From contig OY763927.2 of NCBI GenBank assembly GCA_963667665.2, positions 576,001-640,000 of the forward strand: DNA of 64,000 nucleotides, written 5' to 3'. Source of the DNA: Nitrosopumilus sp. (GTDB taxonomy: Archaea; Thermoproteota; Nitrososphaeria; Nitrososphaerales; Nitrosopumilaceae). Positions within the stretch are counted from its first letter, which is position 1. Each line of letters starts with the position of its first letter. The notes below the pieces were generated by a model that saw only the letters and a list, made by a program, of their open reading frames with translations, was not told the origin of the DNA and ran no database searches. This document shows, one piece after another, positions 1 to 64,000 of this stretch. Made by a program: the position numbers and the translations under genes.

Positions 1-599
1 ATCCTCATACGAGGTGTTAGATATCATTGATGCTCAATTACTATTCTTGAAGAATTGTGATTGGGTTGGCTTTATCGCTAGTCGGTATTGCCGAAACCAT
101 GAAATGTCATATCATATGACTATACAGTACTGTACAGCATATCGTACTTTGCTATTCAATCATGGTCGGGGAAAAATCAAAATTTTAAAAAAATAATAAC
201 GATGATTCTTCTGACCATTCTTCACATGTGATACGTTGTCAGTCGTTACTGACAATTCTGAAAACAAGGCGATTAAATTCTTAAAAAGAATGTTACCAAT
301 TACAATACAACCACAATGCAGGTTTGGGCAATGACCTCTTCTATTCCATGACATTCACGCACCAGGAAGCATTGATAACGGTCTGGCTGTAGATGCCAGC
401 TACAGTCTCACTTGGAGGTGAAAAATTACAAATACTGGCAATCAAATTATTCCATTAAATACAAATTTTCCTTGATGGTATGATGTATTCACCATATCAT
501 TATTTTGAATCAAAAAAACAGACCTGCACCAAACATTTGACAGATGCTCAAAAACACTGTGAAGATTAATATTTTCAATGATGTCAAAAAAAACTGTTA

Positions 600-1952
600 A
601 TGGAGAAAAAGAAATTTCTCATTGTTGGAAGCGGAGGACGTGAAAGTGCTTTTGCCATGCAACTCATGCAAGACACGCAAGTTTATGCTGTCATTTCTCA
701 CAAAAATCCGCTCATCATAGATTGTGTGATACAGTCAGGTGGCAAATATTTGGTCGGTGATGCAGATGATCCGCAAACAGTTCTGAACTTTGCAAAAGAG
801 AACAACATAGATTACGCTTTTGTCAACGCAGATCAGCCATTGGCTAATGGTGTTGTTGATGTTCTACTTGATAATAATTTCAAGGCAATTGGTGGAACAA
901 AGGATGCAACACGCATAGAGTGGGATAAAATTTACTCCATTCAAATGATGCAAAAAACGTGTCCAGAGTTTACGCCATTTTACAAAGTTGTTTCAAAAAC
1001 AGAAGAACTATCCGATGCAATAGAATTATTTGAATCAAAAAGACTAGAGATAGTGGTAAAACCACAAGGACTAACAGGAGGCAAAGGTGTCAAAGTAATG
1101 CCTGAACATCTGTCAACATATCATGACTGCATTGACTATGCATCTCTTCTTCTTGAGAAAAACCCTGACCAAAAGGTTCTGTTGGTAGAAAAGCTGCAAG
1201 GCATAGAGTTTACAATCATGGGAATCACTGATGGTACAAACTTGGTTGTATCTCCTGCAAGTTATGACTATCCGTTCAGACATGAGGATGACAAGGGTGC
1301 AGGAACCGGAGGCATGGGATGCTTTACCAACTCAGAGAAAAAACTTCCATTCATGACAGACCGTGACTTGGATGATTGCAGATACATCATGCAAAAAATA
1401 ATTGATGAGATGAAATTGAATCATCTGTTTTTTAACGGTGTTATCAATGGTGGCTTCTTTAAAACTAAACATGGCATAAAATTCATGGAGTTTAACGGAC
1501 GCTTTGGAGATCCTGAAGGATTAAACATTTTAAGCATTCTTGAAGGGTCATTCTCAGAACTGCTGATTCATCTTTGGAACAAGACACTATCTGATGATGT
1601 GGTTTCGTTTGTAAAAAAAGCAAGTGTTGTAAAATATCTGGTTGCACATGAATATCCAGAGCGAAGCGACAAGGCAATCTCTTTTAGCATTAATGAAAAG
1701 GCAATTAATAATCTTGGCGTAAAAACATTCTTTGCATCCTGCATAAAAACAGGAGCACAGCAATATGAAACCCTGAAAAAATCACGGGTTGTCGCATTTA
1801 GTGCGCTTTCAGACAACATAGATGAAGCTTCGTCTTTGATAAATAAAATAATTGAAATGCATGTCAATGGTGATTTGGAGTACAGACATGATATTGGTTC
1901 TCAAAAGAGTCTGGAAAAATTAAAAAAAATCAATGCTGAATTAACTCATTGA
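600..1952 (+). CDS. purD: Phosphoribosylamine--glycine ligase (GAR synthetase), divergent
   Basis: GSGGRE, VVKPxGLxGGKGV, NTGGMG-like GTGGMG and EFNxRFGDPE ATP-grasp PurD motifs. Confidence 0.88.
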   Translation: MEKKKFLIVGSGGRESAFAMQLMQDTQVYAVISHKNPLIIDCVIQSGGKYLVGDADDPQTVLNFAKENNIDYAFVNADQPLANGVVDVLLDNNFKAIGGTKDATRIEWDKIYSIQMMQKTCPEFTPFYKVVSKTEELSDAIELFESKRLEIVVKPQGLTGGKGVKVMPEHLSTYHDCIDYASLLLEKNPDQKVLLVEKLQGIEFTIMGITDGTNLVVSPASYDYPFRHEDDKGAGTGGMGCFTNSEKKLPFMTDRDLDDCRYIMQKIIDEMKLNHLFFNGVINGGFFKTKHGIKFMEFNGRFGDPEGLNILSILEGSFSELLIHLWNKTLSDDVVSFVKKASVVKYLVAHEYPERSDKAISFSINEKAINNLGVKTFFASCIKTGAQQYETLKKSRVVAFSALSDNIDEASSLINKIIEMHVNGDLEYRHDIGSQKSLEKLKKINAELTH

Positions 1953-2028
1953 GAAACCATATTATTTTAGAGATTCAAAAATACAGATAATTTCAGTCCT
2001 TTAAATTCAATTTTAATCCATATGTATA

Positions 2029-2418
2029 ATGCCAAAACTCCAAGTATTCTCTAAAACAAAAAAAGAGAATTACGGGATACAAAGACATGATTCTTACAAT
2101 GTTATCATACCCTACAAAGTAGTTCAGGACATGAATATGCAAGACAACATGTTGCTTTATGCAACAACATCAGTAAAAACTGGAACCATACGATTGCACA
2201 CAAAACCACTCAAAGACTGTGTCACAGTCAAGATTCGTCAGAGACTAACCAAAACATACAGGAATCAGAGGTATTATTCCTCAAAAGTGACAATCCCAAT
2301 CGAATTTGCAAGACTATTACATCTAAAAAAGAATGACAATCTAACCATTAATTGCAACAAAGACACCATCATAATCAAGAAAATGCATCAAAAAAACCAT
2401 ATGCGAAATTCATCATAG
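2029..2418 (+). CDS. Putative tandem AbrB/MazE-type DNA-binding protein
   Basis: C-terminal KVTIPIEFARLLHLKKNDNL resembles the swapped-hairpin signature; similar N-terminal VIIPYKVV. Confidence 0.55.
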   Translation: MPKLQVFSKTKKENYGIQRHDSYNVIIPYKVVQDMNMQDNMLLYATTSVKTGTIRLHTKPLKDCVTVKIRQRLTKTYRNQRYYSSKVTIPIEFARLLHLKKNDNLTINCNKDTIIIKKMHQKNHMRNSS

Positions 2419-2526
2419 TCCGAAAATTGTATAATTTTCTGCAACCGTCCAATTAACTTTAACCATACACTTTTTTTTTCTCTTCTTTTAATTTTCTGCT
2501 ACCGTAGTTTAGAACTGTATTAGTTT

Positions 2527-2823
2527 CATAATTGTTCCATAATTGTTCCAATTAAAATTAAAATTCAGAATACGCCCCCCCATGAATAAATTTAAACTCT
2601 GAGAGAAAAATCATCGAATCTAAAATTCAACTTTTAAGATAAAATTCAAATTTAATTTCATTCCAGGAATCATTCAAGCCAGGCCCCCCATGACATATTC
2701 AATTAAAAGTTAATTTTCATGAATTTTTTAAAACTAATCTAGATTTAATTTTTCTCTCAAATCTTTTTGTTTCATCAAGCCCCCTATGCTTAGTTTGAAG
2801 TTAATTTTTCTCTCAGAGTTTAA
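2527..2823. repeat. Intergenic repeat cluster: three GCCCCC(C/T)ATG tracts and a perfect 19-bp inverted repeat
   Basis: C-tracts at ~2574, ~2683 and ~2779; TTAAACTCTGAGAGAAAAA (2592-2610) is the reverse complement of 2805-2823; tandem CATAATTGTTC at 2527-2548. Confidence 0.7.
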
Positions 2824-3232
2824 TTTTTTCAGGAAAGATAAATTTTCTACGACCTGAAGTACAACAACACGTTCAAAATACTTTTCATCAAATTAAAACT
2901 CATAACGAATATGTTGATCTAGTGTTAAAAATGAAGGATGAAGTCAATATAGAAAATTATTTGTAATGGTAATTAAATATTGATTTTAGATTGACGTGTG
3001 GGGATTATAACCAAATATTATTTTTATTAAATAAAAAAATATTCTTTGTTTGGATTATTAGAAAGCACAAGATCGCTTAACACTATTTATCATAAATCTT
3101 TACTCTAAATTATTCAAAAACACACAAATTGAGATAAATGAAATTTGATAATCTACTATTTAAAAAATAATTGATCGCCAAAAATACAAATTCTGATCTA
3201 TACTTAATAATAATATATTTTTGTAAAATCTA

Positions 3233-4222
3233 ATGACTACAAAAACAATGTTAGGACTAGTAGTTCTGGCAATCGGATTATCAACAATTCCAGCATTTGC
3301 AGAATCAGATACTATCTTATCACCACATCAACAATTCAAAAACGGTACACCAATAAACCAAATTCAATGTACAGATTCTAAAATTCTTATGGAATCACCA
3401 CGAAATACACCAGCTTGCGTTAATGAATCTAGTGTTGAAAAACTAGAGAATAAAGGATTCATTCTAGTTGATGTTGTAAGTGTTGTTGAATTAAAATCAA
3501 ACTCTACAACTTCTCCAACTCAAAAAGAATCTCCCCAAAAATTGGAAGAAGATTTAATGTTTCAAATATCATCTAATGATGAATTCTCTGGAGAACTATA
3601 TGGACATTACAACCCCACACATTTAAGGAAACCTGCACCATATAATGCATCCCAAAATTTTTCATCTGATCATTATGATATGCAAAGTATTTCCGCTTTA
3701 TCTTCTGGTAAATCCATTTCATCTACTGTACTATCTGAATTTGTTACATCATCTTCTGATCATCCTAATGCAATTAATTTTATCCAATGGATGCCGACAC
3801 ACATTCCAGATGGATTTGAATTAAAATGGATTGAGATTTCCCAACCCGAAGTTTTTGGAGATGATATTGGTCGATTACAATTATGGTATTACCCAAATAT
3901 TATTGAAGTTTCAGGAGATATGTTGAATGTTGAACTTGCAGATATAGCTTCTATGGGTGTAGGTGTCACTATTTATCCATATAAGGAAGTTCCATTTAAA
4001 CAAGAAAGAATTGATCGGATAACAAAAGATGGAACAAGCACTCAAGTATTGGTTGAAGAAAAATATGGTGGAACACTTGTAACCATTGTAGAATCTCCAC
4101 CAGCTCCTGACAAAAGAGGATTTGAACTTAACACTAACACATATCAATTAGATGTTGGTGGTGGTGGTCTCCCCTTAGAGGAATATGAACGCATTTTACT
4201 ACATGTTTTAGAGCGTCAATGA
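3233..4222 (+). CDS. Secreted protein with thaumarchaeal SPxQQ..C..PACV module
   Basis: Signal peptide ending AFA, then SPHQQFKNG..IQC..PACV..KLENKGF. Confidence 0.75.
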   Translation: MTTKTMLGLVVLAIGLSTIPAFAESDTILSPHQQFKNGTPINQIQCTDSKILMESPRNTPACVNESSVEKLENKGFILVDVVSVVELKSNSTTSPTQKESPQKLEEDLMFQISSNDEFSGELYGHYNPTHLRKPAPYNASQNFSSDHYDMQSISALSSGKSISSTVLSEFVTSSSDHPNAINFIQWMPTHIPDGFELKWIEISQPEVFGDDIGRLQLWYYPNIIEVSGDMLNVELADIASMGVGVTIYPYKEVPFKQERIDRITKDGTSTQVLVEEKYGGTLVTIVESPPAPDKRGFELNTNTYQLDVGGGGLPLEEYERILLHVLERQ

Positions 4223-4558
4223 AAATTCTATTTTTAATATTACTAATCTCTGGTGCAACAATTACATTTTATGATGTATCTGCTCTATGTATTGACCCTC
4301 ACTGCTATGCAATAACTATTACAAATGAACTAGACACAAACTATCAAGGGTTACAATATGTCATTGAGATTCCAGCATTTGCAGAATCAGATACTATATC
4401 ACCACATCAACAATTCAAAAACGGTACACCAATAAACCAAATTCAATGTACAGATTCTAAAATTCTTATGGAATCTACTAGAAACACACCAGCTTGCGTT
4501 AATGAATCTAGTGTTGAAAAACTAGAGAATAAAGGATTCATTCTAGTTGATGTTGTAA
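3287..4558 (+). repeat. ~190-bp near-identical direct repeat (3287-3479 and 4369-4558)
   Basis: Both copies start ATTCCAGCATTTGCAGAATCAGATACTAT and end GTTGATGTTGTAA; one 3-bp indel and a few clustered substitutions. Confidence 0.95.
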
Positions 4559-5877
4559 CTATTACAGAATCAAAAACAACACATGCAGATTCTATAATAC
4601 CAACTAGTGATAATTCAATTAATTATGATGCAGAATTAATGTCTATTTTAGAAAAAGACTTAGTTTTTACCAACAAGGAAACAAATCCAAATGCATTTTC
4701 TGAGTTGGGATCTGGTAATGGAATACACTGGCCAATATACAAAGTAACATACCCATCTACAGCACAAGTTGGAGTTCCTTTTGATGTTATCTATGATTAT
4801 TCCTTTGTGATACCTGATGAGGAAACTGGAAGTTATGTGAATAATAATGAGCAATGTTCTGAAAATAGTTGTGGACGAATGCACCTCTCTGCTAAAGTAT
4901 CTAGTTATGTTAATGCAACATCAGATAATTTGGAGCATGTTCGTGATCATAATGGTGGCGAAACGGTTCCAATGACAAACAGTACTGTGTATTATTCTTA
5001 TCCCGAATTTGATAACACACAACCACTTGAAGAAACATTTACTTTTGTTATCAATGAACCTGACATAGACTATAGAATTGGTGAAATCAATGTAAATATG
5101 AGGTTTAACAATAATGATTTGGTTTACTTTTATGTAGGTGCAGATGGAAATATCATTTTTGATCCAATGATGAAAAAAGAAACCTTTGAAAATAGTTCAC
5201 TTGCAAAGTCTACTGCTCCATCTGTTATGAATACTGCATCTGTAATTCGAACAGAATTAAATAAACTACAGGAACGAACCTATGATGCTACTCAACCTTC
5301 TATTCCAGCTCCTGTTGGCTTACGAGATGGTCCTCCTCCTGAATTGTATGGATACTTTGCAGAAAGACTATTGCGTGAAAATCCAGATGTAAATTATGAA
5401 GAGTTTTTACAATTTCATAATTTCACTCAATCATGGATAGATGACTTTCTAAATGCAATGCCTCACCTAAAACCAGATGATAGTTTGACTTCTCAGGTAA
5501 TTGACTTTCTGACATCCTATATGCTTCTGCCACCAGCTTATGGTGCAGAAGCTACCACCACTATTTTTGGTCAATTAGTAAATACTGATGAGAATGGCTC
5601 TTCTGTTTTTGTTCATGGTGGAACTGTCTGTGCTTATGATTCAGATAGTTTTGGTCTTAATCCTATTATTGTAAATAATGAACATGCATGTTCAGAGACT
5701 GTCCAATCTGGTACTTTCGTTTTTGATGTTCCCACAATTGATCCTAATGGTTCTGGTAATACTGATTTAGTTTTAAAGGCATTTGCAAAAAATTCACATT
5801 TTGAATTTTTTTTAAACAATAATGAAGATGAAGTAACAGTTACCGATTCTACAATTTTTTTAGGTACGGGCAGTTGA
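4219..5877 (+). CDS. Chimeric secreted protein, probably 3'-truncated
   Basis: Own signal peptide and LCIDPHCYAI segment fused to an internal copy of the IPAFAESD module; 3' end overlaps the opposite-strand gene by 244 bp. Confidence 0.6.
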   Translation: MKILFLILLISGATITFYDVSALCIDPHCYAITITNELDTNYQGLQYVIEIPAFAESDTISPHQQFKNGTPINQIQCTDSKILMESTRNTPACVNESSVEKLENKGFILVDVVTITESKTTHADSIIPTSDNSINYDAELMSILEKDLVFTNKETNPNAFSELGSGNGIHWPIYKVTYPSTAQVGVPFDVIYDYSFVIPDEETGSYVNNNEQCSENSCGRMHLSAKVSSYVNATSDNLEHVRDHNGGETVPMTNSTVYYSYPEFDNTQPLEETFTFVINEPDIDYRIGEINVNMRFNNNDLVYFYVGADGNIIFDPMMKKETFENSSLAKSTAPSVMNTASVIRTELNKLQERTYDATQPSIPAPVGLRDGPPPELYGYFAERLLRENPDVNYEEFLQFHNFTQSWIDDFLNAMPHLKPDDSLTSQVIDFLTSYMLLPPAYGAEATTTIFGQLVNTDENGSSVFVHGGTVCAYDSDSFGLNPIIVNNEHACSETVQSGTFVFDVPTIDPNGSGNTDLVLKAFAKNSHFEFFLNNNEDEVTVTDSTIFLGTGS

Positions 5878-6674
5878 ATTGTAGTTTGTGAGTATGAATT
5901 TTCATCCTGATCTGGTTCTATAACGTTGATTGCTCCTTGAATCCAGGGGTGATATTTACAATAAATGTAATATGCCCCTATGTCTAATCTCTGAGAATTT
6001 ATGGTATTTTTTTCATTAGCTGTTAACACTCCTGTTGAAAATACACTTTCTCCATTAACATCTAATCCTTCAATGTAATGTGTGTCTGTATCCCTATTTT
6101 GAAATTCTATCAGCATTGATTTTTCAATTGTAATACTTGATGGATTAAAACACTGATCTTTTCGTTTACAGTCAAATGTTGCTGCACCTTCATTAATTTT
6201 GATTATTTTTTTTGTTGCATCTTGTTTGGCTGGGTCAAATACCCAAAATGCAGTACTTGTAAATAATGTCTCTGTCTTATTTTTAAACCACGCTTGAATA
6301 TTATATGTTCCTTCACTAATCCCATAATCATCGATTTCTAAAATGTATGGAATGTAGAAATTTCCTTTATCATTTGTTAGTGTTTTTAGATTGATTATTT
6401 TTCCATCGGGGTATGTTACATTCAAAAATATTACCATATTCTTTGATGGAATTTCACTTGGGATTTCACCGTAGATTTTTACGGCATCTAAATTAGTCAT
6501 TGGAAATCTACTAGGATCTGTATAGATTGAAAATTTTGTTTCTACCTCACTTATTCCAAAATACTCTTCAATATCTTCAATTTCTTCTAGTTGGCCATAT
6601 GCCGTATTAGCTGATATTACAAATAATCCTAAAATTGCGAATGCTATGGCTAATTGGTTGTTTGACACGAGCAA
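5634..6674 (-). CDS. Secreted cupredoxin (plastocyanin-like) domain protein, probably 3'-truncated
   Basis: Signal peptide; C..CFNPSSITI, NxDxxxH and YCKYHPWIQG blue-copper motifs. Confidence 0.75.
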   Translation of the reverse strand: MLVSNNQLAIAFAILGLFVISANTAYGQLEEIEDIEEYFGISEVETKFSIYTDPSRFPMTNLDAVKIYGEIPSEIPSKNMVIFLNVTYPDGKIINLKTLTNDKGNFYIPYILEIDDYGISEGTYNIQAWFKNKTETLFTSTAFWVFDPAKQDATKKIIKINEGAATFDCKRKDQCFNPSSITIEKSMLIEFQNRDTDTHYIEGLDVNGESVFSTGVLTANEKNTINSQRLDIGAYYIYCKYHPWIQGAINVIEPDQDENSYSQTTIQLPVPKKIVESVTVTSSSLLFKKNSKCEFFANAFKTKSVLPEPLGSIVGTSKTKVPDWTVSEHACSLFTIIGLRPKLSES

Positions 6675-7078
6675 ATTTGAGTTAAAATCATTTAAGACTG
6701 AATTTCATACTAATTTTTTATTTCATTAAAATTATCTTTATTAATTTTTTTCAATATTATCATGCTGATTTTCTAATTTTTGTTGCAATTGGTTACTTAT
6801 TTTTCAAGTATTTGTGACCAATACTAAAAAACAATGATCCAAAAAACAAACCAACTGAACTTTATAATTTCTACGATAAACATCCAAAGTTATTTGTCTT
6901 GACAGTAATTTTGGCATTGCTTGGAATTAATGAAGTGTTTAATATTATTGGCGGTATCTTTGGGTTTATCTTTTTGCCTTGTTATCCTGACGATGACACT
7001 ATTAACATATCATATTGGTTAAAATCAGGATTGGGATTTGTTTGATTAATGTCGTATTCCATTCCCTAAATACTTAGT

Positions 7079-7294
7079 TCAAAGTAATTCAAGAAATTCT
7101 TTTTTTGTCAATCCACAATCAGAAACTATTTGCAATATCAATCCTTTACCTAGTTCTTTTTTTCTAGGAATAGAAGTCCATAATCCATTACCGTTTTCAA
7201 CAATAATGTGACTTCCAGTTTGTCGTGTAGGATAAAAATCTCGTTTCCGTATTGCTTTGAGTATTTCTCTATACCCAATAACAGGAAGGCTCAA
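7079..7294 (-). CDS. hicA: HicA-family mRNA interferase toxin
   Basis: RQTGSHII motif, 71 aa, downstream of a HicB-like gene. Confidence 0.85.
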   Translation of the reverse strand: MSLPVIGYREILKAIRKRDFYPTRQTGSHIIVENGNGLWTSIPRKKELGKGLILQIVSDCGLTKKEFLELL

Positions 7295-7509
7295 AGAGAC
7301 ACAGTAACTAATTTTGATGCTAAATCTTTCTTTTTATCTTCAAGGTAAGATTTGCATAGTTTGATCGCTTTTTTGGTATCTGTAATTGCTTCTTGTTTTG
7401 TGTTTCCTTGACCTTTGGCTTGCTGTATTTCCAAACAATAACCAACATAGAATTCTCCATCTTTTTTGACTAGAATATTGTAATCTTCTTTTTTATTCAT
7501 ATTTTTCAT
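7291..7509 (-). CDS. hicB: HicB-family antitoxin
   Basis: YVGYCLEI..GQGNTKQEAI..KKAI; 4-bp overlap with hicA. Confidence 0.85.
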   Translation of the reverse strand: MKNMNKKEDYNILVKKDGEFYVGYCLEIQQAKGQGNTKQEAITDTKKAIKLCKSYLEDKKKDLASKLVTVSL

Positions 7510-7798
7510 ATAAATTTCAAATTATATAAAATAGATCAAAATGTTGTATCAAATTTTTTTGAGTTTAACTATCGTCTCACAACAGTTAACTTTGTGTTTA
7601 TAATCGAATCATTTTCTACTAGGTTCACATGTGTAAACGTTAAAGATTAGACAACTTTTATTCATTCTAACCATAAATTCTCGATATTTAATATAAATTC
7701 TAACCTGAGATTATTTGGTTAAAATAGTTCCGTTTCCCATACTATACCATGCAAAGAAGCATGTTAATTTTTGAAAATTCCATGATAAAATCAAATTC

Positions 7799-8102
7799 GT
7801 GGATAACCCATTAGAACAGATGGCAAAAGAGATTGATGATATTGTCACTCATCCTGAAAATCCATCTGATGATGAACTACAAAGAATTTCTTCGTTGTTT
7901 TACTTTGTAAAATGTAGTGATTCTAATTTCAGAAATAATGTTAGATTTGACTCTGTCTTCAAGTTTTGTCAAAAAAAATATCCCAAATCAACAGAAAAGG
8001 GAAATTTCTTCAAGATTTGTAATTATAGATGAGATAACTAATTTGGATATTGGTATTGAGAAAGAAATAATATCGGCTGTAAAACGTGTTGTTGGACAAT
8101 AA
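7799..8102 (+). pseudogene. Hypothetical protein, apparently frameshifted
   Basis: Two overlapping short ORFs (7799-8032 and 7917-8102) in different frames. Confidence 0.3.
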
Positions 8103-8194
8103 CTTAGAGTCTGTATAGACTGTTTCAAATGGTTTATTTAGAATATGAAATGATTTTAGAGATAATAAAACCATAACATATTGTAATAGTTATA

Positions 8195-8410
8195 ATGACA
8201 GCCAAGACAATAATCATTCCAGATATTCACAATGATTATTTCACAGCAGAAAAAATAATCAAAAAAGAAAATCCAGACAAAATCATATTTCTGGGAGATT
8301 ATTTTGATGATTTTGATGATACTGTAAAAGATTCAGAAAATACACTTCAATCATATACCGTTAATGACCTGTATTATCACAATTATGTTATATCCACGCA
8401 TGCCAACTGA
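8195..8410 (+). pseudogene. Metallophosphoesterase N-terminal fragment
   Basis: IIPDIHN and FLGDYFD motifs, then abrupt loss before the GNH motif; runs into the opposite-strand gene. Confidence 0.8.
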
Positions 8411-9966
8411 TCTTCCAAATCTTGAATGCGTTGTACCAAACCATTATACGTATTCGTATTGACATCAAGTGCCTCCGTGTCTGCGGTATTCTTCAATGAC
8501 TGACGCTGTACCGACACCTGCTCAAGATCATCGTTCAACATATCTATCTCAGCCTGGACTCTCATTCCTGCCACAGTAGAAATATCCGGTCTTTCTACGT
8601 GAGGTATGCCAAAATTCCTGTCATCATATACACGTATAGAATCAACATTAAAAAAATCGCCAGAGTGCATCAGGTGTGTTTTATCATCCACGTGCCTGAG
8701 TCCAAGATAGTGCCCTATCTCGTGTGCAACAATGTATTGAATAGTTTTATGCGTAAACGGTTGATATGTAGAATGGCAGTCATCGATTCCGAGCCTTACA
8801 GTTATAGAGTGTCTTTCCCTGGTGCCGTCATCAGTAACTCTTGCGCTGTGCAACCCCAATGCAGATCCTGGCATGTACCGTGCCCACTGAATATTCACAT
8901 CTGCATCGGATTCAACTATGGTAAAATCTACATTTGTATTTGCCATGTCCCAGACCCGCGTTGCATCGCTAATAGCCCTCTCTACCGTGGGCTCATCTGC
9001 ATATACAGGTACGTCATCGTATGACACGGTGTGTATATTTGATGCATATTCACTCGTAGTCAGAATCTCTTGCGGTTCTGGATCCACATGAGTCGTATCC
9101 AATTCACTTGATGCGTCTTGAGCGTGTCTCTCGAGGATAATAACATCTATTTCCGGTATGGTCACCTTCTGATCGAATGTTGTGGTGTACTCTGCAAGCC
9201 CCTTTGAGATGCCCCAGAATGCGATCGTCTCACGACCATCAGTCATAAACGGCGGAAGTTCATTCTCAGCCCTATCAAGCCAGTCCTTCTCCCCCTCTGT
9301 TACGGGCTTGTAATTGAGCAGTATTATGTCAGTTGCTGTAAACCGTTCCTGAGTAATTCCTACTCGCAGTATGTATTCGTCGAATGATTGTTTTTTCACT
9401 TGCACCAGAGTACCCTCGTACCGCACTATCTCGCCTGTATGAATTTCACTTTGATTTATGAGCGATTCGTACGGTATAGTCACTGCCTGTCCCTTTATCT
9501 CTTCATCGGTGTACTGTGCAACCGGTTCCGTCTCAAAGGTGCTCGCAGCTAACATGGGCACAAGGAACAACATGGTAATTCCTACCCCCAACCCAAGCGT
9601 CTTGTAGGCCATACTTTTATTTCTCCTGCGCAGTTTTGCGTAGGCAATCAAACCTCCCAACGCCCCCAAAAATATCGGAAGGACATACCATGCCTTGCTT
9701 GGGTGTGAGCCATTTACTGCTTCACTAGAAACGGACTGCTGGTCAGGTGGTAGGCTTGTGACACTATCCTGAGATGTATCGGGTTGTTCAGATTCATCCT
9801 CAGATTCACTGGTTATTTCCTTGCGCAACTGCCCAAACTTTTGCCGTACGTATTGCTCATCGCTGTTGTATATGGGGCGACCGCTTTCGATGCGATCCAT
9901 GATGTATGCCAGTCTCTTTTGGTCGCCCATTTTAGCATCTTGAAGATCCTTTACAATATCTTGCAA
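8383..9966 (-). CDS. Membrane-anchored matrixin-family (metzincin) metalloprotease with OB-fold-like central domain
   Basis: HEIGHYLGLRH zinc motif and LM Met-turn; two TM helices (AWYVLPIFLGALGG); GC-richer than the host backbone. Confidence 0.85.
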   Translation of the reverse strand: MQDIVKDLQDAKMGDQKRLAYIMDRIESGRPIYNSDEQYVRQKFGQLRKEITSESEDESEQPDTSQDSVTSLPPDQQSVSSEAVNGSHPSKAWYVLPIFLGALGGLIAYAKLRRRNKSMAYKTLGLGVGITMLFLVPMLAASTFETEPVAQYTDEEIKGQAVTIPYESLINQSEIHTGEIVRYEGTLVQVKKQSFDEYILRVGITQERFTATDIILLNYKPVTEGEKDWLDRAENELPPFMTDGRETIAFWGISKGLAEYTTTFDQKVTIPEIDVIILERHAQDASSELDTTHVDPEPQEILTTSEYASNIHTVSYDDVPVYADEPTVERAISDATRVWDMANTNVDFTIVESDADVNIQWARYMPGSALGLHSARVTDDGTRERHSITVRLGIDDCHSTYQPFTHKTIQYIVAHEIGHYLGLRHVDDKTHLMHSGDFFNVDSIRVYDDRNFGIPHVERPDISTVAGMRVQAEIDMLNDDLEQVSVQRQSLKNTADTEALDVNTNTYNGLVQRIQDLEDQLACVDIT

Positions 9967-10237
9967 GGAAATATCATCATCTAACTTGGATCACTTAGAA
10001 GTATGGTGTCGTCATACTATTTTAAACCTACTTTGGAATCAGACACATGCTGCGCAAGGTAGTGATATACCGCAAGATGCGTCAAAAGATGGTGACTATC
10101 GGAGAGAAGATCACGTTCGGCACCATAATGACATGTCTATTCACGTGGGACAAGTTGGGGCTGAACCGGTTCGAAAAACTGTCAGAGGCGTTTTGGGTAA
10201 CCTAACCTCTTGCTTACCGGACGCACATAGGCTTTAA

Positions 10238-10570
10238 TTGAATTACAATAATTGCATGAATATGAGCCAACATATTCCAGACTATGTCTTTCCAGAAGAG
10301 ATAGATCAGCAGGTACGTGACAATATCGCTGATCTATATGATGGTGCTTACGATGGCATCCTACTAAATGAAGTGTTTGGAGCAGTTGAGATTCTAATAA
10401 TCATAGCTGTTTGGATTGTTGGCATCTCTCTGCTATCGGGTTTAGCAATTCTATGCGTTCGGAGAATATTCAAGTTTGCTGGTGCTGGCAATTTATCGCT
10501 TATTGATTTACTCAAGAAAGCTGTGGGGGAGGTAAAGAATGAAAAGCCATTCATCTTACACATGTTATGA
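10238..10570 (+). CDS. Hypothetical membrane protein
   Basis: 110-aa ORF with one long hydrophobic segment. Confidence 0.45.
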   Translation: MNYNNCMNMSQHIPDYVFPEEIDQQVRDNIADLYDGAYDGILLNEVFGAVEILIIIAVWIVGISLLSGLAILCVRRIFKFAGAGNLSLIDLLKKAVGEVKNEKPFILHML

Positions 10571-11406
10571 ATTACCATAGTAGCTGAGAGCCTACGCGGT
10601 AAGATCATGTTCTTGTTGCTATTGAGTACCTTGATTGGAAGTACTACTTTTAATTTGTTTGGAAGTATCACAGGAGGATCGCCTATTCCAAACTTTATTG
10701 AACCCTAAGATGCATCTTCTTTGATGACAAGGTTTTGCACTTGAAATTCTTGGAGAAAATCTAAAATTAGGATAACTTGAACTCACTCTGTTAGCAATAA
10801 TCCAAATTACAGTTAAAACCAAAGTCGCGTGTAAAAGGTTGAGGGAGAGTCTCGAGTCACTAATTGCGAAATAGTTTTGGCAAAGGGACGAAGAATGGTA
10901 GTGAGAGAGCGCTTCGAATGGATACGTCAGAAGTTGAAAATGTGCCCCTATAGCAATGCGCATAAGTTTCTGTACGGCCAATTTCTGGGCATCGTCGTCC
11001 CTTGATCATCACATCTTTGTAAATCATCGTCTCCTGCATTCCGAACAGCATCTGTATACCTTCAACGTATTTTTTTCACACAAATTTGTAAGCTAGAACT
11101 ATCTTGGCATTTCACACGAACGTCAATTTAACCGTACTGTTACTAAATAGGAAAAGTCAAAAATTTGTTTCACTAAATGTACACATGCATGGACATAAAA
11201 TGCTAAAACAAGTGCAAAAAGTAGAACATGTAGGCTGCATATCACGTCGGTTATCCATGCTGTTGGCATTTATGGTAATCAAAACATTTGTCAATACTGC
11301 CAAAATATCTTGTTGTGATCGTCGTACTGTTGCCATGTAACATTGCAGGTTTGCATGTGCTGCAAAATCATTTCATGGAATACGACAGGCTCTCTCAGAC
11401 AGATTT

Positions 11407-12501
11407 GTGGAATTTTTCAAGACGTTCAAGAACGAATCAGGCATCTATGCATATGTAGAACTGATTGACAGCTCCATCTATCCGCCCCATCACATCAAGA
11501 TTGATTTTGACGAGCTGACTGAAGAACTGAAGGAGATTGTAAAAAATGAGAGCGAGATCAGGTTACACTTTGCCATCTACCGCAGCATTGGCGAGATATT
11601 TCAGGCAAGATATGGAGGTGCGGAACTGCAGGTTTTTCATGACAATAATTTTTTCAAGTTTGAAATTTTGAACTTTGAAAACTACAGCTCGAAAATTTTT
11701 GAGAGCCCACAACTGATCTACTGGAATAATGCGGATGATGGGTGGTTCAATGACGAAGACAAGATTGACAACGCTGCAATCCAGCTCCAAAAAGACAATC
11801 GCTTTTGTACACTGAGGAAATCAAACGAGATTCTGATGTATGATGGAAAAATCTATGACGATGTTGCAGCGGAGACGGTAATCAAGGAGGAGACGGAGAA
11901 GATAATTCCAAACTGTGGAATCAGAAACAGAATCGAGGTGATAGAAAAAATAAAGGCGCAGACATACACGGACCTGGAACTGTTTGACAGCGACCCCAAC
12001 ATAATCACGATTAACAGCGGAATCCTGGACCTGGAGAAGGTCGAAATCAACGAGCACACCCCACAGAACCAGAGCCGGGTACTGATTCCACGGAATTTCA
12101 AGACCCCCGAATTCAGGATTAATGACAAAACTATTTTTGAAGACATTGAAAAAAACCTGAGGGCTACCGAATTCTGGCAGTTTCTCATAAGATCATTCAC
12201 AATCAATGGGGAACTTCAACAGAAAAGCCTGGAGACAGTTCTGGAAATTTTGGCCGCACCACTGGTGAAGCACCAGATTGACGACAAGGCCTTCATGAAT
12301 CTGGGCAGCGGTGACAATGACAAGTCCGTCTTTCTGGGATATATCGGGGAGATGTATGGAACCAGGAACGGGTCAAACATTGCGCTGCAAGACATCGCGG
12401 ATGACAAGTTCTACCGCGCAAACCTGGACGGAAAAAGCTTCAACATATTTCCTGATCTGGAGAAGAACGAGTTGAGACATGGCTCTGGTAGGTTCTGGTA
12501 A
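11407..12501 (+). pseudogene. Phage/plasmid P4-family (D5-like) primase-helicase, 3'-truncated
   Basis: D5_N-like NSGILDL..EHTP; Walker A degenerate (GSGDNDKS); ends right after the Walker B region where the 23-bp motif begins (12481). Confidence 0.8.
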
Positions 12502-12660
12502 AAAACGGTGATCAAGATCACCAAAATTTAACAGCAGGGTTATGATAGATAATTTCGAGAAAATTACCAAGTACTAATTATCCCAGGATTTCAAAGAGCG
12601 ATTCGGAGAGGATCTATGTCTGATGATTTATGGTGCAGATCACCAGAATTTACCAGAACC
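12491..12660. mobile_element. ~170-bp MITE-like unit with 23-bp imperfect terminal inverted repeats
   Basis: Starts GGTTCTGGTAAAAAACGGTGATC and ends GATCACCAGAATTTACCAGAACC; no coding capacity. Confidence 0.65.
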
Positions 12661-12853
12661 ACCAGAACCAACCAAAGCGCGTGGCATGGTGGAAAGGATC
12701 CGTGGTATGGATGCTTGAAGCGTTTGGAGGTGTCTGTTAAGTTGTCGTCGTGCCTAGAATTGCGTTAACTTCCGTCGCGCGGGTGTTCTAGGGTATAAGA
12801 CGAGTGGGGTTGGAAAGGGGGGATACTCCGGTGGCAAAGTGAGCACGACTGGA

Positions 12854-13606
12854 TTAACCGAGATTTGCCATATCTTTGCGTAGTGTTTGATGAGCATCCT
12901 TAAGAAACCGATTCGCGTGCAGTTTGATTGACTCTGCATTGTGTGCATCAGTTGGGTCAAACCTATCAGCATCTAGTTTGAGCCCGTCATCTGACGTTAG
13001 CGGGTAGTATTTCGCGATGCCTGTTTTAGTGACATCATTAGGATCCTCTGAATGCACCACGAGGTTTCGTAGATGCTTCAGCTGTTCGCTCTTAAGATGT
13101 TGCTCACAATAAAGATACTTGATTGCGGATGCCCAGTCTTTGGAGCGTTCTGCCCGCCTTGCATCTCTAAGGTATCCCAGTCTCTTATTCAGTGAATGGT
13201 TGCCACTCAGTATTTCCTGTAAAACATTATCTGAAATGTTCAATACAGCGTTGTTGCGTATAGAATAAGCAATAGACACATCCCTACATATCCTGCCGTC
13301 ACTTGATTGCTTTCCATGAAAAACCCACTCTGAAAAAGTTCCTGATGTGGCTGAAAGAAGGTCTGTCAGTTTGTCCGCTTTCCTTTTAGCCATGAGCTCC
13401 GCTTCTTCCTCACTATCTGCCTCAACCGTGATTTCAAACCCCTGAATTGTAGTTTGCTCTTTGTACTTACCAAACTTAAATTCGACATCTGATCTATTTG
13501 CCGTGTCGTGTTCGCAATGTATGGGTTCAGTTAACCCAAAGTCAGTTATCCATTTCATGACGCTGTCACAGAACCGCAACTTGTCTTCGCCAATGACCCA
13601 AGGCAT
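12854..13606 (-). CDS. HEPN-like domain protein
   Basis: RxxxxH motif (RNLVVH) in a helical C-terminal half. Confidence 0.55.
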   Translation of the reverse strand: MPWVIGEDKLRFCDSVMKWITDFGLTEPIHCEHDTANRSDVEFKFGKYKEQTTIQGFEITVEADSEEEAELMAKRKADKLTDLLSATSGTFSEWVFHGKQSSDGRICRDVSIAYSIRNNAVLNISDNVLQEILSGNHSLNKRLGYLRDARRAERSKDWASAIKYLYCEQHLKSEQLKHLRNLVVHSEDPNDVTKTGIAKYYPLTSDDGLKLDADRFDPTDAHNAESIKLHANRFLKDAHQTLRKDMANLG

Positions 13607-13932
13607 GGGCTGATATTCTTGGTCAAGGCCGTCTTTAGTATGACCGACGATCTAGAGGGAATTATATAAAAGCTCGGCTGAGCGGGGCTGCGTCTTACAG
13701 ACATAACCAACTGTTCAGCCTCATCAGCGACAATTTCGCTTTCCGGTCCAAGAAACCAAGGCTCAAAACCAGTATCTTCTGCAAGTTTTGGAAAAACATT
13801 CTGTAGTAGGTACATCTCTTTTTGAAGGTGAATAGGACCGGGAATAGATTCTGAGTTTTTGGCACCTAACAGTAGCAAAATGAATCTATCCACCTCATTC
13901 AACTGTGCAATTTTTTCATTAATTTCTGTCAT
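13555..13932 (-). pseudogene. SocA/YwgA-like winged-helix protein, truncated at ~13700
   Basis: LLLL..IPGPIHLQKEMYLL..FEPWFLGPES motif, then an unrelated tail. Confidence 0.6.
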
Positions 13933-13990
13933 ACCACTTTCATTTTCTTTGATAAAAATTTCTTTGCCATCTGTTATAAATGTGATAATA

Positions 13991-14013
13991 GGTTCTGGTA
14001 AATTCTAGTGATC
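13991..14013 (+). repeat. Solo copy of the 23-bp motif
   Basis: GGTTCTGGTAAATTCTAGTGATC. Confidence 0.9.
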
Positions 14014-14095
14014 TACATCATTAATCATTAAATATGGATCTTCTTCAAATTCGATTTCATTGAATCAGATCCAGATAATGAGGATGACAAAAAAA

Positions 14096-14261
14096 GGTTC
14101 TGGTAAATTCTGGTGATCTGCACCATAAATCATCAGACATAGATCCTCTCCGAATCGCTCTTTGAAATCCTGGGATAATTAGTACTTGGTAATTTTCTCG
14201 AAATTATCTATCATAACCCTGCTGTTAAATTTTGGTGATCTTGATCACCGTTTTTTACCAG
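14096..14261. repeat. Inverted copy of 12495-12660 (166 bp)
   Basis: Reverse complement matches 12495-12660 with no differences seen. Confidence 0.95.
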
Positions 14262-14308
14262 GGTTCTGGAAGATTTTGGTGATCAGATCATTAGAATTTA
14301 CCAGAGCC
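14262..14308 (+). repeat. 47-bp hairpin, copy 1
   Basis: GGTTCTGGAAGATTTTGGTGATC-A-GATCATTAGAATTTACCAGAGCC. Confidence 0.95.
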
Positions 14309-14466
14309 TAATGATGTAGATAGGTTAGCATGATCCAAATGTCATCATACCAATTTTAATTGGAACTCTTGATGATATGATTATAAAAATAAAAACACCT
14401 TTAGCTTCAACATAGTCAAAATGAATTGAATACTTTCTTAATAATAACAACTTTAAGATTGCTTTA

Positions 14467-15669
14467 ATGACAACAACAACGAAAAAAATGTTGATGCTAA
14501 CTGCCGTACTGACAATGGTTATCATACCTGGTTCAGTTTATGCAGCTGGTTTTAATGAACATCAAGTAGAAAGTGTATCTGGCAATATAGGAAAAGTTGC
14601 TGATGGCACATTTGATGAGAAGGTCGCTCAAGATAGATTAGAATATCTTATGGTAGACCAAGCTGAAACTGGAGTATCACATGAAAATGAAATAACAGCA
14701 ATAGAAACAGAATACCAAAAACTATATCAGATGGATACTACTCTTCGTGACGAATACCAAGTATTAGCTGATTTGCTAACAGAGACATTGGTTACTCTTC
14801 ATGCAGATAAATCTAGAGCTATCGAAGATAGAATGTCCGAACTTCCTATAGTTAAAATTGGCGTCAGCTCAAAAACACAATCTCTTGCTATTGGATTAGA
14901 CAATGATTACGTTAGTGAGGCGGATATATCAAAATGGAAAAAATACATTAGAAATATGCTAAGCAATTCGGATGTAAAATTGACCATAACTGTAGGTTCA
15001 GCTCCAACTCTTGATACACACACATCCAATAGAGAAACTACTACTGTAGATCCCCTAAAAGGTGGTGCAAGTGGTGGGATTTGAAGATGGTTCTAACAAC
15101 ATTACATGCTCAGTTGGATATATGGCAACTGAAAATGGATCTGGCGATACTGGATTTGTTTCAGCAGGCCATTGTACTGATCTTGTCGGTTGGGACAAAC
15201 AGGTATTGACATTCATCAACCAGTAGCCACTACAACAAATGACATTGCAGTAGTAGATGAAGAAGATTTCAGTTCTTCAACATATTGTGATTGCTCATGG
15301 AATGAGTTCAATTCTGGTGAGAGTGGTGTAGCAAAAACCATGTATAGTCTAACATCCGACTTTCCTGTATATAGTCAATATACCGTCACATCAAGTAGTG
15401 AAGGATTGGCTGTTTACAAATCTGGTGCTAAGACAGGATATAGCGTAGGTGTTATCGACGAATGGAAAACCACAATCGTTGCAGATGGAGCTACCCTCAA
15501 AAATGTAGTTCAATCAACATATTCTGCACAAGGTGGAGATAGTGGGGGTTCCTTCATGCGATTAAATGGCATTGCAGGAATTCATGTAGCACATGATGAT
15601 GATTATTCATATGCTGTAACTGTTTCAAGAACAAACTATTACTTAGGAGTAACACCAGTCTTCTCCTAG
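14467..15669 (+). pseudogene. Secreted S1 (chymotrypsin/alpha-lytic-like) serine protease with two frameshifts
   Basis: Signal and pro-region; GFVSAGHC in an intermediate frame (~15071-15189); CDC and GGDSGG in 15190-15669. Confidence 0.8.
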
Positions 15670-15679
15670 TAATTTTTTT

Positions 15680-16279
15680 TTATTTATATTTTCTAGAAAA
15701 CCAAATTAAAAATAAACTACAACATATTATAATTACAGAAACAGAAATTACAGGATCAACAACAAAAGGATGAACAGAAGGGGTAATGTCAGGTTGTGGA
15801 ATCTCACTAGTTTTATTTACAATATAGACTGATCTATCTAATGAAATTTTAGAGTCAAATATTTGTTGATTTGTACTTAACCATGTAGTTATTACGGCAA
15901 TTGTAACAGTCAGAAACTTTACCCCTTCTTTAAAAAACTTCTTTAAAAATTCATTCTCATGTACTTCTTTTTTGGTCTGGGTTGCTGTGACAAACATGTT
16001 TGGCACCATTTTATAGTATTTGTGGTCCACTCCTTTCTTTACAATTTGTTTGTGTGTTACTATCAATAATCCCAACTCTTCGAGTTTCTTGAGATGAAAT
16101 ATTGTAATATTCATTTGAATTCCTAATTTCTTTGATATCTGGTTTATGTACATCTCTTCTTGTGTTAAAAGTTGTATTATCTTTCTGCTTGTTTCAGTGG
16201 AGAGAAGTTGACCCAGAATCTTTAGTGATTCATCATCATTACCAAAAACTCTGATTTTTGTGTTATTCTCTTCAGTCAA
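15680..16279 (-). CDS. ArsR-type winged-helix regulator with C-terminal transmembrane segments
   Basis: LSTETSRKIIQLL..YINQISKKL..FHLKKLEELGL; two hydrophobic helices. Confidence 0.85.
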   Translation of the reverse strand: MTEENNTKIRVFGNDDESLKILGQLLSTETSRKIIQLLTQEEMYINQISKKLGIQMNITIFHLKKLEELGLLIVTHKQIVKKGVDHKYYKMVPNMFVTATQTKKEVHENEFLKKFFKEGVKFLTVTIAVITTWLSTNQQIFDSKISLDRSVYIVNKTSEIPQPDITPSVHPFVVDPVISVSVIIICCSLFLIWFSRKYK

Positions 16280-16428
16280 ATTAGTAATTTGTTACAAAAT
16301 AGAATTGCTATTAATCTTTAAGATTATAATATACCTTTTAATTGTGAATGATATTTGATTTTTCCTCTTAAAACATTCAATGACAATTGAATATAGTCTT
16401 AAATCAATTTTAAAAATAACCTCAATTA

Positions 16429-16722
16429 ATGAATAGAAAATCTACTATCTCGGTTCTTAGTGGACTTGTAGCTGTGTTAGCAATAGCATCTTTGGGTTTT
16501 GGAATTCCCCCACAAGAAGCAGAAGCAAGTCACAACGGAGAGCCAACAATGTGGGTTAATGGAATCAATGATGGACAAACTCATAGTTACATCTACAATG
16601 TACCAGCACCAAATCTGGACATGAGTGTTGCATTATTGATTAAAGATATGGCAGAAAAACCAAATGTGGTTCTGGAAGATTTTGGTGATCAGATCATTAG
16701 AATTTACCAGAACCTTCCATGA
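16429..16722 (+). pseudogene. Secreted protein truncated at the 47-bp hairpin
   Basis: Signal peptide ending AEA; the last ~17 codons are read mostly from the hairpin. Confidence 0.7.
16668..16714 (+). repeat. 47-bp hairpin, copy 2
   Basis: Matches 14262-14308 except one base (GAACC vs GAGCC). Confidence 0.95.
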
Positions 16723-17645
16723 ATAGAAACTGGAAAAAATACAACCAAACACTAGTAAGAAGAGGTGAAATCATGCTGTCTTTTGATGCCATAGAATCAT
16801 GGACAAAAGAACTCAAAGAAATGAATCGCAGAAAAGAAGGACACCAGTATGTTTATCCTGAATTATTCATGGAAGCACTGGGATACTGCCATGCATATCT
16901 GCATCTTCCATATAGACAAACTGAAGGTCTGATAAAATCACATCTCAAATCCAAGACAGAAACACCAACATATTCTGCCATCTGGAAAAGAGTAAACAAG
17001 CTTGACATCAAGATGAGCCCAAAGCTGGGAAAAGACATTGTCATTGCAATAGATAGTTCAGGAATCAAGGTTGCAGACAGGGGTGAGTGGATGAGACAGA
17101 AATGGCAGAAAAGAAGAGGATTTCTCAAGATTCATGTGGCAGCAGATGTAAAATCAAAACAGATTACAGGTTTGGAAATTACAGATGATCATTCCCATGA
17201 TTCCAAATCTTTTGTATCACTAGTTGAGCAGTCAAAGCAATTTGGAAATGTGACTAAGACACTAGCTGATGGTGCATATGACAAAAGATAATTTTTCATA
17301 TTTGTACCATGGTAACATAATTCCAGGAATCAAGACAAGAAAGAACTCATCAGTTACTACTGATTGCTATCCAAGAAGAAAGGCAGTACTGGCCCAAATG
17401 TATAATTATGATTTGCAGAAGAACAGCGTAAGCTATGGCGATAGGTGGATCGTAGAAGGAGTGTTTTCTGCATTTAAGAAAATGTTTGGAGAGCCTGTCA
17501 CATCACACAAAAGAGAAAACATGATTCATGAGTTGAAAATGAAGGTCTGTCTGTACAATAAAATGATTGCAATGCAATAGAAAAATCAAAATTGTTTCAA
17601 ATGGTTAGATGGTGTTAATGATTAGTTGGTGTTGGGAAACAAAGC
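16719..17645 (+). mobile_element. IS5-family (IS903-like) element, frameshifted transposase, left end missing
   Basis: NWKKYNxxLVRRGE, IDSSGIK, KIHVAAD, ADGAYD and RWIVEGVFS; frameshift at ~17283; right end ...GGGAAACAAAGC. Confidence 0.88.
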
Positions 17646-17827
17646 AGTTCTTATCATAATGATCTTGAATTTACTATGGCAATAAGAGTGGCGATCAAAA
17701 ATTAGATCGCTTTTAATATTTATTTAAATATTTATAATTCTTAATTGTTTCACCAACATTACATAATATCTAGTATGTGCATCATCATTTTTTTCCTTAT
17801 TGTGTTAATTCGTTTACAGATTCAAAA

Positions 17828-18178
17828 TTTAGTTTTTTGTTTAGAAAAAAAGAGATCAAGGTACTGCATTCTTTGATTTTTTTTTAAAAAATATATTCCT
17901 AATTTTTCCCAAAATGTTGATGGTAATGTAAGATACAGAAATCCAATAGATGAAATACGTAATTATACCAAGAGCAATATAAACATCAGGTGTATTATAT
18001 TCATCAGCAAGTAATGCAAAAGATAAAAGTATCATTACTCCTGGATTGAGGAGCATTGTCCATCCTCCAAGATATACATTTAATTCCATAAGAATTATCG
18101 TAATTAATATTCCATATACTGGTAAAATTATGTAAAGAAAGTTTAGTTTTTTGTTTAGAAAAAAAGAGATCAAGGTAC
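17828..18178. repeat. Perfect 37-bp direct repeat (17828-17864 and 18142-18178)
   Basis: TTTAGTTTTTTGTTTAGAAAAAAAGAGATCAAGGTAC occurs twice. Confidence 0.95.
17856..18173 (-). CDS. Small multi-pass membrane protein lying between the 37-bp repeats
   Basis: Three hydrophobic segments; both termini are supplied by the repeat. Confidence 0.5.
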   Translation of the reverse strand: MISFFLNKKLNFLYIILPVYGILITIILMELNVYLGGWTMLLNPGVMILLSFALLADEYNTPDVYIALGIITYFIYWISVSYITINILGKIRNIFFKKKSKNAVP

Positions 18179-18526
18179 GGTGACCTTTGAGTATCCTGGA
18201 TTTGTATCAGATGTATCCATCATATGGTTCCAAGTATTGCTAACATATACTACTTGTCCTGGTGTGTAGGCTTTGATTGTAGTTTCATGACAAGCAAATA
18301 TCAAAGACAAACAATCATAGTCGTTTGTTGAACTCCATGTGTTGTCAAACTCAATTAGATTGTTATTGTGTATGATAATTGGTTCGACATCATATATTCT
18401 GTGGAGCCAAAACAAACGCACTTCATCATAAAATTCATCTAGATTAGGATGATCCTCATCATAGAATTTCAATTCGTATAGAGTTTCACAATGACTAGAG
18501 AGTGGTGTTGTTTCAATTTCATACAA
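18170..18526 (-). pseudogene. C-terminal fragment of a probable secreted protein
   Basis: No signal peptide; abuts the methylase fragment. Confidence 0.45.
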
Positions 18527-18690
18527 GTCGTTATCTCCATTGAATTAATTTTCCCATATCTTCCTTTGGCTTCAAATATATGTTCAGCAAAAAATGGAGG
18601 ATCTAAATATATCAAATTTACATGATTGTCTGAAATTTTTTTAATTAATTTTGTAGAATCCCCACATAATATTTTATTTTCAAATTTCAT
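18469..18690 (-). pseudogene. N6/N4 DNA methyltransferase N-terminal fragment
   Basis: ILCGDS..LIYLDPPF motif IV; SAM-binding part absent. Confidence 0.85.
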
Positions 18691-18892
18691 TTTTTCATCA
18701 TCCTTCTATTCCCTAATTTTTTTGAATTTTTGAGATTATGTGAAATTTTGTTATAGTTTTTGTCAATCCATAATTGTAGGTACCTACTATTACATACTTT
18801 TCAATTTCAATAATATTCCCTATCTAATCTTTTTACTGATTTTCTCTTGTAATATTATAACATCCTGTTTCTTAAAAGATGTAAGTCTTTTT

Positions 18893-19052
18893 TTTGCCAT
18901 ATTACAGTATTCTAGATTGATGCAGGATTATCTCAACAAGAAAACACCAATTGTAGGTGATGCATGGCGAGCTGATGAAGTGTATACTAGAATCAGAGGT
19001 GAGATGAAGTATGTATTTTCTTTAATGGATTCAGAAACCAGATTTTGGATTA
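18893..19052 (+). pseudogene. IS6-family DDE transposase internal fragment
   Basis: WRADEVYTRIRGEMKYVFSLMDSETRFWI. Confidence 0.75.
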
Positions 19053-19156
19053 ATTTTGGTCGTCTATCTTTGCCCACTTTTGGAACTATTGTAGTTTGTT
19101 CTCCATGATTGATATATTTTAAAATATTTTTCAACTTTTGAAAGATCAGAAAGAAA

Positions 19157-19471
19157 ATGAATCTTAAAATTTGCAGGAAAGAATCAGTATTTAAAGTCAA
19201 AAAGATCCCCATGTGGACGCATGTATCCACAAGTTTATACGTATATTTTGTAGAGTATAGCTGTTTGTCATCAGTAGAATCACAAGTTTTAGAATCTGAA
19301 GATTTTACCCAATACCAGGGTAAATGGATAGCAATACTAGACAAGAAAGTTATTGCATCAGGTAAAACTATGTCAGAAGTATATGATCAAGTACAACTAG
19401 CCAAAGTTATTAGAACAGCACTCTTTCAAAAGATTCCAGAGAAAGGTGCAGTTGATACATTCATTCTCTAA
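19157..19471 (+). CDS. DUF5678-like protein (true start probably further downstream)
   Basis: YQGKWIAI..KVIASGK motif. Confidence 0.65.
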   Translation: MNLKICRKESVFKVKKIPMWTHVSTSLYVYFVEYSCLSSVESQVLESEDFTQYQGKWIAILDKKVIASGKTMSEVYDQVQLAKVIRTALFQKIPEKGAVDTFIL

Positions 19472-19624
19472 ACGAACAATATACCGTTATTAGTGAACAA
19501 TACAGAAATTTCTCTATGGTAGATCGCTGGAGAACAATCATCCAAAACGCCTCACTTCACAGGGAAAATACGGTTTAGTCAGCTCTCGATAACTTTACAG
19601 AACTTGTTTTTTTAAGTGACTAAA

Positions 19625-20320
19625 TTAGAAAGGTACTTCTTCAGGAGTTAACATTTTGATGGATTTAATATTCTTGTCATTTTGAATTTCTGATATAATT
19701 CTGCTGTGTTGATTAGAATCATCAAGTGAAATAGCAGCAAGATAGTCTTCTTCAATGTATTCTGATAATGTGATTCTTACTTTGGTTGATTTTGGAGAAT
19801 CTGGACTTTGAATTTGAGAATCTCCAATTCTGTTCAGAGTAATCATGTTGTCTTGATATTTTTTTATCTCATAGAGCTCAATTGGTAATCCCTGAAAACT
19901 GCTTGCTCTTTTTTGATATTTTGTGTATTCTGGTGAAATAAAAATTACGCGTGTTTCATCCCAGTTGATGTCATTCACATCTGATATCTTGTTCATTTTC
20001 TTGTTATAGAGTAAGACAAAGTTTTCTTTTCTCTCATGCAATAGTTGATAGTAACTTACTCCCTGATCAATTAGAGAGCGATTTTCAATTTTTTTATATT
20101 CTATTATGACAAATGATTTTTTTTCAGAATCAAATGCTATAGTATCAGGTCTTAGATCATCTATCTGAAATTCAGAATCTATAAACTCTAGTCCTGAAAA
20201 TATTGAATCTAGATTTTTTTCAACTAGATTCTGAATTGTTCTTTCCAAATCAAACGACTCTTCATGAATTTCTACAAGATTGTTGTCTCTTGATTGAAAA
20301 ATTCTCATATAACTTTTCAA
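19625..20320 (-). pseudogene. NucS/DUF91-like PD-(D/E)XK domain protein, C-terminus probably replaced
   Basis: LE..IQ, RPDTIAFD, VIIEYK and DQGVSY motifs; unrelated tail after EEDYL. Confidence 0.7.
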
Positions 20321-20595
20321 GACATGAGAAACATAAACTTGATCATGATTCCTACAGGTTTTTTGGAATAGAACTGTTCATTATACGCGCGAAATGAGAT
20401 AAATATCATTATTTTTAATTCTCATATTCTATCCACATTACAACGAGGGCATCCTTTTAATTTTTTATTGTACTTACCATTACAAATTCTACAAATTACG
20501 ATATCATCTATGTAATTTTTCTTTATGTATGGAATAGCCAATTTGATAATTATGACTATAACTATTGAAATTACAATTAAATACCAAACCATTTT

Positions 20596-20841
20596 TTATC
20601 TAATTTTTTTATAGATAAATTTAAAAAATAATATTAATGCTGAACCAATAAAAATTGAGGCTAAAATATTTGACCACATAAAAAATAATATTCTCACGCT
20701 ATCTTCAATATTTTCTGGATTTAGAGTACTGTAAACAAGTATAGTTTGTATGATATTTGCAATACCAATATAAAATAGAATTCCAATTATAGGAATTAGG
20801 AAAGCTTGTTTTGGAGAAAATTTCAATTTTTTCAGTAACAT
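20596..20841 (-). CDS. Small two-TM membrane protein
   Basis: Two hydrophobic helices; directly downstream of 20857-21516. Confidence 0.55.
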   Translation of the reverse strand: MLLKKLKFSPKQAFLIPIIGILFYIGIANIIQTILVYSTLNPENIEDSVRILFFMWSNILASIFIGSALILFFKFIYKKIR

Positions 20842-20856
20842 AATAATAAAAAGGGG

Positions 20857-21516
20857 TTAAATTAAACAAGCAACTATTATTTCAACTAATTCTGAATTAG
20901 ATTCATAATGTAATTTTACACTAGTAGAATTAAGAGTTATGTTAATTACTTCAAATAATGCCTCTTCACCATCAATTAGATAAAAGAAATAGTGAGAATT
21001 AGGAATTCCGTTAAATTCAATACAGTAATCTTTAAACATATTTGATTCAATGGATGGGAGTATCACCACCAAATCCCCTTCTTTTGTTGGTGATAAAGAT
21101 ATATTCAAAACATAATCCTCAATTACATAGCTTTCATCTGAATAAATTTCAACAGAGTCAACTACTCCTTCATTTGTTTGATACGTAATGTAATGGTAAT
21201 TGCCATCATAAAAAACAGATGTGGTAATCTGCGGTGCATTAGGTTCTGAATATAATACGGTATCCCAGTTTAGATGTTTTGCTGTTTCAAAATAAACACA
21301 TGCCCACTTAGAATTAGATCGTAAAACCAATACTTGTTCAGGATTAGGGCAGGTGAGTGGATCACCTATTTTTCTATCTTCCAACACATCTTTTAATGAA
21401 TGGAAATGCCCGTGTCCTTGATTTATTTGAGCAAAAGCATCAGACTCAAAAGTAAAGGAAATGGATGCACCTAATACCATGAAGATTGAAAAAAATGTTA
21501 AAAATACTATATTCAT
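20857..21516 (-). CDS. Secreted protein with C..WACV module
   Basis: Signal peptide ending AFA; CPNPEQVLVLRSNSKWACV; LIDGEE beta-rich domain. Confidence 0.7.
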   Translation of the reverse strand: MNIVFLTFFSIFMVLGASISFTFESDAFAQINQGHGHFHSLKDVLEDRKIGDPLTCPNPEQVLVLRSNSKWACVYFETAKHLNWDTVLYSEPNAPQITTSVFYDGNYHYITYQTNEGVVDSVEIYSDESYVIEDYVLNISLSPTKEGDLVVILPSIESNMFKDYCIEFNGIPNSHYFFYLIDGEEALFEVINITLNSTSVKLHYESNSELVEIIVACLI

Positions 21517-21574
21517 ATTTGCTCAAAAACCGTGTGAGTTATTAATTTTTCAGATAAGAAAAAGAAAAAGGAGA

Positions 21575-22165
21575 TCACCATGTTAACCCTAATTGGTCTT
21601 TGATGTGATCATATGGTTCATAGTATGTGTATCCACCAGTAGTGCCTTTAGCGATGCCATAAACATCTGTTTTCCCATTGGCTTGTGGCTTCATTATTGC
21701 TGAACCACTATCACCAGCATGTGATGTACCACTAACTTTACCACTATGGGAATTTTCATAGACTAATGATCCCACATGTCCTGTACCACCAATTCCATCC
21801 CAACTTAGTATAGTTCCAGCTGGAGTAGATGAGATATTTCTTGTTTGTACTGGATATGTACTACCAAAATCTGGTGTCCAAATACTATCATACATCCAAT
21901 GGCCTCCAGTGAATTGTATAAATGCACAATCACATGAGCCGCTTGGTGCAACTTTAGCTTGACCAATTACTCCAGAACTACTTAATGGTTGAACAACTTG
22001 TTCGTTACCACTTGGAACTTCATGTTCTGCAATAATGAAACCATAGCCATATGTTGGGTGATATGCTTTGAACCCTAATGTGTTTCCAACACCTGTTGAG
22101 CCTTGGTGAGCTACTGAAATCCCACCTTTACCAGGATGACATGCAGATGTTTCACTTGAGCAAGG
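21575..22165 (-). pseudogene. S1-like serine protease, 5'-truncated
   Basis: Open frame upstream of 21895 gives GFIIAEHE and SCDCAFI; GDSGS nucleophile motif; no signal or pro-region. Confidence 0.75.
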
Positions 22166-22284
22166 TTTGCGATACTTGCCTAAATGATTTACCTGATAAC
22201 TAATTATCTTGGAACTGTTTCAGCCCCCGAAAGTAAACACGGAGAAGATCTCAAAACAAACCCCTCAGATTACCCAGAATCCTA

Positions 22285-22536
22285 TTGTCTGAGTTAAGAG
22301 ACAATATGGATAGTGTTGAAGCAATTCATGCATTACAAGCTAGAAGCAACATGCAAGACATTACATTACTTTGTTATGAAAAAGATGGCTGCCCTTGTCA
22401 CAGACACATGGTTAGAGAGTTAGTTGAAGATCCTAGATTGTTACAATCAAAGTTTGTACCTGAAAATACTAATAATCAAAAATCTACTCCTATGGAGATT
22501 CATATTGCCAACAAGAAACGTTTGGTCATACCCTGA
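22285..22536 (+). pseudogene. DUF488-family C-terminal fragment
   Basis: ITLLCYE....CHR motif. Confidence 0.7.
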
Positions 22537-23097
22537 TTCATCAATGTGTAGATTATCCCAAACTTGATCTTGAACTTTTTCAACAGGATTATAACGTAAC
22601 CACTCATACACTCCCCATTCCAACACGCCCTGTTTGTGTTGTTGTTTTTTAGTTCTACAATGGGGACAACTATATGTAATAACTGGACGAACTCCATAAT
22701 TTTGAATTGTCATGAATAAGTCATCATTCACTAATGTGGTTTGAACAGTAGAATCCACATTTTTTCTTTTTTCTAAATTCTTATCAATAATTTTTGGGAC
22801 AATTATTCCTAAACTCAATTTTTTATCATTAATATCTTCGATACAACCATAACTATGATTTTCTTTCAAATATGTAATTAGTTCTACCCACTTTTTTCTT
22901 GATAATTTTCGCTTTACTATTATTTTATCTGATAATGTCTCCCATTCTGTTTTTGAGCCTTGAATTTTCCAACTTTCATCTCTACTATCTTTTGTATTTC
23001 TTTCTAAGGGCAAAGAAACTACATTCCACCTTTTCATTGGAGAGTATGGCGGTACTGGATAAATTCTAATCAGTCCATGGTGATTTGACTGATGCAA
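22447..23097 (-). pseudogene. Conserved DUF488-neighbouring protein, 5'-truncated
   Basis: LIRIYP..W..DSRDESW, SLGII.P, C..C..H..LEWG and FLVGN motifs; N-terminus overlaps a divergent fragment. Confidence 0.55.
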
Positions 23098-23477
23098 AAA
23101 AGTCTGATCTTAAAATAAAGTTCAAACATCATATGGCAAAAGTAAAACACAATCTAACTGACGAGCAAAAATCTGACATTCATGATAGAATAGCTGAGAT
23201 GAAAGCATTCAAAGCTGATCTTCAAGAAAGAGCATCAGATATGACTGACGAGGAAAAACAAGAACTTAGAGCAGATTTCATTGAAAAGGCAAAAGACATG
23301 CGACATGCATGGATTTCCCCACGTACACAAATGACTGCAGGATTAGATGCTGCAGACGTTGAATGTAGAGAAGGATTCAGCCTTGTAATGAAAGCATCAA
23401 ACGGTGTAGCAATGTGTCTATATGCAGATACTGCATTGAAGATGATAGATAGAGGGATTGTAGTTCCTGCTAACTAA
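23085..23477 (+). pseudogene. C-terminal part of a thaumarchaeal secreted protein
   Basis: ISPRTQM..VECREG..LVMK..G.AMC module; no signal peptide. Confidence 0.65.
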
Positions 23478-23572
23478 TTTTTCTTTTTTTTATTTATCTA
23501 ATGTATATTAGATGATCTAAATTATTGTCCATAAACGGTTCAAGTCTCTAAGAAATTGAATCCCAAAAACAA

Positions 23573-23863
23573 TCAAAGTTCTAATCCAAAGGATTGAGCA
23601 ATATTTGCAAATTTTGCATAAGATTCTAAATACTGTCTGCCTTTTTGGGTAATTACAAAGGTATGTCTCCCATCAAATTCGATTTTGTTAATCAAACCAT
23701 TTCCTGTCAAATTTGATATCATTTTTGATAATCTAGAATGTGGTAAGTTGGCCTTTGAAATTAGAGCAGTTGTTTTGATTCCTTCTTGGCCTGACTGTTC
23801 AGTGGCAGTCAAAAGATCTCCCACAATCTGCATACTTGTTCTATACGAAACCATGAAAATCAT
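23573..23863 (-). CDS. Winged-helix transcriptional regulator
   Basis: YRTSMQIV.DLL..KANL..ITQKGRQYL. Confidence 0.85.
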   Translation of the reverse strand: MIFMVSYRTSMQIVGDLLTATEQSGQEGIKTTALISKANLPHSRLSKMISNLTGNGLINKIEFDGRHTFVITQKGRQYLESYAKFANIAQSFGLEL

Positions 23864-23964
23864 GGTTTATTGCATTTTATAAATATTGCCATTTATTACC
23901 ATTCATTGCCATTTATTACCACTCATTACCAATAGTATATATAGTGGGCTTGGAAACCCAAACC

Positions 23965-24474
23965 ATGAGTACACAATCACAAGCAAGCAAGAGCACTCAA
24001 ACTCCTGCAAGCAAGAGCACTCAAACTCCTGCAAGCAAGAGCACTCAAACTCCTGCAAGCAAGAGCACTCAAACTCCTGCAAGCAATGTATATTCAATAT
24101 ACACGCAAAATGTTCAAAAATACTTTGAAAATATCTCAAAAATCACCCCACAGTATTTTCAAGCTATCACACAATTGCAAGAAGAATGTATGAAAACATG
24201 TGAGAAAACAATCAATGCTGCAGTATCTGTACAGCAAGAATTTGCAACAAAATCAGGTCTTTCAACTGAAATTCCAAATGATGCAAGAACTGCAATCGTA
24301 GATACCAACAAGCAAATTGTTCAAGCAACCACATTAGGCAATCAATTGACAAAAACTACAATTGATGCAACCGTACAAAACATCAGAACCTTCGGCGATA
24401 ACATTAACGCATTTGTAGAATTGAATAGAAATATTATCCAGTCATGGGTAAACCCACTCACACTAAAAAACTAG
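23965..24474 (+). CDS. Helical Gln/Thr-rich protein (possibly phasin-like) with N-terminal octapeptide repeats
   Basis: ATG at 23965; (ASKSTQTP)x4, then amphipathic helices. Confidence 0.7.
   Translation: MSTQSQASKSTQTPASKSTQTPASKSTQTPASKSTQTPASNVYSIYTQNVQKYFENISKITPQYFQAITQLQEECMKTCEKTINAAVSVQQEFATKSGLSTEIPNDARTAIVDTNKQIVQATTLGNQLTKTTIDATVQNIRTFGDNINAFVELNRNIIQSWVNPLTLKN
23983..24086 (+). repeat. 24-bp tandem repeat, 4.3 perfect copies
   Basis: GCAAGCAAGAGCACTCAAACTCCT. Confidence 0.97.
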
Positions 24475-24537
24475 TGTGATTATTTTTTCTTTTTTTATTT
24501 TATCTAATCCATATTTGTGAATAATTTTATTTTGAAT

Positions 24538-25209
24538 TTAGATCAATATGTCGTTGTTAGATGTAATTGATTTTTTTGGAACATCAAATATTTTTAATGA
24601 TTCTAAATATTTCAAATACTTTGAATTCTCTATCTCTCCATATGATATCAGTATTCTGTCATTGTGCTTTATCTCATACTGTAAAATATCTGAATAGTAT
24701 CTTTCTCCATTAAGATAAACTATGCATACTTTATCTGAAATGCAGATATCTTTCATTCCAAATGATACAAATAACATCTCTAATGGAACGCCAGTTGCAT
24801 GCTTGTGGATTTGGTATGGGTTGTTATTTTCAAAATGAATGTATTTGTTTGATATTTGAAATTCCGGTTGAGCAAAGTTTACCTGTTTATTATTATTAAT
24901 TACTACAATTGCAGCATGTGCATGATCACTTCCAAATTCTCCTATACTGTATTGGTTTGCCAGACTTTCTCGAGGATCCATGTTTTGAATTATTTGCTCA
25001 TCAATGTCTGCTTGATTGATAAAATAGTACGAAAATATTCCTACTGAGAATACTGCAAAAAGTACTATTGCTATGGATAGTCCTCTGCTTTTTGGTTTTG
25101 ATTCTGGAATTGATTCTGAGGGTAATTTTGAGGGTAATTCAGAGTTACCTTCCTCAAATCTGCCAGGTATGTATACGTCATAGTCTTTGGGAAGTGTTTT
25201 TTCAGGCAA
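24538..25209 (-). CDS. Conserved membrane-anchored His-motif protein
   Basis: One TM; HAHA, IHFE, IHKHATGV and DRILISYG motifs. Confidence 0.7.
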   Translation of the reverse strand: MPEKTLPKDYDVYIPGRFEEGNSELPSKLPSESIPESKPKSRGLSIAIVLFAVFSVGIFSYYFINQADIDEQIIQNMDPRESLANQYSIGEFGSDHAHAAIVVINNNKQVNFAQPEFQISNKYIHFENNNPYQIHKHATGVPLEMLFVSFGMKDICISDKVCIVYLNGERYYSDILQYEIKHNDRILISYGEIENSKYLKYLESLKIFDVPKKSITSNNDILI

Positions 25210-25214
25210 TATGA

Positions 25215-25757
25215 TTAATCATTTTTTACTTCGATTTTATTTTTATTAAATTTGTTGTATCCATCTTTGTTGTATCCATCTTTGTTGTATCCATCTTTGT
25301 TGTATCCATCTTTGTTGTATCCATCTTTGTTGTAACCTATGTGATCATATCCCAATCTATCATATCCCTCTTTGTTATACCCAATACTATCATATCCATC
25401 CAAGTCATACCCATTACTATCATATCCATTTCCATCATACCCATTTCTATCATATCCATTTCTATCATACCCTTCTAGGTCATACCCATCTTTGTTGTAT
25501 CCATCTTTGTTATGCCCGTCTAGGTCATACCCATCTTTGTTGTAACCATTTTTGTTATACCCAATACTGTCATACCCGTCTTTGTTGTACCCATTTTTAT
25601 TATACCCATCTTTGTTGTAACCCTTTTTGTTATACCCGTCTTTATCAAAATTTATTTTTGTATCAATGTGAATTCCATCAAGATAAAAACCACGATTGTC
25701 ATACCCATCTTTGTTGTAACCCTTTTTGTTGTACCCATTTTTATTATACCCATTTGG
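25215..25757 (-). CDS. GY(N/D)xx pentapeptide-repeat protein (180 open codons, start defective)
   Basis: Frame open from 25757 to the stop at 25215; about 30 GY(N/D)xx units from 15-bp repeats. Confidence 0.75.
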   Translation of the reverse strand, partial: PNGYNKNGYNKKGYNKDGYDNRGFYLDGIHIDTKINFDKDGYNKKGYNKDGYNKNGYNKDGYDSIGYNKNGYNKDGYDLDGHNKDGYNKDGYDLEGYDRNGYDRNGYDGNGYDSNGYDLDGYDSIGYNKEGYDRLGYDHIGYNKDGYNKDGYNKDGYNKDGYNKDGYNKFNKNKIEVKND

Positions 25758-25810
25758 TCAATTATTAATTACTAGAGTAATTTAACTGAAATAATAAATT
25801 CATACCAATT

Positions 25811-26617
25811 ACGGCAAAAAGATACAATTCCCCAATATCGTACAGATTACGAGAAATTCCAATCAAATACATCAAAATATGGAAGGATGTACAAGCAAGA
25901 AAGCTAGACAGGGAAGGTATTGCAGAACTTGCCCGCTCCATCAAAAATGAAGGGTTGCAGAATCCACCTATGGTCCAAAAGGAATCAAAAAACTCGTATT
26001 TGTTACTGTCTGGCCAGAGAAGACTTGCTGCACTCAAAAGGTTGGGTGCAAAAAAGATTCCAGTATTGTTACTTACTCAGAATACAAAATATGATCTAGA
26101 GGATGCAAAGGCGGCATCAGTTGTAGAGAATCTGCACAGAAATAAAATGAACGTTAAGGATATGACTGCAGCTTGTGTGTTTTTGAGTGAATCAGTTGGA
26201 AAAAGTAAAGCTGCAAAATCTTTAGGAATATCATCTGTTACTCTCAAGAAATATCTTGGATTTGCAGCAGTTCCAGATAAACTAAAACAGTTTGTTCCAA
26301 AGGAATTATCCCGTGATGATTGTGTAAAGTTGTATCATGCAATTCCGAATTTATCTAAAGCAGTTAAAATTGCTGAGAAAATCATACCATTAGATCAGAA
26401 ATTAAGAAGAGAATATCTCAAATCGTTATCTCGTTCCCCTAAATCATCTCATCTCAAACTACTCAAAAAAGCCAAAGATGGTTTACTTCTACAGAAAGTT
26501 ATAATTTCACTAAACAAAGGTAATGCTAGGAAATTGCGTAGTTTGGCTGTGAAAAAAGATGTAGAAGTTGTAGAAATGGCAGATAAAATATTGTCAAGTT
26601 ATTTGAAGAGAATGTAA
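25811..26617 (+). CDS. ParB/Srx N-terminal domain protein
   Basis: IAELARSIKNEGLQNP and SGQRRLAA motifs; in-frame coding extends 48 codons upstream of the track TTG. Confidence 0.8.
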   Translation, partial: TAKRYNSPISYRLREIPIKYIKIWKDVQARKLDREGIAELARSIKNEGLQNPPMVQKESKNSYLLLSGQRRLAALKRLGAKKIPVLLLTQNTKYDLEDAKAASVVENLHRNKMNVKDMTAACVFLSESVGKSKAAKSLGISSVTLKKYLGFAAVPDKLKQFVPKELSRDDCVKLYHAIPNLSKAVKIAEKIIPLDQKLRREYLKSLSRSPKSSHLKLLKKAKDGLLLQKVIISLNKGNARKLRSLAVKKDVEVVEMADKILSSYLKRM

Positions 26618-26724
26618 CATCTAGTCACAAAAATAAAAATACAATAAATGAATATTGAGAAAAGTAGTGCCCTAATTAACTATTCGATAAAAACAATAAA
26701 TAAAATCACAAATTGCTGATCCTT

Positions 26725-27132
26725 ATGCGATGTCTTTTTTGTGATATCTTAGATGGAAAAGAAGAAGGACATTTTCTATATGAGGATGATTCTCATGTTG
26801 CATTTTTAGATAAATATCCAATTGACTTTGGTCACAGTTTGATTCTTCCAAGAAAACACCATGAAAAAATAACTGATATGAATCCAGAAGATGTTGGTAC
26901 TGTCTTTTCTCTTGTTCCAAAAATTGCAAAAGCGATTTTAGATGCAACAAACGCTGATGCATTTAGTATTGCTCAAAATAATGGTAGAGCCGCAAAACAA
27001 ATTATTCCTCATGTTCACATACATCTTATTCCAAGATATAACAACAAAGGCACTGTATGGACAAAGCGTCAAATCTCAAATGATAATGATCTTTCAGAAT
27101 TGGCAAAAAAAATACGTAGTTTTCTTACTTAG
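26725..27132 (+). CDS. HIT-family hydrolase
   Basis: CLFC and HVHIH motifs. Confidence 0.92.
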   Translation: MRCLFCDILDGKEEGHFLYEDDSHVAFLDKYPIDFGHSLILPRKHHEKITDMNPEDVGTVFSLVPKIAKAILDATNADAFSIAQNNGRAAKQIIPHVHIHLIPRYNNKGTVWTKRQISNDNDLSELAKKIRSFLT

Positions 27133-28408
27133 TATGGCCTGGGTTATATCTCAAAATAGCTCCAACTTTTCCAAGACTGGCAAGCATGTTTCCATGTTCT
27201 GCACTTCCAGAAACAACTTCTAACTGGGTACCTGTTTTTGCAGCAAGTATTTCTAGATAATCTACAATATCTTGTTCATTTACTTTTACTTCCATTGCAT
27301 TACATTCAGGGCATGGCTTGTTTGTGTATTCTGTTTTTTTTGGAATAACTAGAGGTCTCTCAACAATTTCTTCTTGAATATGTTGACATCGCTTGCATTT
27401 TCCTTCAACTATATTCAAATTTGTATCATCAGTAATGATCAAAGTTTTAACAACATTATTTTTTAGATATTCAATTACTTCTTGTAAACCGTATGAGCCT
27501 TTTCCCGAATTCCCATTAATCTCTCTAAACAAATCCTCAACTAGTTTCTTTTCTTCAACTAATCTAAAATTCCCTAAAATATCTGAAGATTTTGCAAATG
27601 CTTCTCTAATCCCTTCTGCTCCTGAATACGATGCATCAATTGTAGATATGATATTATTTTGTAATCTGTACTCCAGATAACTCCCATTGATAAAATCCTC
27701 TTTTGTAGGTCCTGGACCTGAAATTATTAATCCCTTGACGGGATATATGTCAATAAAATACTCTCTTGTAGTTTGAGCAACTCTGTTATAGAAATAACTC
27801 AACTCCATCTCTCTAAGTTTTTGAAATCTTTTTGCCGATTGTCCTCCTTGTCTATGTTTTCCTGCAACTCCTGAACCAGTTTGCCCTAATACCTCAATTT
27901 TATCTCCATGCAATAATCCCCAACCTGCGTCTTTTGCATCAATTGCTAAAAATCCAATTAAATTATCATCTTTTAGCATGTCTTTTAGAATATCTACATG
28001 GAAATGATCATCACATCTGTAAAGATACTGATTCAAATCTTTTGGTGGGTCAACTTCCCATACTGTAACTACTTCACTTCCTAGAGGTCCACCTTCTTCT
28101 GGCGGCAGTGCACCACAGAACATTACTAATCCTCTTTCTGGTGTCTTTTTGTATAGTTTTAGTCTTTGAACAACTTTACCTAATGAATCAACTACATGTG
28201 ATCTTGTGAGATCCGATTTGATATTGTCAGCTGTTCCCTGCTCTTGCTGAAGTGTGCTGATAATTTCATGAAGTTGTTTTCCCTTTGGAATGTATACTGA
28301 AATAAGCTCAGTCCCTCTACCTGATTTTTGAGATAACTCCTCTAAGGTCTTTCTAATTTTATAGAGTTTAACTGAATCTTGCTTTTCTATGTTTATTCTC
28401 TTGTTCAT
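27125..28408 (-). CDS. prf1: Peptide chain release factor aRF1
   Basis: NIKS, YRCD and GGQS motifs. Confidence 0.97.
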   Translation of the reverse strand: MNKRINIEKQDSVKLYKIRKTLEELSQKSGRGTELISVYIPKGKQLHEIISTLQQEQGTADNIKSDLTRSHVVDSLGKVVQRLKLYKKTPERGLVMFCGALPPEEGGPLGSEVVTVWEVDPPKDLNQYLYRCDDHFHVDILKDMLKDDNLIGFLAIDAKDAGWGLLHGDKIEVLGQTGSGVAGKHRQGGQSAKRFQKLREMELSYFYNRVAQTTREYFIDIYPVKGLIISGPGPTKEDFINGSYLEYRLQNNIISTIDASYSGAEGIREAFAKSSDILGNFRLVEEKKLVEDLFREINGNSGKGSYGLQEVIEYLKNNVVKTLIITDDTNLNIVEGKCKRCQHIQEEIVERPLVIPKKTEYTNKPCPECNAMEVKVNEQDIVDYLEILAAKTGTQLEVVSGSAEHGNMLASLGKVGAILRYNPGHTK

Positions 28409-28471
28409 TTGTGGTTTCTCCTGATCATGCGAATATTAATTTTGATTGATTCAATTCCAGTTTTCCTAAAA

Positions 28472-29116
28472 TTATAATTCATCAATTGTTTTTAGAAATA
28501 CTTCTAGTGGTTGGTTTCCTCTAATTTTGATAATTTTTTGATCATTGAAGACTAAAAATGAAGGAGTTGCATCAATTCCTATCTCTTTCCCAAATTCATA
28601 ATGCGTGATGACTCTATTTTGATACTTGTGCATATCTAGGCATGCGTTGAATTCAAGCAAATCCAATTGAACTGTAACTGCAAATCTGTCTAATGAATCT
28701 CTTGTAATCCATCCTGTTTTTTCTCCTCCCCAATTCTTGTACAGTTCATTATGATATTGCCAGTATTTCCCTTGGTCTTCTGCACAATATGATGCTTCAG
28801 CTGCTAATATTGAATCAGGACCATTTAAGGTAAAGTCTTTGAAGACTATTTTCACTTTACCTGTTTTGATAAAATCATTATCAATAATATCTAATGTATT
28901 TTGATGAAATTTATAACAAAATGTACATTGGTAATCTCCCCATTCAAGAATGGTAATTGCAGCATCTGAATCACCCCATATTGGAGAGCCATTTTCAATT
29001 AGTTTTGAAATAGTTAATAATTTAGAGTCATTTTCTGATTCAGGAAAAAATGCCAAAAACATTCCTGTGATAATTCCTATTACTATTGGTATCAGCATTA
29101 GGTATAGTTTTTTCAT
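28472..29116 (-). CDS. DsbA-family thiol-disulfide oxidoreductase
   Basis: DYQCTFC and ATPSF motifs. Confidence 0.9.
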   Translation of the reverse strand: MKKLYLMLIPIVIGIITGMFLAFFPESENDSKLLTISKLIENGSPIWGDSDAAITILEWGDYQCTFCYKFHQNTLDIIDNDFIKTGKVKIVFKDFTLNGPDSILAAEASYCAEDQGKYWQYHNELYKNWGGEKTGWITRDSLDRFAVTVQLDLLEFNACLDMHKYQNRVITHYEFGKEIGIDATPSFLVFNDQKIIKIRGNQPLEVFLKTIDEL

Positions 29117-29177
29117 ATATTGACGAAATATGTTTCAAGTATTAAATTTATTATTTTGACAATTTTTTATTGTTCTA

Positions 29178-29951
29178 TTAAATTTGATTTTGTAATACTG
29201 TCATAATTTCTGACACTTTTTGTTTGATATCTTTTTCTTGTTGGTTTATGTTCATTTTTTCTAATTTTTCAAATATTGTTATGTTGTTTATCATATGTTC
29301 TAGCACATCAAGTGAAAATGGTTTTTCAATTACTGCGATTGCTCTATTTAGTTTTGACAATATGTCTAGTAATGTTTTTTCAATATATCCTGATGCAAAC
29401 ATTATTCTTTGTTGCGGATTGATCTTTAAAATCTCAACTGCGGCTTGTAATCCTGTCATAAATGGCATTTTTTGATCAAGTATTACTAAATCAAAATAAT
29501 TTTCTGATTGTTGAGAATTGTATTTTCTTTTGTATGCTTCAACACATTTGTGACCATCTGTTGTTAATGTAATTTCTTTACCTTTTGCTTCAAGAAAAGA
29601 CCTGTATAATCCTAAAATGTCTAGATCATCATCTGCAATTAGTATCCTTATTGGTATTTTTGGAGCCTGTTTTTCCTCTTGGTAAATGTTTTCTACTATT
29701 TTCTGAATTTCTAATTTTATTGGGTCTAGAATTTTATCACTAAATCTGCCAAAAACCCCTTCAGTTAATTCTGCAAATAATTTATAGTTTGTAATGATTT
29801 CTTTTTCTGTTTTTCCACAAGTTTTCATCATTGTTTGTATAATTGACTTGTATCCATTTCGACCATGCAGATCAATTAATTCTCCTTGAATGATCTCTGA
29901 AATATGATTTTCATATTTACTATCGTTTGATTTTATTCCTGAATTATTCAA
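29178..29951 (-). CDS. Response regulator receiver protein with N-terminal thaumarchaeal domain
   Basis: ILIADDD, DQKMP and EKPF motifs. Confidence 0.88.
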   Translation of the reverse strand: MNNSGIKSNDSKYENHISEIIQGELIDLHGRNGYKSIIQTMMKTCGKTEKEIITNYKLFAELTEGVFGRFSDKILDPIKLEIQKIVENIYQEEKQAPKIPIRILIADDDLDILGLYRSFLEAKGKEITLTTDGHKCVEAYKRKYNSQQSENYFDLVILDQKMPFMTGLQAAVEILKINPQQRIMFASGYIEKTLLDILSKLNRAIAVIEKPFSLDVLEHMINNITIFEKLEKMNINQQEKDIKQKVSEIMTVLQNQI

Positions 29952-30098
29952 TTTAGAATATTTCTAGATAAAAATATGTCAAAAGCATCAGTATGTTAGA
30001 TCTTGTAATAACAACACTCATTGAGCCTAATTCCGTATTTTTTACAAATTCAATTTGTCATCCAAGAGCTTAAATATATTCAGAGAGTCATAATTTTT

Positions 30099-30314
30099 GT
30101 GTCTGAATCAAAACAAGTTATTGTTTCAAAGCCAGGTATTTCAAAACTAGCAATAGTAGTACTGGCAATAGTCTTTGCAGTAGGATTATTTCTTGTAGGT
30201 TTTGATCAAGGACATATTTTTAGTGTAGTATATGGCGAACAAGCATTTACAGATCTCTACATCCATGAACTTACTCATGATATGAGACATGCAGCCGGAT
30301 TTCCATGTCATTAA
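30099..30314 (+). CDS. cbtB: Cobalt transporter subunit CbtB
   Basis: HE..HD.RHAAGFPCH C-terminus; GTG at 30099. Confidence 0.88.
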   Translation: MSESKQVIVSKPGISKLAIVVLAIVFAVGLFLVGFDQGHIFSVVYGEQAFTDLYIHELTHDMRHAAGFPCH

Positions 30315-30326
30315 GGGCATAATATA

Positions 30327-31058
30327 ATGAAAACATTTGTTTTTCTCATAATTGTTTTAATCTCTGGTGCATTTGCTGGTACTATTCATGGTATTGTGAA
30401 TTTTGTAATTGTAGAACCTTATCTTGATCAAGCCATTGGAATTGAAAATCAAAATCTGTTTGCATCTGGTGAAGAAAAAAACACTCCTGAATTTTGGGTA
30501 GAATATGAGGGATATAGAGAATGGCAAAAAAGTGGTCAGATTCTTGCCGGAACTATTTTAGGAACATCAGTCGGTGCATTATTTGGAATAATATTTGCAT
30601 TATCTAGAAATTCATTACCCGGAAACAATGATGTAAAAAAAGCAGTTGTTTTAGCTGGAATAATGTGGTTTACCATGTTTTTGATTCCATTTCTCAAGTA
30701 TCCTGCAAATCCACCAACTGTAGGAGATGCAGAAACTGTAGTTCTCAGGTCCGTCTTGTATCTTTCTTTTATCACAATTTCTGGATTTGGAGCAGTTGTT
30801 TTTTACAAATTATCAAAGAAATTCCAAAACAACAGAAAACTTGTAGCATTAATTGGCTATGGTGTTTTTATTTCTTTAGTCTTTTTTGCAATGCCGGAAA
30901 ATCCAGACGAAATTACAGCCCCTATAGATTTGGTAAATGAGTTTAGGATAATGTCATTCCTTGGAGTAACATCTTTCTGGGTTTCAATTGGTTTGATTCT
31001 AGGATTCTTTTGGAATCGTCTTAGTCCTGATAAAGAAACTACCCCCTCTTATAATTAA
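30327..31058 (+). CDS. cbtA: Cobalt transporter subunit CbtA
   Basis: Multi-TM; PFLKYPANPPTVG motif; follows cbtB. Confidence 0.88.
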   Translation: MKTFVFLIIVLISGAFAGTIHGIVNFVIVEPYLDQAIGIENQNLFASGEEKNTPEFWVEYEGYREWQKSGQILAGTILGTSVGALFGIIFALSRNSLPGNNDVKKAVVLAGIMWFTMFLIPFLKYPANPPTVGDAETVVLRSVLYLSFITISGFGAVVFYKLSKKFQNNRKLVALIGYGVFISLVFFAMPENPDEITAPIDLVNEFRIMSFLGVTSFWVSIGLILGFFWNRLSPDKETTPSYN

Positions 31059-31060
31059 TG

Positions 31061-31088
31061 ATTCTGACTCTCTAGAATGAGAATAAAA
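31061..31088. promoter_or_regulatory. Putative operator, copy 1, upstream of TATA box TTTAAATA (31097)
   Basis: ATTCTGACTCTCTAGAATGAGAATAAAA; 26/28 inverted match to 31836-31863. Confidence 0.65.
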
Positions 31089-31128
31089 ACATCCCGTTTA
31101 AATATACTGAATTATTTTTGATTTTCAC

Positions 31129-31458
31129 ATGTCGAGAAGATTAACTTTGCCACAATTAAAAAAATATGATATAACTCAAAAAGTAATTGAAGCACTAGCT
31201 GATTCTGAATCTCGTGCAATTCTATTTTCTGTAATCCGAAAAGGAAATACTGCAGCTGAGCTTTCAGATAAACTAAAAATTCCTCTTAGTTCTGTTTATA
31301 AAAAATTGTCTGACTTGGAAGAACTTACACTAATCAAAGTAGAAAAATGGATGATATCTGATAAAGGTAGAAAATACAAAGTTTTTCGAAGCAGAATAAG
31401 CAAAGCTGATATTTCCATTAGAACACCTGAACCAACTTTAACGTTAATTCCTAATTGA
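31129..31458 (+). CDS. ArsR-like HTH regulator
   Basis: LAD..SRAILF..IPLSSVYKKL..LEEL. Confidence 0.85.
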   Translation: MSRRLTLPQLKKYDITQKVIEALADSESRAILFSVIRKGNTAAELSDKLKIPLSSVYKKLSDLEELTLIKVEKWMISDKGRKYKVFRSRISKADISIRTPEPTLTLIPN

Positions 31459-31818
31459 GTGATATTAATGTCAAAGCCAAACATTATTCAATTATCTGAA
31501 TTTGATATAACTCAAAAAATTATTGAATCACTTAGTAATATTTGCACTAGAGCCGTATTGTTTTCAATTAAGAATAAATCAAAAGATGCAAATCAAATTG
31601 CAGATGAATTAAAAATTTCCATTTCTACTGTATACAAAACGCTATCTACTTTGGAGGAACTTGCACTTGTAGAGATAGACAGGTATGTTATTTCAGAAGA
31701 AGGCAAAAAAATCAAATATTATCGTAGTAGAATAGGTAAGGTGGAAATCACTTTAGAGAATCCTGAACCTAAATTGAATTTGTATCCAAATACAGACAAC
31801 CCAAAATCAAATCCTTAG
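31459..31818 (+). CDS. ArsR-like HTH regulator (tandem paralog)
   Basis: Similar to the upstream gene (DITQK, STVYK, LEEL, RSRI). Confidence 0.85.
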   Translation: MILMSKPNIIQLSEFDITQKIIESLSNICTRAVLFSIKNKSKDANQIADELKISISTVYKTLSTLEELALVEIDRYVISEEGKKIKYYRSRIGKVEITLENPEPKLNLYPNTDNPKSNP

Positions 31819-31835
31819 AATTTTTTATAATTCAA

Positions 31836-31863
31836 TTTTGTTCTCATTCTAGAGAGTTAGAAT
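31836..31863. promoter_or_regulatory. Putative operator, copy 2, upstream of the phnD TATA box (31887)
   Basis: TTTTGTTCTCATTCTAGAGAGTTAGAAT. Confidence 0.65.
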
Positions 31864-31921
31864 TAATACTTGGAATGAAAATTTGGTTTAAATAACTTAG
31901 CTTGACCTAAAATTTTTGTAA

Positions 31922-33010
31922 ATGAAACGACAAACAACTTTAGCATTAGTTGCTATAATTGTAGCAATTGGTGTTGCAACTATTTCTTTAGTTCAGAATG
32001 CTCAAGCACAAAGTTTAGTCCCTGAATGGATTAAAACAAATGCTGGTTGGTGGGCTGAAGGTACAGTTGATGATACAACTTTTCTAAACGGAATTGAATT
32101 CCTAATTGAAAATAAAATCATTAACGTTTCATCTGAATCAAAAATAATTGATGTTGATACAATCACTATTGGGTTTATTCCAGTTGAGAAAGCTGATGAA
32201 TTAACTCCAAAAGCTCAAGCCCTAGAAAATTTCCTTGAGAATGAATTGGGCATTGATGTTGAAGTAGTAGTTCCAACAAATTATGAAACTATTATTGAAG
32301 GAATGCGATTCGGTCACATTGATGCTGCCTTTATGGACACAGGACCTGCATGGATTACACATCAAAGAACAGGTGCAGAAGCTGTATTGGCAGAACTTGT
32401 AAACGGAAAAGTAAACTATCAAGCAACAATATGGGCTCTGGCTGATAATGATTCTATTAATTCATTAGAAGACACTGTTGGCAAAAGAGTTGCCTTTACT
32501 AGCATTACTGGCTCATCAGGTTTTGTAAGACCTATGGGAACTTTGGTTAGTGATGGCCACATTACCATTGAAGGTGATGATATTGTAGCTTTAGAGTCTG
32601 CTTTAGCAAATAACTTTGAAAGTTATACTTTTGCAGGCGGATACAAAGCAGCATTACAATTACTCCTCAATGAGAATGTAGATGTTGCATTTGGTTCAGA
32701 TATTGCTCCTCAAAAATATCTTGAATTAGAAGATCAAGTAAAATTACGTCCAGTTACAACAATTGGACCTGTTCCATCACATGTGTTTATGGTAAGTGCT
32801 GATATGTCAGAATCTGTCAAAGATGCACTTGTAGATGCACTTGTGGAACTCAATTATGATGAAAACAATTCAATATTAACGGATTTGTATGGTGCTGAAG
32901 CACTTGTTCCAACAACCACAACTATGCATATTGGTGAATTTGGAACCTATATTGATTCTTTAACCGGACTTGATCAATTGATTCTTGATAAATACAACAA
33001 GAGCAAATAA
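31922..33010 (+). CDS. phnD: Phosphonate/phosphite/phosphate ABC transporter substrate-binding protein
   Basis: IGFIP, YETIIEGM..GHIDAAF and S.TGSSG motifs; N-terminal PEWIKTNAGWW module. Confidence 0.88.
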   Translation: MKRQTTLALVAIIVAIGVATISLVQNAQAQSLVPEWIKTNAGWWAEGTVDDTTFLNGIEFLIENKIINVSSESKIIDVDTITIGFIPVEKADELTPKAQALENFLENELGIDVEVVVPTNYETIIEGMRFGHIDAAFMDTGPAWITHQRTGAEAVLAELVNGKVNYQATIWALADNDSINSLEDTVGKRVAFTSITGSSGFVRPMGTLVSDGHITIEGDDIVALESALANNFESYTFAGGYKAALQLLLNENVDVAFGSDIAPQKYLELEDQVKLRPVTTIGPVPSHVFMVSADMSESVKDALVDALVELNYDENNSILTDLYGAEALVPTTTTMHIGEFGTYIDSLTGLDQLILDKYNKSK

Positions 33011-33027
33011 AACCTGGGATTCTGTTA

Positions 33028-33858
33028 ATGAAACAAATTCTGATGACCACAAACTCTTCTTTTTCATCAATTTTTACAAAGAAAATTATACAGATGAGTG
33101 ACGTTTGGACATCTTATGATTCCAAAAACTTTGCATTAGAAGGAATTAACATATCCATTGACAGAGGAACAAATTATGCTATTATTGGACAATCTGGTTC
33201 TGGAAAATCTACTTTACTTAAATTAATGAACGGTATGATGATTCCAAGTAAGGGTACAATCAAAATTGATTATGTCTCCCCTAATATGAATAATAAAAAA
33301 TTCAAAAATATGATGCATACTATTGGTTATATTCCACAAAGTCTTGGATTGATAAAAAATATCACAGTTCTTGAAAATACACTCATTGGTGCATTACCTA
33401 GATTAACCAAACTTCAATCATTATTGAAAAAATTTCCAGAACATGAAATTAAAGAAGCAAAAAGAATTCTAAATTTAGTTGGATTATCTGGAAAAGAAGA
33501 TAGAAAAGCCTACATGATCAGTGGTGGTGAAAAGAGAAGAGTTGCTATTGCTAGAGCATTAATGCAAAAACCTACAATTCTATTGGCAGACGAAATTGTT
33601 TCAGAATTAGATTATGTAACTGCTCATGAGATTATGGATTTAATCGCAGAGGCTCAAAAACGCATGAATCTGACTGCCATTATGGTTCATCATGATATGC
33701 AATTAGCATTGGAGTATGCTAATAGGGTTGCAGTCATCAAAGAAGGAAAAAAAGTTCTAGAAATTGGAGTTGAAGGAGATACTATAGTTGATTTTCAATC
33801 AGGTGATATGAGTACTGAACAGATTATGGAGATGTATGCTGATGACGCCAAAAAATAA
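33028..33858 (+). CDS. phnC: Phosphonate ABC transporter ATPase
   Basis: GQSGSGKS, SGGEKRR and LLADE motifs. Confidence 0.88.
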   Translation: MKQILMTTNSSFSSIFTKKIIQMSDVWTSYDSKNFALEGINISIDRGTNYAIIGQSGSGKSTLLKLMNGMMIPSKGTIKIDYVSPNMNNKKFKNMMHTIGYIPQSLGLIKNITVLENTLIGALPRLTKLQSLLKKFPEHEIKEAKRILNLVGLSGKEDRKAYMISGGEKRRVAIARALMQKPTILLADEIVSELDYVTAHEIMDLIAEAQKRMNLTAIMVHHDMQLALEYANRVAVIKEGKKVLEIGVEGDTIVDFQSGDMSTEQIMEMYADDAKK

Positions 33859-34627
33859 TATTATAATTGGAATAATTATTGGACTAGTTGTAATTGCATC
33901 TTACAATGTTGATGCTAATCCTATTGATTTTGTTGAGGGATTACCAAATCTTGCAATTGTTGTTGAGGAAATGCTTCTTGTTGAACCAAAGTATGTTCCA
34001 ACTGCTATTTGGGCAATGTTTGAAACAATCCAGATGGCATTCATTGGAACTATAGTTGGGTTTGTAATTGCATTACCACTAAGTATGCTTGCAGCAAGAA
34101 ATCTTAACAGCAAATATGTTTATGCTCCTGTCAGAGCATTACTAGCAGCTATTCGTACATTTCCATCAATTTTATGGGCAATCTTATTTGTGATTATGGT
34201 GGGATTGGGTCCTTTTGCAGGGGTCTTGGCAATTATTATGTATACAGTTGGGTTTGTTTCAAAATTACAATACGAAGCAATTGAAACAATTGATTCTGAT
34301 CCTATGGATGCAGTTGGCTCTATTGGTGTTTCAAAATGGCAATTGATTCGTTATGTTGTAATTCCTGAATCTGCTTCTCATCTTCTTAGTCAATTACTTT
34401 ACATGTTTGATTATAATATTCGTCAAACTAGTATCCTTGGATTAGTTGGTGCAGGTGGAATTGGTTTTTACATTATCAATTATATAAAATTCTTTGAGTA
34501 TGGAAAAGCAGCAGTTTTCATGTTAGTAGTGTTAGTTTCTGTTTTGATAATTGATTGGGTTAGCGTCAAGATAAGAGACAGGTATATTATCAAATCTCAA
34601 CATGGAATGGAAGTACCTACAAAATAG
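33836..34627 (+). CDS. phnE: Phosphonate ABC transporter permease
   Basis: ETIQMA..GT, GLGPFAG and ILGLVGAGGIG motifs. Confidence 0.92.
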   Translation: MLMTPKNNIIIGIIIGLVVIASYNVDANPIDFVEGLPNLAIVVEEMLLVEPKYVPTAIWAMFETIQMAFIGTIVGFVIALPLSMLAARNLNSKYVYAPVRALLAAIRTFPSILWAILFVIMVGLGPFAGVLAIIMYTVGFVSKLQYEAIETIDSDPMDAVGSIGVSKWQLIRYVVIPESASHLLSQLLYMFDYNIRQTSILGLVGAGGIGFYIINYIKFFEYGKAAVFMLVVLVSVLIIDWVSVKIRDRYIIKSQHGMEVPTK

Positions 34628-34642
34628 ATTCTTGTTCTAATT

Positions 34643-35668
34643 TTAGGTTGTAACTTTGTCTAATTGATTAGATTCTGTGGCTGTTTTTATCTCTCTTGCC
34701 ATCCTTTTACCCATACTCATAGGCTCATTAAACAACAGTGAGTAATATGGAGAACCATCCATGTAGATGTTGGTTCCTGCAACAATTCTTGCTGAAAATT
34801 CAAATGATGTGAATTTTGCGTTCTCATCATAAACTCCTTCAATACAAAATGGGCCATTCATTCCTGGTGCGACTAGTTTTTTTGCAGCATCAACAAAGTT
34901 TTCACCCATGTTATACACTTCATCTAAAAGTGATTCTCTTAAAACTAGAGGACTATTCCCAATCACATTAAATGATGGAATTTTGTTGGATTTTAGTTGC
35001 TGTGCTGATGGAATTCTAGCAAGACCTTCAATGTCTGATTCATGTCTTTGATCAACTCCAAAGAATTCTAGTTCTTCTTTTAATGGAGAATAAAAGTACT
35101 GCAAATAAGCCAAAACTCCTACTGCATATTCTTGAATGTAAAGCGATTCCTCTTTTGAAATTATCCCTTCTGAAATCAATTGATTTCTCTTTGTATTGTA
35201 ATCATCTTCATTTGCTGCCATAAAGTATCCTTTTCCACCCGCTGCTCCTTGTCTTTTTACAATAACTAGTTTTTTGATGTCTTCAGGTTTTGATATTGAT
35301 GTTGGCATGGGAAGACTTGCCTCTTTCATGAGTTTTTCTTTCATCACTCTATCTGATTCCCATTTTAGAATCCATTTGTTTCCAAAGACAGGTGTTTTGA
35401 TTGATTCAATTTCTTCAGAACTCATTTGTGCAATTAATGTGCCATGTGGAATTAATACTGCATCATTTTGTTCTAGTATTGATTGACATTTTTGATCAAG
35501 AACTTCTTTGAATGAATCTACTAAAATTAATTCATCAATAAATGGAAATCTTCGATATAATTTTTCACGTTTTTTTTCACAGACAAGAATAGTTTTTAGA
35601 CCTTCATCTTTTGCACCTTTTAGAACTTGCAGTGCACAGTGAGAACCAAGTGTAGCTATTGCAGTCAT
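34643..35668 (-). CDS. purP: Formate--phosphoribosylaminoimidazolecarboxamide ligase (PurP family)
   Basis: IATLGSH, PHG, GGKGYF, GPFCIE and FEFSARIVAGTN motifs. Confidence 0.92.
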   Translation of the reverse strand: MTAIATLGSHCALQVLKGAKDEGLKTILVCEKKREKLYRRFPFIDELILVDSFKEVLDQKCQSILEQNDAVLIPHGTLIAQMSSEEIESIKTPVFGNKWILKWESDRVMKEKLMKEASLPMPTSISKPEDIKKLVIVKRQGAAGGKGYFMAANEDDYNTKRNQLISEGIISKEESLYIQEYAVGVLAYLQYFYSPLKEELEFFGVDQRHESDIEGLARIPSAQQLKSNKIPSFNVIGNSPLVLRESLLDEVYNMGENFVDAAKKLVAPGMNGPFCIEGVYDENAKFTSFEFSARIVAGTNIYMDGSPYYSLLFNEPMSMGKRMAREIKTATESNQLDKVTT

Positions 35669-35693
35669 TGTATTTTTCTTATCCCTTTGTACT

Positions 35694-35903
35694 TTATGAA
35701 CTATGTGTGGATGTAACGTACTGAAATATCTCATCTATCAATTCTACGCTTAGTTCTGATTTGATATCTTCTGGAACTACTTTAAGCACAAAATCATACA
35801 TTGTTGCATTTTTTGGAAGTTCATCTCTTTCTTGTAATAATGAAAAAACTGCAATTCCATTTGAGATTATTGCTATCATCTTTTCTCTATCAGCAAGAGC
35901 CAT
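35694..35903 (-). CDS. Conserved small hypothetical protein
   Basis: 69-aa ORF directly upstream of purP. Confidence 0.65.
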   Translation of the reverse strand: MALADREKMIAIISNGIAVFSLLQERDELPKNATMYDFVLKVVPEDIKSELSVELIDEIFQYVTSTHSS

Positions 35904-36083
35904 GATATTTGTGAAAAATTACAGTAATTTAATGTAAATCTAGATAGTGAAAAATTAATTACACCATACAAATGGAATAAAGTAAATTTCTCCTAGTATA
36001 TTCTCCAAATAATTTCACATAAAACCGACAATTTACTCGATTAGTTTCTATCATAATGTTGATTTCTCCATTATTCAATCAAA

Positions 36084-36359
36084 TTATCTGTAATCTCTTA
36101 GAGTTTTATCTAATTTTTCTATCAAATCATCACCTAATATTTCTCCATCATCATCAAGTTTCTCATCCATACGACTGCGTCTGGACATGTCTGTATCGTC
36201 TTCTATAATTTGGATTTTTTTCAAATCCACTCCTCCATATCTGCAATATTCTCCACCTCCATCTAGGAATGTTTTATTCTCACATGAACATCTGACTAAA
36301 TTATGTACTGATTTACTTTCTAGTATTTCTCCACATTGTAAACATTTGAGGTATGCCAT
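36084..36359 (-). CDS. Small zinc-ribbon protein
   Basis: CLQC..ES....VRCSC....LDGG. Confidence 0.7.
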   Translation of the reverse strand: MAYLKCLQCGEILESKSVHNLVRCSCENKTFLDGGGEYCRYGGVDLKKIQIIEDDTDMSRRSRMDEKLDDDGEILGDDLIEKLDKTLRDYR

Positions 36360-36442
36360 AGTGATGAATATTCTATGAAATACAAAAACATGATCTAGTT
36401 TATTAAAATTATAAAATAATTTTAAAAAATTTTTTATTATTA

Positions 36443-37204
36443 CTAATTTAATAGAATTTCTCTCGACCTAGATTTTTTTATTTTTGGATACTGATCAAAA
36501 ATTTTACCCTTAATTGTACGTCCACCTGATTTAGGTCTTATTCCTCCCCATTGTTTGAAAAATACTGAAACTTTTTGTTTTTTACATTGTTTTATGATGT
36601 CCCAAACCCATTCTTCTCGAACTTCTCTAAATTTATGACCACTTTCACCTCCGATGATTGCCCAATCAATATTGTCTAAATTTACTTCTCCAACAGGTCC
36701 CAGTAAAGGTTCAAAGCTAATAAAACGGATATCACATTGAACCTTTCTTAACTCTTTAATTCGCCAAGTGAAATCCTCGTTTTCAATACTAGTTCCCATC
36801 CAAATATGTTGAGGAATTTTGTATTTGTAAAATTTTTTAAATAATTTTGAAAATTCAATCATTTTTTCTGGACGTTTTGTCAATACTTGATACGTATGCC
36901 AATTTGCTTGTATCATTGTTTCAAAACATTTTCCCACAAATGTAAAGTCAGATTGTTCATGGAATAAATCTGACATGCTATTAACAAAAATTTTCTTAGG
37001 CTTTTTCCATGTTAGTGGAATCTCTACATCTGAACTATGTTCTGTAAATTTAAAATTATTCTTATATTTTTTAACTCCCATTGCTTTGAGTCTTTTTGAT
37101 AGCGATTCAGCATAACAATTTTTACATCCTGGAGAAATTTTTGAACATCCAGTTGTGGGATTCCATGTTGCCTCAGTCCACTCAATTCCTGAAGTATTTG
37201 CCAA
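36443..37204 (-). CDS. DUF5131 (phage Gp37/Gp68-like, radical-SAM-related) protein
   Basis: IEWT..TWNP.TGC.KISPGCKNCYA, FVNSMSDLFH, LTKR, GGESG and FFKQWGG motifs. Confidence 0.93.
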   Translation of the reverse strand: MANTSGIEWTEATWNPTTGCSKISPGCKNCYAESLSKRLKAMGVKKYKNNFKFTEHSSDVEIPLTWKKPKKIFVNSMSDLFHEQSDFTFVGKCFETMIQANWHTYQVLTKRPEKMIEFSKLFKKFYKYKIPQHIWMGTSIENEDFTWRIKELRKVQCDIRFISFEPLLGPVGEVNLDNIDWAIIGGESGHKFREVREEWVWDIIKQCKKQKVSVFFKQWGGIRPKSGGRTIKGKIFDQYPKIKKSRSREILLN

Positions 37205-37322
37205 TTGGCTTTTCTTTCAACCTATTCATATTAACATGTTTATGAACAGACAATTGACTGTCAGTCTAAACTTTTTTTTCTCAAGTTCATTTAAATCTTA
37301 TTGAATTTATTATTAACAAATC

Positions 37323-38231
37323 ATGGTTGAACCTTATGTTGTAGTTAGAGATACAATTTCATCATTACACAAATCTGTTGAAAATTTTTCTTTAGAACAA
37401 ATAACAACACCAGAACACGATGTATGGTCTGTAAAAAAACTAGTTGCATTACACTCCTACATCAGACCATATTGCCAAATAATGAGGAAACAGGGATTCA
37501 AAAAATTACACTATGTAGATCTATTTTCAGGATCAGGTCTTTTAAGAATTAATAACAAAATTCTTCCAGGGACATCGCTAGTTCCATTTACACGACTAAA
37601 AGATGGTTATCACTTTGATAATTATTTTCTTGCAGATGCAAATAGTAAATTTGTAACAGAATTAGAAAAACGTGCAAAAATTATGTTAGGTGCAAAAAAT
37701 CATTCATTAAACGTACATTCTTTAGATTTTGAAAAATCAGTTCAAAGAAAGTTTGGAACAAGTACTGGAAAATACAAAGATAATGGATATCTTGTAGTTT
37801 TAGATCCTTTTGGATTTGATGTATCATGGAATTCTCTTGTAGACATTTTACGTGGACGCTCAGTTGATATTTTTATTACATTTATGACAAAAGCAACTGA
37901 GAGAAACAAAAATATTGCACATTCAGAAAACTCTCTGAATAGAATTTTTGGGGATTCATCATGGAAAGAAAAAGAAGATTTTTTAGATTTGTATAGAACT
38001 AAAATTCATAATATTCCTTCAGAAAGTTGGAATCCTTACAAAACTACTGAAATTGCAGTTGAAACTGCTGGAAGCAGTAAATATCATTTAATTTTTGCAT
38101 CACGTGCGGCAGTTGCACATAAACCATTTTCATGGATTCAAACCCACATAGATAAAGTAAATAAAAATTTACTAAAAGATGCTTTTACTGGTGGAACAAC
38201 ACCTGAATCCAACATTGATCATTATTTTTAA
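37323..38231 (+). CDS. tcmP: Three-Cys-motif partner protein (SAM-methyltransferase-like)
   Basis: WS.KKL..L..Y, YVDLFSGSG, LDPFG and YHLIFASR motifs; divergent from DUF5131. Confidence 0.82.
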   Translation: MVEPYVVVRDTISSLHKSVENFSLEQITTPEHDVWSVKKLVALHSYIRPYCQIMRKQGFKKLHYVDLFSGSGLLRINNKILPGTSLVPFTRLKDGYHFDNYFLADANSKFVTELEKRAKIMLGAKNHSLNVHSLDFEKSVQRKFGTSTGKYKDNGYLVVLDPFGFDVSWNSLVDILRGRSVDIFITFMTKATERNKNIAHSENSLNRIFGDSSWKEKEDFLDLYRTKIHNIPSESWNPYKTTEIAVETAGSSKYHLIFASRAAVAHKPFSWIQTHIDKVNKNLLKDAFTGGTTPESNIDHYF

Positions 38232-38379
38232 TCCCATTTTTTCTGTCATTAATGATATCAAATAGATCTACTTTTCATTATCTCATTTTGATAAACTGCA
38301 TAATATTTCAATCTAGCATTGAACCAATAGTGTAAATCTCTATGAGGGCTTCAAATTTAGCTAATTAGCAAAAGCTAAA

Positions 38380-39141
38380 ATGATTCCTTACGAAATTATG
38401 TCATTGAAGAAAAAGACCCCTACTCTAAATCTTGAAAAAATTCAAGGTATAGAAAAAATATCTATCGCAAATAGAGAAGTTTACAATGCAGCAGAAATTG
38501 GACCTGTCCTTCATCTGATTCAAACAACTGATAATGTTGTATTACAACAACAACTAAAAAATTATTTTATTATTCGAACTGTATCTTTTATTGAATCAAG
38601 AATTAAAGGATATTTGATTCCATTAATTAACGATAACTCTTTAGATGTTTCCTCTTTGTTTAACGGTGAATTGACAATTTCTTTGGATGATTTAGATAAA
38701 ATTGATCGGAGTTTGACAAAAGGCGATATTGTTGTAACTAATTTTAATTTTCAATCTCTAGATAACATATTTTCAATCTATTCAAAATTATTACAAATTG
38801 ATTTTTTTTCAACAATGATGGATGTTATTGATTCTAAAAAATCTGGAATAGAATCACACACTAATTCAGGATCTAACATGATAAAAAATTGGCCTGAACT
38901 TGAAAAAATGTTTCTATTGCGACATAAAATAATTCATAATTTGGAAATTGTTGAAGAGGATGTTGATTTTAAATATCTTAAAATACTGCAAAATACTGTT
39001 GCTACTTTTTTAACTTTGACTTGGAATTTATCTTACCACATTCCAAAATTCAAACGAAAAGATTATGATAAAAATGTGAAATTTAAACAATTTATTGCCT
39101 GCAAAATTCAAGAATATAAAAAATCTTCAAAAAATTCATAA
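38380..39141 (+). CDS. HEPN domain protein
   Basis: II..VS.IE, NFQ and RHKIIH (RxxxxH) motifs. Confidence 0.75.
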   Translation: MIPYEIMSLKKKTPTLNLEKIQGIEKISIANREVYNAAEIGPVLHLIQTTDNVVLQQQLKNYFIIRTVSFIESRIKGYLIPLINDNSLDVSSLFNGELTISLDDLDKIDRSLTKGDIVVTNFNFQSLDNIFSIYSKLLQIDFFSTMMDVIDSKKSGIESHTNSGSNMIKNWPELEKMFLLRHKIIHNLEIVEEDVDFKYLKILQNTVATFLTLTWNLSYHIPKFKRKDYDKNVKFKQFIACKIQEYKKSSKNS

Positions 39142-39217
39142 ATTTATTCTATTAGCATTAGCTAAACTATTTTCTCCAAAGATTAGAATAGTTTTAATTT
39201 TAATTATTTGGAAAATT

Positions 39218-40118
39218 CTACTTACTAGGAGGATTATATTGTACTATGTGTGATTTACCCTCATTATTTTCAATGATTTTTACTGCTGCTGTACTAGTTA
39301 TTGTCAAAATTGTAGAATGATGAACAGAAAGTACCAAATCTTGCAAGTCTGGATAATCCTCAATCATAGTTATTTTTAATTTCAGATCATCGCATTTCTG
39401 AGCGGAGAATTGTCTATTGTGAGATTTTGTTCTATCATTATCTGTTAATTCATCGACAATCCCTTTCACAATAGATTCCTTTTCTAAATCCTTTTCAAAC
39501 ATTCCAGTAAGCAATGATTCAGTTGCGATTTTTGTTGACCATTTTATGGCTCTTTCACATTGACCTATCAATGTTGGAGAATATTTAGCAAGTATTGGTT
39601 GCCAAACAGGAATTTTATCTTTGTCACCTTTTATTTCATCACTTGCTCGACGAAATTCATCTCTGATTCCCATTTGCTGGAACTCCTCCAATTTGTGGAT
39701 CGATTGGACCTAGACTGGATTGTTTACCCATCAAAATTTCTTTACATGCACAAGCTAACATTGTTCTACCTGACATAGCCATCTGTGGAATTATTGCACG
39801 AATATCTGTACCAAACATTTTTCGTAAATAATCAATTAGAGATTCAGTTGCAGCAACATCTCCACCTAGAGTATGGAGAATCAAATCCAATCCTTTTGAA
39901 CGATCCAATCCATGTATTGCTGTCATGAATCCATTTTTATCATCATTAGTAATACCCAACACTGGACCTAGGTTTTGTTTTTGTAACCATCCTGAATAAT
40001 AAATTATGGTGTTTCTTCCTGTATGTTTACTGAGTTGTTCGATGTAATCTTTTCTAAAAATATCAAAAGTACTTCCATTGGCGTTAACATTATCCCGTAT
40101 TTCATTAAAGCTTGGCAT
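39218..40118 (-). pseudogene. ClpP-fold (SDH/S49-like) serine protease, frameshifted at ~39670
   Basis: LDLILHT.GG, MAMS and SLGPIDPQ motifs; continues in 39218-39691 (SH.R). Confidence 0.82.
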
Positions 40119-40123
40119 ATTTC

Positions 40124-40372
40124 TTAGTTAATTCTAGTTGTTACTGTGGTGGTTGACAAGTATTGTTCTGGATCATTTACTTCCTCTTCTTGTTTATATT
40201 TCAAAAACTTGTTTCTTTTTTCAAATGTTTCTAAATTTAGTTCTTCAAAAATACTTTGGATTTCCTGAAACTCTTCAGAATCATTATTTGCAGTCATATC
40301 AAACCCTATTCTAATTGTTTTTTCTAGATAAATAAATAACTTTAGTTGAATATAACTGTCAAACATATCCAT
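40124..40372 (-). CDS. Small acidic hypothetical protein upstream of the protease
   Basis: ORF ends 5 bp before the protease start; probable start MTANND. Confidence 0.45.
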   Translation of the reverse strand: MDMFDSYIQLKLFIYLEKTIRIGFDMTANNDSEEFQEIQSIFEELNLETFEKRNKFLKYKQEEEVNDPEQYLSTTTVTTRIN

Positions 40373-40472
40373 TTTTGTATCTAGAATTTAGATGTGGATC
40401 AAAACATTGAATCACGTTTAATGAAAAATTTTTCCGCACAATATGGGTAAAAAGCTGTATTTTCCAATTATT

Positions 40473-40625
40473 TTATTTTCTTGATTTCTTGTAATTATTC
40501 AACATCTCTTGTAATGCATCATCAAGTGTTGGAATCTCTCCTGTTTTGGCTTGTATCTCACCCATAATTTTCAGAATTTCTTTATGTGTATCTTTTGTAA
40601 TTCTAATAGTTGTAATGTCTTTCAA
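40473..40625 (-). CDS. Small ribbon-helix-helix-like protein (not in ORF track)
   Basis: MKDITTIRITKDTHKEILKIMGEIQAKTGEIPTLDDALQEML...; divergent from the integrase. Confidence 0.65.
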   Translation of the reverse strand: MKDITTIRITKDTHKEILKIMGEIQAKTGEIPTLDDALQEMLNNYKKSRK

Positions 40626-40814
40626 TGCATATCTGGTATATTTCCAAATAATAAAGGCTCACAAGATTCTGTATAGCTAAGGGCTAGGATTTAGCTAAAG
40701 CTATAATGATCAAGGAATCAGAGACTTGAACCAAACAGACAGTTCTCCTTAAGAGAATTAAAGTCAATATCTAAAATTTACTTAAACAAATTTTCAAGCC
40801 AAAATATCCTTTTA

Positions 40815-41999
40815 ATGTGCATACTTTTAACTTTCAAAATAACCATGAACGGAGTAATATCTTTTCAAGACTTTTGCACTCTTGAATCCGTTTTATTTTG
40901 TATATCCCAACTAAGAGGAAACAGACGACGTAATATCAAATCAAAGAATTTTGTATCAACTCAAAAAAGCTATCTGTATAGATTGTGGAACTTTCACTAC
41001 TGGCTTGTAGGCCAAAAATTCTCATATAGTATATGGACCATGATTGGCAATTCTACATTTCAGAAACAGTCTAAAACTGTAACGCTTGGCGGATTGGAGC
41101 ATTTTTTTAATTTGTATGAATCCAACAACACAAAATCTAGACGATATTTTACTCAATTAATAATGAAATATCTTCGAGATCCAATACATAAAAACAAAAA
41201 ATCACAGACTTTGAGAATTGAATATCACGCAATAAAGGCATATTTTGAACTAAATGATTCTCCAATTCATCTTCGTTTCAGATTAGGTTTTACAGAAATA
41301 GAGCATATAGAAGAACCGCAATTATTGACACTTGGGAATCTCATGCGTTTACTTACGGTAGGACAACCAACGTTATTACAAAAGGCCGTATTTTTGTGCA
41401 AGTTTCATTGAGGCCTTGATACATCTACTTTTGTTGATAGATTCAACTTTGAGGCATGGGATCAAATTGTAAAAGCGTTTGGTACTGATAATTGGAACCA
41501 GTGGGATTTGAAAAAATGTCCCATTCCAATACGATTAACACGTCTTAAAACAGATGTTGTTCATGTTGGTTTTCTTGATATTGATGCAATTATGGCCTTG
41601 CAAGAATACCTGGAACACAAACTGACAATACAAAATGTCTTCAAACCAAATCCAATATTTCTTAACTGTAAAAACATGTCCATCTCTGAGGAATGGGTTC
41701 GTTATAGTTTTCGCAGTCTTGCAAAAAAAGCGGGACTGATAAAACCAAATAATAAAATAAAGAACCAAAACATCAATCCAAACTCATTGAGAGTATTGTT
41801 AAAATCTACATTGATAACATGCAATGTAGATAGGGTGATCGCAGAGGAGGCAATAGGTCACAAAACTCCAGAAAGACCAAACAAACACGAAATAAATGAT
41901 ATAAAAAATATGCAAAATGAATACTCTAAAGCATCCAAAACAATCAATATATTTTCCAGAGTATACAAAATGATAAATGAGATTGATATCGAAACTTAG
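40815..41999 (+). pseudogene. Tyrosine recombinase/integrase with one in-frame TGA (41409-41411)
   Basis: Both ORF halves are in the same frame; R.KT, NSLR..LKS, IGH and C-terminal Y motifs. Confidence 0.82.
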
Positions 42000-42059
42000 A
42001 ATGTTGGAATCGATCAAATGTACAAATTTTATTAACAGAATTCGTAGTGTGAGTAAATT

Positions 42060-43370
42060 ATGATAGAAACTGAATTAGGAAATTTACGCAGATCTCACTA
42101 TTCTGATGAAATTACCCCTTCAATGGATGGAAATCAAGTAACCATCATGGGATGGGTTTTAACAATTAGAGGGCACGGCAACATTAGTTTTGCTACAATT
42201 CGTGACAAAAATGGTAACATCTTAGTTGTTGCAAAAAAGGGAGATTGTCCTGATGAAATTCGTGAAAAAATATCTTCTCTAAAAGCACATTCTTCAATTG
42301 CCGTTACTGGAAAAGTAAAATCATCTGAAAAAGCACCAAGTGGATTTGAAATAATTCCAACAGAATTGAGAGTATTTTCAGAAGTTGAGAAAATTCCTCC
42401 TTTTGAGCCAACTGCAAAAACTGTAAAAAATATTGATACTAGACTTGAAGTAAGACCAATTGATCTTAGACGAAATTCACTTCAACATATATTCAAAGCT
42501 AGAAGTCTTGTTTTAAAATCAATTAGAGATTACTTTAATGTTCAAAATTTTACTGAAATACATACTCCAAAAATGATTGCAACAGCTACTGAAGGTGGTG
42601 CTGCACTATTTGCAATATTTTATTATAACAAGGAAGCTTTCTTGGCTCAAAGTCCTCAATTGTACAAAGAACAACTTACAATGAGCTTTGAAAAAGTCTT
42701 TGAGATTGCTCCTATTTTTAGAGCAGAACCATCAAGAACTAATCGTCATTTAGCAGAAGCAATCTCTATTGATTTGGAGGAGGCATTTATTGATTACAAT
42801 GATGTAATGAATAGAATTGAAGATATCATAACGATTTCAATTAAAACTGTAAATGATTATGTAAAAGATAATCCTGATGCTGAATTTAAAATTCCTGAAA
42901 TTCCTGAAACGATTCCCAGGTATTCTTATGATGAATTAGTGGAGAAAATGAAAAAGGCTGGAGCAAAAACTGAATGGGGAGATGATTTGTATCCATCCAA
43001 TTTAAAAAAAATTGGTCTTGATGGATTTTACTTTATCACCGATTGGCCTATGGGTCCAAAACCATTTTACGTAAAGGATAGTAAATCAAATCCAAAAATT
43101 TCAGAATCATTTGATTTGATGTTTGGAGATTTAGAATTATCTTCAGGCAGTACAAGAATTGAAAAACGAGATGAATTAGAGGAGAGAATGAAAAACAAGG
43201 GAATGAAAATTGATTCATTTGAATATCATCTTGGTGCATTTGATTATGGTGTTCCACCCCATGCTGGTTGTGGAATTGGCCTTGAAAGGCTAATTATGGC
43301 ACTTACTGGTACTGAAAATATACGTGATGTAACATTTTATCCAAGAGATGTCGATAGATTAACACCCTAG
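42060..43370 (+). CDS. aspS: Non-discriminating aspartyl-tRNA synthetase
   Basis: LAQSPQLYK, FRAE and PPHAGCGIGLER motifs; adjacent to gatCAB. Confidence 0.97.
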   Translation: MIETELGNLRRSHYSDEITPSMDGNQVTIMGWVLTIRGHGNISFATIRDKNGNILVVAKKGDCPDEIREKISSLKAHSSIAVTGKVKSSEKAPSGFEIIPTELRVFSEVEKIPPFEPTAKTVKNIDTRLEVRPIDLRRNSLQHIFKARSLVLKSIRDYFNVQNFTEIHTPKMIATATEGGAALFAIFYYNKEAFLAQSPQLYKEQLTMSFEKVFEIAPIFRAEPSRTNRHLAEAISIDLEEAFIDYNDVMNRIEDIITISIKTVNDYVKDNPDAEFKIPEIPETIPRYSYDELVEKMKKAGAKTEWGDDLYPSNLKKIGLDGFYFITDWPMGPKPFYVKDSKSNPKISESFDLMFGDLELSSGSTRIEKRDELEERMKNKGMKIDSFEYHLGAFDYGVPPHAGCGIGLERLIMALTGTENIRDVTFYPRDVDRLTP

Positions 43371-43380
43371 GTGTAAGTGA

Positions 43381-43647
43381 ATGGTAACTGAAGAAGAAAT
43401 AGAACATGTTTCAAAATTAATGAAAATAGACATTGATGATCATAAGGAATATGTTGACAAGGTTCAATCAATGATTGATTATTTTGATGTTTTAGATTCT
43501 GCAGATGTTGAATCAGAAGAAATCTCAATGCAAGAAATTCCAATTTCCAATCTACGTGATGATAAATACATTCCATATGATGAAAAATTAATCAACAAAT
43601 TAAACAACTACAAAGGAACCTATGTTCGAGCACCTAAGATGTCTTAA
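43381..43647 (+). CDS. gatC: Asp/Glu-tRNA amidotransferase subunit C
   Basis: Size, LRDD and APK motifs, operon position. Confidence 0.9.
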   Translation: MVTEEEIEHVSKLMKIDIDDHKEYVDKVQSMIDYFDVLDSADVESEEISMQEIPISNLRDDKYIPYDEKLINKLNNYKGTYVRAPKMS

Positions 43648-45092
43648 TGAATCTCAAAATTTCTGCCCTTGAATTTGTCCAAGAAGTACAAAATGGAAAT
43701 ATCTCTGCTGAAGATTTTGTTGCAAAATCACTAGAAAGAATACAAAATATTGATGAGAAACTTCATGCATTTTTATCAGTAAATGAAGAAGCAGTTGATC
43801 AAGCACGTGAGATTGATAAAAAAATAAAATCTGGTAAAAAAGTTGGAGCATGTTTTGGAATGCCAATTTCAATTAAAGATAACATGTGTATCAAAAATAG
43901 TAAAACCACATGTGCATCAAAAATGCTTGAGAATTATGTATCACCATATGATGCGACTGTCATAACAAAACTAAAAGAACAAGATGCAATATTTGTTGGA
44001 AAAGTAAATCTTGATGAATTTGCTATGGGGTTGACAACTGAATTTAGTGCATTTGGTGCAAGCAAAAATCCTTGGAATACTAAATATGTTCCAGGTGGTT
44101 CTTCTGGTGGTAGTGCAGTTTCTGTAAGTGCTTTTGAATGTGTAGCCTCTTTGGGTTCTGATACTGGTGGGTCAGTTAGAAATCCTGCTAGTTTTTGTTC
44201 TACAGTAGGATACAAGCCAACGTATGGCCTAATTAGCAGATATGGGTTAATTTCATATGCAAACAGTATTGAGCAGATTGGTCCTATTACTAGAACTGTA
44301 AAAGATACAGCCTTTATGCTAAACATCATTTCGGGGTTAGATCCTAATGACAATACTACTGTAGATAACAAAAATGAAGACTATCTTTCAGGTATTGATT
44401 CAGGTATAGACGGTAAAAAAATTGGAATAATTAAAGAGATGATTGGTGAGGGAACTGATCCTGCAGTTTTATCTGCAACAAAGGATGCTATATCAAAACT
44501 AGAAACACTTGGAGCAACATGTGAAGAAGTCTCCTTAGATATGGTGCAATATTCTGTTGCAGCATATTATACAATAGCTGCAACAGAAGCTGGAAGTAAT
44601 CTTGCTCGATTTGATAATTTAAGATATGGTTATGATTTTTCTGTTGAAGGATACGAATTTAATTCTTACATTTCAAAAGCACGAAAAAACTTTGGTCCCG
44701 AAGTAACACGTAGAATGATAATTGGAGGGTTTGTTCCATCTGCAGGACATGCAGGAAAATATTTCCTTAAAGCACTAAAAGTAAAAAATAAACTAACTCA
44801 AGAAATAAATGAAGCATTTAAGAAATTTGATCTTTTAATTGCACCAACTGTTCCAATTCTCCCATTTAAGATTGGCGAAAAGATTAATGATCCTGTTTCA
44901 TTGTTTCAGGTTGATATCAATACTGTAACTGCAAATCTCACTGGAAAACCTGCAATTTCAGTACCATTTAGTATCTCAAATGGATTACCAATTGGAATAC
45001 AATTATTTGCAGACTCTATGCAAGATAAATTATTACTACAAGCTGCACATGCATTAGAACAGACTGTTTCATTACCGGAGGTCCCAATTTGA
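43647..45092 (+). CDS. gatA: Asp/Glu-tRNA amidotransferase subunit A
   Basis: GGSSGGS and GSDTGGSVR amidase signature. Confidence 0.97.
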   Translation: MNLKISALEFVQEVQNGNISAEDFVAKSLERIQNIDEKLHAFLSVNEEAVDQAREIDKKIKSGKKVGACFGMPISIKDNMCIKNSKTTCASKMLENYVSPYDATVITKLKEQDAIFVGKVNLDEFAMGLTTEFSAFGASKNPWNTKYVPGGSSGGSAVSVSAFECVASLGSDTGGSVRNPASFCSTVGYKPTYGLISRYGLISYANSIEQIGPITRTVKDTAFMLNIISGLDPNDNTTVDNKNEDYLSGIDSGIDGKKIGIIKEMIGEGTDPAVLSATKDAISKLETLGATCEEVSLDMVQYSVAAYYTIAATEAGSNLARFDNLRYGYDFSVEGYEFNSYISKARKNFGPEVTRRMIIGGFVPSAGHAGKYFLKALKVKNKLTQEINEAFKKFDLLIAPTVPILPFKIGEKINDPVSLFQVDINTVTANLTGKPAISVPFSISNGLPIGIQLFADSMQDKLLLQAAHALEQTVSLPEVPI

Positions 45093-46492
45093 CTAAGATT
45101 GGTTTAGAAATTCATTGTCAGTTAACAAACTTGGAAAGTAAATTATTTTGTTCATGTAAGGCAAACTATCGAGAATTTGAAATCAATGAAAATATTTGTC
45201 CTATTTGTATGGGATTGCCAGGAAGCTTGCCTAGATTAAATCAAGAAGCCGTAAAAAAGGCTACAATAATTGCAATGGCCCTAAATTGCGCTATTCCTGA
45301 AAAGATTACATTTTTTAGAAAAAATTATTTTTATCCTGATTTACCAAAAAACTTTCAAATCACTCAACTAAACATCTATGGTGATACCAGTATTGGCGGT
45401 TCTGGCTCAATCATGGTTGGAGATAAAAAAATCAGAATCACAAGAATTCAATTAGAAGAGGATCCTGGTAGGCTAATTTACGAAGGTAGTTCATCCAAAA
45501 ATCTAATCACTTTAGTTGATTACAACCGTGCAGGTACACCATTAGTTGAAATTGTAACCGAACCTGACTTTGAGAATCCAAAACAAGTGAGAGCATTTCT
45601 AAATATCTTATCTGATTTGCTTGAAAATCTTGGTGTTTCTGATCCTAGTTTAGATGGAGCAATGAGGGCTGATGCTAATGTTTCAATTGAAGGTGGAAAG
45701 AAAGTTGAAATTAAAAATATTGGCTCTTTTCATGATTTAGAAAAAGCTACTATTTTTGAAATTACAAGACAAGAAAGCTTGCATTCCAGAGATATTGAAA
45801 TAATTCAAGAGACACGTCATTGGGATGACCAACGAAAAATTACTGTTTCATCACGTTCTAAAGAAGAAGATCTTGATTATCGTTATTTTCTAGAAGGAGA
45901 CATACCTTGGGTAAAAATTGATCCTGAAATTCAAAAGGAATTAAAATCTCAAATGCCTGAAAGTATCAGCTCTAAAAAAGAAAGATATGTTTCACAATTT
46001 GATATGCCTGCACAAGTTGCAACTGTTTTATCATCTGACAAATTTTATTCTGATTTATTTGAAGTATCTCATACTGAATCTAATGCTAAAGAAATTGCAA
46101 ATATTATCACTACTGATTTAATGGGTTTAGTTGATACAAGAGAAAAACGTGAAGAATCAAAAATTACTGCAGTACATCTAACAGATTTAGCTGATTCAAT
46201 TCAATCAGGAAAAATATCTAGAAATTCTGCCAAAAATGCATTATATGAAATTGTAAAGACTGGAAAAGATCTATCTCAAGTAATCGCTGAATTAGATCTT
46301 GGAAATGTGTCTGATGAATCAGAACTATTAAAAATTATTCAAGAAGTAATTTCTGAGGAATCTCAAGCAGTGGAGGAAGCAAAATCGAATCCTCAAACAA
46401 TTAACTATCTAGTTGGAAAAGTAATGCAAAAGACAAAAGGAAAAGCAGATCCTACACTAACACTAGATTTATTTAAAAAACAGATAGGATGA
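45089..46492 (+). CDS. gatB: Asp/Glu-tRNA amidotransferase subunit B
   Basis: IGLEIH, YFYPDLPK and DYNRAG.PL.EIVTEP motifs. Confidence 0.97.
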   Translation: MTKIGLEIHCQLTNLESKLFCSCKANYREFEINENICPICMGLPGSLPRLNQEAVKKATIIAMALNCAIPEKITFFRKNYFYPDLPKNFQITQLNIYGDTSIGGSGSIMVGDKKIRITRIQLEEDPGRLIYEGSSSKNLITLVDYNRAGTPLVEIVTEPDFENPKQVRAFLNILSDLLENLGVSDPSLDGAMRADANVSIEGGKKVEIKNIGSFHDLEKATIFEITRQESLHSRDIEIIQETRHWDDQRKITVSSRSKEEDLDYRYFLEGDIPWVKIDPEIQKELKSQMPESISSKKERYVSQFDMPAQVATVLSSDKFYSDLFEVSHTESNAKEIANIITTDLMGLVDTREKREESKITAVHLTDLADSIQSGKISRNSAKNALYEIVKTGKDLSQVIAELDLGNVSDESELLKIIQEVISEESQAVEEAKSNPQTINYLVGKVMQKTKGKADPTLTLDLFKKQIG

Positions 46493-46495
46493 TTC

Positions 46496-46759
46496 ATGAC
46501 TGAACTTTCATTAGAAGACATTGAATTTATCAAAATACTGGCTACATCTGATGCTACTATTCTTCAGGCAGGCATGAATGATGCAACAAAACATAGACTA
46601 GATGTACAGATAGGCGTGATTCTTAGAGAATATTATCACGAAAACACAATGAATACTAAAACTGACTGGACTGAAAAATTCCTAAAAGTAGGTATTACTG
46701 AAGATGATGGTAAATCTGCAATTGCATGTGCAAGACGTCTTGGAATAGATATTTCCTGA
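46496..46759 (+). CDS. Conserved hypothetical protein
   Basis: 87-aa ORF in the gat operon. Confidence 0.7.
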   Translation: MTELSLEDIEFIKILATSDATILQAGMNDATKHRLDVQIGVILREYYHENTMNTKTDWTEKFLKVGITEDDGKSAIACARRLGIDIS

Positions 46760-46804
46760 ATCAAAAAATCTTTTTACACTTTATGAGTTTCTAAAAATTA
46801 TAAT

Positions 46805-48730
46805 TTGCCTGATTTTGAATTTATCCCAACTGAAAAACAAATCAAAGAATCTAATATCTTTCAATTCATGCAAAAACAAAACATTTCATCCTTAAATGAA
46901 CTATCTAAAAAAGCCAAGGAAGATTTGGAATGGTTTTGGAAAGCAGTAGATGAGGATATTGGAATTGTTTGGGATGTACCTTATACTAAGATATTAGATA
47001 TCTCTAAAGGAATTGAATGGTCAAAATGGTTTGTAAATGGTAAAACTAACATTTACAAATCATCTGTTGAAAAATTTGCAAAGCAAAATCCTCAAAAAAT
47101 AGCATATCATTTTATTTCTGAAGATGGTCAGACATCTAAGATTTCCTATTCAGAATTAGATTCTAAAATTTCACAGCTTGCAAATGGTTTAAAATCAATC
47201 GGAGTAAAAAAAGGAGATGTTATAGCGATATACTTACCTATGATTGAAGAAGCAATGTTAGCAATCCTTGCAGCTTCTAAAATTGGTGCAATTCAAACGG
47301 TAATTTTTTCTGGATATAGTTCAGAATCATTACATGTACGTTTAATGGATTGCAAAGCAAAAATTCTCTTTGTATCTGATGGATTTTATCGAAAAGGAAA
47401 ACCAGTGTCACAAAAGAAAGCTGTAGATGAAGCAATCATAGATACTTCTGTTGAGAAAACAATCGTGGTATCTTACAAAGAAATTGATAATTATGAAGAA
47501 TCTGAAAAATTAATTTTTTATGACAAACTAGTTTCTCCTCAAAGCATTCTTTGTGACACCGAAATTTTAGATTCTGAGGATCCATTGTTTATTCTGTATA
47601 CATCAGGCACAACGGGTATGCCTAAAGGAGTAATTCATACTCATGGGGGATTTTCAGTCTTTGCAGGACATCAATCTGCATATCTCATTGATACACATGA
47701 AAATGATGTATTATTTTGGCCTGCAGATATTGGTTGGATTACAGGATTAGTCTGGAATGTTTATGGGCTTTTGATAATGGGGGCTAGTGCAGTAATTTAT
47801 GATGGTGCATTAGATTTTCCAACTATTGATAGAGTCTGGAAAATATTACATGATTATCAAGCAACTATTTTTGGAATATCCCCCACTGCAGTAAGATTGT
47901 TTAAAAAAAATAATGTTGAACCTTTGAAAATATATTCGTTAGACAAAATAAAAAATATTCCCACTACTGGTGAACCACTTGATGAGGATTCTTGGCGATG
48001 GTTATTTGAAAAAGTTGGCAACAAAAAGATTCCTATCATGAATTTATCTGGTGGTACTGAAATTGGTGGAGCAATGCTATCGGTATTTCCTGGAATGAAG
48101 CTAAAACCATCAACTGTTGGGATTCCAGTTCCTGGAATGAATCTAGATATCTTTGATGATGATGGAAATTCTATACACAAACAAAATGGATATTTGGTTA
48201 TCAAATCACCTTGGCCTGCAATGACTAGAGGATTGTTAAATGATGATGTAAGGTATCTTGAAACATATTGGTCACGATTTGAAAATATTTGGTTTCATGG
48301 AGATTTTGTCTATGTTGACGAAGACAATCTTTGGTATATGCGAGGCAGAACAGATGATGTGATAAATATTTCAGGTCATAGGATGAGCACTGCTGAAATT
48401 GAACATGCAGTAATTTCACATGATAAAATATCTGATGCTGCATCTATTGCAATTCCTGATGATATTACCGGAGAAGCAATTGTTGTATTTTTTGTTGCTG
48501 ATGATATATCAGAAACTGGTTTAGAATCAGAAATTTCCAAGCATGTTTCTGAAAAGATTGGTAAAGTTGCAAGACCAAAACTTGTTTTTCAGTTATCTGA
48601 TTTACCAAAAACAAGAACAGGTAAAATCATGCGCCGATTATTGAAATCAAAATTATTGGGTAAAACTTTGGGGGATTTATCCGCCCTTGAAAACCCCCAT
48701 GTTTTAGATGAAATCCCAAAACTTGGTTAA
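46805..48730 (+). CDS. AMP-forming acyl-CoA synthetase (acetyl-CoA synthetase family)
   Basis: YTSGTTG.PKG, GR.DD and LPKTRTGKIMRR motifs. Confidence 0.93.
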   Translation: MPDFEFIPTEKQIKESNIFQFMQKQNISSLNELSKKAKEDLEWFWKAVDEDIGIVWDVPYTKILDISKGIEWSKWFVNGKTNIYKSSVEKFAKQNPQKIAYHFISEDGQTSKISYSELDSKISQLANGLKSIGVKKGDVIAIYLPMIEEAMLAILAASKIGAIQTVIFSGYSSESLHVRLMDCKAKILFVSDGFYRKGKPVSQKKAVDEAIIDTSVEKTIVVSYKEIDNYEESEKLIFYDKLVSPQSILCDTEILDSEDPLFILYTSGTTGMPKGVIHTHGGFSVFAGHQSAYLIDTHENDVLFWPADIGWITGLVWNVYGLLIMGASAVIYDGALDFPTIDRVWKILHDYQATIFGISPTAVRLFKKNNVEPLKIYSLDKIKNIPTTGEPLDEDSWRWLFEKVGNKKIPIMNLSGGTEIGGAMLSVFPGMKLKPSTVGIPVPGMNLDIFDDDGNSIHKQNGYLVIKSPWPAMTRGLLNDDVRYLETYWSRFENIWFHGDFVYVDEDNLWYMRGRTDDVINISGHRMSTAEIEHAVISHDKISDAASIAIPDDITGEAIVVFFVADDISETGLESEISKHVSEKIGKVARPKLVFQLSDLPKTRTGKIMRRLLKSKLLGKTLGDLSALENPHVLDEIPKLG

Positions 48731-48799
48731 CATTAGCTAACTCATTGATACTCACTATTTCACGCTTTGACTCTTAATCATTTCTCATAATACTCAATA

Positions 48800-50158
48800 T
48801 TGAAATTTGTAGTTGACCAGCAGGTAGAAGACATAGAGATGCCTGAGAATCTCAAATTAAACACATTTTTACAAGAATTTTATACTCCTTGTCCACATCC
48901 TGAGTGTAGTTTTGGCTACTATGGGTTTGCATTTGGGCAATCTCCATTTCCTGTACCTCCACTTGTTCAAGTAGCACTAATAGAAAATGCTAACAAAGGA
49001 ACATATGCTCCTACTCCAGGAATTCCTGAATTACGTAATGCCATCTCAAAATACAACAGACATTATTTTGGAATGGATGTAGCTCCTGAACGAATCTATG
49101 TTGGACCTGGAACTAAAGAATTAATTTTTAATCTTTTAGAAATTTTACATGGAACTGTGATTTTACCAACCCCTGCTTGGTTGGGTTATCTTCCACAAAT
49201 TAGATTCTTAAAGAAAAATTTCCATATGTTACCAGCTCGTTCAAATATGAAAATATCTCCTGGCGATCTGAAGAAATTAGCACTTAGATTGCAAGACAGA
49301 CAAAAGATTTTGATTTTAAACAACCCTCATAATCCAACTGGATTATTGTATGATAAATATGAACTAGAAGAAATTGCATATGTCTGTAGAGAACAGAACA
49401 TCACTATAATTTCTGATGAAATTTATGCTCAGACAACTTATGATTTTTCAAAATTTGTTAGTATGGGAAAAATTTACCCTGAAGGCACATTTGTCACAAA
49501 TGGATTATCTAAATCACATGCAGCTGGTGGTTATAGATTAGGTTATGTGATTTTTCCACAGTATCAAACAGACCTAAAGAATCAATTTAAAAAAATTCTT
49601 GCAACAGAGTATACTGCTGTATCTACCCCAATTCAACATGCTGCTGTTGCTGGGTTTGAAATTAGTAAAGAAATTGATGATTATTTTGATGTAACTAGAA
49701 ATATCCATCATCTTATGGGGGAATATACCTATCATGCATTGTCATCCATTGAAGGAGTCAAGATGACAAAACCTGATGCTACATTTTATCTTCTAGCTGA
49801 TTTTAATGCATTTAGAGATGATCTAAAAAAAGCTAAAATTAATACATCTCAAAAATTATCTGAATCTTTAATTGTTCACCCATATCATACTGCAATTGTA
49901 GGTGGGGATAGTCTGGTTTTAGAGAGAACGGACTTTAGTGCTAGAATTGCTTATGTTGATTATGATGGGGCTACTGTCTATCAAAAATACCTTGAAAACA
50001 AACCAAAAACAAGTTCTGAAAGAATAGAATTTGTAAAAACTAATGCCCCAAAGATTGTTGCCGGAATTGAAATGATTGGTAGATTCTTTGAGGATATTAA
50101 AAAAGAACCATTACGTGATTTACAAACTCCAAAAAGTTTGATGGTTACTTCAAGTTAG
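48800..50158 (+). CDS. PLP-dependent class I/II aminotransferase
   Basis: NNPHNPTG, SDEIY and SKS..GYRLG motifs. Confidence 0.92.
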   Translation: MKFVVDQQVEDIEMPENLKLNTFLQEFYTPCPHPECSFGYYGFAFGQSPFPVPPLVQVALIENANKGTYAPTPGIPELRNAISKYNRHYFGMDVAPERIYVGPGTKELIFNLLEILHGTVILPTPAWLGYLPQIRFLKKNFHMLPARSNMKISPGDLKKLALRLQDRQKILILNNPHNPTGLLYDKYELEEIAYVCREQNITIISDEIYAQTTYDFSKFVSMGKIYPEGTFVTNGLSKSHAAGGYRLGYVIFPQYQTDLKNQFKKILATEYTAVSTPIQHAAVAGFEISKEIDDYFDVTRNIHHLMGEYTYHALSSIEGVKMTKPDATFYLLADFNAFRDDLKKAKINTSQKLSESLIVHPYHTAIVGGDSLVLERTDFSARIAYVDYDGATVYQKYLENKPKTSSERIEFVKTNAPKIVAGIEMIGRFFEDIKKEPLRDLQTPKSLMVTSS

Positions 50159-50757
50159 TATAATTTTGATTTTATTTTTTCATATTCTTCTAAAGTAATA
50201 TCGCCTTTTGCTAGCCTTGTTTGAAGAATATCTTTAGGATTTGATCCAATAATTGGCTGAATGATTTTTTTTCTTATTGTTTCTCTGTTAATAGATATTC
50301 GTTTGGAGTTGTTATCCACTTGTCTTTTAATTCCATAAACTGCTCCAAATAATATCACCAATCCTGCAACTGCAAGAGCAATTTGTGCGATTTCTGAATT
50401 ATTATTGTATTGTGGTGTATGTTCTACTATGGATGATGCTTGTGCTTCAGGTATGATTTCATTTTTGATAATTTCTTGAATCTTTGATTTGATTTCAATA
50501 TTATTATTTGAATAACCTACTGCTTCTTCTATTGTTAAATTCGGATAGTTTCTATCAAACCATGATTTGTAAGATACTTCATTATAGTATCTATCAATAT
50601 AATACTGAGGACTTTTAGTTGAATCTACAAAATCAGCAATACTAGTATTGATTGTATCTTGTGTTATTGTTTCTTTTTTAGAAACATTCTGAGTAGAATT
50701 TTCTTTAATGACTTCACTAGTGATTTTATTTTCATTTGGAATTATTAAAACTCCATT
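50155..50757 (-). pseudogene. 5'-truncated membrane protein with YYIDRY repeat module and C-terminal SHOCT
   Basis: Frame open from ~50757: FVDSTKSPQYYIDRYYNE..WFDRNYP, TM, RLAKGDITLEEY; no start for this part. Confidence 0.7.
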
Positions 50758-51995
50758 TAATGAAACAGTAAAATTTGTTGTACAACCATTGGTAAAAATG
50801 CACCAACATCAGATACAATTCCTAGTGCTTGCCATGTTCCTCTATCCATAAGTTTTGTAACTGTTGGCTGATTGATATCAATAACAATCACTTTAACATT
50901 TGCAGGAAGCATATTGCCTGTTGCAATAGAATGAAGCATGGTCGATACCATAATCACCATACTTGCATTTTTTAGAACTTTTTTGTATTCACGTTGTGCT
51001 TGAGTAACATCAGTGATGACATCTGGTAATGGCCCATCATCTCTAATGGAACTTGCTAAAACAAATGGTACATTATTTTTTACACATTCATACATGATTC
51101 CTTTTTTCAATTTTTTGGATTTTACCATATTTGCAATAGATCCTGCTTTGAAGACTGCATTGATTGCATCCATATGATTTCTATGTCCATGATATGCCAA
51201 TGTTGCATCATGTACATTCATTCCAAGTGATGTTCCAAGTGTCGCATATTCTATATCATGAACTGCAAGAGCATTTCCTGCCAATAGACCATCAATATAC
51301 CCTAATTTGATTAATTCAGATACTGCATCATCTGCACCAGTATGCACTATGGCAGGGCCTCCCACAAGTATTATTTTTCCACCTTTCTTTTTTGTATTGT
51401 AGATGTCTTCTGCAACTTTTTTTGCGATATGTTGAGTTGGTCTTTCACTAGAGCTTGTGCTTCCCATGAACTCAAAAACATTTACTCCTTCTCTTGGTCG
51501 TTCAGGTGGAGTAATTTTGATTCCTTTTTCCCCAACAATTATTTGGTCTCCTTTTTTGACATCTCTTACTGGAACACAGAATGCTCTATTTCCTTTCACT
51601 ACAATGCATTTATCCATCATCATGTTTTCAACTTGAATCCATTTTCCTTTAAAGAAAACTTGTGTGTGATTGTTTGTTGTACTGTAAAAATTATCAGGCA
51701 TGACATAGTTTTTTGGAGATTTTTTTAATGTGATTACTTTTTGAGTTTTAGATACTGCCCCTTCGCGATGAATTGTTTCTAAAATTTCATCTAATTGTTT
51801 TTGATTTTTCCCTGTAACAAGTAATCGTACATATGATTGATCTTTTTTTCTCTTACCAATATCAATTTCTTGTACTTGAAATTCCCCTTTAAGGTCCATG
51901 ATTTTATCAAAGATCTTAGTTAAAATCAAAGAGTCAATTAAATGACCTCTAACTTCAATCTCTTGAGAAAACTTGTTCATTTTATTATTCTCCAT
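50757..51995 (-). CDS. LOR/SDH-related ornithine cyclodeaminase-type protein (TIGR00300-like)
   Basis: GHLIDS, FYSTTN, GGPAIVHTG, AGNALAVHDIE and SIRDDGPLP motifs. Confidence 0.9.
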   Translation of the reverse strand: MENNKMNKFSQEIEVRGHLIDSLILTKIFDKIMDLKGEFQVQEIDIGKRKKDQSYVRLLVTGKNQKQLDEILETIHREGAVSKTQKVITLKKSPKNYVMPDNFYSTTNNHTQVFFKGKWIQVENMMMDKCIVVKGNRAFCVPVRDVKKGDQIIVGEKGIKITPPERPREGVNVFEFMGSTSSSERPTQHIAKKVAEDIYNTKKKGGKIILVGGPAIVHTGADDAVSELIKLGYIDGLLAGNALAVHDIEYATLGTSLGMNVHDATLAYHGHRNHMDAINAVFKAGSIANMVKSKKLKKGIMYECVKNNVPFVLASSIRDDGPLPDVITDVTQAQREYKKVLKNASMVIMVSTMLHSIATGNMLPANVKVIVIDINQPTVTKLMDRGTWQALGIVSDVGAFLPMVVQQILLFH

Positions 51996-52038
51996 ATCCT
52001 AATAACTAAAGGTTTACGTTTTGTTTTATGGCTAGAAA

Positions 52039-52386
52039 TTAGACAGGAAGTATAACCTTGCCTTCAAATTTTACTATGCCATCTTCCTCAAATGCTTTTT
52101 CCAAATTCTCTTTTTGTTGTTTTGTTACTCCTTGAACTATAGTCTTAGAAGAACCAGTTTTATCAACTAGTGCAAGAATATATCCGCTATTATCAGTCAA
52201 AACAAAACCTGCTGATTCATCAACAAATGCATATAGATTTTCTTCCCCTACTGGCTTCCAAATATCAGAACTATTGGCAACTAATGCAAGTGCAGGCATT
52301 GCTTTACCATCAGTCAGTTTATTGAGATATTCTCTTGCCTCTGCAACCCTTTTTTGGCCTAGTTTTAATGCCTGGAAATATTGCAT
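52039..52386 (-). CDS. Conserved hypothetical protein
   Basis: 115-aa ORF with host-like composition. Confidence 0.7.
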   Translation of the reverse strand: MQYFQALKLGQKRVAEAREYLNKLTDGKAMPALALVANSSDIWKPVGEENLYAFVDESAGFVLTDNSGYILALVDKTGSSKTIVQGVTKQQKENLEKAFEEDGIVKFEGKVILPV

Positions 52387-52464
52387 ATTTTCAAAATAAT
52401 GTGGTTGTTATAAAAACAATTTCTCTTCAAAAGATTGTTATAGAATCTTAGATTTTTTGAATGT

Positions 52465-52758
52465 ATGCCTCTTACAAATAATGTAATAATCAAACTAAAT
52501 GAGATAACTACTATAGTTGAGGACAAGTCAAAAATATCTGAATCTGAAATTGATGAGATAAAATCTATCTTTAAAACTGTTGTTAAAACTGGTGAACGAT
52601 ATGATGTAGATGAAATTGAATTTTGGTTTTCAAATGAAGGTAGTTGGAAAAGTAAAAATTCTATAATCCGAATTGTAAATCTTTCAAATTACATTCAAGA
52701 CAAATATCAGCAAACAGCTCATCTTAGAGTTATTTCTGATGATGATTGTGGTTGTTGA
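52465..52758 (+). CDS. Conserved hypothetical protein
   Basis: 97-aa ORF ending DDCGC. Confidence 0.7.
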   Translation: MPLTNNVIIKLNEITTIVEDKSKISESEIDEIKSIFKTVVKTGERYDVDEIEFWFSNEGSWKSKNSIIRIVNLSNYIQDKYQQTAHLRVISDDDCGC

Positions 52759-52760
52759 GA

Positions 52761-52985
52761 CTAGATTTCTAACTGTTCTAATAATCTTCCAACAATTTTT
52801 GAATTCTCTGATCTTTCATTAAGAATTTCTTTAAGACGTGTTTCATTTTTTTTATCTTTTTTAATCATTTGAAAATATTCGTCATCCAGTTCATTATTTG
52901 CTTGAAGTCTTTTAATTACCTCAAACAAAATTCCTATGATTTGTTTTTGCGCATCAATTAACTCATCTTTACTTCTCTCAGACAT
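52761..52985 (-). CDS. Small coiled-coil hypothetical protein
   Basis: Directly downstream of the HD hydrolase gene. Confidence 0.65.
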   Translation of the reverse strand: MSERSKDELIDAQKQIIGILFEVIKRLQANNELDDEYFQMIKKDKKNETRLKEILNERSENSKIVGRLLEQLEI

Positions 52986-52992
52986 ATTTTTA

Positions 52993-53526
52993 CTACATAT
53001 CTTTGATAATCTTTGTAAATAATTCTTTTAATTTTGGATCAGTAATATCTATTCTTGTAGATTCAAAAAATGATTCAAGTTTGTCGTGAGAATGTCCATC
53101 TTTTTCATATATTTTAGCTTGTAGAACCATCTCTAGCTTATCAATTTGATGTACAATTTTTGATTCTGGAGAATTATTTTCTTGGTATTCTTTCCAAATT
53201 TGTAAATATTGTAATTTAATTAAATTTGGTAAATTTTTAATAATTTCATTAAATGCATTATTTTCTAGTTTCTTTTTTTCTTCCTTACTGAGTTCTTCAG
53301 GAGTGTGATCACCAATTCTTGATTCAGCTAAATCATGTAACAGAATCATTTTGATGATTTTTTCAGAATCATAGTTTTGTAAATCTGATATCACCATACC
53401 CATAATTGCCATTGAATAAGAATGGTCTGCAACAGATTCAGGGCAATCTAATGACAATTTATCTATCCATCCTTGTCTAGATATTTTTTTGAGATTAACT
53501 GCAGTTTTAAGAAAATCCAATATCAT
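52993..53526 (-). CDS. HD-domain hydrolase (YfbR/HDDC2-like)
   Basis: R.GW, ESVADHS, LLHDLAE and DKLE motifs. Confidence 0.9.
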   Translation of the reverse strand: MILDFLKTAVNLKKISRQGWIDKLSLDCPESVADHSYSMAIMGMVISDLQNYDSEKIIKMILLHDLAESRIGDHTPEELSKEEKKKLENNAFNEIIKNLPNLIKLQYLQIWKEYQENNSPESKIVHQIDKLEMVLQAKIYEKDGHSHDKLESFFESTRIDITDPKLKELFTKIIKDM

Positions 53527-53618
53527 TTTATCATAATTATGATGATGTTTTCTACTAATGAATTTTCATATTGTATAATTTCGAATAACATAATAGTTAA
53601 TTTTGATATAATACATTA

Positions 53619-54155
53619 ATGAAAATTTACACTAAAACTGGAGATAATGGGAATACGGATCTACAAAGAAATTTTAGAATAGCAAAATCTCACCCAAGAA
53701 TTATCTCATATGGAACAGTTGATGAAGTAAATGCAGCACTAGGATTAGTTTTAACAAATTCATTGGATAATGACATTACAAAAATTTTAACAGAAATTCA
53801 AAATGATCTATTTTTAGTTGGAGCAGATCTCTCAAATCCAAATCTGTCTGATGTAAAAAATAGAGTCACACTAGATATGGTTGAAAGATTGGAACAATAT
53901 ATTGACAAATTTGAATCAGAACTCCCTCCTTTAACAAATTTTATCTTACCAGGAGGGGGTATTGCTGCAGCACAATTACACTATGTTAGAACTGTTGTAA
54001 GGAGAGCTGAAACTCAAGTAGTTCAACTAAGTGAAAAAGATGAAATTAATTCAAATTGCATCAAATATCTCAACAGATTGTCTGATTTGTTTTTTGTAAT
54101 GGGCCGTCTAATCAATAAACGAAAAGACATAGATGACATTACATGGAAGATCTGA
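53619..54155 (+). CDS. pduO: PduO-type cob(I)alamin adenosyltransferase
   Basis: KIYTKTGD.G, FILPGG, RRAE and YLNRLSD motifs. Confidence 0.93.
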   Translation: MKIYTKTGDNGNTDLQRNFRIAKSHPRIISYGTVDEVNAALGLVLTNSLDNDITKILTEIQNDLFLVGADLSNPNLSDVKNRVTLDMVERLEQYIDKFESELPPLTNFILPGGGIAAAQLHYVRTVVRRAETQVVQLSEKDEINSNCIKYLNRLSDLFFVMGRLINKRKDIDDITWKI

Positions 54156-54198
54156 AAAGACAAACTTTAATTCCTCAACTAAATTCATTTTTCTAAGT

Positions 54199-54272
54199 GC
54201 CGTGGTAGCTCAGCCTGGGAGAGCACTCGGCTGAAGACCGGGCTGTCGCGCGTTCAAATCCCGCCCGCGGCA
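54199..54272 (+). tRNA. tRNA-Phe (GAA)
   Basis: Acceptor GCCGTGG/CCGCGGC, anticodon loop CTGAAGA, T-loop TTCAAAT. Confidence 0.93.
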
Positions 54273-54314
54273 CTGTACTATATTCAAATACTTTTTCTTT
54301 TCAATGATAAATAC

Positions 54315-54443
54315 ATGAATTATTGTAAAATTTGCAATTCAACAAAAGAGTTAGTCCAATTAGAAGCCAAAATTGATCTTTTTACCCCTCAAATTCAGGA
54401 TGGTTTTATTTGTCGAAAATGTCTTTCAAGTAAAAAGGGTTAA
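54315..54443 (+). CDS. 42-aa CxxC...CxxC zinc-finger microprotein (not in ORF track)
   Basis: MNYCKIC...FICRKC. Confidence 0.55.
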   Translation: MNYCKICNSTKELVQLEAKIDLFTPQIQDGFICRKCLSSKKG

Positions 54444-54624
54444 AAATTAACATCTGAATATCTAATCAACCATACTTTTGAATACAATGTAGTAAATTTG
54501 AAAATTAAGAGAATAAGAGTCCTTTTTCATAATTACATAATGTTAAGTAAAGATTTCACTTAATACATTTGGTTTTCATTTTATTCACTTTTCTTTAGAA
54601 ATAAAGAAAAGGTGGAAAACCAAC

Positions 54625-54957
54625 CTATGCGTCTATTAGATTGAAAAAATTTTTTCCAGATGCTGATTTCTCAGAGATACATTTGACAGGTCCTAAAGGA
54701 TTTCCGTTATTAACATCAATTCTAAGTTTTCCATTGTTGAATTTTTTCACAATTGCCACTCTTGTTGTGTAAAATTTATTGATTGAATTTCCTTCGATCT
54801 CAAATGTTTCTTTGGTAGTAATCTTTACTCCCTTTGTGACTTCATTACCTTGGGTATAATCTGAATCTTCGATAAAGGTAATTGTAAATGCTTTATCGTC
54901 AATTTTTGCCAAGCTTGCTGAATCGCCTATTGTTGCATAATCTGCTAATGTTGCTAT
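54625..54957 (-). CDS. Conserved hypothetical beta-rich protein, probable ATA start
   Basis: In-frame ATA at 54957, 6 nt after GGAGGTGA. Confidence 0.7.
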   Translation of the reverse strand: MATLADYATIGDSASLAKIDDKAFTITFIEDSDYTQGNEVTKGVKITTKETFEIEGNSINKFYTTRVAIVKKFNNGKLRIDVNNGNPLGPVKCISEKSASGKNFFNLIDA

Positions 54958-55227
54958 TTCTTATCACCTCCAATAGAATTCCTATTAATGAATAGGTGAT
55001 AAAGTGAACTTGGAGTAAATGATTGACTCAAGTGGCCACTATTTTCATTATTAATTATATATTCACATAATTTTTTAGAATAAATTTACTTATTTGAGCC
55101 AGAGATCATATGTAACTATGAAAATAATATATTTAATCGATCGATTATAATTTAATTTAAATAATTTCTATAAAAATAATTCTACATAATCTTTAAAAAC
55201 AAGGCAAACTCTTGTTTTTCGATATTC

Positions 55228-55479
55228 ATGGTTGAAAAAATGTCTACAAAAAAAAGTAGCGTGAAAAAACCCAAAACTAAGGCAAAAATTACAAAGACCA
55301 AAACTAGTAAAAATAAAGATAAATCAACAAAATCAAAGAGTAAAAAAACAAAGAATGAGTCATATAGTGATATGGGAATTGTCATAGTTGACGACGATAT
55401 AGAAATTGACAAGGAAAAAGTCAATGAAGAAAGAAGGGCTTATCTTGAAGAAGCAAGATCCCAAGAAGCATCAGACTAG
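55228..55479 (+). CDS. Lys-rich small protein
   Basis: Basic N-terminus, acidic C-terminus. Confidence 0.7.
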   Translation: MVEKMSTKKSSVKKPKTKAKITKTKTSKNKDKSTKSKSKKTKNESYSDMGIVIVDDDIEIDKEKVNEERRAYLEEARSQEASD

Positions 55480-55513
55480 GAATCTTTATCCGATCAGGTG
55501 ATGTATAGTACTT

Positions 55514-55753
55514 ATGCGTGCACTATGTTTGATAATGGTAAAACCTAGCAAAGTAGACGGAGTAGTTGAAATATTAAAGAAGAAACGTAGAGTTGTAAAA
55601 CAAGTTATGATTGTTGCTGGAAGAGCAGACATCAGTGTGCTTTTACAAGGAAATATTGAGGACATTAATCACATGGTAATTGATTTCAAAAAAATTAAAG
55701 ATATTGTTAATACTGAAACGCTAATTGAAGTAGAGGTAAATCTAGGTTGGTAA
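55514..55753 (+). CDS. Lrp/AsnC ligand-binding (RAM) domain protein
   Basis: V.GRAD..V and TET motifs. Confidence 0.75.
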   Translation: MRALCLIMVKPSKVDGVVEILKKKRRVVKQVMIVAGRADISVLLQGNIEDINHMVIDFKKIKDIVNTETLIEVEVNLGW

Positions 55754-55965
55754 GGGCAATAATTCTAGTAAAATCCCCAAAGAAACTCATAGCTGCTAGA
55801 CTACTAAAGATTCCCGCAATATCTAACTCTTTTCCAACTAGCGGACAATTTGATGCTGTTGCGGTAATTGATGTTGAACAACTAGTTCAGATTAAAGACG
55901 TGGCAAATCAGATTCAAAAAATTATTGGTGTAGAAAGGACTGAAACCATGGTTGAAGTTCAATGA
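55747..55965 (+). CDS. Lrp/AsnC ligand-binding (RAM) domain protein
   Basis: TSGQFDAVA and I.GV.RTET motifs. Confidence 0.8.
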   Translation: MVRAIILVKSPKKLIAARLLKIPAISNSFPTSGQFDAVAVIDVEQLVQIKDVANQIQKIIGVERTETMVEVQ

Positions 55966-55999
55966 CAATGGATTTAAAGAACTCAGAGGTAGCATTTCT

Positions 56000-56413
56000 G
56001 TGAACATCAAAAAAGTTGGAAATGTAATTTTAGCAGTTCAAGATATAGACAAATCCATAGAATTTTACAATGGAATCATAGGTCTTCCAATTAAAAGGCA
56101 AAGGAGATCATGGGTTGATTTGGGTACATCTGGTGCTTTATTGAGTTTACATCCAACATCCTTAACAGCAGAACATGTTGGTAGTTCTATTGATAATGGG
56201 ATCACCATAGGATTTCTTGTTGGAGATGTACAATCTGCAATTGATGAATTAAAAGAAAAAGGTGTCAAGATTCATCGTGATATTGTAGAAAAAGATGCAG
56301 GAAAAAATGCAATAATTTCAGATCCTGATGGGTATCTAATTTCTTTGTTTGAACCAATCTTTAATGATGAGGCTCAACAAACTGGCGGATATCAAGGATT
56401 TACACCAGCTTAG
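56000..56413 (+). CDS. VOC/glyoxalase-family protein
   Basis: V.DIDKS..FY..IGL and DPDGY motifs; GTG at 56000. Confidence 0.88.
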   Translation: MNIKKVGNVILAVQDIDKSIEFYNGIIGLPIKRQRRSWVDLGTSGALLSLHPTSLTAEHVGSSIDNGITIGFLVGDVQSAIDELKEKGVKIHRDIVEKDAGKNAIISDPDGYLISLFEPIFNDEAQQTGGYQGFTPA

Positions 56414-56802
56414 ATTATTTTTTTAATTGAAGCAATAATTTTTTCTATACCTTTTTCTTTTCTGTTAATTGAAACCCAGTATGTAATGTCATTTTTCTGC
56501 AAAACCACAATTGTTATTTTTTGATGTTGTAAAATCATATGTTCCAGTTTTCCAACAGCATTAGATGTATTTTTTCTTAACGACATCAAAGTAGAAATGA
56601 TAAAAAACTCATTTTTTATCTCTTCTGGTTTTAACAAAGGTTTTTGATTTGGCTGAATGATTCCAGATAAGGTTCTGCCATATACGTTAATAACACCAGC
56701 ATATCTAACACTATTTGATAATTTTAGAATATTTTGGCATTGTTTTCTATATTTTATTATAGTGTCTTTCCATTTTTCTGCTGGAGTTTTTGCCATATGC
56801 AA
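56410..56802 (-). CDS. Thaumarchaeal roadblock/profilin-like protein
   Basis: C..IL......RYAGVIN..G pattern. Confidence 0.65.
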   Translation of the reverse strand: MHMAKTPAEKWKDTIIKYRKQCQNILKLSNSVRYAGVINVYGRTLSGIIQPNQKPLLKPEEIKNEFFIISTLMSLRKNTSNAVGKLEHMILQHQKITIVVLQKNDITYWVSINRKEKGIEKIIASIKKII

Positions 56803-56872
56803 AATTGAATTTAGAAATTAATAAGGATTTGTACGTATTTTAAATTGAAAAACTAGAGTTTGAAAACTATTT

Positions 56873-57250
56873 TTAATTGTGTTTAGGTGTTGATTCTTTT
56901 TCTAATTTTTTCTTTAAATTCAAATTCTCTTTTAATAATTTGTCATTTTCTGCTTGAAGTGTTTGAACTGAATTTTGTCTAGTATACAGCGGATGTCCAG
57001 GTGGAATGATTGTAGAATTCATCGATACCAATCCAGATGCATATTGTTGGTACATCTGTTGAAATCCTTGAAGTTTTTGATTAATAGTATCAAGTTCTTG
57101 AGAAAATTGCTCTTTCATAGGTGTTTCATAAATTTTGAACATTGGATGAGTTAATCCTGGGGGTAGTCTAGGAAATTGTAATGCTAAATGAGGGATATTT
57201 GGATTTAATCCATAAAGGTCCTGTAAATGTTTGATTGCTGAATTATCCAT
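56873..57250 (-). CDS. Hypothetical coiled-coil protein
   Basis: PPGHPLY followed by a coiled coil. Confidence 0.65.
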   Translation of the reverse strand: MDNSAIKHLQDLYGLNPNIPHLALQFPRLPPGLTHPMFKIYETPMKEQFSQELDTINQKLQGFQQMYQQYASGLVSMNSTIIPPGHPLYTRQNSVQTLQAENDKLLKENLNLKKKLEKESTPKHN

Positions 57251-57387
57251 AAAATTGGTCCATGTTTGCCATATTTCTGCATTGCTTTAGGCATTTGATA
57301 TACTGTTTAGTAAAATCTCAGTCACCTTTGCTTAATTTGAGCTGATCGCTGATCCTTATAGATTCATGATTTAGATCGCTGATACAC

Positions 57388-57534
57388 ATGGCCGGAACAA
57401 AAAAGACATGTCTAAAATGTAAAAAAGACATCAAAGAAAAAGATCTTCATAAGATTGTAATCTATATTGTTCAAGAAAAATTTTCTGAACATCATTATGA
57501 ACATGTTGAATGTCCAGACAGATTTACAGTATGA
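57388..57534 (+). CDS. 48-aa CxxC...HxxC microprotein (not in ORF track)
   Basis: MAGTKKTCLKC...YEHVECP. Confidence 0.65.
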   Translation: MAGTKKTCLKCKKDIKEKDLHKIVIYIVQEKFSEHHYEHVECPDRFTV

Positions 57535-57553
57535 TAATTTATTTTCTAAACCA

Positions 57554-58330
57554 TTATCCTTTGTAACCATACACTTTGTAAATTTCACCAGTTAACCTAG
57601 AACGGTATTTCCACTCATTATCTTTCCAAATTATTTGATTAAATTCTTTTTGTGAATTCTGTGATATTCTTTGAAATACATCATCCCCAATCAAAATTTG
57701 GTTAGGTTTTGCTGTATTTTGAATTTTTGCAGCAATATTCATTGCGGGACCCATTAAATCCACATGAGAATGTTCCATATCTGCCCCATATCGAACTATA
57801 ATATTTTGGCCAAAGTCAACTCCAATCTTTACCATCAAATCTGAATAGTCATACTGATTTAGAATTGGATTAATTCCTTTTTGAATTACTGTGAGCATTG
57901 ATTTTGCACAATTTACTGCATCATCTGCTGCTTCTGTTTCGTAAATTTTATCTTCATCTGAAACAAAATATCCAATTACCGCATCTCCAACAAATTTTAG
58001 TACGTATCCATGATGTTGTCTAATTACTGTAGCCATTTCTTGTGAAAATGAACTTATAATTATTGCAATTTTTTCTGCAGGCATTTCCAACGTCATTGTA
58101 GTTGAACCAACCAAATCAACATAAAGTACAACCATATCTAATTTTGAAAATACATGTTTTCTTAGAAATTGATCTGACTCATCAACTACACCTGAATATT
58201 CATAACCTTTTTTGAGTGCCCCCCAAACTCTTTTCTGTGTTTCCAAGATCATTGATTCAGAATCAAGAATCTGTCGTTTATTTTTAGAAACCTCGGATTC
58301 TTTTTTTAATCCATTTTTATCTTCAGTCAT
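57554..58330 (-). CDS. Class III adenylate/guanylate cyclase
   Basis: YVDLVGST, KFVGDAV and NIAAKIQ motifs. Confidence 0.92.
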   Translation of the reverse strand: MTEDKNGLKKESEVSKNKRQILDSESMILETQKRVWGALKKGYEYSGVVDESDQFLRKHVFSKLDMVVLYVDLVGSTTMTLEMPAEKIAIIISSFSQEMATVIRQHHGYVLKFVGDAVIGYFVSDEDKIYETEAADDAVNCAKSMLTVIQKGINPILNQYDYSDLMVKIGVDFGQNIIVRYGADMEHSHVDLMGPAMNIAAKIQNTAKPNQILIGDDVFQRISQNSQKEFNQIIWKDNEWKYRSRLTGEIYKVYGYKG

Positions 58331-58339
58331 ATCATGTCC

Positions 58340-58462
58340 TCATTCTAAAGGAAAATCCACTCCACAGTTAGGGCATTTACCTCTATTCCCCTTGTATCCA
58401 TCATGATAATACTCTGTAATCTCGATGTTGCAATTATAGCAAGTAATTTTAGAATCTCCCAT
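58340..58462 (-). CDS. 40-aa zinc-ribbon microprotein (not in ORF track)
   Basis: CYNC...GKCPNCGVDFPLE; ends 9 bp before the cyclase start. Confidence 0.65.
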   Translation of the reverse strand: MGDSKITCYNCNIEITEYYHDGYKGNRGKCPNCGVDFPLE

Positions 58463-58521
58463 GCCTAAAATTATGATTTTGTATATTTAGAGATTGATGA
58501 AGGTTTAAGGAGTACAATAAT

Positions 58522-59373
58522 TTGCTATTTCTTGTGCGCCTAGGCTTAAGAAACCCCAATGAATTCATACAGAAATTAAATGAAAAAAACGAAGTAATTC
58601 AAAAAAAATTTCTTACGAAGATGGCCGATCTTACAAAAATGATTGATATCAAAGTGATGATGGGGGATTCTACCATAACAGAGCAAAAAACATTTGATCC
58701 ACAACAAGTAACTGACTATTTTCAAAAAATTAATCACAATCTCAAAGATTGGTCTTTACAAGATGTATCAATTACTAACAATGAAGACCTTAGAAGAATT
58801 TTTACAAAATTTGAAATTATGGAAGGAAATTATTTAATTTCAGGACATTTATCATTACAATTTCATGTGTTATTGTATTACAAACCAGAACAACGTGTAC
58901 TTGACTGCCAAAAAGAATTATCAGAGATTGTTGATTTAACAAAAAATAAAGAACAGCAAATTTCAGATAATAGTGATCAAGTTGTTTTAAACAAACTCAA
59001 GGAGATGGGATACAAGGACTTTGATCATCAAAAATTATTTGAAATATTTTATGAAAATGATGAATTTAGAGAAAAAGTTTATGCAGAGATAGAAAAAGAT
59101 GCTGGAGTTAACTTTCAAGAACTATCTGAAAAAAAGACAAAATTATTTAACGAACTTGATTCTCTTTTAATTGAAACATATCAAACAAGTTCTATACTAA
59201 TTGATGATAATAGATTAATTGCGGGTGAAGAAGGATGTTTATGCACAATTGATTTAGAATTTGTAAAAAATAATAACAGAGAAGGTTTGTTTGATCCAAG
59301 AAAAATATCTGATTCAGTTCAAGAAAATATTTTAAAACGCTTAGATGAATTTGAAAATATTATTAATTCATAA
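58522..59373 (+). CDS. Conserved hypothetical protein
   Basis: 283-aa ORF with host-like composition. Confidence 0.75.
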   Translation: MLFLVRLGLRNPNEFIQKLNEKNEVIQKKFLTKMADLTKMIDIKVMMGDSTITEQKTFDPQQVTDYFQKINHNLKDWSLQDVSITNNEDLRRIFTKFEIMEGNYLISGHLSLQFHVLLYYKPEQRVLDCQKELSEIVDLTKNKEQQISDNSDQVVLNKLKEMGYKDFDHQKLFEIFYENDEFREKVYAEIEKDAGVNFQELSEKKTKLFNELDSLLIETYQTSSILIDDNRLIAGEEGCLCTIDLEFVKNNNREGLFDPRKISDSVQENILKRLDEFENIINS

Positions 59374-59555
59374 ACTAAAACCAAGGAACCGGAGAATGAG
59401 AAATTTTCTCAAAGGGGAGATCCGATCCCTTGATATATTTTCAACGTTATTCTTGAACTATTTAGGCATTCCTACATATTTAGGCACATAATTTGAGAAA
59501 AGTTACAATTTTTGTATAGAAGAAGTCAAATACATCGTTATTAGCAACATTTCCA

Positions 59556-60764
59556 ATGAACCCATCATATGATGAAATACTAAAAGCAAATTCAATGAGA
59601 GGAGATGATATAAAAAAAACCCCATTAATTTATTCACCAGTATTTAGTGAGATTACCGATTCTCAAGTTTATCTAAAAGCAGAATTTAGACAAAGAACTG
59701 GTTCATTTAAAATTCGTGGAGCATACTATAAAATCAAATCATTATCTGAGGAAGAGAAAAAACATGGTGTAGTTGCAGCATCTGCAGGGAATCATGCTCA
59801 AGGAATGGCATTTGCATCGTCATTAGAAAAAATCTCTTGTACTATTGTAATGCCAAAAAATGCATCTCCAGCAAAAGTAGCTGCAACTCGAGGATATGGA
59901 GCAAATGTGGTCTTGGAAGGAATAAACTATGATGAATCATTTGCAAAGGCAAAAGAAATTGCTAAAGAAACAGGAGCTACAATGATCCATGCTTTTGATG
60001 ATCCGCAAATTATCGCAGCTCATGGAGTTATAGGATTAGAGATATTAGATGATCTTCCAGATGTAGATGAAATTTATGTGCCAATAGGTGGAGGCGGATT
60101 AGCTGCTGGAACTTTAATTGCAATTAAAGAAAAAAATCCAAACATCAAAGTAGTGGGTGTTCAATCAAGATCATTTCCATCAATGTATGAATCTGTAAAA
60201 CAAGGTTCTTTGACTGAAAGTGGAGGTGTAAGAACAATTGCAGATGGAATTTCTGTAAAAACCCCTGGGCAATTGACATTTAATATTATTAACGAACTCA
60301 TAGATGAAATTGTTCTTGTAGATGATATGGAAATCACAAAAGCAATGTTTCTTCTTATGGAAAGAATGAAGTTTGTTGTAGAGCCCGCTGGTGCTGCAAG
60401 TTTAGCATATTTGATATCCAAAAAACCGGCTCCTGGAAAGAAAGTTGTTGCAATTCTAGCGGGAGGAAATGTGGATATGTACCTTTTAGGTCAGATTGTA
60501 GACAAGGGTCTTGCCGCAATGGGTCGTTTGCTTAAACTATCAATATTGTTGCCTGATAGACCAGGTGCATTCAAAGAAATTGTTGATGAGATAACTCTAG
60601 CAAATGTAAACATTGTAGAAGTAGTTCATGACAGACTAAGCTCCAACATCAATGCTGGCTCAGCTGGAGTAACATTGAGTCTTGAAACTCAGGGAAAAGA
60701 ACAAGCAGATCTGTTAATTGATGCACTAAAAAAGAAGAATATTCAATTCACTTTATTGACTTAG
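59556..60764 (+). CDS. ilvA: Threonine ammonia-lyase with C-terminal ACT domain
   Basis: GSFKIRGA, SAGNHAQG, GGGGL and DRPG motifs. Confidence 0.95.
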   Translation: MNPSYDEILKANSMRGDDIKKTPLIYSPVFSEITDSQVYLKAEFRQRTGSFKIRGAYYKIKSLSEEEKKHGVVAASAGNHAQGMAFASSLEKISCTIVMPKNASPAKVAATRGYGANVVLEGINYDESFAKAKEIAKETGATMIHAFDDPQIIAAHGVIGLEILDDLPDVDEIYVPIGGGGLAAGTLIAIKEKNPNIKVVGVQSRSFPSMYESVKQGSLTESGGVRTIADGISVKTPGQLTFNIINELIDEIVLVDDMEITKAMFLLMERMKFVVEPAGAASLAYLISKKPAPGKKVVAILAGGNVDMYLLGQIVDKGLAAMGRLLKLSILLPDRPGAFKEIVDEITLANVNIVEVVHDRLSSNINAGSAGVTLSLETQGKEQADLLIDALKKKNIQFTLLT

Positions 60765-60765
60765 A

Positions 60766-61341
60766 TCATTTGAATTTTTTTTTAGCAAATTTAGATAGGC
60801 CTTGTTTCTTTAATTGCTCTGATTCTTTCATGACTGAATTATGTTGATCAGATTTGTGTTTTTTTAATCTCTTTTTTAAATCAGGAAATTCATTTGCGAG
60901 AATTTTCATTGCATAAATTGCAGCATTACCAGCTTTATTGATTCCAACAGATACAACCGGTGAACCTGATGGCATCTCTGTGATTGATAATAATGAATCC
61001 AATCCACCAAATGCAGAAAATTTTGAAGTATCAGTTTTTTTTGTGTGTTTGTCATTGTAAACTAGTATAGGCACACCGATAACAGGGATGATGGTATGTG
61101 AAGCAATCATTCCAGGTAAATGTGCTGCACCACCAGCTCCTGCGATTATTATTTTAAATCCCATTTTTTCAGCATGTTTTGCATATTCATCTAATCTAGC
61201 TGGAGTTCTATGTGCAGAAACAATTTGATCTTCATGTTTAATTTTAAATTCATCTAATATTTCAGATGCACCTTGCATAATTCTACTATCTGAGCTAGAC
61301 CCCATAATGATTCCAATAAGAGGTTTTTTTGAATATGTCAT
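60766..61341 (-). CDS. purE: N5-CAIR mutase
   Basis: IMGS.SD, SAHRTP and AGGAAHLPGM motifs. Confidence 0.96.
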   Translation of the reverse strand: MTYSKKPLIGIIMGSSSDSRIMQGASEILDEFKIKHEDQIVSAHRTPARLDEYAKHAEKMGFKIIIAGAGGAAHLPGMIASHTIIPVIGVPILVYNDKHTKKTDTSKFSAFGGLDSLLSITEMPSGSPVVSVGINKAGNAAIYAMKILANEFPDLKKRLKKHKSDQHNSVMKESEQLKKQGLSKFAKKKFK

Positions 61342-61447
61342 AATATTAGAAAAAACTAGTGAGTAATTAATGATAACTGTTACGAAAAAGCCAACAATAT
61401 TGTTCAAATCAACATTAGCTATTTTTACCCCATTTCAGTTGATGAGT

Positions 61448-62593
61448 ATGTTGACAAAGATCCTCGGAATTATCGGCGGTGGACAACTGGGAATGATGAT
61501 TACAGAGGCAGCACAGAAAATGCCAGAACACATATCAGAAATTATAGTATTAGATCCCACTGAAAACTGTCCTGCAGCACAAGTTGGTGCTGAGCAAATT
61601 GTAGCTGATTTTAAAGATAAAGATGCAATTGTAGATTTAGCAAATAAATCAGATATAATTACTTATGAAATTGAATCTGGAGACAGTGATGTTTTAAAAT
61701 CTGTCGAAAAAAATGCAGAGATAAATCCTTCTCCAGAAACATTAAAAATCATTCAAGATAAATTTTTACAAAAATCTTTTCTGATGGAAAATAATATTCC
61801 AATTCCTGATTTTATCAAAATAGAAAAAATTGAAGATGTTAAAGATGGGTTAAAAAATTTTGGATTTCCCTCATTACTAAAAGCAAGAAGAGATGCATAT
61901 GATGGCCGAGGTAATTTTAAAATTAATTCAGAAGATGAAATTCAGAAAGCATTTGATTATTTCCGAGGACAAAATCTGTTGTTGGAAAAATTTATTTCAT
62001 TTAAAATGGAAGTATCTGTAATTGCATCACGAAACACTAAAGGCCAAATCAAAACATATCCACTAGTTGAAAATATTCATGAAGAGTATATTCTACGTGA
62101 AACAATAGCTCCTGCTAGAGTTACAAAGGAAATTACACAAAAAGCTGAACAAATTGCAGAAAAAATAATGATGGTTCTTAAAGGATCTGGTACATTTGGA
62201 ATAGAAATGTTTGTAACTCAGGATAACAACATTGTGATTAATGAAATTGCACCTAGAGTTCACAATTCAGGTCATCACACATTACAATCAAGTGAGACTT
62301 CTCAGTTTGAACAACATCTCAGAGCAATTTTAGGTTTAGAACTTGGAAGTACTAAACTAATCCACAATACCATAATGTACAATATTTTAGGAACAAAAGA
62401 ATTTGAAGGGGAATACCAATCACTTGATATTTCAAATGAAAATTTATTTTTGAAAATGTATGGTAAAAAAATATCAAAACCATTAAGAAAACTAGGACAT
62501 TTCAATCTAGTTGGAACAAAAGGAGAATCAATTGAACAGCTTTTAGAGGAATTAGAGACACTAAAAGAAAAAACAGTTGTTCTGTCAGTCTAA
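61448..62593 (+). CDS. purK: N5-CAIR synthetase
   Basis: GGGQLG.M, YDGRG, NEIAPRVHNSGH and RKLGH motifs. Confidence 0.96.
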   Translation: MLTKILGIIGGGQLGMMITEAAQKMPEHISEIIVLDPTENCPAAQVGAEQIVADFKDKDAIVDLANKSDIITYEIESGDSDVLKSVEKNAEINPSPETLKIIQDKFLQKSFLMENNIPIPDFIKIEKIEDVKDGLKNFGFPSLLKARRDAYDGRGNFKINSEDEIQKAFDYFRGQNLLLEKFISFKMEVSVIASRNTKGQIKTYPLVENIHEEYILRETIAPARVTKEITQKAEQIAEKIMMVLKGSGTFGIEMFVTQDNNIVINEIAPRVHNSGHHTLQSSETSQFEQHLRAILGLELGSTKLIHNTIMYNILGTKEFEGEYQSLDISNENLFLKMYGKKISKPLRKLGHFNLVGTKGESIEQLLEELETLKEKTVVLSV

Positions 62594-62627
62594 TTAGATT
62601 TATTAATTGTTGAAATTTTGATTTAGT

Positions 62628-63020
62628 ATGGCTAAAACAGTATCTTTGATAATTACGGGTATCGCAATTATTTTACTTTTAATTTATGCAGCAGATCTTG
62701 CAATAGGATATAGTTCTGATGATGGAGAAGGTTTCATTCCATTTGATCATAAAACAAGAGGTATGGGACTAGGTCTTCCAGCAATGATATTACCAATTGT
62801 TGCATATTTTATTTCAAGAAAAGAGCCATCAAAAGGTCTTGGGATTTTAATAATTATTTCAGGTATATTGATCATTACTGGAGGAGCAGTGGTTATTGGA
62901 AATGCAGATCCTGTAAAAGCAGAAGAAACTGGAAGAAATGTGCTTTCTGAAACTATGCCAATAATTATTGCAGGATTGATACAAATTGGCTTAGGTATAC
63001 TTAAAATCAAAAAATCCTAA
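62628..63020 (+). CDS. Four-TM membrane protein
   Basis: Four hydrophobic helices. Confidence 0.75.
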   Translation: MAKTVSLIITGIAIILLLIYAADLAIGYSSDDGEGFIPFDHKTRGMGLGLPAMILPIVAYFISRKEPSKGLGILIIISGILIITGGAVVIGNADPVKAEETGRNVLSETMPIIIAGLIQIGLGILKIKKS

Positions 63021-63030
63021 ATGATTGACA

Positions 63031-63156
63031 TTGCCTACTTGTGTCAAATGCAATAATGATGTAAAAAAAGTTTATGATTGCGACCATACGGATTTTGAGG
63101 AATATTGTGTAGAGTGCTATACAGAATTACATTACTATTTGACAGAAAAGGAATGA
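63031..63156 (+). CDS. 41-aa Cys-rich zinc-finger microprotein (not in ORF track)
   Basis: MPTCVKC..YDCDHT...YCVECY. Confidence 0.65.
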   Translation: MPTCVKCNNDVKKVYDCDHTDFEEYCVECYTELHYYLTEKE

Positions 63157-63160
63157 GCAT

Positions 63161-63388
63161 ATGTTAACTGACAGAGAAATTGCAATTTACGCCTTAGGAA
63201 AAACAGAAGGAGTCAATTCAGTAGCTGAGACATTGGGAAAAGGTCTTGATGACAAAAAATACATAGAATCTTGGAAAAAAATCATGAAACTTTTAGGAAT
63301 CGAATTACCACTAAAAGATCTTGAAAAGATCTATAACGAATTTTCACAAAAAATGGATGATGTAGTTAATGCTAACGAAATAAAATAA
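63161..63388 (+). CDS. Conserved hypothetical protein
   Basis: 75-aa ORF. Confidence 0.65.
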   Translation: MLTDREIAIYALGKTEGVNSVAETLGKGLDDKKYIESWKKIMKLLGIELPLKDLEKIYNEFSQKMDDVVNANEIK

Positions 63389-63479
63389 CTCTCATCAAAG
63401 AATGATTAATTGATGAATTTTATTAGATATCTACTAAATTTGAAAATTTTCATATACTCCAAAAATTAGACAATGGTAA

Positions 63480-64000
63480 TTGAAAGCAATAATTTTAGCT
63501 GGTGGGCGAGGTAAAAGATTAAGCCCAATTACAGATTATGTTCCAAAACCTCTCATTCCAATAAAAAACACACCAATTATTGAATGGCAGATAAAATATC
63601 TAAAAAAATATGGGGTTAATGAAGTAATTATCTGTACAAGTTACAAAACAAAAATGATTGAAAATTATTTATCTATGAAAAATATTGATATTAAAATAAA
63701 ATTCTCAATTGAAAAATTACCATTAGGTACAGGTGGTGCAATTAAAAAAGCAGGAAAAATGATTAAAGACAAATCATTTTTTGTAATTAATGGAGATGTA
63801 ATTACAAATATTGATTTAAGAAAACTCTCCAAAAAACCAAATTCCATAGCATCAATTGAATTACGAACTAAATTTGGCACGTTAGAAACGAATGGAAATA
63901 AAATATCAAAATTTAGAGAAAAAAAAGAGATTTCAAATTTGTGGATGAATGCCGGCATATATTATCTTCAAAAAGAAATACTCAAGGATTTACCAAATAA
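63480..64000 (+). CDS. Sugar-phosphate nucleotidyltransferase (runs off the window)
   Basis: KAIILAGG.GKRL.P.T..PKPL, LGTGGA and NGD motifs. Confidence 0.92.
   Translation, partial: MKAIILAGGRGKRLSPITDYVPKPLIPIKNTPIIEWQIKYLKKYGVNEVIICTSYKTKMIENYLSMKNIDIKIKFSIEKLPLGTGGAIKKAGKMIKDKSFFVINGDVITNIDLRKLSKKPNSIASIELRTKFGTLETNGNKISKFREKKEISNLWMNAGIYYLQKEILKDLPN

Follow-up and report, generated by a model that had tools for sequence, protein, structure and literature searches.

The MITEs of Sulfolobus, haloarchaea and methanogens are small non-autonomous derivatives of resident insertion sequence (IS) elements, with parent families and hosts that differ from those of the elements described here; PMC13343696 mentions such derivatives in general terms. 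Ammonia-oxidising archaea are usually regarded as having small, stable genomes. A literature search found no MITE description for Nitrosopumilus or Thaumarchaeota: the term 'MITE' is absent from PMC6563490, as is the string 'Nitrosopumil' from the main text of PMC11602168. In the available text of a review of the IS6 family (PMC7986276), an 8-bp target duplication is given as a hallmark of the family and GG tips with the inner motifs cTGTt and caaa as features of its short terminal inverted repeats, and members are described as losing flanking repeats, deleting or inverting adjacent DNA and forming arrays; longer clades carry an extra N-terminal zinc domain. The same text reports two ISfinder entries for IS6 MITEs, one 227 bp and the other 336 bp long, and does not include Nitrosopumilus in the archaeal IS6 clades that it names.

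The window analysed here (64,000 nt; Nitrosopumilus sp. GCA_963667665.2, contig OY763927.2, positions 576,001-640,000 of the forward strand) contains a family of 23-bp arms with the layout GG-TTCTGGT-AAA-TTCTGGT-GATC, that is, two heptads one helical turn apart followed by GATC. We consider it probable, at roughly three chances in four, that these arms are the terminal inverted repeats of gene-less miniature transposons (MITEs) descended from Nitrosopumilus IS6-family insertion sequences. Such elements are of a known kind, although some of their traits are new, and the 'new mobile or recombination system' proposed in the first-pass annotation is not supported; the family is a derivative of a long-known IS family and behaves as IS6 is known to in the available review text (PMC7986276).

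Searching the window with the 23-mer at up to three mismatches returned seven matches, at 12638(-), 13991(+), 14096(+), 14262(+), 14286(-), 16668(+) and 16692(-), against none in 100 shuffles. Further arms at 12491(+), 12516(-) and 14218(+) appear once five mismatches are allowed, and an arm at 14243 was read as 19 nt, with the last four bases missing. All full, degenerate and partial arms listed in the first-pass annotation were recovered, and the 23-mer search found no further arm in the rest of the window. Genome-wide (1.89 Mb, up to five mismatches), 12 of 17 matches fall within C1:567,791-592,714, including a third 47-bp palindrome at C1:567,791-567,837, 8.2 kb upstream of the window; the remaining five are scattered single matches, each at five mismatches.

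Two arrangements of arms recur (Table 1), in addition to the solo ends that had also been noticed at first. In the M form (about 170-240 bp), an inverted arm closes off an end region of IS6 type, and GG tips point outward at both ends; the P form (47 bp) consists of two slightly unlike arms set face to face across one base. The two M copies of the window (12495-12660 and 14096-14261) are inverted copies with 100% identity over 166 bases, and the three P copies of this genome are only 1-2 bases apart, so the local rearrangements are recent. Among 80 complete elements, lengths ranged from 47 to 318 bp, with 38 of exactly 47 bp and four of 48 bp; complete elements carry no transposase gene, and the flanks of different copies are unrelated. 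The commonest form is only 47 bp and lacks internal sequence, unlike the catalogued IS6 MITEs. Polarity is kept in most of the 44 P copies, with one arm ending in ...ATTTTGGTGATC, the other in ...ATTCTAGTGATC and a central A or T.

Table 1. Features of the arm-bearing region, in window coordinates.
Feature	Position	Strand	Remark
D5/P4-type primase-helicase gene, 5' part	11407..12480	+	cut inside helicase domain
Partial arm, 10 nt (GGCTCTGGTA), abutting M unit	12481..12490	+	identical to the opening 10 nt of P2's GGC-variant arm
M unit, about 170 bp	12491..12660	-	terminal arm, ~99 bp with subterminal GATC, inner arm, inverted terminal arm
Extra partial arm	12661..12669	-	one additional TTCTGGT heptad (sequence read)
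GC-rich cargo, 1.33 kb, flanked by inverted M units	12661..13990	-	ORFs 12854-13606 and 13555-13932, both minus strand
Truncated M-type end	13991..14051	+	arm plus subterminal AAATATGGATCTTCT
Second M unit, opposite orientation to 12491-12660	14096..14261	+	last arm lacks 4 bases where P2 abuts
P2, 47-bp unit	14262..14308	+	two facing arms, 1 nt between
Segment between directly oriented P2 and P3, 2.36 kb	14309..16667	.	contents given in the text
P3, 47-bp unit	16668..16714	+	1 nt off P2; joins two truncated sequences
IS5-family copy without first 75 bp, including left inverted repeat	16715..17646	+	Pfam DDE_Tnp_1_5, DDE_Tnp_1
IS6-family transposase gene, short relic	18920..19060	+	PF13610 22.7 bits; NF033587 profile positions 48-98 of 202

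In genome G353, an IS110-type element was observed at one fixed position within 5 of 14 M copies. Some IS110 members target repeated elements, and the G353 insertions fit this habit; the IS110-type element is a secondary passenger of M and not the mover of the arms.

Three breakpoints had been claimed in the window, in a primase, a secreted-protein gene and the left end of an IS5 copy, and comparison with homologues and with a second IS copy shows that all three are real. The primase-helicase part matches Pfam D5_N plus DUF5906 (profile positions 3-57 of 114 only), with a partial match to TIGR01613. Its homologues (510-555 aa) align only up to residues 307-351, corresponding to window positions 12480/12486, so that ~200 codons are gone at 12480; their C-terminal parts found no match in the genome besides a distant paralogue. 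The secreted-protein gene has lost ~70 codons at 16667: its 15 homologues measure 147-167 aa, and in an alignment with four of them the likeness ends at residue 80, which is nucleotide 16667. For the IS5 copy, the comparison is with a second copy in the genome (C1:743,4xx), whose left repeat is intact and lies 75 bp upstream of the position that corresponds to the first base of the window copy. All of these truncations coincide with the outer tip of a unit and none with a unit's centre, and inspection of the sequence confirmed that no direct target duplication lies beside any window copy.

The units bracket cargo. The 2.36-kb segment between P2 and P3 holds a split gene for a secreted trypsin-like protease, a gene for an ArsR-type regulator and, at 16429-16667, the truncated secreted-protein gene. 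The two ORFs of the 1.33-kb cargo gave no family match in profile searches, and this cargo has no counterpart in 100 same-genus genomes except for a weak 210-bp match. Bracketing recurs in other genomes, with inverted M pairs enclosing 12-kb and 7-kb cargo in G370 and P-cargo-P arrays in direct orientation in G369. The association with breakpoints also extends beyond the window, since P copies lay at synteny breaks in all three loci tested between G343 and G369. For two bona fide IS6 copies of G370, likewise, one flank is common to both and the other is not, and no duplication is present.

As portrayed in the text available to us, the pseudo-compound transposons and translocatable units of IS26 resemble this picture in their cargo-bracketing pairs and arrays, the lack of flanking duplications, and adjoining truncated genes and ends of other IS elements. 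They differ in that the repeated unit here has no transposase, so an IS26-like reaction would need an enzyme in trans, and in that both direct (P2-P3) and inverted (M-M) pairs occur. In a plausible route, the arms would be bound by a DDE transposase of IS6-like type acting in trans, and the units would move by IS6 replicative chemistry with an 8-bp staggered target cut. Inside one replicon, such events would remove or flip neighbouring DNA and destroy the target duplication, leaving units where truncated genes are joined and, paired or in arrays, around cargo, as with IS26.

Descent from IS6 is suggested by the ends. Arms and the termini of resident IS6-like elements have in common the GGTTCTG tip, the subterminal AAATATGGATCTTCT and as many as 19 of 23 bases; GG tips and GGTTCTG were invariant in the alignment. 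In G370, a 983-bp IS6-like element with a 225-aa PF13610 ORF has 36-bp repeats reading GGTTCTGTGTAATCTTCGGGACTTGAGAAATATGGATC, and its 15-nt subterminal motif AAATATGGATCTTCT turns up again in the window (unit at 13991) and in G353 (14 M copies). The host's own IS6-like element (C1:477 kb) has a right repeat that agrees with an arm variant at 19 of 23 positions. This was the closest approach of any transposase-bearing element to an arm, and no autonomous element with arm-type ends was found among 28 scanned PF13610 loci, further loci and a metagenome scan (3 loci). The suggestion of a minimal non-autonomous element with IS6-like ends, placed at rearrangement breakpoints and bracketing cargo, is borne out by the likeness to resident ends, one 8-bp duplication (below), the copies at synteny breaks in other genomes and the paired units around cargo in G370. 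The IS6 transposase fragment noted at ~18.9 kb is real; it is tiny and has no arms beside it. The arms also depart from the family: most read CTGGT rather than the IS6 consensus cTGTt, with CTGTT in some variants only (e.g. CTGTTAAA), and each 23-bp arm holds two heptad repeats and finishes in GATC.

GG-starting tips and 8-bp duplications are not limited to IS6, and the elements could instead be MITEs of another DDE family with these features (e.g. IS1595 or ISL3), their likeness to IS6 being superficial. At their N-terminus the IS6-like ORFs have an additional zinc-binding domain, labelled IS1/IS1595-type by NCBIfam; an extra N-terminal zinc domain is also found in longer IS6 clades (PMC7986276, available text). 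A weak Zn_ribbon_IS1595 match lies 7 kb from a P copy (P1). Yet the best family for these ORFs is the IS6 model NF033587, matched over its full length at 102-117 bits, below the curated NCBIfam cut-off of 125, and they score 44.7-57.2 bits against PF13610 (cut-off 27). The positions and subterminal motif in common with these same elements, and the lack of any IS1595 or ISL3 transposase beside arms in annotated loci, make another parent family quite unlikely. PF13610 genes were present in 11 of 11 arm-bearing genomes tested and also in two of five arm-free genomes; co-occurrence with arms is therefore not specific.

Among the 80 complete elements, one has an exact 8-bp duplication (~0.001 expected by chance): a P at G177:C1:1309930-1309976, in L252, is perfectly flanked by CCCTTGAT. 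The other 79 have none, nor do six of six IS6-like element boundaries examined, and a search for an empty site across element copies recovered none. The near absence of duplications would also be expected if P were where a site-specific recombinase acts, crossing over within the central GATC-N-GATC, and P-P segments were cassettes excised and re-integrated as in an integron or dif-type system. Conserved P polarity, the direct arrays of G369 and P2-P3, and the M copies of G353, which stop at the GATC corresponding to the middle of a P, agree with this, as does a tyrosine recombinase gene in G367 ~250 bp from an M unit. Against it stand the arm sequence itself, related to IS6-like transposon ends, the transposon-like outward GG tips at both ends of M, and truncations at outer tips; moreover, recombinases make no 8-bp duplication. 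None of 16 PF00589 matches in the host genome falls in C1 567.8-592.7 kb, the nearest being at 617.5 kb. We regard a recombination site as unlikely. Integron attC sites and cassettes are similar in having imperfect polar palindromes that separate promoter-less-looking cargo; they differ in that here there is no integrase or attI nearby, the arm sequence is transposon-end-related and one copy has an 8-bp duplication. An attC array was rejected as an identity, given no PF00589 match in the arm-bearing region and no R-box in the arm (GTTRRRY in the attC consensus, unlike GGTTCTGG).

At up to three mismatches, arms were found in 18 of 401 genomes of the family, among them 15 of 98 other same-genus genomes, with up to 22-23 copies per genome; the reversed-motif control gave one match in the same survey. 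Across these 18 species-level genomes, which include complete long-read chromosomes, arms have diverged by up to several bases each. Arm-type pieces are also present in contigs of four runs from four studies. The adapter origin feared at the outset was set aside because the family shows sequence divergence and multiple copies, both across many assemblies and in contigs of runs from several studies. This spread, the transposon architecture of M and the non-palindromic single arm likewise weigh against a wider reading, in which the palindromes are an assembly artefact or else repeats that serve the host (REP/BIME-like elements, terminators, protein-binding sites) and owe their spread to a Y1 transposase or to recombination. 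In its favour, P can fold as a 23-bp hairpin and is mostly intergenic, and short-read contigs end at M and P. The elements matched nothing in Rfam and no plasmid, and we judge this reading very unlikely. A REP/BIME identity proper was rejected: each repeat should itself be a palindrome, and the single arm is a direct heptad repeat.

Returning to the derivation from IS6, one trait of the arm elements has no known counterpart in that family. In 59 of 171 flanks, about a third, a GATC is found 22-24 bp beyond the tip of the element; the IS6-like elements themselves have it at this spacing at 0 of 17 ends, and such spacing is no known IS6 trait. The GATC within the arm starts 19 bases from the tip. 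With a target GATC at 23 bp from the junction, 19 bp separate it from the middle of an 8-bp staggered cut, so that the target would mimic the element end. A bolder proposal, which we hold tentatively and find rather doubtful as a whole, is an IS6 sub-lineage whose transposase reads GATC both in its own end and in the target, so that insertion sites would be chosen by a molecular ruler. The 47-bp units would then be portable polar handles for the deletion, inversion and re-assortment of accessory genes by recombination among large-genome Nitrosopumilus, with many of these genes encoding secreted proteins.

Should the fixed-distance GATC reflect target choice, an IS6-type enzyme would have an unusual property, and one open to testing; target choice aside, the arm family is an ordinary MITE family. 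The family also accounts for the breaks of short-read assemblies of these genomes at its elements. What it offers is a gene-less transposon family that marks the exact cut-and-rejoin points of accessory DNA in a subset of 1.9-2.6 Mb Nitrosopumilus genomes, where the arm sequence can serve as a simple tag for rearrangement junctions and captured cargo.

The 23-base motif reported in the first-pass annotation (here an arm, with its GG end as the tip) was recovered as a genuine repeat family in the window, where the 23-mer had seven matches at ≤3 mismatches vs none in 100 shuffles. Read directly, the arm has the layout GG-TTCTGGT-AAA-TTCTGGT-GATC, with heptads spaced 10 bp apart and GATC following the second. 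Across the whole genome (1.89 Mb), 17 matches were found at ≤5 mismatches, 12 of them inside positions 567,791-592,714 of the genome contig (C1). This cluster comprises window positions 12491-16714 together with a further 47-bp palindrome that lies 8.2 kb upstream of the window; five isolated matches, each with 5 mismatches, make up the rest. Arms delimit longer units (M) and pair in 47-bp units (P), the three P copies of this genome differing by 1-2 bases among themselves (see table). The identical M pair encloses a GC-rich stretch of 1.33 kb containing two unnamed ORFs; P2 and P3, in direct orientation, enclose 2.36 kb carrying a split protease gene, an ArsR-type gene and a truncated secreted-protein gene.

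Arm-bearing units of the window and its upstream flank (window positions unless marked)
Feature	Position	Arrangement	Length and identity
M units	12491-12660 and 14096-14261	mutually inverted	~170 bp, 100% identity over 166 bases
M-type end, truncated	13991-14051		
P units (P2, P3, P1)	14262-14308, 16668-16714, genome 567,791-567,837	two facing arms, 1 base between	

The gene truncations at which arms had been said to lie are real. Homologues of the primase-helicase (510-555 aa) align only through their residues 307-351, ending at window 12480/12486, and their last ~200 residues had no match in this genome except to a distant paralogue. The window copy of the small secreted protein (15 homologues, 147-167 aa) tracks four aligned homologues to residue 80 (nt 16667) and then enters P3. 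Loss of the IS5 left end was likewise borne out, as a second copy (C1:743,4xx) still has TGCTGTGTTTCCTAAC as an intact left repeat, lying 75 bp upstream of the point where the window copy starts, directly after P3. Because the secreted-gene cut and the IS5 start meet at P3, this unit is the joint of two unrelated truncated sequences.

The arm stretch is not an artefact. It was almost complete in runs of several studies, and contigs of four runs from four studies contained the unique pieces, ending at M and P; such contigs are blind to linkage across M or P and to rare variants, and their uncovered parts are uninformative. In these contigs M and P had 5-19 times the summed depth of the unique DNA nearby, as a repeat should, and in one run P adjoined at least five other flanks. 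The arm family had no match in a plasmid collection or in Rfam, and the five viral contigs matching the 17-nt core of P contained no arms.

The arms resemble the ends of IS6-like elements. Genes with an IS6/IS240-type DDE domain are common in arm-bearing Nitrosopumilus genomes; their products pass Pfam PF13610, score highest with the IS6 model of NCBIfam (102-117 bits, full-length, under the curated 125), and in most cases carry an N-terminal zinc-binding domain. A 983-bp IS6-like element in the comparison genome G370 has 36-bp repeats, GGTTCTGTGTAATCTTCGGGACTTGAGAAATATGGATC, akin to arms, and the right repeat of this genome's own IS6-like element, which lies at C1:477 kb and has an intact 321-aa ORF, agrees with an arm variant in 19 of 23 bases. 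The subterminal sequence AAATATGGATCTTCT of IS6-like ends also stands behind the arm at window 13991 and in 14 M copies of a second genome, G353. Since the two kinds of end are related, M can be read as an IS6-type end region with an inverted arm closing it, and P as the repeat-only minimum. We consider it probable (about 0.77) that the arm family consists of miniature transposons derived from IS6. The family itself is real, well delimited and located at rearrangement junctions.

No autonomous element with arm-type ends was found in the PF13610 loci examined, in extra regions, or in one metagenome scan, which returned three loci, all with M-type units and none with a transposase; the helper enzyme is therefore one that we only infer. 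PF13610 genes were present in all 11 arm-bearing genomes tested and also in two of five arm-free ones. Beside such genes (28 loci, six genomes), only three weak arm matches with 5-6 mismatches were seen, one of which (locus L057) lies outside the repeated unit and is a chance match. A frameshifted IS6-like gene downstream of a solo arm in G370 (L285) was rejected as the parent, its own right repeat fitting the arm at only 15 of 23 positions. A 3,978-bp element in G370 (C1:745,195-749,172; L283 2195-6172) has perfect 25-bp IS6-type inverted repeats, encodes passengers of 436 and 373 aa and a 442-aa IS6-like transposase, and lies 140 bp from an M unit. In the present genome (C1:403.8-405.3 kb; L054 1345-2823), a single 493-aa open frame combines N6-adenine DNA methylase and IS6-type DDE domains, and may represent an IS6-like element inserted in, or fused to, a methyltransferase gene.

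Among 80 complete units (47-318 bp) tallied from all loci collected, one P (G177:C1:1309930-1309976) carries a perfect duplication of 8 bp, CCCTTGAT, at its flanks, and the other 79 have none. Target duplications of the IS6 family are described as 8 bp long (PMC7986276), and its replicative intramolecular events as deleting or inverting adjacent DNA and erasing the duplication, giving rise to arrays and pseudo-compound structures (PMC7986276). The proposed association with breakpoints held elsewhere too: when G343 was set against its close relative G369 at three P copies, homology ended at the outer base of P in every case. In two, one flank is present in G369 with homology from the base adjoining P, and P is absent there; in one of the two, the opposite flank corresponds to a distant G369 site 1.4 Mb off, at 74% identity. 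In the third, the left flank and P are common to both genomes, which diverge thereafter. These comparisons fit the IS6-type pattern of replicative deletion and inversion, and two bona fide IS6 copies in G370 showed breakpoint behaviour like that of P. Empty sites were not recovered for P1 or for the duplication-flanked P. Inverted M pairs enclose 12-kb and 7-kb cargo in G370, and P-cargo-P arrays occur in G369. Such arrays, and the polarity of P, would also agree with a site-specific recombination system acting on P; this origin is nevertheless very improbable, as it leaves both the transposon-like ends and the 8-bp duplication unexplained, and this genome's arm-bearing stretch contains no tyrosine recombinase gene. 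Contig C22 of G387, considered as a circular arm-bearing element, encodes housekeeping enzymes and was read as a chromosomal contig with terminal overlap.

The flanks also show a regularity. Measured from the GG tip into the adjoining DNA, a GATC begins at offset 23 in 39 of the 171 distinct flanks (in which orthologous copies in sister genomes were possibly counted twice), at offset 24 in 14 further flanks and at offset 22 in six, against a mean of 1.16 and a maximum of 4 at other offsets (Poisson, ~5e-45). The spacing is present for P arms and other arms alike, and no other flank position was conserved among the 171. At the sole simple insertion, the duplication-flanked P, the duplicated 8 bp are followed by 15 bases and then GATC, and both P-free G369 counterparts of the G343 flanks also carry GATC, one at 23 nt and the other at 21 nt; the spacing is therefore a property of the target and not part of the element. 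Flanks were rejected as degenerate arms, since the 23 nt before the outer GATC are not arm-like (6 of 19 positions in one hand-checked flank, chance level). None of 17 IS6-like element ends showed the spacing, and their repeats read GTGATA, not GTGATC. With an 8-bp cut, the distance from cut centre to flank GATC is 19 bp, equal to that from arm tip to the arm's own GATC; judging from this spacing, an enzyme reading GATC in its own end may also dock on a target GATC.

Arms at ≤3 mismatches were found in 18 of the 401 genomes of the Nitrosopumilaceae set, including 15 of 98 other same-genus genomes; beyond the same-genus carriers there were one genome of a second genus and a single weak match in one unpublished genome, which underlies no other result. 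The reversed motif, used as a control, gave one match across all 401. Copy number reaches 22-23 per genome, dispersed along the chromosome. All 15 same-genus carriers are 1.9-2.6 Mb in size, which is not an independent test because they are kin. Scanning the 17-nt core against species genomes gave at least 121 loci, with 24 true two-arm units among those listed; where titles were given (80 loci), all two-arm loci but one came from Nitrosopumilus sp. assemblies that include several complete chromosomes, and the exception carries only the label 'bacterium'. The arm regions of G367 (contigs C1, C3 and C9; L205-L208) have 51-54% G+C and are dense in IS66, IS481/rve-type and IS5 genes. AT-rich arms persist in hosts differing greatly in base composition (G367 vs others).

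Pfam, NCBIfam and PADLOC assigned no family to the cargo at window 12661-13990, and among 100 same-genus genomes the only counterpart was a weak 210-bp match; homologue alignment ruled it out as the missing primase half. Window 8500-14000 has 41-47% G+C vs ~26-38% in most flanking DNA, with the arm at 13991 as its right edge, and contains an M10-like metallopeptidase ORF (8383-9966, minus), small unnamed ORFs and the truncated primase-helicase gene. A search of five genomes, run without a positive control, gave no match for the source of the block at 8400-12480. Upstream of the window, C1:565,256-573,459 (L001 7256-15459) carries plasmid- or ICE-like genes for a TraG/HerA-type P-loop ATPase, an actin-like (ParM-type) protein, a staphylococcal-nuclease-like protein and a split IS5 transposase. 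The arms seem to lie in a decayed integrated element. Genes of the WING-49 family (NCBIfam NF058652), multi-copy in the genus, adjoin P1 (L001 9901-10914) and G367 arms (L207 784-2274 and 3728-5290); of the unnamed large ORFs beside G367 arms, which carry either WING-49 or a RecB-like nuclease fold, none is a transposase.

The secreted trypsin-like protease gene at window 14467-15669 exists as two separate ORFs (14467-15084 and 15190-15669). Two runs gave contigs with an extra G after 15191, and one of these runs also an extra C after 15226, so the split may be strain-specific. A ~37-bp direct repeat, TTTAGTTTTTTGTTTAGAAAAAAAGAGATCAAGGTAC, at 17826-17866 and 18141-18180 flanks a small membrane-protein-like ORF (17856-18173, minus), and one run's contigs omit 235 bp between the repeats. 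In G353, a ~1.3-kb IS110-family element with a Transposase_20-like ORF (L215, L216, L219, L223 and L225, ~position 1627 of the oriented locus) occupies an identical position inside five of 14 M-type copies; this IS110 member appears to target the arm-bearing MITE.

A full-text literature search turned up no account of MITEs from Nitrosopumilus or Thaumarchaeota. In the available text of a 2019 survey of thaumarchaeal mobile elements, IS families are listed and the word MITE is absent (PMC6563490), and that of a 2026 archaeal IS survey treats MITEs only in general terms, reporting one Nitrosopumilus assembly as having the highest IS content of its phylum (PMC13343696). Nitrosopumilus goes unmentioned in the main text of a MITE census from 2024, whose sequence supplements could contain these units (PMC11602168). 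The arm family belongs to a known class of elements, in hosts for which the literature search found no description, and two of its traits are worth testing: the 47-bp form made of repeats alone and the GATC spacing rule.
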